Assembly: GCF_009914755.1 (NCBI RefSeq)
Contig: NC_060925.1
Origin: the human T2T-CHM13v2.0 reference genome, Homo sapiens
Length of the DNA: 64,000 nucleotides
Strand: one strand, 5' to 3'
Shown: positions 1 through 64,000 of the stretch, in pieces
Numbering within the stretch: position 1 is the first letter of the stretch
Layout: the number at the start of each line of letters is the position of its first letter
Position numbers and translations under genes: made by a program
The notes under the pieces: generated by a model
What the model saw: the letters and a program-made list of their open reading frames with translations, nothing else
Database searches by the model: none
What the model was told of the DNA's origin: nothing

Positions 1-77
1 ATATTCCTCCCACTTTCCACCCTCCCATGCACAAATTCACCAACTCTCTAGTTCATGTTTTAAAAAAGTGACATTGC

Positions 78-83
78 TTTATT
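78..83 (-). terminator. S100A11: S100A11 polyadenylation signal AATAAA
   Basis: tttatt on the plus strand, ~125 nt after the stop codon. Confidence 0.85.
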
Positions 84-207
84 ACTATTGGCAGGTGGGG
101 CCTGCATGAGGTGGTTAGTGTGCTCAGGGGATGGGTGGGCTGTGGAGATGATGACAGAAAGGCTGGAAGGAAAGGGGGTGGGTTTGAAGGCCAGGGCCAA
201 GGGGTCC

Positions 208-369
208 TCAGGTCCGCTTCTGGGAAGGGACAGCCTTGAGGAAGGAGTCATGGCAAGCCATAGCTAGGCCACCAATCAGATTAAGAAATTCTGAGAAATC
301 TAGCTGACCATCACTGTTGGTGTCCAGTTTCTTCATCATGCGGTCAAGGACACCAGGGTCCTTCTGGTT
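208..369 (-). CDS. S100A11: S100A11 exon 3 coding part (canonical EF-hand, C-terminus NQKDPGVLDRMMKKLDTNSDGQLDFSEFLNLIGGLAMACHDSFLKAVPSQKRT*)
   Basis: AG acceptor at 370-371, TGA at 208-210; 53 codons plus stop; matches the known S100A11 protein. Confidence 0.98.
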   Translation of the reverse strand, partial: NQKDPGVLDRMMKKLDTNSDGQLDFSEFLNLIGGLAMACHDSFLKAVPSQKRT

Positions 370-829
370 CTGCAGAGAAAATAATAATTACACCTTTTAT
401 CGCATCTTCTAATGTGCTTTCAAATATGCTGCCACATTTTATTCTCACAGGAGTATAAGGTACAGGATAGGGATTATTAATATTCCCATTTGCCAGATGC
501 AGAAACAGACTAAAAGAGGTGAAGTGACCTGCCTAAGGGGCAGACCTGGGGCTTGAACCAAAGGTTTTCCCACTCCTAGTCCAGGGCTCTTTCTATGATA
601 TTAGGGGCTATTCAGTTTTGTAAAGCCAGTGGAACACTTCTTTCAAGTGTTGCATGCAACTCCAATAGATAAACTATATAAAAGTACAGCGGGTTCAGGT
701 GGAAAAAGGCCACAGGCCCTGCCTAATCAGTCTCATCCTCCACTTGCCCAAGCTGCCAACACAGATACAGACTTAGAGCCACTGGTTACAAATGGCTATT
801 TACATTTACATTTACATTAACTAATTTAG

Positions 830-965
830 AAAGTCAGTCTGTTAGTCACACTAGCCACATTTCAAGCACTCAGCAGACACATGTGGCTGGTGGCTACCAT
901 GTTGGATAGAGCAGATATAGAATGTATTTCCACCACTGCAGAAAGTTCTACTGGACAGGGCTGCC
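830..965. mobile_element. hAT-Charlie MITE relic (MER3/MER33-like)
   Basis: ctagccacatttcaag...cacatgtggctggtggctacc signature. Confidence 0.6.
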
Positions 966-1192
966 ATAGAACCTCTGGGGTAGAATAATGAAATTTGAAA
1001 ATAATTCCATTACGTCATATACCATTTCATATATCTCTCTTCCTAAATGGAAAAACTCCTGGCTTAGAGTGAGTTAAAATGAAGCAAGAGTGTGGGGTGT
1101 CAGTTGCTGCTCCTTCATTCCTGGCCATTCTGCCAGGGTCTTGTTTCATGTTGTGGGTAGTTTGGGGAAGTGGGGGAGACAGGGACCAGTAC

Positions 1193-1345
1193 CTTTGTGA
1201 AGGCAGCTAGTTCTGTATTCATGAAGCTTAGGAACTCTGTCTTGGAGAGAGTGTAGTTATAACCATCCTTTCCAGCATACTTCTGGAAGACAGCAATCAG
1301 GGACTCGATGCACCGCTCAGTCTCTGTAGGGCTGGAGATTTTTGC
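1193..1345 (-). CDS. S100A11: S100A11 exon 2 (pseudo-EF-hand, AKISSPTETERCIESLIAVFQKYAGKDGYNYTLSKTEFLSFMNTELAAFTK)
   Basis: Lies within ORF 1115-1378; AG at 1346-1347, GT at 1191-1192; 153 nt, phase 0. Confidence 0.98.
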
Positions 1346-3879
1346 CTTTGGAGAAAAAAAATTGCAGGGCTCAGACAAGGGAAGATGTCAAGGCTGGATA
1401 CTGGAGAAAACTCCAGGGACTCTTATTTCAGGTCAAAGCAGTTTCCTAAAAGACTGAGTCATTTTTTCAAGGGGCTGAGGGGTTCAAGACAACCACAAAA
1501 AGTCACACTCTGTGACCTTCCGTCCTACCCCTCGCCACATGTTTATTCCAGGTGAAATATATGGAAGGTAAATGTGGAGCATTGCTGGCACGTTTAAAAG
1601 CAGTAGACTGCCTAGATGAGAGTGACGGTGACAAGGTTTACTCATATTTTTAAAATGTGTGGATAAATACATGTGTAACTCTATATCCACAAATCCATAT
1701 GCACACCAAACATTGTCTATAGGTTAATAATTTCTTATTTTCCAAGAGTGTATGGAGGCTTTTGTGATTAATGAAATGTCAGTTCTTTTTAAAGCAATAC
1801 CGAATTCCTGGGACTCACACATTTCCTTAGAGAAAACTAAAAGCATAGCTATCATTGTGTATGCAGTGGGAGATAGAACTTTTTAGATGTTTGAAAATGG
1901 CTTTCATATTTAAGAGTTAGGAACCATTAATCTTAGATGTGAGGAAACGGACAGGAGAAGGGAATGGATATGGCAGAGCCAGCCCTGGAATCTGGGCCTC
2001 CCAGTCCCTTTCTGCAGTCCTTAGCCTTGCAGGCTTCCACTTCCTGGTGGGAAATAGTGACAGAGAAGGTGGAGCTTCTCTGGAGGTCACTCCAAACCAG
2101 GAAGCTCTCAGGTTGCTGCTTACACAGCATCTACAATGTAAGAGATTTAAATCCTGTACTGGGCTCTTTCCTCACAGCAGAATTTTTCAAGGAAATTCTA
2201 TAGGGCCCAGTCATCCGGTTCCCCAAGGGGACTTAGGGTCCCAAAAGTGAGGAGCTGTTGGCCTCCCTCTGGTGGGTAGAAGCCGCAATTACAGACTTTC
2301 TGGGAAACCGGCCTGGCCACACCCTTCCTCTGAGACTTTACCTACTAGCGTTAACAATGATTTATGTTTGGATGGTGACATTTGCAACTTAGCATTTAGC
2401 CTTTCGTTTGTTCTTAGGATGGACTTCCTGGAGGCCAGAGCTAGAGGCTTTCTCACTCCGTAATTAACACGTGCTAAGAACTGATCTGAGCCCTTAGCTA
2501 CACAGCTGCAGATTGATTCCTCCTTCCTGTACAGCCTTTATGCTGCAGAGATCCTAGCTGAGTCTTGCCTCCCATTGCATCTTACAGCGTTAGAACCCCT
2601 GAACCCTAAGAGAGGTGGACTTTTTCCCAAGAATCACATTGTTGGAGGATGATTGTTTTTGTTTTGCTCTAAATTGAACTTTTCATTAAGAAAAGTGTTG
2701 GTAGGTTCAGGGGCCTTTAGGGGAGAAACAAAATACCACAGCCTAGAAACAGATGTGTTTGTTCTGTTACAACATGCCCTTCATATCAGGCCTAAAATCT
2801 CCCTGTCTTACTAAGGTATCAGATGACAGGAAGGAGACTGGCTGGGAGGCCACACCAGGCTGAGGAGCATGGGCTTTGTCACCTTTCTCTGGAACTACAG
2901 ATTCTCCCCCTGCCCCTTTTCCTTCCAGAATGCAGACAGTTTTGCTTTTCCAGTTTCACAGTGCCTTTCTGCTTCACATTTTTCTCTCCTTAACATCAGT
3001 CTTGGTGTAATTTAGAGATTATTTTCTTTTGAAAACTGTTGCTGTTGCTATCAGCCACAAGGAGAAAATTAAAACCTCTTTGCATTTCCTCCCAGAGGTA
3101 ATTCTCCAAAGTGAAAGAAAGAGACACAATTATCAAATTACTAAAATGGAACGGCATAATTTGTAGAGCTCCAGGGCACTTTGGAGATGGGTCCTGAGGA
3201 CGCCCAGAAACCGGAAAGCTCTGCCCAGGGTGGCGCAGTGGCTGAAGGAGAGGAGAACCGGCGCTCTCCACACCTCATGGCACTCTTGGAGTCTTACTTG
3301 GTGGGGATGGCGATAGCAAGGAGCAAACATTATGATAAACGGATACTGTGAAATAATTTTTAAAAATGCATGCTAAGCGCTCAACATTTGAGGAAAGAAA
3401 AAAATACGATGAAAAAGACGTAGCAATTTTAAAAACCTCAACTATTGTCTTCTCATTCTTAACCAACACCCTCCGGAGCTTTCTGTCCCTGCTGTAGCAG
3501 GACTGCAACCCCAGACAGTATGGAAGGGAATGGGCGTGGCTCTGTTCCAATACTTCATTTATGGACGCTGAAGTTTGATTTCCACATAATTTTCACATGT
3601 CAGAAAGTATTTTTCTTCTTTTGATTTCTTTCAATCATTTACAAATGTAAACTTTATTCTTAGCTTGTGGGCAGAACAGAAAACCCGACTTGGCCCGCGG
3701 GCCAGTTTGCTGACTCTCCACTAAGGAGAGGTAAAGAAAGAGATTTTGGAGGTGGAATTATGGAAAATATGAGTTCAACTGGGAGATGAAAGGAGATAAG
3801 AAGAGAAAAATAAGTTACGGAGTGAGTGCCTAAATAGATGGTGGGGTAAAAGGAAGAGGAAGGAGGAGAGGGCTCAGCT

Positions 3880-4680
3880 GGGACCGGGTTCCTCCCACAT
3901 TCTTGGCCGCGGCGCTGCGGGCGGCGACGGGCTAAAGTTTCAGTCCCGTTGGGTCTTGGCCGTCTGCCGGGTGCTTACTGAAACTTTGATTTTCCCTGGG
4001 GCTAGACGACCAAGTTCTAAAATGTCCCTTTTCTGGTGTACAGAAATAACTAGTGACCCCTCGCAGCTTTCCAGCCCCCTGCCTTAAACTTGCTCCTAGG
4101 CGTCTCTGGGCTCCCGGGAGACCGCGGGCGAGGGGCTGGAGGCAGTGACCCACGACGGGTCCCCCCCCCGCGCGGTGAGCGGCCAGCACTTCCTCTTCCC
4201 CAGCCCTGGGCCTTGTCGTGACTGGGAAGGCTAAAGAACCTCCGCTGCTACCCTAGGCGGCCACCCCAAGGATGATTTTAGGGCTTCATCCTTCCATCCC
4301 TTCTTCCCCAGTTCCCTCCCACGAGGCTGATTTTTCCTGCTGTTTCCTGCCACGTCCACACATAAGTCAAAGATAAAGTCTGCTGGGAAGTATGTGGGTT
4401 TTTTTTCTTTTCTTTTTCTTTTCATGTAAGAAGAAGAAGAAGAAAAGTGAGGCTTACCATGTTGGAGCTGAGCGAGGCGCGGGAGGCTGTGGCTGGGAGC
4501 GGCGCTGAGAGCTCTGTGCGCGCGGCGTGCGGGTCTGGAGCCTCTCCTCAACCCACGCCCTTCCCGGCCCAGCCTTGCCCAAGCCTTACTCAGACAGCCT
4601 CCGCGCCTGCCCCGCCCCTCCCCGCCTCCCGGGCTGGGCCTGGGACCGCGGCCGGCGCTAACCACAGAACTGAGCTTTAA
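3880..4680 (-). promoter_or_regulatory. S100A11: S100A11 CpG-island promoter / exon 1 with GC box
   Basis: Dense CpG; GGGGCGGGG at 4610-4618; AP-1-like TGAGTAA at 4586-4592; no canonical TATA. Confidence 0.85.
4458..4460 (-). CDS. S100A11: S100A11 exon 1 coding part (ATG only)
   Basis: CCAACATG immediately followed by a GTAAG donor (4453-4457); 1+51+53 codons = 105 aa. Confidence 0.95.
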
Positions 4681-4940
4681 GACTCAAATAAACCCACCGT
4701 CCTCTCCAGCGATTTAAGCAGTCTCACTCTCCCTCCTTTCCCTCTTTTCCCTCCTCTTTCCCCCCGGCCCCCTCCACCCCGTCCTGTGATTCCTGAAGAT
4801 TTTTGACTTTTTAGAATTATAAGTTTTGCACAGTAGTCTTCGGGAAGTCTGTCCATGTCCGTGGGTCTTTCCCATGTATGAGCTCATTCTGGGCATTTAG
4901 GTTAGATAGGCAAAAAAGGTCTCTTTTGGAAACAGCAGTG

Positions 4941-5600
<660 letters not shown>

Positions 5601-6611
5601 CTAGGAGTTGGGGCTCTCTATTGCTCCACAGGGAAGATATTTAACAGTAAACAGTGGTGAGTATTGCCAAATCAATTGCCACGGGATTACTGGGGATTAT
5701 TGTCAAGGGACAATTGCCACCCCTCTCTCTCAAACTTTTCTGTAAACTGAGGACAGCCACAAAGACAAAATCCGAAAACCAAACTACTGCACTTAAAAAT
5801 TGATCCGTGCTAGTAAGGCATTTATCTGTGTGCAGTTTGCAATGAAATTAGGAGTTGTATTAAGAATCAGAAGACTTGGGTTCCAGTCTTGTGTCTGTTA
5901 CTTCATTGCAATACTTTTGACCAGACTTGTCACTCCTTTGAGCTTCCACTTCCTTATTTGTAATAGGTCTTGAGATAGGCCTTTCCTGTTTCATAAGATT
6001 GTTAGGACTGTCAAGTAAAGTGAGGGCTTAGAAAGGTCTCCAAAAACTGCAGAGTAGACGCAAATGAAAGATAATGGGCTATAGGCATTGTGTGAACTGC
6101 TTCCCTGCACCTGCTCTCACAGGTGCCCTGAGCACGTGAGACAAATCTCCATCTCAGTTCTCAGCTACTCCAGACCCACATTTTCAGTTACTTGTTTATG
6201 AATCCACTTGAGAGTCCCACCTGCACTTCAGACTCAATAATTCAGGAATAACTAGTTTTCCCCAAACCTGTTTCTGTCTTCTCTGCTAAGGGTACTATCA
6301 CTCTACCATTTTCCCTGCTTGAAAGCATTGGAGCCACTGAGTCTAAATGCCTTTTTGACTCACAGTTCTTATCAAGTGCCAGGTAATAGACTTCAAACCT
6401 TTGGTGGTGGGGGGTGTTACATGAACGGCTGCTGGGGTTCCTTAATACCTTAAAGTTACATGTAAATTTTTTGCATAAGAGAAATTTTTCTGGCGAAGAG
6501 TCCACATCTTTCATCTGATTCTCAGAAAAATTTATGATCCCAACATATTAAGGAATCATTTGTCTAAATTACTCCATAACTCAATCATGAGGCCTTACAC
6601 ACCACAGTTCT

Positions 6612-6917
6612 TTTCTTTTTTTTCTTTTTTGAGACGTTGTTTCACTCTTGTTGCCTAGGCGGCTGGAGTGCAACGGGGTGATCTCAGCTCACTGCAACCT
6701 CCGCCTCCCGGGTTAAAGCGATTCTCCTGCCTCAGCCTCCTGAGTAGCTGGAATTACAGGTGTGCGCCACCACACCCTGCTAATTTTTTGTGTATTTTTA
6801 GTAGAGATGGGGTTTCACCATGTTGGTTATGCTGGTCTGGAACTCCTGACCTCGTGATCTGCCCTCCTCAGCCTCCCAAAGTGCTGGGATTACAGGTGAG
6901 AGCCACTGCGCCCGGCC
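6612..6917 (-). mobile_element. Alu (S-type)
   Basis: Poly-T followed by antisense Alu consensus. Confidence 0.95.
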
Positions 6918-7899
6918 ACTATAGTTCTTTTTAAGAGAAAATGCCTCACTTAGAACCTGTGCTCAAGGGGCAGCCCAGGTGGCCAAGTTTTGCATGATTT
7001 GACACACTGTGACCCTGTTAGAGTGGACTGGGTTGAAGTTAGTCTGGACACCAGCACTGCCAATCTATAGGATGGCTGGTAGTGGATGTTTCATGACATA
7101 ACATGGAAAGATGAACTAGGGCCAAAAAGCTTCTTGTTTTTGGGAAACTGAAATTAGAAGCACATAGAAAATTAGGCATTTAGAAGAGCTGAAGCTGAAC
7201 ATTTGCATAGACAGAACCATGAAGTCATGGCAAATAAAACTTATGGAGAAGACATCATGAGTAAGTGGAAGCTATGAAATTTGGAAGAAATAGACAGAGG
7301 GGAATGTAAGCCAATTGCTAACTGTAAATTAAAGAAAAGGCTACTTGGGTGTTCGCTGAATTGTGAAAATGGTGAACCACTGGGAGTGAAGAGCCTGCAG
7401 TCTGACTTCATTAGCGTTTTTGTTCTTCCTAAACCTAGTTGTTAGTTTTTCTTACTTTCTCTATGACATTTATTCTTTCAATAACTCTTCAGCCCCATGA
7501 AGTAGCTTGAATGAAACCAAAGGAAAAAGCTAAACCAAATAAGTATGACTTGTTCAGAGCCAGGTTGGGGGATCAGCCCCACCCAGTTAGGGCTGCCTGC
7601 TTGACAGCTGCTCCCCAGGGTCACGCTGAAAGGGGTTCATTTCTAGGTTATCAGTCAAAGGAGGGAGAGTTCAGGAAAGGTAGCAGGCAAGGTAGATTTG
7701 TCAAAGCAGGCAAACAATGAATCAAACTGAAGGGCTGGAGCCAGCAAGGAGCTGAGGATGAGTGAGAGCTGGTAAACTGACAGCAAGAGACAAAAATAAT
7801 ATACAGATGGGTAAAAGGGCTTATCAGGAAATAAATGTAGGAACTTCCATGGCTCAAGGTAATTCTTATGTGCAGTCTGATCTCTGTGTAGCATTGGGT

Positions 7900-9800
7900 T
7901 GATTCTGAAATGGACACAGTACAGTGACAAATGCAATAACAGGGGTGTGACCAAGACACAATGACAAATGCCAGGAAAGAAATGAGAGGTTAACTCTGGG
8001 AGAGGAGGGAAAGTATCCTGGAAAAGTGCTGCTTGAGGTGGGTATTGAAATATAAATAAGAATTCACCAGGTGGATGAACATGGTAGTGAAAAAAGGTGA
8101 ACTCAGGCAAGATAGCACAGTATTTACAGCCACAGGCTCTGCCACAAGACTGGGGTTCAAATCCCAGTGTCACAACGTATTAGCTATATGAAATCTAGCA
8201 AGTTATTTGTTGGCTCTGTGTCTCAGTTTCCTCATCTGTAAAGTGGAGAGAATAGTAGTTGTTGTGAGGATTAAGAGTTAATTCATGTTTAATGCTTAGG
8301 ACTTACAGCAGTGTCTTCAGAGGAAGTTTTACATAGTGGCTTGTGCAGAATTAAGGTTCGGGATGAAACATTGTTCGTGTTCTCAGTACTTGCAGGTGGT
8401 TCAGTAGAACCAGACTTAGGGTATGGGGTGATGGTAAATGTGAGGCAGAAGCTGTGGGATGTGAGATGGGAGAGACAAGGGTCAGCTCATTAGGAGATAT
8501 ACTTGGAAGTTTGGATTGTAACCTTAGGGTTATGTATCAAGGAACATTGAAGATTTTTAAGCAGGACAGTGACGTGATCCCCTTCACTTTTGGAACTGTA
8601 GAAAACATGTTCTAGAAAGAAGAAAGACTAGAGGCAAAGAATATTAGAATATTGTTGCAATAACCAGGGTGAGATGGCCATGGAGATGGGGAGAGGGAAT
8701 TACCAAATACTGAGAAGGCAAAACCAACCTAACTTCACCACTGTTCAGCTGTGGAGCATTAGAGGAAGGAGGCATCAAGCGTGAATCCTAGGACTCTAGC
8801 TTGATAGCCCTGTGGTACCAGTACCATCCCCAAGATAGAGAACATAAACTGAATAACATTTTCGGGGGCTTAAGGGAAGATGATGGTTCGATTCGATATT
8901 GATCAAATTGAGTCTGAGGTAAGTGGGACAATTTGATGCTGGAGGAATTAAGCATGTCCAGTATCTATCTTATGTTCTCTCATAGCTCCTTGTATCATAA
9001 TCCCATCATACTCTACTGTCATTTTATGTTTACTTAATCATCTTCCTCACTGGATTCCAAGATGCTTGAGGGCAGAGATGGTGCACTGTTCACTCCAGTA
9101 TTTCCAACATTCACTCATTCATTCAGCAGATATATAAGAAGAATCTTCATGTGTGCAGAGCTATCTAAGCATGGAGGCTGTAGTGGTTAACAAGACAGAT
9201 GAAGTCTCTGTTCAGATGCTGCTCGACCAGCTCAACTTAGGTGAATAAACAATATTTATAGAGCAAGTGGAGGAAGATGATCCAACATAGAAGAAAGAAG
9301 AGAGATGATCAGGGAAGCAGGAGGAGGCTTCTCTGGTGTCATCAAAGCTCATGAAGAGAGACTTCCAAGATACAGGGAGTGGTCAACAAGGTGAAAGACT
9401 TCAGCGAGGCAGAGTATGGTGGAGGCTGAGATGTGTCCACCTGATTGGCAATCATATCCTTGGATACCTTTGCCAGAGCAGTTTTAGTGTGGTGGTAGGA
9501 AGAAACACAGATGGCAGTGGACTGAGGAAGAGAGATGAAGAGTAGAGATGGGGTTATGGATTACTCATTTGATCAAATTGAATATGAAGAAAAGGAGAAA
9601 GTGGCAGCCAGAGGGGATCTAGGATTAAGGGTATATTTAAAAATATACAGTTTTACAAGCTGTGGAGAAGGAGTTATCAGAATGAGAAGTCAAAGATTCC
9701 AGGTTGAAAGAATGTGAACAATGAAACAAGACCCCAGAGGAGCCGTGGGTGACTGGAATTACTTCAGAGAGGTGGAGAAGGAGAAGAGTGGGAGGGAGGC
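7900..9800. mobile_element. Degraded L2/MIR fragments
   Basis: MIR core tctcagtttcctcatctgtaaa at ~8220; L2 3' end cattcactcattcattcagc at ~9110; purine-rich L2-like body. Boundaries approximate. Confidence 0.55.
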
Positions 9801-10498
9801 TGTAGATAGCTTGTAGGTTTGGGCTGTACAGGGTTATCCTTTCCCATGGCCTTTTTGATGCTATGAGGCAGGAAGTAAGGCATCTGTGAGCATAGGCATT
9901 GGGTAGGGGGCACAGAGGGCATAGGCATTGGGTAGGGGACTTGAGGAGGTCCTGTGGTCTCAGAGGAAATGGAAAGAGGAGCTGAACCAGAATGGCTGAG
10001 TGGTGTGAAAGTTTAGGGACCTATCATTTTGTGGTGACTTCAATCCACATGGTTGTGTGATTGTGTGGCTGTATGGCTTCTTCCAGGTGTGCTTCGAAGT
10101 TTAGTCATCAGATCCAAGAGAACGGGCTGTGGAATGAATTTAGGGTTAGGTGTGTGTGTATGGGTGTAAACAAAGGATAAAGGGGTGAAGGAGTTGAGGG
10201 CATGGGTGAGAAAGGAATTCACTTGATTGGCACTGCATGCTGGACAAAGAAGGAAGGAGCAAGGACACAGAAGGTGGATGGTGGGAAGGCTCCACAAAAT
10301 CAAGGAGCAAGGTAAGTGGAAAAGAGGGATGGAGAGAGCTGGCATGTAAGAAGTTATTGGTATAGTCTAATTTTTCAGTGAGTTTAACATGTTGTAGGCA
10401 GAGCCTTTATAAATGATGACAAAATCTAAGCATGATGAGTGCTAAACTGATTCCAGTTTAAGTGGAGTGGACATGAAGGAGGTTAACAAGCTGTGAGG

Positions 10499-10797
10499 GG
10501 CTGGGTGCGCTGGCTCATGCCTGTAATCCCTGCACTTTGGGAGGCCGAGGTGGACAGATCGCTTGAGCCCAGTAGTTCAAGACCAGTCTGGGCAACGTGG
10601 CGAGACCTCTTCTCTACAAAAATTAAAAAAATTAGTCAGATGTGGTGGAGTGTGCCTGCAGTCCCAGCTCCTCAGGAGGCTGAGGTGGGAGGATTACTTG
10701 AGCAGTGGAGGTCGAGGCTGCAGAGAGCTTTGATTGTGCCACTGTACCCGGGCAACAGAGGGAAACCCTGTCTGGAAAAACAAAACAAAATAAAAAC
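10499..10797 (+). mobile_element. Alu (J-type)
   Basis: Diverged dimeric Alu with A-rich tail. Confidence 0.9.
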
Positions 10798-10935
10798 TTA
10801 TGACTTAATATTAAATAACTTGTTGCTTCAAGAATTGTTTGGCTCTTTGTATTGTTTTTCTTTTTCTGGACAGAGGGGGAATCTCAAGATATTTCCAAGG
10901 GTATTATATGCATATTCACTTATATATTCATTTTT

Positions 10936-10974
10936 TTTTTGAGACGGAGTCTCGCTCTGTTGCCCAGGCTGGAG
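10936..10974 (-). mobile_element. Severely 5'-truncated Alu with 15-bp TSD
   Basis: tatatattcattttt at 10921-10935 and 10975-10989 flanks ~35 nt of Alu 3' end. Confidence 0.85.
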
Positions 10975-13499
10975 TATATATTCATTTTTATTCAACAAGT
11001 ATTTGTTAAGTACCACATCCTGGTCTGAAGATATGAAGATTTCAAAAAGTCATGATTCTTGCCTTTAAGGATTCCCAGATCTAATTTGATGAACAAAACA
11101 GGGATGGGATGGGATCCTTCCAGAAACTGCTTGAGCCCTCTGCACCAGGAGGTGTGCACCTGGTCTCTAGGGTGAGCCTATTTCTATTTAGGTCCTGGGA
11201 TAGAAGGTTTACCCCTTGGAGAACGGTAAGGGGAGATACTTAGGTTTCTCTTACAACCTACAGCTGCTGCCTGGAGCACTGAGGCCACATTTGTAAGATT
11301 AAGAAATAACCCCAGAGTCCCTGAGGCCACACTAGCGTAAATGGAAATGCTGGACAAGGAATCTAAAGGCCTGAGTTTGAGTTCCAGTTTTCTCCCCTAG
11401 TAGATAAGCTGTTTTCTAATGGCCTCAGTTTTCTCAGGTGTAAGACGGGGAGAATTAAGGAAATAATGAATATAAAAGGGCTCTTTCAATGGTGTAGTGT
11501 TATACAAATGTTAATTACTACTCGCAGTATTGCCGTGTGGATTAAAAGAAAGGGTGCCTTGTAAATTGCACTTTGCAAATGTGGAGGGTCATTATTGTTA
11601 TCCCTTCAAGCGCCTCTCACTTCCTGTTGCCTCTGCTCTAATTCCTGGCCCTCAGCTCTCTCAGGTGTTCTGTGGGATGGCATCTTGGAGCAGCCGAGTC
11701 CCTGTGATTGCTGATGGGAGTTAACTGTTTGCTTTCTGCCATTGTCAGCACACATTTACATTTCTCTTCATTTTCTTCTAGACATCTTTCATGCTGATGG
11801 TTGGAAGTCATTAAAGTATTCCCTTATAGTTTTTTTAGGTCTTCACTGTAGTTAGGGAGACCTGAGAAATTTTCTCTTTCACAATGACCCACAGCAAATT
11901 GTCACATATATGCTAAATTTCTACTCTGAGGAAGCCACACCATGTCAGATCCATGTTCAATCCATTGTGATCTGAATGTGTCATCAAAATATTCTCAGTG
12001 GATCTGTATTGCTTAATTTTTTTGTCCAAATTCTTCATCTTGGAATTCAAACTCCTTCGTGGCCTAATTCCAGCTATTTTTTCATTATTTCCTTTCATTC
12101 ACTGTGAACTCTAGTGAAGTGGAACTTTTCACTGTTTCCTGTAGGCAGGGTTGATTTTTTTAGCCGGTTCTCACTAGTAAGAACTGGTGCCACACGCTGG
12201 TTGTTAAAATATTGAAATTCTTCTCTATCACTTGCTAAATAGCCTCTTGCTTAAACCCCTGAGTGCCACCCACCTGAAGCTCCAGCCACTCCAGTCCCTC
12301 TCCTGGTCCACCCAATTCCCATAACCAGGTAACATAAGGGTTAATGCATGGCTTGACAGAGGGTCTCTAGGACTTTCTTCAGCCTTGCAGACTGGTAACT
12401 GTTCTAATTGGCCAGTGCTGGGTCACATTTTGAATATCTTCCAGCCTTTAGGAATCTCACAGTTTCCCATATATTGGTTTTTGTTCTTGTGATTCCTTCC
12501 TTCCATCTGGAATGTTCTCCCCATCTTCTTATATCCAAATTCTAGCTCTATGAAGACTCAACTCAAAAAGCATCTTCTCGTGGGGCTTTCAGTCATCTCT
12601 TCCAACTAAAAACATCTGTCTCTTCATTGATATCCTTCATTGATACATAGCACTGTATCTGTACTTTTCTTTTGATGTGTAATACAGTGAATCTTGAATT
12701 ATAGCCTTTTTTTTTTTTTTCTGTTAGGCTGTCAGCTCATTAACGACAGGCTCCAGCATCTCCATCCTACCTTTTGTTAGTGGCACCACCCACCTTCTAG
12801 AGGGCATTTAACGACCTTCTTCTTATTCATACTTTGGGTGTAGGGCAAGGACATGATGGGTTAGTACCAGGCATGAGGACTTTCATGTGACAAATGAAGA
12901 ATTCAAAGGTTCTTGTGGTCTTTTTAGATGGTTTATCATTTTTGTGCGATAAGACTTCCTCTAGTTTCACCTTTCCCTGGCTCCCATACCTCACCTCCTG
13001 CTCTTGGAAGGCCTGAGGATGGGCAGGTTAGCTCAGCAATGTTAAGAATGTTAGGAAGAAACTGGGTAAGTTAAGGAGATTTTGGATGAAAGGGATAGAA
13101 ACTTGACTCAAATAGGGTTCAGTATTCATAAAATTATTATTTATTTTCTCCATAAAAGTAGGTCCCAGGACAGAGCAGTCTCCAGGGCTGATTGATTCAG
13201 CATCTTAGTGATGTCATCAGGGACAAGGCTCTTCAGTCTTTTTATCCCGTGATCCACATTTCCCTTGTAATCATAGGATGGCCACCAGAAGCAGGTGGCA
13301 CATAAGGAGCATGTATTTCCTTGTTCAAGTGGGAGAAACTTCTTTTTCTCAAAAACCCTGAGCAAGCTTCTCTTGAGTCTCACTGCCCAAAACTGTTCAG
13401 TCCTGCCTAGCCCTGAACCAATTGTTGGCCAAAGGGATGAAATTACCTTAATTAGCTAAGATGAATTGTTTGGGGTGGGAGCTTGGTAGATTGTATTTT

Positions 13500-14105
13500 C
13501 CCCAAATGGGCAAAACAATATCTGCCTCCCACACGCTCTTACAAAGTGACCTTCACACTCTTTCTATCAAAAGGTAGGTTCTATATTTTTCCCCCTTGAA
13601 CCTAGGTAGGCTTGTGACTGTTTCAGAAATAATGCTACATGATTTCTCAGACTTGATGTTAAAAGGTGAGATGATGTCTCCCTGGTTCTCCCTTGGGACA
13701 CTCACTCATGGAAGCCATCCACCATGCTGTGAGGAAGCTCAAGTAGAAGAGAATCAAGAGCCAGCACCAAAGTGACAGCCACATGAGTGAGCTATCTTGG
13801 AAGTGGATCCTCCAGCCTCAGGGGAGCTAGTCCAGCTGATGCCATGTGATGCCAGGTATAGCATTTTTAATCTTTTATACCATATTTTTACTGTACCTTT
13901 CTATGTTTAGATACACAAATACCTACCATTGTGTTATAATTGCCTACAGTATTCAGTACAGTCACATGCTGCACAGCTTTGGAGCCTAGGAGCCACAGAC
14001 TATACTATATAGCCTGGGCGTGTAGTAGGCTATACTATTTAGGTTTCTATGATGTTTCCACAATGACAAAATTTCTCAGAAAGTGTCTCTGTTGTTAAAA
14101 GACTG
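13500..14105. mobile_element. MaLR (MLT-like) LTR relic followed by a Tigger-type DNA transposon fragment (~13855-14105)
   Basis: gccatccaccatgctgtgaggaagc (MLT-like); cctacagtattcagtacagtcacatgctg (Tigger3/MER7-like). Confidence 0.6.
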
Positions 14106-14225
14106 TTGTTTTGTTTGAGTATGTACACAGTATGGAGTCACACTGTATACACTCATCTGCCACTTGCTTTGTTTTCACTTAGTGATCTGTATACCAGTGC
14201 ATATCTTTCTACTTTCTTCTTCTTC

Positions 14226-14885
<660 letters not shown>

Positions 14886-15367
14886 AAATAGTGGGTTCTT
14901 GATGAAAGACAATTAGATGGCATCATTTTTTCCCTAATCAATGATCCAGAAATCCTGTGTATGTCTGGGCATATCTGAGGAAAAACCCCTGAAAGTAGGC
15001 AGAATCAATGGTGTCCAGATTATGAACATTGAAAATGTTGACAGCTATCGCGAAATTGCCCCTCAAGGGTTAGTAATTTTTGATAGGGAAAGCCAGTTAC
15101 CTCCCAAGTTTGTGAGTCAGCAAGAGACACAAAACATCAAAGCCAGGGCATTGAATGTTGTGGCAAGAGGCGGTTCTGGAGCTGTTGGCTTTGGAGGGGT
15201 CTCTGTTCTGGGGCTGGCTCCTTGTGCCTCATTTCCCAGCTGAGCCCATGGAACTCTCTCGCTCCAATCCGAGTCTCTGGGGCCTGGTAAAATTCCCCTC
15301 TGTGTTTAGTCACCTCTTGATTGGGAGCCAAAGCAGAAAACCAGTCAGCCCCACGAGCAGGAATTAC

Positions 15368-15506
15368 CTGTTTCTCATCAACTCCACTTGCCAGAACGGT
15401 CTGTGACTTTCCAGTTACTTTTCAGGGCCTCTCCTTGTGTTTTGGTGGGTGTGTCTAGAGGAAGAGAGGAAAGCAAATGCCCTTCTAGAGCAAGTTGCCT
15501 TTTAAA
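15368..15506 (-). promoter_or_regulatory. Candidate distal promoter / alternative first exon upstream of S100A11
   Basis: TTTAAAA TATA-like at 15500-15506; CAG|GTAATT donor at 15368/15367; AP-1 sites at 15113-15119 and 15811-15817. Confidence 0.5.
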
Positions 15507-16406
15507 CGGCAAACTTGAAACAAATAAAGCAGGTTGAAGATCACAGTGTGTGCTGCTGGGCCTGTGGGGGCGCTGGGCAGCAGAAAGGCACACTCTGCCT
15601 GCAGCCTCGGGATCTGGTCGCCTGTGTGGGAGTAGGGAGGAGTCCTGACGTACCCTCTCTAAGACTGGCTGCTCTGCACCTCCCTCCAAGCCAGGCTGGC
15701 CAGTAAAGAAATCTAGCTGTGGACAGGAAACGAGTGGTTTTTGTGATCTGAGCAGAAAGGGCGTTTTAGGCCTGGAGCAGAGTGGAGGCCCTGAGCCACG
15801 GCCCAGGAAGTGACTCACCCACCCTGATGTCTGAGTTGCTGCTTCCTTTATCTTGCAGGAGGGCGTGGCGGTGGGTCCCTGGGCTGTGCCTGTGACTGGA
15901 GTGGCTAGAGGCTGCTGGCTCCTGGGTCTCAGTCAGGGTCCAGCCCCGGTCTCAGTCCTGCTACCTCAGCAGCCAGAACTCTGATTTAGAGATATGAACA
16001 CCGCCTGTTACAGATATTTGGGGGAGATAGAAATGCCAGAAAACCCAGTCCCAGGAGCTGCTAGAGGGAAATACTGTTGTGGTGCCTCATTCCCTCCACC
16101 CACCTTCATTGCCCCACAATGCCCGAGGGTGGCAGTTCTGGTGACTTCACCAGCTGGTGGCAGGGGGAGGGAGGAGCTGGCTGGAGTTGCCATGGAGCGG
16201 CAGAGCCTGGTGGGCAGGGTGGGGCAGTGCCTCACAAAGGCCACCGAATTCTTAATCTCTTTCAGGTTTACTCAACTAATAAGTAACTTGTAGAGTTACA
16301 GGAATCATGTGAGGCCTTAACCCTCAGAATACCAGGAAAAATAATCACCTTTTACCATTTAGGTCCAATGGACGCTTTTAATTATCTATCTGTATCTGTC
16401 TATTTA

Positions 16407-16866
<460 letters not shown>

Positions 16867-16915
16867 TTACTCCATATTTTCCTAGATTTGAAGCTACACA
16901 CATATTTGCTTATTT

Positions 16916-16940
16916 TGTGTGTGTGTGTGTGTGTGTGTGT
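16916..16940. repeat. (TG)n microsatellite
   Basis: Direct reading. Confidence 0.95.
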
Positions 16941-19265
16941 ATTTTGATGCAGTTAACTGCTCATCAACTGTCATGCATGAACCTGGCACATATCCATTTT
17001 GTAAATAGCTGACTCCAGATTTCAAATACACCTGTAATAGGTTCTAGTTCAGCATTGCTTCTGTTTCTTCTTGCATCTGCGTTGTTCAAATGCAATACTT
17101 TAAAAAACTTTGATGGCTTATAATTTTGTTAAAGAGATGATGACCACCTTCTTTGTTCCATAATTGCGAAATATTTCATTTGTGGATTTACAAATATTAA
17201 TTAAAATGGCCGATCCAGTGAATGCTTTTATGTCTGTGTTATCTATTTTTTTCTAATCACCCTGTTACACACACCTGTCTTTAGCATTAGTCCACTTATA
17301 AACTGTTATCAAGCAAATTTTAGTGCATAAACATTATAAGAGATGAAGAATAATATCATACCTTTTTAGCCAAATGGGATGATTCAGGTTCTTGCAAAAT
17401 ATTCTGTGATGCAGTTCTTCCTGTTGCACAACTAAACATGAGAACAGATTTTGGTTTTTACTGTTATGTGAGATCATGAAGCCTCAGCAACACGTTGTAA
17501 TATAAGGAAAAATAAAGTGCTGCAGTAAACGGAAAACAATAACAACAACAGCGGTAAAACAAAGTCTCGCTCCCGTGGACATTACAATATGCACATGTAC
17601 TTGTGTACATGTTGCAAAAATGTAGAAAATGTAGATAGAAAAAAAAAATAAAGCACCGACAATTTTATTATGCAGGTTAATTTTCCAGCTACGTTCTTCC
17701 TGACTTGCATTCTATGTGCATATAAACATTCAGATTTTACTCTAAAGTGGGATAAGACTTGATTATTTTAACATAACTATTTGTTATAAATACCTTTTTA
17801 TGTCATTAAATATTCTTCTGTCTTGTCATTTTTAATGGTTTCATGGTGTAATTGGAATCTATTTTATCAGAGTGTTAAATTGACCAAGAGCATCCCGTAC
17901 CTCACTGTGCAAGTGTCAACATTAAAAAATATCATGCTTGTTTAGGGTAGTGGTTGTCAAACTTTAGTGTGCACAAGTCTCACCTTGGGAGCTTGTTAAC
18001 AGTTCAGGTCCCTGGACACCACACTCAGAGACTCTGATTCAGGAGGTCAAGAGTCTGCATGTTAATAATTCTCACTAACCAACAGGGGATTATGAGGGAG
18101 GTGGTCACCAGAGCCCATGGTGAGGCTCTTTGGTATGACTGATAGAATAGTACTTTATAGGGTCACAACTCCCTGCTCCACTTCATGGGGGCTTTGGGAG
18201 TTAGAGCCCCCTCAGGGTAAGGTGGTTTTAGCTACACTAGGCCTTTAGAGAATGGATCAGAGGGTTGAGCTTCAGTTGGTATAGGGGACTACTGGAGTCA
18301 GAGCTGGGGAAAATACCACACCAGATCAAAGAGGCAGAAATGTGTTTGGAACAAGGAGATCAAACTGAGGGCCAACAGACAGGAGGAACTGGAATAGGAT
18401 GAAAGCAGGGAGGAAGGTCCCAGCCATATCTGTCAATTAGTATCAGCAGTGCTGTTGAGTGCTTGATCCATGGGCAGGTCAGTTTTGGCTTAAAGGTGTC
18501 AAGTCAAAGGGGGATGAGAGTTTGCAAAAGCCCATGCTATATATCACCCATGTGTGATCCAGAGATTCTCTGGCTCTCAAGAGTAAATAAATTAATGTGA
18601 ATCATCCCCACACTAAATCCATGCCAATAGAAGTTCCAAGTCCTTCTGGGTGATCTCAGTGGGTCCCCAGGGTTCACATTCTCACGGCTGTCTCCTTCCA
18701 GTGAGGTCTATCTGCCTGCTTGACATGGGTAATTAAGCCTCTTCTCTTAGATTCCCACCAAAAAAAAACCATGCAAATATGTATGTATGTGTGTGTGTTA
18801 AAGACTTGGGAGTCTTGGGCAGGGTCACATCACACCTCACACAGCCTTCCACCACCTGTGGACTCCTCCTTATTTTTTTTCCTCCCCTGTCCAGCAACCC
18901 AGATTCCTCTCTTCCCATGACTAGCAGTTTATCAGTCATCTTTCACTGCTTGTGTGAGTCCTCTGGGTGTCACCCTCCACCCTGAACTCATGTCAAGACA
19001 TTTTTCTGGGCAGTCCTACTCTGTAAGAAGAGACAGTTTGTTATTATAGTAACATTTCCTCCTTTCTTAAGCACACGCCTGAGCCTGTGCCTGTGGCAGG
19101 GGAGGGGTGGGGAGGGGCATTCATTCTTGGCTCGTGGGTTCCCGCTCAGCAAAGGCTGGAGTTGGTAGCCCATTCTCAGTCTACAATCTTGGTCGCTAGC
19201 AAATGAACTGCCAACTGTCGGCTCTGCACAACTCCATTAATGGAAGGTCAAATTATTTTTACAGC

Positions 19266-19656
<391 letters not shown>

Positions 19657-20026
19657 TAGCTATAATATAGAATCATTGATGCTGAAATAAACATGTAGCA
19701 GACACTGCACTCCTATCCAGATTTCACAGATGAAAGCCATATTCTAATACCCATTTATTCATATGTTTTACCATTTCTGAAATCCAGGCGTGTCTTAAAA
19801 TTGAAGTGTTCATTTAACGTAATAGTCACCCCCTGCCCTCAACTGCTTCTTTTTAATTGATGATGCCTCTTACAATTTTACAATCTAACAATGCAGTAGG
19901 AACACCACCCTGTATCCCCAAAGGAACTGAGTTCGGGGATTGTGCAGCATTCTTTGCCTTAAAATCTAAGTTACAGATGAACATGAGAATGACAGAATCT
20001 CCTGTCTATTTGAAATTCCAAGAAGC

Positions 20027-20160
20027 GGCTAGGTGTGGTGGCTCATGTCTGTAATCCCAACACTTTAGGAGGCCAAGGCAAGAGGATCGCCTGAGCCTAG
20101 GAACTCAAGACCAGCCTGGCCAACGCAGTGAGATCCTGCCTCAATTAAAAAAAAAATAAA
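20027..20160 (+). mobile_element. Alu left monomer (FLAM-like) with TSD
   Basis: TSD gaaattccaaga at 20012-20023 and 20161-20172. Confidence 0.85.
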
Positions 20161-20269
20161 GAAATTCCAAGACCTTGTGTTTTCCCCTCACCATCAGTCC
20201 AGGCCAGGGCGGTGAAGTGAGGTTTCTTCTCCACTCCCTGTTGCCTAATGCGGGGTCTACATGAGACAT

Positions 20270-20298
20270 TGCAGTCAGTCACCACCAGGTGGCGCACA
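20270..20298 (+). promoter_or_regulatory. CTCF-like binding motif
   Basis: CCACCAGGTGGCGC at 20282-20295 with upstream TGCAG. Confidence 0.7.
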
Positions 20299-20589
20299 AG
20301 CCATGAAAAAGAAGTTCTGAGGGCCGCACATCTTCAACACCGGGTTCTTTCCGGATGGCTACTAATGAGGAATTGAGTGGCTACTTACATGGCAGGTGAG
20401 CTGGCTGGGCCTGGTGAAGACAGATTTCGTGGAGCATCTGGGAAAAGGTTTGCATAGCACGGACAGGGACAGAAGTTAGGATACATTAGCTAGAGTAACG
20501 ATATCTACGGAACGAATGCTTGCAACTCTCCTGCAATACAGGAGAGAACAAGATCGCACCTGAAGTGATCTTGTGTTTTAGAAACTCCT

Positions 20590-20764
20590 GGCCAGGGGTG
20601 GTGGTGGGTGACAGTGGTCCCAGCTACTCGGGAGGCTGAGGTGTGAGAATTCCTTGAGCCCTGGTGGAGGCTGCAGTGAGCCTAGAGAGCACCACTACTC
20701 TCCAGCCTGGGCGACAGAGCAAGACCCTGTTTCAAAAACCAAACTAAACCAACCCCAAACCCCC
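20590..20764 (+). mobile_element. Alu right monomer (FRAM-like)
   Basis: Right-arm consensus; agaaactcct repeated on both sides. Confidence 0.8.
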
Positions 20765-21479
20765 AGAAACTCCTTCAACGAGTTGAGGTTTAATGTCATT
20801 CCCTCAGCTTCTACAGAAGATTATTGCAATGACGGACATAGAATAGATTCTTATTCTTGGGTTCTGTTCAATGCAGGTTGATATATTTTACTCCGTTGTC
20901 ACACATGTAACTTGGAGGAGACTTAAAAAGTCTGAAGCTGGGCTTGTCCTCAGATGGAGGCATGAGAGGGCTGGGTGAGGGGGGAATAAAGCTGCCATCC
21001 AGTGTGGTTTCAAGTCTCAGGGCGACTCGGGTGTTTTTCTCCTCAGGATTCAGCATGTTCCTCACTGCTCCGTCTCTCGGCAGATGGCCTTGTTTGCTCT
21101 ACCACAGGGAAGACAGCTGTTAGGCGCCGACTCCTCCAGCTCTTCCCTGCCCCTGCGCAGCACATTTATCCAACCTTGTCCGCACCTTCGCCATCTGCAC
21201 TCCCTCTCCCACTGCAGAGGGGACCTGCTCCTCCCCGGGGCCTTGGACCCCACGCCCTCCCACCTAGCTCCTCATTCTTCATTCGTCAATGATCCTCTTG
21301 GTTTCCTGCATCTTCCGCTTTCTGCTCTGTATTGCATTCTTCTCACCAAATAGCCCTAAGCCAGCCCGCCAGCCTTCCCCCTACCCTGACTCTGTTTAGC
21401 TGTGTGGGGTCTCCCGCTTCTTTTCCAGCCAAGCTTCTGCAAAGAGTGAGCCTCCAGATTTGGAAATATTTCCTTCATT

Positions 21480-25800
<4,321 letters not shown>

Positions 25801-26068
25801 TTGTTTTTGCTTTTTGTGGGCTCCAATAGGTAAATGTGAATATGAATATTATTGAATGGACGGATAAAAATATGTGTTTTATGAGTGAAAGATAAGCCTC
25901 ATTCTAGAGGCCATGACAATGATGCTTTATCTCAGTTTTCAATCTGAGACTAGAAGAAGACCAAGGGGAAATTAATGCTTAGTAACTATTTCTTGTACTT
26001 TTTATAAGGTTTATAATTTGGCTTTACAATTTGAAATGTCTTTCAGAAGAGCCTAGAGAGAGTTATAG

Positions 26069-26074
26069 TTTATT
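26069..26074 (-). terminator. Candidate poly(A) signal AATAAA of the SFTP pseudogene (ATTAAA also at 26115-26120)
   Basis: ~370 nt beyond the inferred stop, just before repeat-derived DNA begins. Confidence 0.55.
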
Positions 26075-26440
26075 GATATTAAAATCACAGGTTACTGAAG
26101 GATATTACACAACATTTAATTTTTCTTTTCACCATAAGCCATTCCTAAAAACTGTTAGAGTCCCAGAAACCAAAAGTTGAAGAATTGGACCTGTGATAGA
26201 TAGAGTCTGAGGTTTATGGAGGAAGAAAAAGCCAAGAATGCCTAAGACAATCAGCTCAGCCAACTGGGGAGGTGAAAATTTTTTGTAGCATCTGGATATC
26301 ACTTTAGAACTCATCCTCAGAGGATCTAGTGTGCTTGTTAGATTTCCAAATATGATAGACATCATCCTGCTGGTCGTGAGCATAATCTTCCTATGTTCCT
26401 TCCTCATCCTGGTATACATAGTCTTCTTCTGGATCCCAAA

Positions 26441-29400
26441 TTAGGTAGCAGCAATAACTTGCCCATTCTTGTGATTCTTACACATCTCCAAACCTGTATA
26501 ATTGAGCCTATTTTCTGTATTTGTTGTTTCAGATGGATCATGAAGACAATAGCATAACCAGTTACCTTTCTTCTTGGGAAAAAAGTATACCTCACAAGTT
26601 ATTGGCCCAATTTTTCTGGTGGATGCTAATTCCTAAGGATCTAAATCTCTAAGCTCAGCTTCCTCCTGCTTGGGGAAATACTTTTGATCTTTTTCTCTCC
26701 ACAGCTGCTCTTTTGTTTCATGGTCAAATTCTCTCACAGATATGCCTTTTCCAGAGTTTCTCTCATTTTTGCCCCTAAGATGACCCTCATCCTTTTTAGA
26801 AGGTGGTTTTTGCTCTCTAACCTCTTGTCTTTCATCATACCTTGGTTCTGGTCTCATGTCTGTTACCTGGTGTCTTCCATAATTCCTAGAGTCTGGCCTC
26901 AGATCTCTCTTGGTTTCTTTCATCATGCCTGGGTTCTGGTCTCATGTCTCTCACTTGATATCTCCTATCATTCCTGGACTCGAGGCTCAGATCTCCCACT
27001 TGTCTTCTCTCAACATCTCTTAGTGCAAAGATCTGGTCTCTATGTTGGAATCCTTCATATTCTCTTGTAGTTGTTCTCTGCTCTCTAATTTGGTGTCCTC
27101 CATCATTCCTGAGTCCAGGGCTCAGGTCTCTCACTTGTTTTCTCCCATCATTCCTTTGGTGCTGGGATTTGAGATCTCACTTGGCACCCCTGATTTTCTG
27201 TTGGAGCTGGTATTTGATTTTGAATGTGGTGTTCCCCGTCATTATCGAGTTCTAGGCTCAGGTCTGTCATATGGCATCTCCTATCAATCTCAGGTTCAGG
27301 ACTCAGGTCTCTCACTTGGCTTCTTCTATCATCCCTTGGTGTGGAGATCTAGTCTCTATGTTGGAATTTTTCATTTTACCTTGGAGCTGGTCTCTGTTCT
27401 CTAACCCGACTTCTCCCATCATACCTGGGATTTGGTTTCTGCTCTTTAATTTGGTGTTCCGCATAATTGCTGGGATCAGGATTCGGGTCTCTCACTTGGC
27501 TTCTCTCATCACCCCTTGGTGTGAGCTTCTGGACCCTATGTTGGGATCTCTCATATTGTCTTGCAGCTGGTCTCTGCTCCCTAACAGGACTTTTGTCATC
27601 ACTTCTGGGTTCTGGTCTCATGTCTCTCAGTTGGTATCTCACATCGTTCCTGGTATTAGGACTTAGGTCTCTCATTTGGCATCTCTCCCTTTCCCTTGTT
27701 GAGGGGATCTGGTCTGTATGCTGGAATCCTCGATATTCTCCTTCAGCTGGTCTCTGTCCCCTAACTTGGTGTCTGTTTCCATCATTCCTGGGCTCAGGTC
27801 TCTCATCTGACTTACCCATCATTCCTTGGTGCTGGGGTTCTCTCTCTCACTTGGTGTCTCTGATTTTGTGTTAGACCTTGTTTCTGTTGAACCTAGCATT
27901 TCCCATCATTATTGAGTTCTTGGCCCAGGTCTCTCACATGACATCTCCCATGGTTCTCAGGTTCAGGGCTTAGGTCTCCCTCTTGTCTTCTCTCATCACC
28001 CTTTTGTGTGGAGATCTTGTCTCTATGGTGGAACCTTTCATATTGCCTTGGAGCTGATCTCTGCTCTCTAACTTGACTTCTCTCATCACATCTTGGATCT
28101 GGTCTCTGCTTTCTACCTTGACTCCTCCTATCATACCTGGGTTCTGGTCTCTCCTCCCTAATTTGATGTTCCCCATTATTTCTGGGCTCAGGGCTCAGGT
28201 CTCTCACTTGTCTTCTTTCATCCCTTGATCTGGAGATCTGGTCTCTATGTTGGAATCTTTCATATGGCCTTGGAACTGGTCTCTGCTTTCTAACTTGACT
28301 TTTCTCATTATCCCTTGATTCTAGGCTTTCATCAGTCACTTGATGTCTCTCACTTTCAGTTAGAGCTAATCTCTGTTGGCTAAAATAAAATCTCCCTTCA
28401 TTCCTGGGTTGAGGGCTCAGGTCTCTCACCGGATATTTCTCATCATCTCTAGATGCTTGTTGTTCATGTCTTGCTTGGTGTCTCCCTTTATTCCTGGTCT
28501 GTGGGCTCAGGTCTCTCACTTAATGTCTCTCATCATCCCTTGATGTTGAGCTTCCATCTCTTGCTTGGTGCGTCCCTTCATTCCTCGGTTGTGGGCTCAG
28601 GTCTCTCGCTGGATATCTCCCATCATCTCTTGATGTTGGGCTTTCATCTCTTGTTGGTGTCTCTCATCTTCTGTTGGAGCTGATCTCCGATCTCTAACTT
28701 GGTGTCACCCATCATTCCTGGGTTGCGGGCTCATGTCTCTTACCTCTTACTGGATATCTCCCATTATCTCTTGGTGCTGGGCTTTTATCTCTTACTTGGT
28801 GTCTTTCATCTTCTGTTGGAGCTGATCTCTGATCCCCAACTTGGCATCTCCCATCACTTCTGGTCTGTGGGCCCAGGTCTCTCACTGGATATCTCCCATC
28901 ATCTCTTGATGTTGGGCTTTCATCTCTCACTTTGTGTCTCTTATTTTTTGTTAGAGCTGATCTCTGATCCCTAACTTGGTATCTCCTATCATTCCTGGGT
29001 TTTGGGCTCAAGTCTCTCACTGGACATCTCCTGTTATCTCTGGATGCCAGGCTTCCATCTCTCCCTTGGCATCTCACATCATTCATGGTTTGTAGGCTCA
29101 GGTCACTCACTGGATAACTCTCATCATCCCTTGATGCTGGGTTTTCATATCTCACTTGGTGTCTCTCACTTTCTGTTGGAGCTGATGTCTGTTTTCTAAC
29201 TTGGTGTCTCCCATCATTCCCAGGTTGTGGGCTCAGGTCTCTCACTTGATGTCTTCCATCATCCCTTGGCATTGGGGCCCGGTTACTATCTTGGAGTCTG
29301 TCATGTTGTCTTGGAACTGATCTCTGCTCCCTAAATTGACATGTCCCATCATTTCTGGGTTCTGGGCTCATATCTCTGACTTGTTGTCTCCCATCATTTC

Positions 29401-31209
29401 TGGGTTCTGGTGTCTGCTTCCTAACTTGATGTCTCTCATACTTCCTGGGCTGTGGGCTCAGGTCTCTCACTTGGCATTTCTCATTATTCTTTGTCCCTAT
29501 GGACTGAATCTTTATCTTGTGTTTCCCATTTTCCTGTAGCATTGGTGTCTGATCACTGACTCCCAGTCTTTCATCTTCTCTTGGAGATAGTCTCTGCTCT
29601 CTAATTTGCTGTCTTCCACTATTTTGAGTATATGAGCTCAGTTCTCTCACTAGATGTCTCTCTTCATCCATTGGTGCTGAGGTCTGAGCACTCATCTGTT
29701 GTCTCTCACTCTTGTTGACCTGACTGATCTTGTGGTTCTGGCCTGTGGTCTTGTACTGGATGTTTTCCATAATTGCTTGGAGCTGGATCCTGGTTTCTCA
29801 CTTGTTTGCTGCCAACATCCTGAGATACAAGAATCTTGTCTTCTCTCACTTGATGCCTCCCAGTATCCCTTGGTGTTGGGTTCTGGATTCTTACTTGGTG
29901 ATGCTCATCAACTCTTGGTTCTAAGATCTGCTCTCTACCAGATTGTCTTAGATAACCTTGGAGTTCTAGCCTCCTGTCTCTCACTTGAACACTTCTGTAA
30001 TCACTTTGTGTTGACAAATGACCTCTCTCTTGGTATCTTACAGAGTCCTGGGATTCTAGGCTTTGGTCCCTCACTTGTCATTGCCCATCACTATTTGCTT
30101 TGGGATTTGGTTTCTCACTTGGTGTCTCTGTACATCCTGGGAATCTTGCCTCTGATCTCTCACTTGAAGACTGCCATCATTCCGTAGTGGTGGGACCTGG
30201 TTTTTTACTTGATTTCTTCTCACATCACAGATCTTAGAATTTAGGTCTCTCACTTGGTGTTGCCCCAAATCCTGAGGTTTAGGGCTTATGTCTCTTATTT
30301 GAAGTCTGTCAGCATTCTGGGGTTCTACACTCTGGTCTCTCACTTGATGCCTTCTGTCATGCCTTAGTATCGGGACCAAGTCTCTCCTTTGGAGCCTTTC
30401 ACTATCCTGGGTTTCAGGGCCCAGGTGTTTTGCCTTACATTGTGGAACATCCTGCAACTCTTGCCTATGGTCTCTTACTCGATGACTTCCCTCAGGTCCC
30501 AGTGCTGTAATCTTCTCTCTGACTTGGTGTCTTCCAACATTCTGAGATTCTAAGGTCTGATTTCTCATTCCATGAGTCGCATTATCCCTTAGGGTTGGGA
30601 TCTGGTTTCTTATGTGGTGTCTTTGAACGTCCTGGGATGCTGGGTTCTAGTCTCTCATTTGATGCCTTCTGTCATGCCTTGATGTTGGCATCTGGTCTCT
30701 CATTTGGTGTCTCCCAGCATCCTGGTATCTTAGGCTCAGGTTTCTCCCTTGGCCCCCCCATCATTGCTTGGTATTTGGGCTTGGCCTGTCACCTGGTGTC
30801 TTCCAATATTTTGTGGTTCAGGGCTCAAGTCTCTCACTTGGTGTCTTCTAATATGCTGTGATTCTTGGTTATGAGCTTTAACTCCATGACTCTCATCATC
30901 ACTGGGTGTTGGGATTTGGTCTCTCACTTTATGTCTCCAAATATCCTGGGACTCTCGGCTCTGATCTGTCTGCTGACGTTTTTTCTTTGTCTGGTTGCCT
31001 GCCTTTGAGTCCTTTTGCTTGTCGTCCTTGCATTTCGGATCTTCTCTCCATTTCCTTTAATTCAGGACAGAGAAGAGCTTTTATGCATGCATGATAGGCT
31101 TTTGTCACTGTAAGCACCAGCAAAATGAATTCACTGAAATCAACTGTTTTGTGACCATCTTGATCCAGCTGTTGGAGGATTTTTCTATTGTCTCAGAATT
31201 AGTTGTTTT
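26441..31209 (-). pseudogene. SFTP pseudogene exon 3, former coding part: KTTNSETIEK/fs/ILQQLDQDGHKTVDFSEFILLVLTVTKAYHACI + repeat domain + unique tail
   Basis: Polypyrimidine tract and TAG acceptor at 31210-31211; 12-residue EF loop at 31130-31165; chain of minus-strand ORF fragments between 26633 and 31123. Confidence 0.92.
26750..30930 (-). repeat. Degenerate 45-nt coding tandem repeat (~90 units; 15 aa RHQVRDxSPxPRxDG)
   Basis: tctctcacttg recurs on the plus strand at 45-nt spacing; 15-aa periodicity in ORF 28712-29770. Unit count estimated as length/45. Confidence 0.9.
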
Positions 31210-31805
31210 CTATGAGAAAAAAATCAAGAAAGTAGTTTATTAATCATTTGTTATTTTTTTCCTTCTCTTATGTTTTGTTACCAAGAAAATTCCTTAGGGG
31301 ACATTTAAGAGGTCTGTTTTCTAGTTCTATTTATAGCTATTTCACTGCATATTATTTTCTATGGCAGTATTATGTATATTTTTATATTTTGAGATCACAG
31401 TAACTGAAATGTATATTCCTAGTATTAATAAAATATAGCATTATTTTATTACATATTTATTAACCACTAACACACCCTGTTTTCCCCCAACTCTCAATGA
31501 TGACTCTGCTTTATAATGAAATCCAAGTCACCAAACTGGAACTCTCTCATTTATCCAAGCAAAGGAACAAACTTTCTTTAATGTGTACTCTTTCCTGAGA
31601 CAGTAGAGGAAGTTTTTCTCTTTCTATCCAAAGCAAATCCATCTGTTTGTGCCCTCGAGTTCATGCCCTTTACTTTATAAAAGACTGAGTTACTTCTGAT
31701 AATTTCTCTTTCTCTTGACTTTTTGATGCTTTAGTCTCTACTGGATCATTCCAGACAGAGAAACAGTATGCTTTATTAGCTATCATACTTTAAAAAATTT
31801 CCTGT

Positions 31806-35095
<3,290 letters not shown>

Positions 35096-35131
35096 GTAAA
35101 TGTGCAAGGAGTGAGCCCCTGTCCTTCTTAC

Positions 35132-35294
35132 CTCCAAGGCCATTCCAAACTCTTGTCTGAGAAGTGTCTTGAGTTTTGTCTTGTTCAGCCTCTGCCAGTC
35201 TCCATCACTCTGCGTGCTTGTGGAAAATGTCGATGATACTGATGCTGCTCCTCAGAAGATAGGGAAGCATCTTGTTTTGCCAACTGGAGTGCAC
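35132..35294 (-). pseudogene. SFTP pseudogene exon 2 (pseudo-EF-hand): MLPYLLRSSISIIDIFHKHA/fs/SDGDWQRLNKTKLKTLLRQEFGMALE
   Basis: AG at 35295-35296, ATG at 35268-35270, GAG|GTAAG donor at 35132/35131; 139 coding nt (frameshift) giving TGA at 35205-35207; aligns with TCHHL1 exon 2 in this window. Confidence 0.92.
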
Positions 35295-36224
35295 CTGGAA
35301 TGCACCAAGGAATACCCAACTTGTTTAATTTTTCTGAATCTCTATCATCCCTTCTTTCTTCATCTCTTGGAGGTAAATTACAGTGTAAAGATCCGGCTTA
35401 TTTGATTGTTTATCTGACTCCTTTAGAGATTTTTCTTTGAGGGCCAGGACCATGTCTTATCTATTTTTTATTTATCCTAGTGCCTCAAATATAGTAGAAG
35501 TTCAATAAATGCCTGATGAATGGGTGCAGAAACAAATGAGTGAACCCTGATTTGAGTGATATGTTGGAATAGGTCTGTGGTTCCCAAACTTTGCTGTACT
35601 ATAGAGTCACCAGGAGGAGCTTTAAAGAAATAAAGACTCCAGGCCCCACCTCCAGAGAGAGTGGCTCAATAGCTCTGGGGTAGAGTCCTAGACTCTGCAT
35701 TTAAAAAGCTCCCCACTGATTCCTTTGCAGCCGCAAGAACTACTGGCCACCTGACCTCTGAGATCCTTTGCAGCTAGAAAGTTTTGCAATGGCAATAATA
35801 ATGAATTAACTGACTTAGCAAGCATTTCTTAATTTCCTTTGTGCCAATGCTGTGTTGTGTTCTGGGAATGGGAGATGAATAAGAAATAGCTCCTTTCCTC
35901 AAGGAATTCAAAGCTTGGAGGAGGAGATGCAGTTATCTCAGTACAGTCTGATAATTTACACGTAGCGGTGGCTGGGGACTAAGACAGGAGCTCTTCTTAG
36001 ATGATGCCATTCTTGAAGATTATAGAGCAGTACTTTTAAAACATGGGCAAAGTCCACTAGGGTATTGCTCCTGTCATTCTAATTACAACTTGTCAGTGTT
36101 AGAACTTTCATAGAATTTTCCAGAAAGCCAAAGCTATATCTGCGCAGTCTAATTGTCTATGTAAGAATACTAAGGAAGGAAAACATTTACAAAAACAGAA
36201 ATATAATTTTTTTAAAGAACTTAC

Positions 36225-36303
36225 TTAAATTGCCAAGAGAAATGGAGGACTCAGGCCTGAGAGCTCATGGAATAATGGGCTTGGGGATCCTGGTGCTTAT
36301 ATA
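36225..36303 (-). promoter_or_regulatory. SFTP pseudogene TATA box and non-coding exon 1
   Basis: TATATAA at 36297-36303; GTAAGT donor at 36219-36224; intron 1 of 930 nt versus 856 nt in TCHHL1. Confidence 0.75.
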
Positions 36304-37099
36304 GGGGTTTTAATTACACCCTTTAACCTGACATCTTTTGCAGACAACACCCTTGGTGTATAATGGACTGAATCATTGCCAACCAAACCCCATTCCACCT
36401 GTTTCTCCTCTAAGCGGGGCTTTTAAACTCAGCATTTCCTTGAATGCCACCCCTATTTTGCATTTGTTCTGTGTCTGCAGCCTGGCTCCTGAGGGACAGC
36501 TACTTCTCACATCCCTGTGGGGCCATAGTGCCACCAGGATGTCTTGACAGTGTGCTGAAGTACTCTCAAGAAAAACCTTGTGAACCAATAGTGGCCTCAT
36601 CTCCTGCAAGTAAAATGAGTTCTTAACCTGAGCCATTTTAGTCATGAACAAGATCTCTTTCACTGTCTGTAATTGCACATTTTATTTGGATATGTTGAGG
36701 CTGAAGTGCCCAGTTGCATTAGATGCTTGCTATACTGTGATGTAAAACACAAACATGAGTCTGTCTTAATCCCCACCTGGCCTATTCCTTCGGCGGGTGG
36801 TTCTGTGCCTCACGACCCATCTCCCTGTGTCTATCTGCTGTCAAAGCATAAGTTGTTTGCCCTGTGTGAGAGACAACAACTTTTCGTATTTGATGGTGAT
36901 AGCAGCAAAATGTTGGACACAGGAGAGGATCTGTGGGCTGCAGAGTTGGCGGTCTGTTGAAACGTCACTGCTTGAAAGTTAAAAACCATTTTCAATTTCA
37001 CCAGCTTATAAATAGTTTCTTTGTTTCTGAAGAAATTATGTATGGGTGGATGTACTCTAACATAATCCTTTATGATACTAAAAATAATTCCCACTCACC

Positions 37100-37285
37100 T
37101 TTTAAAAATTTATCAATTTTTATTTTAAGTTCTGGGGTACATGTGCAGGATGTGCAGGTTTGTTACATAGGTAAACGTGTGCCATGGTGGTTGGCTGCAC
37201 AGATCAACCCATCACCGAGATATTAAGCCCAGCACCCATTGGCTACTCTTCCTGATGCTCTCCCTCCCACAGCTCCCCCTCCACC
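37100..37285 (-). mobile_element. L1PA 3' end fragment
   Basis: ttttaagttctggggtacatgtgcaggatgtgcaggtttgttacataggtaaac. Confidence 0.9.
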
Positions 37286-40200
37286 CACGTTTACTGCAGA
37301 CATTCTGTAGGATTCTCTTAGAGATAGCCGGTTCTATCATCTTGTTAATGGCTATGAGGTGAGCAGTACTGGAGAAATCTTTAATAGCCTGTGGATATGA
37401 CAAAGAGTTTGAAGAGCTATAAAATCAGATAAGTGAATACAGGCAAATGTATTTCCTGAGGAGCATGGTAGCTCTTTTTTTTTTGCTGCTCACCCTGATT
37501 TTGAGAATAGCTCCACAAGGAGACACCTTTCCTGTGTGGGGGGATACTGGGGCCATAGGCTACTGCTATTTCCCAAAGCAACACAAGCCTGGATCCTAAA
37601 TCTTTTTTACATCTAATTTGGTTTGTTTGTTTTTAAGTCTCCCACATGACTTCTAAAATTGTATGTAATAAAGACACTTTGAGCTTTTCCTGATGTCTGT
37701 AATAAAAATATAAAATGTCTTCTCTTCAGTTTCTCTCCTGAACATCCCCATGGCCCTGGGGAGTTTATTTTTCTAGAATGTCTAAAGTGTATTATTTATT
37801 CAAAACAAAACAAAACAAAACAAAATAGTTTCTATGAGGAAATATTCTAGATACTTGACTCAATAATATTTCATTATTTTTGAATTTGTGTAGGAAACTC
37901 TTTCTTGCCCGTATTCAGACAGCCCAAGGCATGGGTGACTACTGAAGGAGGAGGAGGCAGGTCTTTCTCCCTGTGTGTCTAAAGGGCAGGAGCCTGATGA
38001 ACTGGCTCCGTGTGGTCATTAGTTGCCGTTAGAGTGATTAATAAGAGTAACAGAGATAATTATAATTCTTGCTTTGAAAAGCCTTGCTTTTGAGAGGAAT
38101 TATCCTTGTGCAAATGTCTCCCCACCCTCTTGGTAAATCGTCTTTGGCAGCCAGACCTGTAGCTTCTGGGTTTGCCTGTGGTCTCCGGGCTGCTGTTGCT
38201 GACACACCTGGTCTGCTGCCCGTCTCTCCTGAGTTTGGCTCATCTGATTCCTGGGCCTTCTTGCTTTTCTCCACTCTTTCTCATTTTCTGATGGTCTCTC
38301 TCTGTTCTCTTTTCCGTCTTCCTTTTGTCTTCCCCCCTTTCAACATTTCAATCTCTTTCTGTTTCTCATTGTCCCTTTCTTTGTGTGCCTTTTCTTACCT
38401 CTGTCTCTTCTACCTCTCTATTCCCACCCCATTTGTTTCAGACCTGAAGTCTCCATTCAGTTTGATCTTCCCTTTCGTTCTTTTACCTAAAAATTTATTA
38501 GTTTCTATCAGGGAAAATAAAAGACAAGTAGATTGAAAATGAATGCATCCAGTTCTTGCTATGAGAAGGGAAAGAGACGCTTACTGTGTGTCCACACCAG
38601 GCGATAGCCTGCCATAGTCACACAATGGGGAGGCCTGCTTGGTGCCAGGGCCCATGCTTACCACCCACACTGCCTGTACAAACAGGACATTTTCTGACCC
38701 AGAGTCCATGTGCAATGGTGACAGAATGACTTCTGTGGTGACACTCTTCTGATGACGTGGTCTTTGCCCCTCAGCGTCAAGGTTTGTCTTGACACTGCCT
38801 GGGAGGAGTTTCCTGGAAAGTGTCCACAGCCATGATTACAGATAAGAGGAGACTGCCAGAGTCATTTGAAGGCATCAAGTTGTCTGTAGGAGAAGCTTGG
38901 TGATTGGAGGAGTTGCTGCTGGGGTGGCTATCCTGAGTGCACATTTGGACTTTGCCTGCTCTGTGACCTCAGGCATCTTACCAAATCCCTCTGAGCCTCA
39001 GCAGTGGGATCTAGTGGTCACCATTTCTTGGATGTGTCATAAGGATACGGTGTGGCTCAGGGAAGCACTGGATTATAATGTGTTTTAAGCTCATTCTGAA
39101 GAAAAGCACCGTGCAAATCCCAGTTATTATGTTTATTATGAGGTTCAGCATGATTAAATGCAAAGAATTTGTTCCATCTGAATGAGGCTTTTAAAAATAC
39201 ACTGGGGCCAGTAATTACAGAAATGTAGGCTCCCCTAAACATGTTCCCAATTAGGAAGGGATGTAACTGAATGAACTGGGGCATGGCGGGGGACTCTCAG
39301 ATCCTTGACATGTTCTTGGTCAGCTCAGTCAAGCTTTTCTTGATCAGAAAATGGAAAAAAGCAGAAAATTCTCATCCCTTGTGTCTTTCTTAGAAGAAGA
39401 TAATAAACCCAGTGGCCAAAGAATGTTAACATTTAACTGATTTTCCTTATGTATCAGGACCTTTTTCTGAAACTATGATTGTTAAGGATTTTAAGTAAGA
39501 CCCAAATCAGTATGGGGTATGATTTTCTTGTTTGTGATTAAAACATATGGAAGTAATTATAGATCTCAAAGTAATTTTTATTTATACACAAATAATACAT
39601 ACGTTCCTGATCCTTGAAAAAATTGAAACATTACTTGATGACATCTAAGACTTCTTTGACTACTACTGTCTCTCCTGATTCCCTTTTACTTTTCTCAGAG
39701 GCAATGACCATTATCAGTTTGGTGTTTTTCTTTCTGAGCTTTTCCGTCTTTAGAAGTAGAGAAAACCAAGGTGGACATGGTACGCAAGTCTCCACATGGT
39801 TTTCTTCTGTGGTTTAGCCTCATCTCCTGGGCCAGATCATATGCTTCTTGAGACCAGAAACCACATGAACTCCTTGATCTGATTCCACACCACTCCCAGG
39901 CCTGGAATAGAATCATGGAGAAGTGAGGGGAATGGTGAGGAACAGTTAACTAAACGCTTGTTTGAGAAAAATTATTGTCCTGCAGTTTACTCAAATAGAG
40001 CTAGTAACTCGGCTGGGCAAGTTTCAGATTCTGTGTTTCAAAACCACCTCAACCCACCCAGTGGAAACCAGAATATTCTCATGGCTTTACAAAAACGCCT
40101 GAGCTTTAAGCTTGATCTAAAGGGCTCAGCAAAGAAGCATTGCTCCTGAGAGGCTTCCTGTCTGCCTCAAGCTCCCTGTCTCAGCCTCCAGGTAGCCTCA

Positions 40201-42704
40201 TCCTCATGCTCCACTTGCCCAGACATGGACCTCAAAGAAACTCCTGTCCACCTTCTTGGGGGTCCCTTCAGGGGTAGTTGTGTGTCATCAGCCACCCTCA
40301 GAGTTGGCTCTGAAACATTCCCCGGTTTCTCCTTCAGTGGTTTGTGGAGGTCAGGAAGAAATGCATGTGATATTTTCTGAAGGTTCTGGACAATCCTAAT
40401 GTTGTCATGAAGCCTGCTGGCCCCTTTAGGCAACATACACACCCAGACATATATCGATAGTGATGGAAGAATTCCATCTTTTCTTCAAATTCTCTTCTCT
40501 ATTTTTACTTTCTTTCCTTAAAATGGTGCCTAGGATGGGTCCTTGTGGAAAGGACAGTGCTGGGGTTGCAACTCCTATCTCAGTGCTTTGACAAGCCCTC
40601 AAGAAATAAGGTTTATGGCTGTTTTTAGGAGACTCCATCACAGGCCCTCCTCACCATCCAGGCTTCTCTCCTGTTTGCCCATATCTGGAATAGGACTGAC
40701 TGTACTCCTGGCTCTCTGAGCACCACACCCTCTCGCCTGCCTCCATGCCTTTGTTAATGCTGGTCCTTTCGGCCTGAGAGGAACCAGGCCCATCCCTGCT
40801 GGCCAAGCTCCATCTTCTCCTGGGAGCCTTCCCTGGTGACTTGGTTGGGTCCACACTTCGCTGACCTCCTCTTTTCCCACTGTCACCATCATTGCTTATG
40901 ACATTCCTACCATACTATCCTCCTTGTTGTTCCTTGAATGTGCTAGGCATGCCCATCTCCAGGCCTTAGTACGTGCCGTTTCCTCTGTGAAGTGCTCTTT
41001 TCTGAAGTGCATGGTTTCCTTTCTCACCTTCTGCAGGTCTCTGTTCGGGTGTCATCTGACCTTCCTCTCTTAAACAGCAACACTCCCACTTCCCCTGACT
41101 CCCTCCCTACCCTCCTACTCTGCTTTTTACTCTCCCTAACATTTATCCCACATGAGTTAGTATACAATTGTTTGTCTATCTGTTTATTTTCTATTTTCCC
41201 CATTAGAATGTAGAAACATGAGGGCGGGAACTTGGTCTGCTTTGTTCACCGCTTTATTCCCAACACCTAGAAATTGCTTACCAGGTGGTAGTCATGTAGT
41301 AAATATTTGTTGAAAAACAAATCAACAACTCTAACTACCATATTTTGCCCCCCTGAAAAAAAAGTTTCTACACTGATTATGGGTGCCATGCCCAGCCAGG
41401 CCTGCACTGAGGCATTTGGCAGGAGTTGGATGATGAAGCTTTATACATGCCCTGAGTTGTGTGCTCTCCAGTTGTTTCATGAGCAGGTCTTGTCTTAATT
41501 ATATTGTGAGCTACTTGGGGGTAGAAATCAAATTTTGTTCTTCTTCTTAACTACTTAACACTTGAAATGCGTCTGGGTTCCATTAGTGATTATTTGTTTA
41601 TTGTTCCAAAAAAGAACTAAAGGTTGCCAATGGGGGAGTCACAGTGTGTGGTCATTAACTGCTTATTGACTGATTGATTAGTGATGGCAAATCCTGATGA
41701 GGTAGATTGACTCTAAGGACAGAGTGGATGTGGCTGTTGGAAGATGCATTTGGGTCCTTATGTAAAATTCTGGGTTCTCCTTGCAGGGTGTGATATCTCT
41801 GACTGGTGTCTGAATGTCCGTGGCTCTTTCTTCCACCTTCCTAACCTAGATTCTGACAAATATATTCCTGGCATTAAGAGTGGTTGTAAAACTAGAAACA
41901 TATATCACTGTATATAAACCAAAGTATGTCTTTATCCACTACTTATAGTCTTTCAGAGAGACTTAATTTTCCCTTTTTAGTGTTATTCATTTACAGCCTC
42001 TTCATATAGATTTGAAGCAGCTTATCATATACAGTAAAGTGGTTAAATAAAAAAGGTAGAAAATAAGAACTAGGAAAAAGGAAAATTCAAATTTGTCAAC
42101 CATGAGGGTCAACACAATTGCTGTTATTACTCTTCATTCTTGGCTCAGGGATTTCTGACAGCAATTCCCAAAGGAAAACACCATCAGTTTTATGGCCTTC
42201 ACAATCAGAAAGTAAGATAACTATGTACGCTTTTTGTGGCAAAAGAGAGCATTTCTCAGGACTGAATTCTAAAAAGAATATCTCATGGGGACTTTATAAA
42301 GGTGAGTACTGCATGATAAAATGGATAAAGTTCTCAACAGCATTTTGACAGCCAAAGAAGTGGTAAGTTTCACATATGTATTTCTTATAGTTTTGGCAAA
42401 AATTGAGCACATGAATGAGGAGGTTTTATTCAGTGGGCATAAAAAAATTAAGGATCTGACTTCAATATGTAACTCGGTGAAAGCTATTATGAATTGTCTA
42501 TTTTGTTAATCACCATATACCCTGTATACATAGTTTAATAGGTGGTCAATTGTTAAGTTAATAGATGAATAAAGTGTCTCTCATATTTGGTACTATTCCA
42601 GCTTCAATGTTAAATAGTAAACAGATACATATTAAGCATCTACTAATTCCAGGTGGTTTGCTGGGCACTTTCATATGTATTGTTCCACTTATTCTCTTTA
42701 AACA

Positions 42705-43570
42705 CATTTTCTTATTGAAGAATATTCAGATCATAAGTGTACAGCAATGAATTATTACAAAGTAAACACTTCCATGTAACCACTGCCCAAATCAAGAAAT
42801 AGAACATTAATCAGGACTCTGAAAGTCCCCATGTTCTTCCCCTTCCCTCCTCCCTAGTGGTACCATTATCCTGACTTCTAATGCCATAGATTAGGGTTTT
42901 CTTTTGGTTGTTGGTTTTGAACTTTATGTAAATGCAGCCACTCAGTATGAAGGCTTTTGTGTCTGGCTTAATTTTGTCAACATTATGCTTGTGAAGTTCT
43001 TCTATGTTGTGGCATACGGCTTTAATTCTTTCAGTCTCATTGCTGTATAATAGTGCATTGTATGAATATAGCACAATTTGTTGTTGTCCATTTTCAGTTA
43101 ATAGATCTTTGGATTGTCTTCTCCTTTGGGGTGTAACAAACCGTGCTGCAATGAATACTTTTCAACATGTCTTTTGGTGCATTTCTGTTGGGTTATCTGC
43201 CTGGGCTGGAGTTACTTAGTTATGGAGTTTGCATATGTTTAGCTTTAGAGATATTGCCCTACAGTTCTCCTAAATGATTATTGTATCAATTTATTTCTCT
43301 ACTACTAGTGTGAGAGTTCTAATTGCTCTACATCTTTGCACACACTTGACATTATTGCTTGTAAATTTCAGACATTTGATAGGTATGAGTGGTTCTCAAC
43401 ATGATTTAATTTGCAATTATCTGATATCTGATGAGGTTGAGCCAGTATCTTTTTATTGGCTTTAAAAATATCTCATTTTGTGTCTTTTCCTTTTTTTTTT
43501 TTAAGAAAAGAGATTGCCTTTTACTCATTGACTTATAGGCATACTTTGTATCTTCTGCATACTAGCTCTT
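42705..43570 (-). mobile_element. L1M 3' region
   Basis: gtaaccactgcccaaatcaagaaatagaacatt and downstream L1M-type 3'UTR/ORF2-end sequence. Confidence 0.75.
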
Positions 43571-44552
43571 TCTTTTTAATTCTTCACAATAACTGTGAGT
43601 TATAATAACATTTTATACAGGCAGATACTGAGGTCACAGAAGTTAAGTAATTTACTCAAGGACACTTGGGGTATTAGGGTATAAGAATTATCCCTTCTCT
43701 TCAGTGGCTTGTAATCTACTTGTTTGGGGAAATACTGCTGAGAACAATTAGTGAGTAATATTAGGTAATAAATATTAAAGTATTAATCTGGATGGTGCAG
43801 GCTATGAATGATATAACAGTTAAAAGATCAGTGTGAGCTTTCTAGTGGAGGTCAGATTTAGTCTAGGACTTGAAGGATAGGTATAACTGAGGAAGTAGAG
43901 AGGAAATTAAAAAAACATTTCAGCGAGGGTGACCACAAGAGCAGAGGCATGGAGCTGGAAGTAATACTACTACTAACAAGTTGCCTTTGAATAGCTCTTT
44001 GCAGAACTTTTTGTCTTAAGACCACCTCTCTTATGCAGGGACATGAGTGCAGGGACCATGACTGTTCCATTCACTCAGGCATGTCCAGTGTACACCATGG
44101 TGCCTGGCACATGACCAATGCTTAACAAATATGTTCAAATAAAATGAATGAATGAGTGAATTCAATCCCAACAATGTACCTGTAAACCTAATAGGATAGA
44201 ATTTAAATGATTAAGGTGAGGGTTGAAAGTTAAAAGACAATTAGATGACCAATCTATGGCTTCTGAAAGATTTCTACAGAAACTAGTGGTAAATTGTAAT
44301 TAGAGAGATAGATTATAGAGAGTCTGATCAGTTTAAACTTGATGTAGCATGTAGGAAAGCATAAAGTGTCACTGAGAGGTCTTGAACAGAGGGAGGTGAA
44401 AAGGTGCAAACAGTGTTTTGCAAAATTCATGAGTGATTGAATGGGGACTGGACAGGAATGGGGGGACAGCTAAGAAGAGGCTGTTGCAATGATATAGGCA
44501 CTCACTTATGTATTCAACAAACATTTATTGAAACCATAGAATACATCTGGCG

Positions 44553-44945
<393 letters not shown>

Positions 44946-45482
44946 TTAGACAAGCACACAAATAATTATAACTCAATACAGAATGATTTTTTAAAATAGC
45001 GCAAATAAAGACTATGGAGTTCAGAGGAGGATAAGATCTCCTCTGGCCAGGGCATCAGGAAAGGTTCAAGTAGTACTCTAGAGCTGCGTCCTGCCTGCCT
45101 CTGCCTCCCTGCTCCCCTGCCTCCTCTCTATCACATTATCTTCCATTATTACCTGGAATTGTCTGGTTTATTTATTATTGTTTGTCTCTCCCTTCCTTCA
45201 GTAGAATACAAGCTCCAAGATGACGAGCTAACTTGTTTTGGACACTGCTGTATCCCTAATGCTTCACCTAATATCTGGCACTAACATGGATTTTTTTTTT
45301 AAAGAAAATTTGGAATGAATGAATAAAGTGTCATTGGCATCAGATCCCATAAGACAAACGGGATTGGTCATTCAGGAAAAGTTGCAGGGAAAGATATCAT
45401 TTTAGGTGAAGGGTACATGAAGTCCTACAGGGAATGGAGAATGAAAGATGGATCTAGAATATAGACTTAAGAAAAACTATAG

Positions 45483-47102
<1,620 letters not shown>

Positions 47103-47130
<28 letters not shown>

Positions 47131-48353
47131 TGCCGTCTCTTCTTTCTCCTCCTAAGCAGCTCTCTTAGTCTCCTGAATTTTGATGTTCTACTTAACACCC
47201 TCATGTTCTTACACATGTTGCCCTGCTGGAGGCGTCCTTCTCTTTGGGAAGCCTGACTCACCAACAGGGCCTCAGGAGATAGACATGGAAACTTAGCCGG
47301 TGGGGGCCCCTCGTCTCTATCCCACTTCAGTTGCAGGGGAGGGGTCGGTTGCAGCTGCAGCGGTGGCTCCGACAGTTTTCTTTTGTGGGAACTGTGGCTG
47401 GCAGCTCTGGATGGAGAAGACCTACTTGATCCAAGAGCTGCAGGATCCTTGGGCTGCATGTCCTCCCCCACCATCAGCAAGCCTGGAGAGCTGGGCAGGT
47501 GGTCTTTACCCAGCACCTTCAAGGCCGCCTTCTCTGGCCACAGGGAGCAGCCCGGAACTGGGGCAGGGAGCACTGTTGGAAGTGGGTCAGGCTTCCCAAA
47601 AGAAAGGATGCCTCCAGCAGGGCTGTGTGAACTGGCGACTTCATGGTCCTTGGAGTAGAAACTCACTGCATGCACCTGGGCCTTGTCAGTCTGGTTCTTT
47701 TCTATCAAGCTCTTGAGGTGGACATTTCCCTCCAAGGGCCTGGGATTGTACCAGGAGGAAGTGAGGTTTCCCTGAGTCTCCAGGAGACTAGAGGTGGAGG
47801 CTGCTTCCCCATTGCTACAGGGGCCCCTTTTATTGTCCTCCTGCCCCTGGGTCTCTACCTGGTCTTTCACCTCCGTTGCTTCTTTGGGCTCTTCTGCCCT
47901 CACCTCCATCTTCGGGAGCCTGGCTGGGATCACCTGCTCATCTAATGAAGGAAGTTGAAGGTTAAACTTGCCTCTCAGATGAGGGATCCTCACGGGGCTG
48001 AGGTGTCCAAACATCATGGAGTTGCAAGCAGACAGCATGGGTTTCTTCCTTGAAGGGGGGCTCCAGACCACAGGAGGCAGGACCCTCTGTGGGGTGCCCG
48101 TGTTCTGAGGGATAAGACACAGCCTCATAGGGGCGCCATCCCACCTGACTGGAAAAGAAGGCCCAAGATGTCGCTGACGGTTGAAGAGGAGTGGGAAACG
48201 GCCCACGATTCCCCGGGCAGGCACAGGTGCAGGAGCCGCTGGGTGAGCCCGGCCAGCTGGGAAGGCCTCACGGACAAGACAAGCAGGTTGCCGATGGCAT
48301 GGCCAGGACCTGCGGCGGAACCAGGAACAAAATACGCTTAGTGAGTTGCCCAT
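47103..48353 (-). CDS. Intronless NPAP1/POM121-related ORF (UPF0607-type), 416 aa from the first ATG; coding status uncertain
   Basis: MGNSLS start; GRAH, RKKPMLSA, PLEGNV, GKPDP and WDRDEGPPPAKFPCL blocks resemble the NPAP1 N-terminal third; uninterrupted frame; stop lies inside the Alu. Confidence 0.7.
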
Positions 48354-48479
48354 TTTGAGCGAGTTGTGCACAGACGAAACTAAGGGTCAGAAGCAGAGAG
48401 GATACTCCTAAGTCACCCACTTCTCTGTGGCCGGGTGCACACTGGGCATCTGGGAGTTTATGACATCACCATGGGGCTG

Positions 48480-48950
48480 GTGACAGAGCCAGGGTTGTGG
48501 AGGAGTGCTTAGGAGCCCAGCGAGGGTGCCTACAAGAGGGGTAAAAGGGCAAAGGGTGAGACCCTTCCACCGGTCCAGCTGGACTCTAGCCTCAGGGACG
48601 TCCTGCTCCTGGGGGCAGGTGTGTGGCCCTGGATGGGCCCCCCTGTGGGGCTGTTGGGGGTGCGGGGCTGATCTGCCAGAGCCCTTCCGCCTGGCGCCCG
48701 GCCCAGGTGCTGGCTGGCACCCAGTGGCCCTGTCTTGGCCGGCCCTGTCTCCCGGGTTACAGGGCCAGAACCTGGAAGCAGAGCGCAGGACCAGCCAGAT
48801 CCCGCTAGGCTCCCCCGGGTCCTCTCCAGTGCCTCTGTGCCGCCTGGAGCCAGGCCCGCCTTCTCCATGGCTGCTGTGGCCTCAAGGGCCACCAGCCCCG
48901 CTCCGCAGGTTTCCAAAGAGAGGACGCGGTGCCCTGACCTGACTGGATGC
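48480..48950 (-). promoter_or_regulatory. GC/CpG-enriched region upstream of the NPAP1-like ORF (possible co-retroposed promoter)
   Basis: High GC with retained CpGs, directly 5' of the ORF. Confidence 0.4.
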
Positions 48951-50299
48951 GCCTCTTACCACATGCCTCCCTGGCAGGCAGTGTCTCCACTTTTTACAAA
49001 TTTGCCTGAGACCATTCCTCAGGTCATTCAGGTGGTCATGGCCCAGCCAGGCTTTGAACCTGGGCTGTGTGATTCCACAGCTGGCGCTCTGGCCTGTGTG
49101 CCTCATGATCATGGATACAGCATCTATTCTTATTTTTTCCTGTAGTCCTGGGGTACTTAGCACCATGGCATATCTGTAATAAGCACATGCACACCTTGAA
49201 GGAGTTCTTCACTTCAGCATACAAGTTGACCATGGCATGCTCTGGGCTCCAGTCCTCTACAAAGATGTAGGGCAGGAACTACCAGTTGTCAGCACAGCAC
49301 CATCCCACATTACTCTTCTAATGGAGCCTTTCACCCCAGATGTTCTTTCTTGTTTGATGGGAAGGATCCAAGTATGTAAAGATTATGTTCTAGATCAGCT
49401 TTGGTCTGTCCTAAAAGAAATTTGCCAGTGGATTATTCCATATGGATAAAAGTCAGTTTCTCTGGTCTTCCTGGAATGTGTCTAGAAAGCAAATACATTA
49501 TTTACAAGTTCATAGTAGATCAATGTATTGGATTAAAATATGACAAACATAATTTGGTCATTGTGAGCATGCCAGCTCGGTCAACTATTCACCACACATG
49601 ATGCCCTAAATATAACTCTAGGTTTTCTTATGCCCAAGAGAGGGACATACTTTTGGGTGTCTGGACTAGGAAAACATGTATGAAAAACCATTTGACCACT
49701 CTACATCTTGTTATTGGAGAATTGAAACCATCTATATTCAAAGATATTATTAAAAGGCAAGAAGTTAAAAAAAAAGAAAAACTATTGAGATAACAAAGTG
49801 GATTAGATATGAAGAATAAGACAAGGTAAATGATGATTCCAAAGTTTGTGCCTTTGAAGCATGATAGAATGAAGATTGAGAGAATGACAGTAGGAAGGAA
49901 ATTGAGAAGACAAGCCAGTTTGTCTGGAAGTGGTTGACAATAGAAGGCGTCATATCTGTGAGCATTTGTAGAGACTGGATTGAAGTGCACAGTCAGGTTT
50001 GAACAAGGTGAATTGAGACTCATCAGTGTGAAAGAGATAATAGTAAGTTGGACCAAGCATGGGTTCTCACGAGGAGAAAGTTCATAAAAAGAAGAGTCCT
50101 TGGAAAGGGGGCACAGTCTTGGGCACTGGATGAGAGGAATTAACTAGGGAGATGGGGAAAGACCACTGAAGGGAGTATTTCATGAAAGACAGTCATCAAT
50201 GCCCGATGTCCAAAACTGTGGAAGCTGGAGGTCTTTAGGCTTGTTGGATGGAGGGCAACATCACCTTCAAAGGAATACTTCTTGAAGGATGATGGCAAA

Positions 50300-50301
<2 letters not shown>

Positions 50302-50348
<47 letters not shown>
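50302..50348. repeat. (TA)n microsatellite
   Basis: Direct reading. Confidence 0.95.
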
Positions 50349-50351
<3 letters not shown>

Positions 50352-50457
50352 GCAAACTTTTCTTCTTTCTGCCCACCATTCTATTAGTGCTGATTGCTGG
50401 AATGCTAAGAGAGTGTTTAAAAATTGTTGCTATTAAGTTTTTAATTTTTTCAGTTAA

Positions 50458-50628
<171 letters not shown>

Positions 50629-50934
50629 TAATGCCGTCAGCAAACCATATAGGTAAACGTTTCTGCTTTTTGGCTGTTCTTGTTCCTCTGTGAGTTGTGC
50701 ATCCTTTTCTATGACTGCCAGCACCACTGCCACTGGAGCTGTTTTGTCATTCACATTTTCTTCAATTCTAGTGAGGATTTCGAATGTTTATTGGCCATCT
50801 GTATAGCTTCTTTTGTGAATTTATTAATAATGAAGTTTTTCATTTTTATGGACTCAGATACTTATTGCCACATTGCTTGCCAAAAGGGATGACGAGTTTA
50901 TGCTCTAGTATGTATATATTTATTTATACTAAAA

Positions 50935-51195
50935 TTATCTATAATTATATATAAATAAAAATTATATATAATTTTATAAACTAAAAATTATGTATATTTT
51001 ATAAACTAAAAATTAGTGTATAATTTTATAAACTGAAAATTATGTATATAATTTTATAAACTAAAAGTTATGTATATAATTTTATAAACTAAAAGTTATG
51101 TATATAATTTTATAAACTAAAAATTATGTATATAATTTTATAAACTAAAAATTATGTATATAATTTTATAAACTAAAAATTATGTATATAATTTT
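50935..51195. repeat. 28-bp AT-rich minisatellite, ~9 copies
   Basis: Unit aattttataaactaaaa(a/g)ttatgtatat; period 28 (51061 to 51089). Confidence 0.92.
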
Positions 51196-51734
51196 TTCCT
51201 TTAGTAAGTCTATGCTCTAGTGTAGTACATATGTATGTTTGTGTATGTGTATGTATATTAGAGCATGGACAAACTAAAAGAAATATATATATTTTTCTTT
51301 TTTATGAATTGTCTCATGTTTCTTGCTCATTTAAAGTAATATTTTTTTCAGATAGGGATATAATTCATATTTGAGTGTAGAATGAAAAGAGCTGAAAATA
51401 TTGGAGGGGGAGGTTATATACTTGGATTTTAGGCTCTGGAAAATGTGAAGGTTGAAGTGGAAGAATACTGAACCTCGAAGGCAGAATGCAATGGGAGATG
51501 GAGTATTGGACTGCTTTTTGGCTTCAGGAAACATTGTATGATAACAATTTTATTCCTTTCCTGGGTCATGACTAAGCTTGAAGAGCATCATACTTTAATT
51601 ATAGTCTTTTGAAAAAACACAAATAACTAAGATTGTTTTCGTTTTTGATCAGTGTCTCCAAGGCAAGACGGAGAATGAGGGGAAAAAAATGACCCAACAA
51701 AAGAAATTGATCATCAGGTTGTTTAATTATCAAT

Positions 51735-51740
51735 TTTAAT
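51735..51740 (-). terminator. TCHHL1: Candidate TCHHL1 poly(A) signal ATTAAA
   Basis: tttaat on the plus strand ~800 nt after the stop; a second copy at 51722-51727. Confidence 0.55.
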
Positions 51741-52532
51741 TTAATACCCTCATCAAACCATATAGGTAAACACTTAGTAGACTCACTGGATGGTTGGTTA
51801 CAAGAGCTTCTTATAAAATCAAACATACTTTAGATTTGTGTTTTCTCTCATAATTATTCTTGATTGTTTATTTGAGCCAAAAGCTATGAAAAGTTTGTGT
51901 AAGGAGTGGGATTTAATAAAAATTTGTTGGATGAGTAATTGAAAGAATGAATCCATGGCGATAGATTCAGCTGCACCTGAACATGAGCAGAGTCATAAAT
52001 TTACTTTAATCAAGTGCTAGAAAATCATAATTAAGTTATGGCATTGTCTAAAATTATTTTGAAGGATAAAATTTTAGGATGAACTTGAAATACTTCTAGG
52101 AAATGTCATGAAGCAGAGTAATCTATATATATGAATTAATATTTTATGATTATGAGATATTATTGCAGAGTCTTATAATTTCCTACTGCTCTATTTTAAA
52201 TTCAATGAATCAGTTGGAAAAACTGGCACCTGCTAAAGATATGGAAGGAATTTTTCCATTTTTAATGACAGGTACATTGAGATAAACTGTCTCATGACAA
52301 AGCCCATTTTGGCATTTGGAAGTAGCATTGTTTGGTAGGAGTTTTACTGACTGTATTTGTTTGCTCAGATGTTTCTTTAGTGGTGTCCCCCACTGCTGAA
52401 TATTTTATTATTTGTTTTTGTAGAAATTTAGGAAGAGAATTTAAAAGATTGTTAATCTGCATCTGAATGTGTACACGTGAGTATTGAGGGTGATTGGGAG
52501 AGAAATTGGGGGCATGTTGAGATGATAATGAT

Positions 52533-55160
<2,628 letters not shown>

Positions 55161-55520
55161 CTAAGTGTCTCCCAAGAATCCTATTTTTCTGACCTCATTC
55201 CTCAGTAACTGGTTAACTTTCCCAGAACAGCAAGAACTTATTGGTTCTGCAAGCCATTTTTCATCAGAGAGCTATGCCTGAGAAAGAGCATTTACAACAC
55301 TTGTGAGTTGCATTTTGATGCATAATGGTTTATGACTCCTTTCAGAAGTCAGCTTTGCAGAAGCAATAATCCCAGTGACGAAAACCTCTTTTTCTCTAAG
55401 TAATTGCACAGAGTATGGAACTGAGACTGAAAATAGTTGTTCAAGAGACAGTGAGTGCTGAGAACTGTTAGCTAGGTGTAAAATGGATGGGGATCACATA
55501 TGCTCATCTTGCTTGGATTA

Positions 55521-55793
<273 letters not shown>

Positions 55794-56585
55794 TTATCCT
55801 TTTTGTTCCTCCCCCATCTCCACTGCAACCCCTGCTCTATTCTGTATCTTAAAATATTATATCTGAACTCCAGGGGTGATTTAGTTTTGTACCAGACATT
55901 GTGGTGAAATCAGACCCAGCATAGGTAAGTATTAGAAGAGACAATTCACCCCACTCTTCAGTAAACAGCAACATTCATGTGCTCAGAGAAAGCTTCATTG
56001 CAAAAGGAAGGTGATAAGAGAACTCAAGCATAAGGATTGAAATGCATAAATGAAGCCAATAGAGTTGGACCCATTCTTCCAGCCTCATCCAAGAGTGTCT
56101 ATCTGCTCTCCTCTCCCTTTGGCTCAGTCTAGCCTCCTGCGGTTAGGAGGGTATAACCTTTAAAGTTAGCAAAGCTTCTAGTGGAAAGATAAGTCACACC
56201 AAGAAAATTAACCCCTATGTTTGCAGGTGGTAACAACATGCTTTAACCAAGAAGACATGATTCCATGTCCCGACCCCTTATTCATTCATTTCCCATCCTT
56301 TAAATGCTTCTACATTTTCATTGCAATAGAGATCTGATCCTGTGCCTTGTTGAATAATATTCATGCCTATGACTTCTAAACAATTTATGTTTTTTTTAAA
56401 AAGAAAATGATCAAAGAAGTTCCATAATCAAGGAATGCATTTGGGTGGTTGGCGCTCCCAGTTTATTATTATTAATAGGGGTTGACATAGACTTAAAGTG
56501 TGTTTCCTTTGAAATCCTCTTGCAATCTCACATATAAGCAAAACAGCAACTGAAATCCCAAGTATGCTCAAGCAGATGGACTTAC

Positions 56586-56662
56586 CTAGTTCACAAGCGA
56601 GAGCAGGTAGAACGTGGGGCAGCGGGCTGTGAGCTGACAGCAGGAGCTGGAACCTTTTATTG
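56586..56662 (-). promoter_or_regulatory. TCHHL1: TCHHL1 non-coding exon 1 and variant TATA (AATAAAA)
   Basis: TAG|GTAAGT donor at 56586/56585; CAATAAAAGG at 56653-56662. Confidence 0.8.
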
Positions 56663-58225
56663 AGGTCCTAATTGCACAGTTAAGAAGGAGACACCCTCTG
56701 GGTCTAATGACCTGACATCACCACCAAATCCAGTCTCCCCTGCTCTGTTGTCAGTTGTCTTAATTTTATTTCCTTCTTTAGGCAGTTTCAATTAAATCTT
56801 AGCTTCAGATGCATCAAAAGAAAGGGGAGGGGGTTTCTTGATTCATTTACTGACTTTTGCAGATTATAGTTTTGAAGGCTCTTCAAGGTAGTGTTGGCTT
56901 CCCTCCCCCATTTTTTAACCTAAGGACATAATTACATTTCTGTCTGACAAATCATAGTGCTGGCAGGGACCTCATAAGTCATCTGATTCCTCTGTCTGCC
57001 CACAAGATGGCCCGTATTTGACCCAAACCTGAGAGATGGGTGTCAATCATGTGTTTAAAAATAAAGGCCCCCATTTAGCCATGTGACAAAAGTGGAGATA
57101 CCAGTTGATTCAGATGTTTCAATGCTTTGCTCTCCTTGCCCAGAGGCAGAGTTAGAAAAAAAAAAAAATTCTTGCTTGGTGTGCAAAGCCTTGCTTACCT
57201 ATGTTGTGCTATTTTAAAAACGTGATTGATATTTGCTTTCTAAAGACATTTTTACTATACAAGGAGCTTGAAACCAATAATCTATATTACTGTGTTCTCC
57301 CTGTAAAGGGGAAAGGGAGATGTTGAAATCATCAAGCTGAGAACAGAAGTGAGTCTGAGATGCTGAACTGGCAAACATTTTAATTGTCTCCTAGATCTGG
57401 GTCCTTCTTAGTAGAGAATATTTAATAAAATAAGAATTAGATTCAATGGTTTTCTTAGATATTTTTAAAAAATAGAGTATGTTTTAAAACACTCCTTGTC
57501 AAAGGATGGAAGAAATAGACAGATCAATGCAAACAAATATAAAAGACACAGACCAAGTTAAAGATGGGGTGGGAATGGGGGTAATTATATGAGAAAGCTG
57601 AAGCTAAGGGATGCATTGCTATTGAGCAAAAACCTTATTCTGAATTTCCTGATTATCGAGGAACATACAAGGGAACTAAATTTTGGGGAAAAACATTCAT
57701 ACTGATACTTTACACCTACAAACAATTTCTCAGCATCCTCCCAAAGGGAGAAGACTTCTGGGAATTGGAATTGGCATGTGAAGGTCATCTTAGTTCTGAT
57801 TAGTTAATATCCCCAGAGTACCAGCTATTTCTCAACACTATGCCAGGAACTGGAGTATTTAGAGTTGAGTAAGTTATATCTTCCTGCTCTGGAGCTCATG
57901 GGCCAGTCTCATGAAGAACTGGGTATATTCAAGGCTGGATTGGAAAGAAACACTTATGGGAGACATAATAACTGTCTTCAAATACTTGAAGGATTTTTAT
58001 GGGTGTGGAAGAGAAAAGAATTAATGTTTATTGAAAACTTATGACATGTCAGGAGCTTTACATGGGCTATCTTAATCCTCACAGCCCTTTTAGGTAGTTA
58101 TTATCCTCTTTTAACAGATAAGGAAGTTAAGGCTGTTAAGCAATTTGCCTACAGATATGTACCTTTACTAGGTAATGGCAGAGTCAGGATTCAGAAATGA
58201 AAGGTTTCAAGAAAGTATGTCTCTG

Positions 58226-58570
<345 letters not shown>

Positions 58571-60428
58571 TTATTTGTGTAATGCCCGGTAATACAGCTG
58601 GAATCAATGCTTAAAACTTTCTAAAAAGCAGACTCCAGCTCTTAAGAACTTTCTAAGGAGCAGAGTTGTCTGACAATGACTTGGGCCACTACTAGAGCAA
58701 TGAACTGTTCCTATACAGGCTGAATCATGATCTGTTGGCTAGGTTTTGGGAGAAGTCTTGCCATGGGAAGACGTAAGAGAGGAGTGGCTTACAGTGAATG
58801 GTACAGAACTCTTTCAACTTTAAATGTCTATAGTTTTATGTTATTGTTTCTATTTAGAAAGTTAGAGTTGGATCTTGCCTTGTCTCTAAACAGTGGCTCT
58901 GTAACTCTTTTATAGGCATTCCTGCTTTTTTAGTGCTTACTCAAGACCATTTAATTAATATCCATACTCTGGGTGGGTGGTGACTAAGAGGGATGGCCAC
59001 AGGAGGAAAGAGATTGCTCTCTGTCCAGTGCTAAAAAAAAGTATTTGGATTGCTGTACAAAAAGCCACAAACAAATCAACCATTACCAAAGAGAAGATCT
59101 TGTTTGCCCTTTCTTCTCCTTCAAAACAAATCCCTCTAACAGCCCTGTCTAATTTTATATGGGGATAGTATAGAAAGGAAGAGGCAAGGTGGAGTTGGAG
59201 GCTGAGGGAGAAGAACACAACGAAAATATATTGATTAATATAGAACTATCTTTAAGAGCCAATTACTCTTCAAAGGCCACAACTGAAATCTTGAGTGAGG
59301 ACTTTAGATAAAACCTATGATGGCTACTTTGAAAAGAAATGGCTAATAAAACAATTTTTAATGATTGTAATACTGGAAAATTTGGCAAGCAAAAAAGGGC
59401 TTCAGCTTATATTTATATTTTCAGTATCTTTTTTACTTACAGAAGTAACAGGAGTTTGTTCAAGATGATGATGGACTAAAAAAATGTATATTCTAAAGTC
59501 CCTAAACTTCTAAAAGGATCAATATACAAAAAGAAAAAAATAAACTGGAATTATAAACAGAAATAAAGGAGAACCATAACTGAGTAAGAGATTTCAATAA
59601 ATTTATGGAAAATGGAAAGTGGATGGTAGAATGTTCATGACTGAAATAATTGGAGAAAGGCCTCAGCCCAGAATGTATTATGAGGGCATGGCAGAGGTGA
59701 AGGCAAATCTGAACCTAGAAAAGCACTGCACTCAGAATTAGCAGGTATGATGGAAGTATGAATGAGAAGTGGGGCTGTAAACAGGCACAGTAGTTGAAGG
59801 TTTGTATAAGGGACTCTCTCTCCGTGGTCATTCCCATCTCTCTCCTCCACTTTACAGTATGGAACATAGACATATGGGCATCTACTTTCTAATCTCGCCA
59901 GCAAAATTCCACATGACTGTTTCCTAAAGAAATTGGACAAACTTCTTACAAATACTAAATGTAAGTTCCTTGAGGGCAGGACTCTGTGTGCTTTATTTTC
60001 CACTTTATCTTCAGAAGTTAGGAGAGTACCTGGACTGTAGTAGGTGCTCTGTCAGTATTTGTTGACCAACTAATAGACTGTCTGAAAGACATCTAGTATT
60101 AATATTGTTGCTACAGGAAAACCTGCTTTATGATAGCATTTAGAGGTAGGGGAAATTTGTAGCCTGATAGCCATTTACTTGCAAATTGAAAGACCTTTTC
60201 CCCAAACCTGCCACAAAATTCCTACTTAGTGTAAAAATGGCCCTATTTATGCAAATCAGGAAAAACCAGATCTTTTTATTGATATAAATGGGCAACTAAG
60301 ACTATTTAAACATATGAATAAGTCAACAGCTGGAAAGAGAAAGAACAATATTGCACTTAAAAAAACTGACCCTAGAGGAAATAGAAATAATTCAGATAAC
60401 AGAAGAAAAGTTAAAAATTCTAATTAAT

Positions 60429-60946
60429 ATTTTTAATTTTTTGAGGAGCTTCCATACTGTTTTCCATAATGATGGTACCACTTTACATATTTACCAATGT
60501 GTACGAGGGTTCCCTTTTCTTCACTGCCTTGCCAAAACTTGTTGTCTTTTGTCTTTTTGATACTAGCCATTTAAAAAGGTGTGAGGTGATATCTTATTGT
60601 GGTTTTAATTTGCATTTACCTGATGATTGGTGATGCTGAGCATTTTTCAAATAACATGTTAGCTATTTGTATATCTTCTTTTGAGAGATGTCTATTCAGG
60701 TCCTTTGCCCATTTTTAAATTGGATTGTTTACTTGCTATTATTTGAGTTCCTTATATATTTTGTATATTAACCCCTAGCATTCTACTTCTGGCTATGTAT
60801 CCTAAGGAAATGTAATCAGTATGTCAAAGAGATATCTGCATTCTCATGTTCACTGCAGCACAGTATTCACAATAGCCAAGATATGGACACAACCTAAGTG
60901 TCCATCAATGGATGAATAGATAAAGAAAATGTGATATATATATGTG

Positions 60947-60979
<33 letters not shown>

Positions 60980-61617
60980 ATAGAATACTATTCAGCCTTT
61001 AAAAGAAAGGAAATGCTATCATTTATGACAACATTGATGAACTTAAAGGACATTATGCTAAGTGAAATAAGCCACGCACAGAAAGATAAATACTGCATAT
61101 CTCATAAGTTGAACTCATAGATGCAGAGAGTAAAATGGTGGTGACCAGGGACTGCGTGGAAAGGGCAAATGAGGAGATGTTGGCCAAAAGATACAAAATT
61201 TCTGTTAGACAGGAGAATTATGTCTGGAGATCTATTTTACAGTATGATGACTATAGTTAATAATAATGTATTGTATACTTGAACATTGCATACAGAGTAG
61301 ATTTTAAATGAGATAAGCATGTGAGGTGATGGGTGTGTTAATTAGCTTGATGTAATCATTTCACAATCTATACATGTATCAAAACATCACATTGTACATC
61401 ATAAATATATGAAACTTTTCTTATTATTTTCATTTAAATAGGTCTTTTCTTCTTTGTAAAACATTTGTACAAATTTATGGGGTACATGTGAAATTTTGTT
61501 ACATGTATATAACAAAATTCATATAGTGGTCAAGTTAGGGTATTTAGGGTGTCCATCCTCCAAGTACAATACTTTTTTGTGCAACTTTGGTTTATCAATT
61601 TAAAAATAAATAAAAAC
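60429..61617. mobile_element. 5'-inverted L1 (minus 60430-60775, plus 60775-61615) with a nested antisense L1 3' fragment (~61420-61580)
   Basis: Orientation switch at ~60775; TSD aattctaattaat at 60416-60428 and 61618-61630. Confidence 0.8.
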
Positions 61618-61754
61618 AATTCTAATTAATGTATTCCAAAGAGTTTAAATGAGACAAGACCAAAAGGCAAAAGAGGCAACTGGAGAACAAAAAAGTATTT
61701 TTAGATTCAAAATAACTTCTAAAATAAAAAAAAACAAAGTTGACAAAATCTTTT

Positions 61755-61950
61755 GCAATGGTGTTATCCAATAGAACTTTATATATTTGCACTGTCCAGT
61801 ATGGTAGCCACTAGCTATATATGGCTACTAAGCACTTGAAATGGGACTAGTGTGACTGAGGAACCAAATTTTTAATATTAGTTAATATTTATTAATTAAA
61901 ATTTAAATGTAAGCAGCCACATGTGGCTAGTGACTACCTTATTGGACAAT
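61755..61950. mobile_element. hAT-Charlie MITE relic (MER3/MER33-like)
   Basis: gtccagtatggtagccactagc...gccacatgtggctagtgactacc inverted structure. Confidence 0.7.
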
Positions 61951-62312
61951 ATAGTTTAGAATGTACAACAAAAAGAGAAAGAAATGTAAGAGGTGGGAGA
62001 AAAGAAGAAACATATATAATCAACTTAAGAGATCCCACTTTCAAGTAATAAGAAACTTGGAAAGATAAAATGGGAAAAAAGGAAATACATTTATCAAAGA
62101 ATTGGTGAATATTTCTTAGAGACTTCCACAAAGTGTTCACTAGATTTATCCTTGGACATTTTAGAACACCAAGAATGAGGAAAAGAATGGTCAATTATCT
62201 TGCTCAAGGCTATAAATTTATTAAGTGGTAAACCCAGTTTTTGCTCTCAGGCAGTCTTACTTCTATGCCTATATGCTCAATATCACAATATAGATATTTA
62301 TTGGTTACCTAG

Positions 62313-62683
62313 TGTATTAGTCCGTTTTCATACTGCTATGAAGAAATACCCAAGACTGGGTAATTTATGAAAAAAAAAAAAAAAAGAGATTTAATGGACT
62401 CACAGTTCCACATGGCTAGGGAGACCTCACAATCATGGCGGAAGGCAAAGGAGGAGCAAAGGCACATTTTACATGGAGGCAGGTAAGAGCACATGTGCAA
62501 GGCAGCTGCCCTTTATAAAACCATCAGATCTCATGAGACTTATTCACTATCACAAGAACAGCATATGAAAACCCACCCCCATGATTCAATTGCTTCTCAC
62601 CAGGTCCCTCCCACTATACATGGGGATTATGGGAGCTACAATTCAAGATGAGATTTGGGTGGGGACACAGCCAACCCATATCA
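62313..62683 (-). mobile_element. MaLR solo LTR (THE1/MST type)
   Basis: tgtattagtccgttttc...ccatatca termini, ~370 bp. Confidence 0.9.
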
Positions 62684-64000
62684 TCAAATATTAGCATCTG
62701 TCCATGGAAAAAATATGGCATATTTGCTTGTATTAGAAATGTAAAAATGTAAATGATACTGTCAAAAGTTGAGGGAAAAAGCAAAATAAGTATATTATTT
62801 AGAATTAGATAAGTAACAAAATTGAAAAATAAAAACATCAAACCTTGAGATAAAGAGAAGCGAGGTAGTGTACAAGTGATTTAAATCCTTGCCTGCCATA
62901 CTGGAGATATCACTTAAAATTGGTAATTTTTACTCTCAGAGGTTGCTGCCAGAAGAATAAACATAAAACATTTAAAGAGAACTTTTCCTCTGGGGAATGG
63001 GACTGGGGTTGAAGAAATGTGGAGCAGGACACTTATTTATTTATTCATTTTTATGGTAAGCTTTTCTATACTATTTGATATGTTATCATTTATATTCTGA
63101 ATTAGTTTAATATAATAATTTTTTGATTTTATGAATACCTATTACAGAATATACAGAGGAGAAATTAACATTTATCAACTATCCTTACTTAATAAGCATT
63201 TTATGTGTGCAAACCTTATCTTCCCAACTGCATTTTAAATACCTGGAGGTAGAGACTGAATTATAGATTATTTGTGGTAATTAGCTTTTCTAGAAGAAAT
63301 ATAATAAAAAAAACCACTTGAGTTAGAATTAGACAATCTTGTTTCAAAACCCACCTCTACCACTTATCATCCATATATCACCAGTGTTTACATTTTGTGT
63401 ATATATTTTTTCTCATTTTCTCTCAAATTGCTATTACAAAACTGAAATCATTCTGTTCATACCATTTTGTAATTTTCTTTGTTTTATAAGATGAACAGAT
63501 TTTTAGTACATTAAGTATCTTTCTACATGTTTTGATATGTACATAGCAGTTCATTCTATGAATATACTACAGAATATGTAACCATCCTTTTTTTGATATC
63601 TTGTTTCCAGTTTTTCACTATTATGAGTCATGGTATGATGAATATCTTGTAGTTAAATCTTTGTGCACACTGTAATCAAACTTTTAAAGAGCCATAGTCT
63701 CCTCCAAATTATCCCTTCTTAAAAGGCCCTTTTTAACAAGCACAGTTTTGAAAATGAAATGGCTGATGTTTATTATAGCTACCATATCATTTTGTGTGTA
63801 AGTAGAAAAAATGTTTTCAAGAGTTGTGCAAGCACTTAATAGCGTATTGAGGCCCTTGTATAATCAACATGCACAGTGTATTTATGTCCATATTGCAGGA
63901 ATTCTTTCAATGCCTGTTAGATGACCAAGAAATAACTGTTGAATGAACAAATGAGGAAGTCCATATGGATCTACCTCTGAACTTCAGTAATTATCTAATC

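What the first reader, a model, noticed from the sequence alone, without database searches (positions are those of the whole stretch)
26050..36303. A hidden, complete but dead S100-fused-type (trichohyalin-like) gene between S100A11 and TCHHL1
Seen in sequence: on the minus strand, TATATAA (36297-36303), a short non-coding exon ending in GTAAGT (36219-36224), and a second exon (35132-35294) encoding MLPYLLRSSISIIDIFHKHA/SDGDWQRLNKTKLKTLLRQEFGMALE. After a phase-0 intron comes a ~5 kb exon starting KTTNSETIEK/ILQQLDQDGHKTVDFSEFILLVLTVTKAYHAC, followed by a long repeat domain. Established: this is the three-exon architecture of SFTPs (TCHH, TCHHL1, RPTN, HRNR, FLG, FLG2, CRNN), of which humans have seven functional members. 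Inference: an eighth SFTP of ~1,600 aa, at the S100A11-proximal end of the cluster, was lost in the human lineage. It may be the orthologue of the gene called Tchhl2 in comparative studies of other mammals; I cannot verify that or its annotation status here.
Basis: partly seen in the sequence, partly recalled or inferred. Interest (0 to 1): 0.93.

Follow-up and report, generated by a model that had tools for sequence, protein, structure and literature searches.

The report
Dead human TCHHL2 skin-protein gene
Between S100A11 and TCHHL1 the human genome carries the complete but heavily broken remains of an eighth filaggrin/trichohyalin-type gene (TCHHL2) that is still intact in some other mammals; this was already reported in 2015, so it is a sound but known observation.

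Summary
On the minus strand at window 26050-36303 there is a full three-exon S100 fused-type protein (SFTP) gene. It has a TATA box, a short non-coding exon 1, a 46-codon exon 2 and a 4.9-kb coding exon 3, with four canonical splice sites. It also has a 15-residue repeat domain, a conserved C-terminal domain, a stop codon where the orthologues stop, and an AATAAA signal.

The gene is dead. It carries at least 19 disabling lesions: 13 frameshifts and 6 in-frame stops.

It is not a copy of a known human SFTP. Its S100 domain is at most 43% identical to the seven human members, but 69% and 64% identical to intact proteins of a ground squirrel and a shrew (1441 and 1749 aa). It forms a 100/100-supported clade with those two. 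Read through, it aligns with them over its whole length.

Strasser et al. 2015 (PMC4437054, main-text passages read) state that the human genome holds a deleteriously mutated TCHHL2 remnant. RefSeq on T2T-CHM13 does not annotate it. I could not compare it with sheep or cattle TCHHL2, and the supplements were closed. Interest is low.

The parts
36297..36303 (-). TATATAA, a TATA-box-like promoter element
   Evidence: Read directly. It aligns with the AATAAAA upstream of the annotated TCHHL1 exon 1 (2-sequence alignment, no control).
36225..36272 (-). Putative non-coding exon 1. The 5' end is not determined; the 3' end is set by the TTTAA|GTAAGT donor.
   Evidence: About 45 nt, like the 45-nt exon 1 of TCHHL1 in the annotation table. 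The transcription start is inferred only.
35132..35294 (-). Exon 2. It holds the ATG at 35268-35270, the first (S100-type) EF-hand and one frameshift near 35210. The donor is GAG|GTAAGA.
   Evidence: Pfam S_100 matches profile positions 3-16 (13 bits) and 19-40 (21.5 bits) on the two sides of the frameshift.
31210..35131 (-). Intron 2, 3.9 kb. All three repeat-masked stretches inside the gene lie here (31780-32121, 32977-33155, 33608-34104).
   Evidence: Annotation table of the finding. The ORF translations look Alu-like; that label is recalled, not tested.
31130..31165 (-). Loop of the second EF-hand, DQDGHKTVDFSE. Position 5 is H where the squirrel and shrew proteins have D.
26304..31209 (-). 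Coding part of exon 3: the rest of the S100 domain, the repeat domain, the C-terminal domain and the TAA stop at 26304-26306. It carries at least 12 frameshifts and 6 in-frame stops.
   Evidence: The squirrel protein matches only within this stretch of the human genome, 13 of 13 matches.
26640..30990 (-). Repeat domain with an R/Q/D/E/S/P-rich 15-residue unit of the type RHQVRDLSPEPRNDG, and higher-order units of 90-225 nt.
   Evidence: Tandem Repeats Finder; composition R 14.7%, Q 10.7%, D 9.1%, like the squirrel and shrew tails.
26307..26630 (-). Conserved C-terminal domain (…RKIGPITCEVYFFPKKKGNWLCYCLH … SSEDEF), broken by one frameshift and one stop.
   Evidence: alignment with the C-termini of P0002 and P0015. 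The final SSEDEF and the stop are at the same place.
26050..26303 (-). 3' untranslated region with AATAAA at 26069-26074 (an ATTAAA also at 26115-26120).
   Evidence: The poly(A) site is inferred.

Best explanation
This is the unitary pseudogene of TCHHL2, an eighth mammalian S100 fused-type protein gene. It sits at the S100A11-proximal end of the SFTP cluster of the epidermal differentiation complex.

By inference from the family and from intact orthologues, the ancestral gene made a protein of about 1,450-1,750 residues. That protein had an N-terminal two-EF-hand S100 domain, a long arginine/glutamine/acidic repeat domain built from 15-residue units, and a lineage-specific C-terminal domain. 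It served in cornifying epithelia, as trichohyalin and its relatives do.

In the lineage leading to humans the gene stopped being needed and decayed. The gene skeleton is still recognisable: the TATA box, four splice sites, the ATG, the terminal stop and the poly(A) signal. The reading frame is broken at least 19 times, so no SFTP can be made.

Shown here: the gene anatomy, the lesions, the distinct lineage and the intact relatives. Inferred: the ancestral function, the time of loss, and that the locus has no function today.
For: - **Anatomy and signals:**
- **S100 domain in three collinear pieces:** Pfam S_100 matches profile 3-16 and 19-40. Solved S100P, S100A1 and filaggrin S100 domains match at chain positions 56-88/60-90.
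- **Exon 2/3 boundary:** it falls after the same codon as in all 7 human SFTPs.
- **Lesions:** a reference-free minimum gives 12 frameshifts plus 6 stops in exon 3 and 1 frameshift in exon 2.
- **Intact relatives:** a search of 1.84 billion representative proteins gave 14 hits at E<=0.001. The top two were 1642 aa (E 1.2e-110) and 1441 aa (E 4.1e-99). The 1441-aa protein is a full SFTP named 'trichohyalin-like' in a ground squirrel. A 1749-aa one comes from a shrew.
- **S100-domain identity:** 62 of 90 to squirrel, 58 of 91 to shrew, and at best 39 of 90 (RPTN) to a human SFTP.
- **Tree of 11 S100 domains:** pseudogene plus squirrel plus shrew get 100/100 support. The pseudogene is sister to the squirrel (87/81), as the species tree predicts.
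- **Whole-length alignment:** the read-through has 1687 positions, 19 of them X. It is 45.2% identical over 1410 columns to squirrel and 41.6% over 1580 to shrew. The control against TCHHL1 gives 23.0% over 832 columns.
- **Single human counterpart:** the squirrel protein matches this locus only, 13 of 13 matches, under a stricter first look.
- **Literature:** PMC4437054 (passages) reports a human TCHHL2 remnant. PMC10791643 (passages) says TCHHL2 is present in cattle and annotated in opossum but not conserved in human and elephant.
Against: - No sheep or cattle TCHHL2 sequence was available. The equation of this locus with 'TCHHL2' therefore rests on the 2015 paper's sentence and on this being the only extra SFTP-like locus I found.
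- Synteny in squirrel and shrew was not checked.
- Each exon-2 piece alone is below Pfam's 22-bit cut-off (21.5 and 13 bits).
- The lesion count is a lower bound from a frame-path minimisation, not from a codon alignment to an orthologue. The positions of the frameshifts are approximate.
- Nothing here tests whether the locus is transcribed.
Confidence: 0.93

Rival explanations
1. The locus is the remnant of a lost SFTP lineage that is orthologous to the squirrel and shrew 'trichohyalin-like' genes. That lineage is not the gene named TCHHL2 in sheep and cattle, so the human TCHHL2 remnant reported in 2015 would lie elsewhere.
For: No direct comparison with a sequence named TCHHL2 was possible. 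The databases returned only proteins named 'trichohyalin-like' or 'cornulin-like'. Fig. S5 of PMC4437054 was not readable.
Against: A Pfam S_100 scan of the whole human genome found no further S100 exon in the SFTP cluster. It found only S100A10, S100A11, TCHHL1, TCHH, RPTN, HRNR, FLG, FLG2 and CRNN (37 matches in the genome). The broken exon 2 of this locus itself fell below that scan's threshold, so another broken remnant could be missed in the same way. Mammalian SFTP surveys name only one extra member, TCHHL2.
Confidence: 0.04
2. The locus is a recent, partial duplicate of one of the seven known human SFTP genes and has since decayed.
For: The SFTP genes are tandem paralogues with repeat-rich exons, which are prone to duplication.
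Against: S100-domain identity to the seven human SFTPs is 31.1-43.3%. That is no higher than the identities among the long-separated paralogues (33-64%). The exon-3 N-terminal piece finds no other human locus better than E=0.26. The tail composition and C-terminus differ from TCHHL1, TCHH and RPTN. The gene is complete, not partial.
Confidence: 0.01
3. The gene is functional. On this view the apparent lesions are assembly errors, are bypassed by alternative splicing, or the locus now works as a non-coding RNA or regulatory element.
For: The TATA box, all four splice sites, the ATG and the poly(A) signal look intact. Several open stretches of 100-361 codons remain.
Against: At least 19 independent lesions are spread over the whole coding sequence of a telomere-to-telomere assembly. 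The first frameshift leads to a stop after codon 21. RefSeq lists no transcript, CAGE cluster or named functional element inside 26050-36303 (annotation table; one further enhancer is not listed by place).
Confidence: 0.02

Closest known systems
TCHHL2 (trichohyalin-like 2) of sheep, cattle and opossum, and the human 'TCHHL2 remnant' of Strasser et al. 2015 (PMC4437054)
   Same: It is an eighth SFTP beside the seven human ones and is said to be deleteriously mutated in human. That matches a single extra SFTP-like locus with at least 19 lesions. Intact full-length relatives exist in other mammals.
   Different: Nothing was shown to differ. The identity with the published remnant could not be checked base by base, because the supplement was closed and no sheep or cattle sequence was at hand.
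'trichohyalin-like' protein of Ictidomys tridecemlineatus (P0002, 1441 aa) and of Suncus etruscus (P0015, 1749 aa)
   Same: They share the S100 domain (69% and 64% identity), the repeat type and composition, the C-terminal KIGPITCE…SS(E/D)DEF domain and the stop position. They form a 100/100 clade with the human sequence.
   Different: Both are open reading frames, while the human one is broken. The number of repeat residues differs (1441 and 1749 aa against about 1687 positions). The human EF-hand 2 loop has H-K where they have D-E or D-K.
Human TCHHL1, the neighbouring gene at window 51707-56630
   Same: Same three-exon layout, same strand, a 46-codon exon 2, and some promoter and exon-1 similarity.
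   Different: Only 28 of 89 S100-domain positions are identical. Over the whole length the identity is 23%. The tail is different (E/Q/S/G-rich) and the C-terminus is unrelated.
Repetin (RPTN), the closest human paralogue by S100 domain
   Same: 39 of 90 identical S100-domain positions, with shared ETVE-ILxxLDQD and FHKYA motifs.
   Different: It lies outside the TCHHL2 clade in the tree. Its repeats are different.

Membership tests
S100 fused-type proteins (SFTP) | Three-exon gene: a non-coding exon 1, an exon 2 with the ATG and first EF-hand ending in phase 0, and one large exon 3 | tested here: met
   The exon 2 end aligns with that of all 7 human SFTPs. Exon 1 is inferred from the TATA box and the donor only.
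S100 fused-type proteins (SFTP) | N-terminal S100 domain (Pfam PF01023 plus a second EF-hand) | tested here: met
   Two collinear S_100 matches of 13 and 21.5 bits flank the frameshift. Each is below the 22-bit cut-off alone. The second EF-hand matches solved S100 proteins at chain positions 56-88. The intact relatives carry PF01023.
S100 fused-type proteins (SFTP) | Long, repeat-rich, low-complexity tail | tested here: met
   45-nt units with higher-order periods. About 1,450 repeat-domain positions rich in R, Q, D and E.
S100 fused-type proteins (SFTP) | Position in the SFTP cluster of the epidermal differentiation complex | tested here: met
   The locus lies between S100A11 (window 52-4549) and TCHHL1 (51707-56630), by the annotation table. 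The other SFTP exon 2s lie further along the same contig.
S100 fused-type proteins (SFTP) | Open reading frame, that is, a functional member | tested here: not met
   At least 13 frameshifts and 6 in-frame stops.
TCHHL2 orthologue group | Closest relatives are intact non-human SFTPs distinct from the seven human types, in species-tree order | tested here: met
   100/100 clade with the squirrel and shrew proteins, and human sister to squirrel at 87/81.
TCHHL2 orthologue group | Collinear over the full length, including the C-terminal domain and the stop | tested here: met
TCHHL2 orthologue group | Sequence match to the gene named TCHHL2 in sheep or cattle (Jiang et al. 2014) | not testable with these tools
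   No such sequence was returned. The paper was not held. The link rests on the sentence in PMC4437054.
TCHHL2 orthologue group | Conserved synteny (S100A11 - TCHHL2 - TCHHL1) in species with an intact gene | not testable with these tools
   No mammalian genome other than the window's own is held.

The most novel reading that the evidence does not exclude
The most novel reading has two parts.

First, the loss of TCHHL2 may be fairly recent in primate history. The six in-frame stops correspond to roughly 0.027 neutral substitutions per site, with a Poisson range of 0.010-0.059. By recalled lineage divergences, that is about the depth of Old World monkeys and apes. A member of Euarchontoglires, the ground squirrel, still has the gene intact. 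The loss could therefore mark a specific change in a cornifying epithelium of anthropoid primates.

Second, the promoter, splice sites and poly(A) signal look intact. The remnant might therefore still be transcribed as an unannotated non-coding RNA in some stratified epithelium.
Probability: 0.12. Interest if true: 0.35.

Novelty: already known. Interest (0 to 1): 0.2.

Why it matters
It confirms that the ancestral placental set of S100 fused-type genes had eight members and that humans keep the eighth as a well-preserved fossil. This is useful for annotation, because RefSeq on T2T-CHM13 has no entry here. Protein databases also hold short spurious 'proteins' read from open stretches of this pseudogene or of relatives in other genomes. 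It is also useful for dating gene loss in the epidermal differentiation complex. It does not change what is understood about skin biology, because the remnant was reported in 2015.

Tried and rejected
- **Word-index search with the 87-aa exon-3 piece** against longer proteins found nothing (31 candidates, none at E<=0.01). The exhaustive search with the 361-aa repeat ORF then found the orthologues.
- **Pfam on the two largest repeat ORFs** gave nothing meaningful: one DUF6406 match at E=0.2, and 0 families for the second ORF.
- **Search for a C-terminal motif shared with other SFTPs.** blastp of the last 125 positions against the last 200 residues of TCHH, TCHHL1 and the longest open frame of the RPTN locus gave only chance-level matches (best E=0.047 over 7 residues). 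The RPTN frame may not reach the true C-terminus. I therefore do not claim the general SFTP C-terminal motif.
- **Profile search for a protein named TCHHL2**. It returned 6 proteins: squirrel, shrew, a Tasmanian devil 'cornulin-like' protein, two unnamed fragments and a kea 'trichohyalin-like' partial protein. None was named TCHHL2.
- **Papers not held:** Jiang et al. 2014 (PMC4157056) and Mlitz et al. 2014 (PMC4260798).
- **The promoter alignment with TCHHL1** has no control and is used only as a hint.
- **The hits P0004 and P0012** are unrelated repeat proteins, by inspection of their sequences, and were dropped.
Full report
**Observation**

- TATATAA lies at 36297-36303. A short stretch follows, ending in TTTAA|GTAAGT, with the donor at 36219-36224.
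- Exon 2 spans 35132-35294. It is preceded by an AG acceptor and followed by GAG|GTAAGA. From the ATG at 35268-35270 it reads MLPYLLRSSISIIDIFHKHA. The frame then breaks and continues one base on as SDGDWQRLNKTKLKTLLRQEFGMALE.
- Exon 3 begins at 31209 after a pyrimidine-rich acceptor (…tttttttctcatag). It reads KTTNSETIEK, breaks frame in a run of A, and continues ILQQLDQDGHKTVDFSEFILLVLTVTKAYHAC.

**Is it an S100 domain?**

- Pfam S_100 (45 positions, cut-off 22 bits) matches the two exon-2 pieces in the right order. Profile positions 3-16 score 13 bits and positions 19-40 score 21.5 bits. Each is below the cut-off alone. The intact TCHHL1 exon 2 in the same window scores 58.4 bits as a positive control.
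- The exon-3 piece matches solved S100P, S100A1, S100B and the filaggrin S100 domain at chain positions 56-88/60-90. That is the second EF-hand and the last helix.
- The end of exon 2 falls after the same codon as in TCHH, TCHHL1, RPTN, HRNR, FLG, FLG2 and CRNN. I took their exons from the window's own genome.

**The rest of the gene**

- The tail is built from 45-nt (15-residue) units with higher-order periods of 90, 135, 180 and 225 nt.
- The tail is rich in R (14.7%), Q, D, E, S and P.
- It ends in a non-repetitive domain, …RKIGPITCEVYFFPKKKGNWLCYCLH…SSEDEF.
- TAA follows at 26304-26306 and AATAAA at 26069-26074.

**How dead is it?**

I ran a reference-free dynamic programme. It walks exon 3 from the acceptor to the terminal stop and charges one unit per frameshift or in-frame stop. 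It needs 18 events: 12 frameshifts and 6 stops. With the exon-2 frameshift, the total is at least 19.

With a higher charge for frameshifts the path takes 7 frameshifts and 13 stops, so the total is never lower. Frameshift positions are approximate.

The six stops are TAG or TAA. At five of them a glutamine is what the neighbouring repeat units show, or what the squirrel protein shows at the 26635 stop. At the sixth (26393) the squirrel protein has W. That glutamine reading comes from my inspection of the printed sequences, not from a computed consensus.

The first frameshift already leads to a stop after codon 21.

**What is it related to?**

It is not a copy of a known human gene.

- The exon-3 N-terminal piece finds no other human locus better than E=0.26 (9 matches at E<=10, including itself).
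- S100-domain identity to the seven human SFTPs is 31.1-43.3%, with RPTN the best at 39 of 90. Identity to S100A11 is 25.6%.

An exhaustive HMMER search with the 361-residue open stretch of the repeat domain, against 1.84 billion representative proteins, gave 14 hits at E<=0.001.

- The top two are 1642 aa (E 1.2e-110) and 1441 aa (E 4.1e-99).
- The 1441-aa protein is a complete SFTP. A source names it 'trichohyalin-like [Ictidomys tridecemlineatus]'.
- A 1749-aa relative is 'trichohyalin-like [Suncus etruscus]'.
- The 1642-aa protein starts just behind the S100 domain and is close to the shrew protein.
- Two hits (P0004, P0012) are unrelated repeat proteins and were dropped.
- The remaining short hits are fragments of the same gene family.

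The human S100 domain is 62 of 90 identical to the squirrel protein and 58 of 91 to the shrew protein.

In a maximum-likelihood tree of 11 S100 domains, the human sequence, squirrel and shrew form a clade with 100/100 support. The human sequence is sister to the squirrel (87/81), as expected for orthologues. The other inner branches are weak: 1 of 8 is starred and 5 are open. The domain has only 91 columns, and S100A11 and TCHHL1 sit on long branches.

The read-through, with X at each break, has 1687 positions. It aligns end to end with the squirrel protein (45.2% of 1410 columns) and the shrew protein (41.6% of 1580). The control against TCHHL1 gives 23.0% of 832 columns. The C-terminal domain and the stop coincide with those of the orthologues.

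Searched back against the human genome, the squirrel protein matches only chr1:151182307-151187189, which is window 26307-31189. All 13 of 13 matches lie there. The tool used a stricter first look, so weak matches elsewhere may be missing.

**Literature**

- A full-text search for 'TCHHL2' found six papers. A search for 'trichohyalin-like 2' found one.
- Strasser et al. 2015, Exp Dermatol (PMC4437054; passages read), searched for TCHHL2 in cetaceans and human. [quoted passage not shown] 2014, Science. [quoted passage not shown] S5)', indicating inheritance from a common mammalian ancestor and independent inactivation in cetaceans and humans.
- A 2024 paper (PMC10791643; passages) says bovine TCHHL2 is the only SFTP not conserved in human and elephant, and that opossum has TCHHL2 annotated.
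[quoted passage not shown] 2014 itself was not held.

**Mechanism**

Shown here: a complete gene skeleton whose frame is broken throughout, and intact orthologues elsewhere.

Inferred: the ancestral protein worked like other SFTPs. Those are calcium-binding proteins with an S100 head and a long charged repeat tail, deposited in cornifying keratinocytes. The human copy is a unitary pseudogene without a protein product.

**A rough clock for the loss**

Given the codons on the chosen frame path, 221.8 stop-creating substitutions are expected per unit of neutral divergence. This assumes a transition/transversion ratio of 2 and ignores CpG effects. Six stops then give d of about 0.027, with a Poisson 95% range of 0.010-0.059.

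By recalled lineage divergences, that is of the order of the ape and Old World monkey split. This conversion is an inference, not a tool result. The squirrel's intact gene shows the loss came after primates and rodents diverged, or was independent of rodents.

**Verdict**

The novelty class is 'already known', although the locus is unannotated in the RefSeq table supplied. Interest is low.

Noticed in passing
window 27583-27822, 28178-28519 and 30074-30568 (minus strand): The protein libraries hold short predicted 'proteins' that are open stretches of this pseudogene in human-like genomes. P0011 is 96% identical over 80 residues. P0010 and P0005 equal human ORFs apart from internal gaps. They look like spurious gene predictions from a dead gene.
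   Followed up: partly
P0009 against window 27815-27937: A 90-aa database fragment is 85% identical to the human sequence. It reads through two places where human has a stop or a frame break, then itself runs into the off-frame reading. It is probably another, differently decayed copy in a related species. Such copies could be used to date the loss.
   Followed up: no
P0006 (607 aa, 'cornulin-like [Sarcophilus harrisii]'): This marsupial protein has a TCHHL2-like S100 domain and repeats. Its last roughly 80 residues read YQGMMGD…, which is the off-frame translation of the same repeat type. The gene model may be frameshifted or mis-named.
   Followed up: no
window 36195-36345 against 56560-56705 (minus strand): The promoter and exon-1 region of the pseudogene aligns with that of TCHHL1. 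The TATA element, an upstream GTGYAATTA…ACC block and the GTAAGT donor line up. It is a two-sequence alignment without a control.
   Followed up: partly
window 31780-34104: All three repeat-masked stretches inside the gene lie in intron 2. At 3.9 kb this intron is longer than intron 2 of TCHHL1 (462 bases, from the annotation table). The translations look Alu-like, which is a recalled label (annotation table).
   Followed up: no
P0002 residues 20-30: The squirrel protein has one residue fewer than the shrew protein and the seven human SFTPs in the first EF-hand loop, exactly where the human exon 2 is frameshifted. It is therefore unclear whether the human lesion is a 2-base loss or a 1-base gain.
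   Followed up: partly
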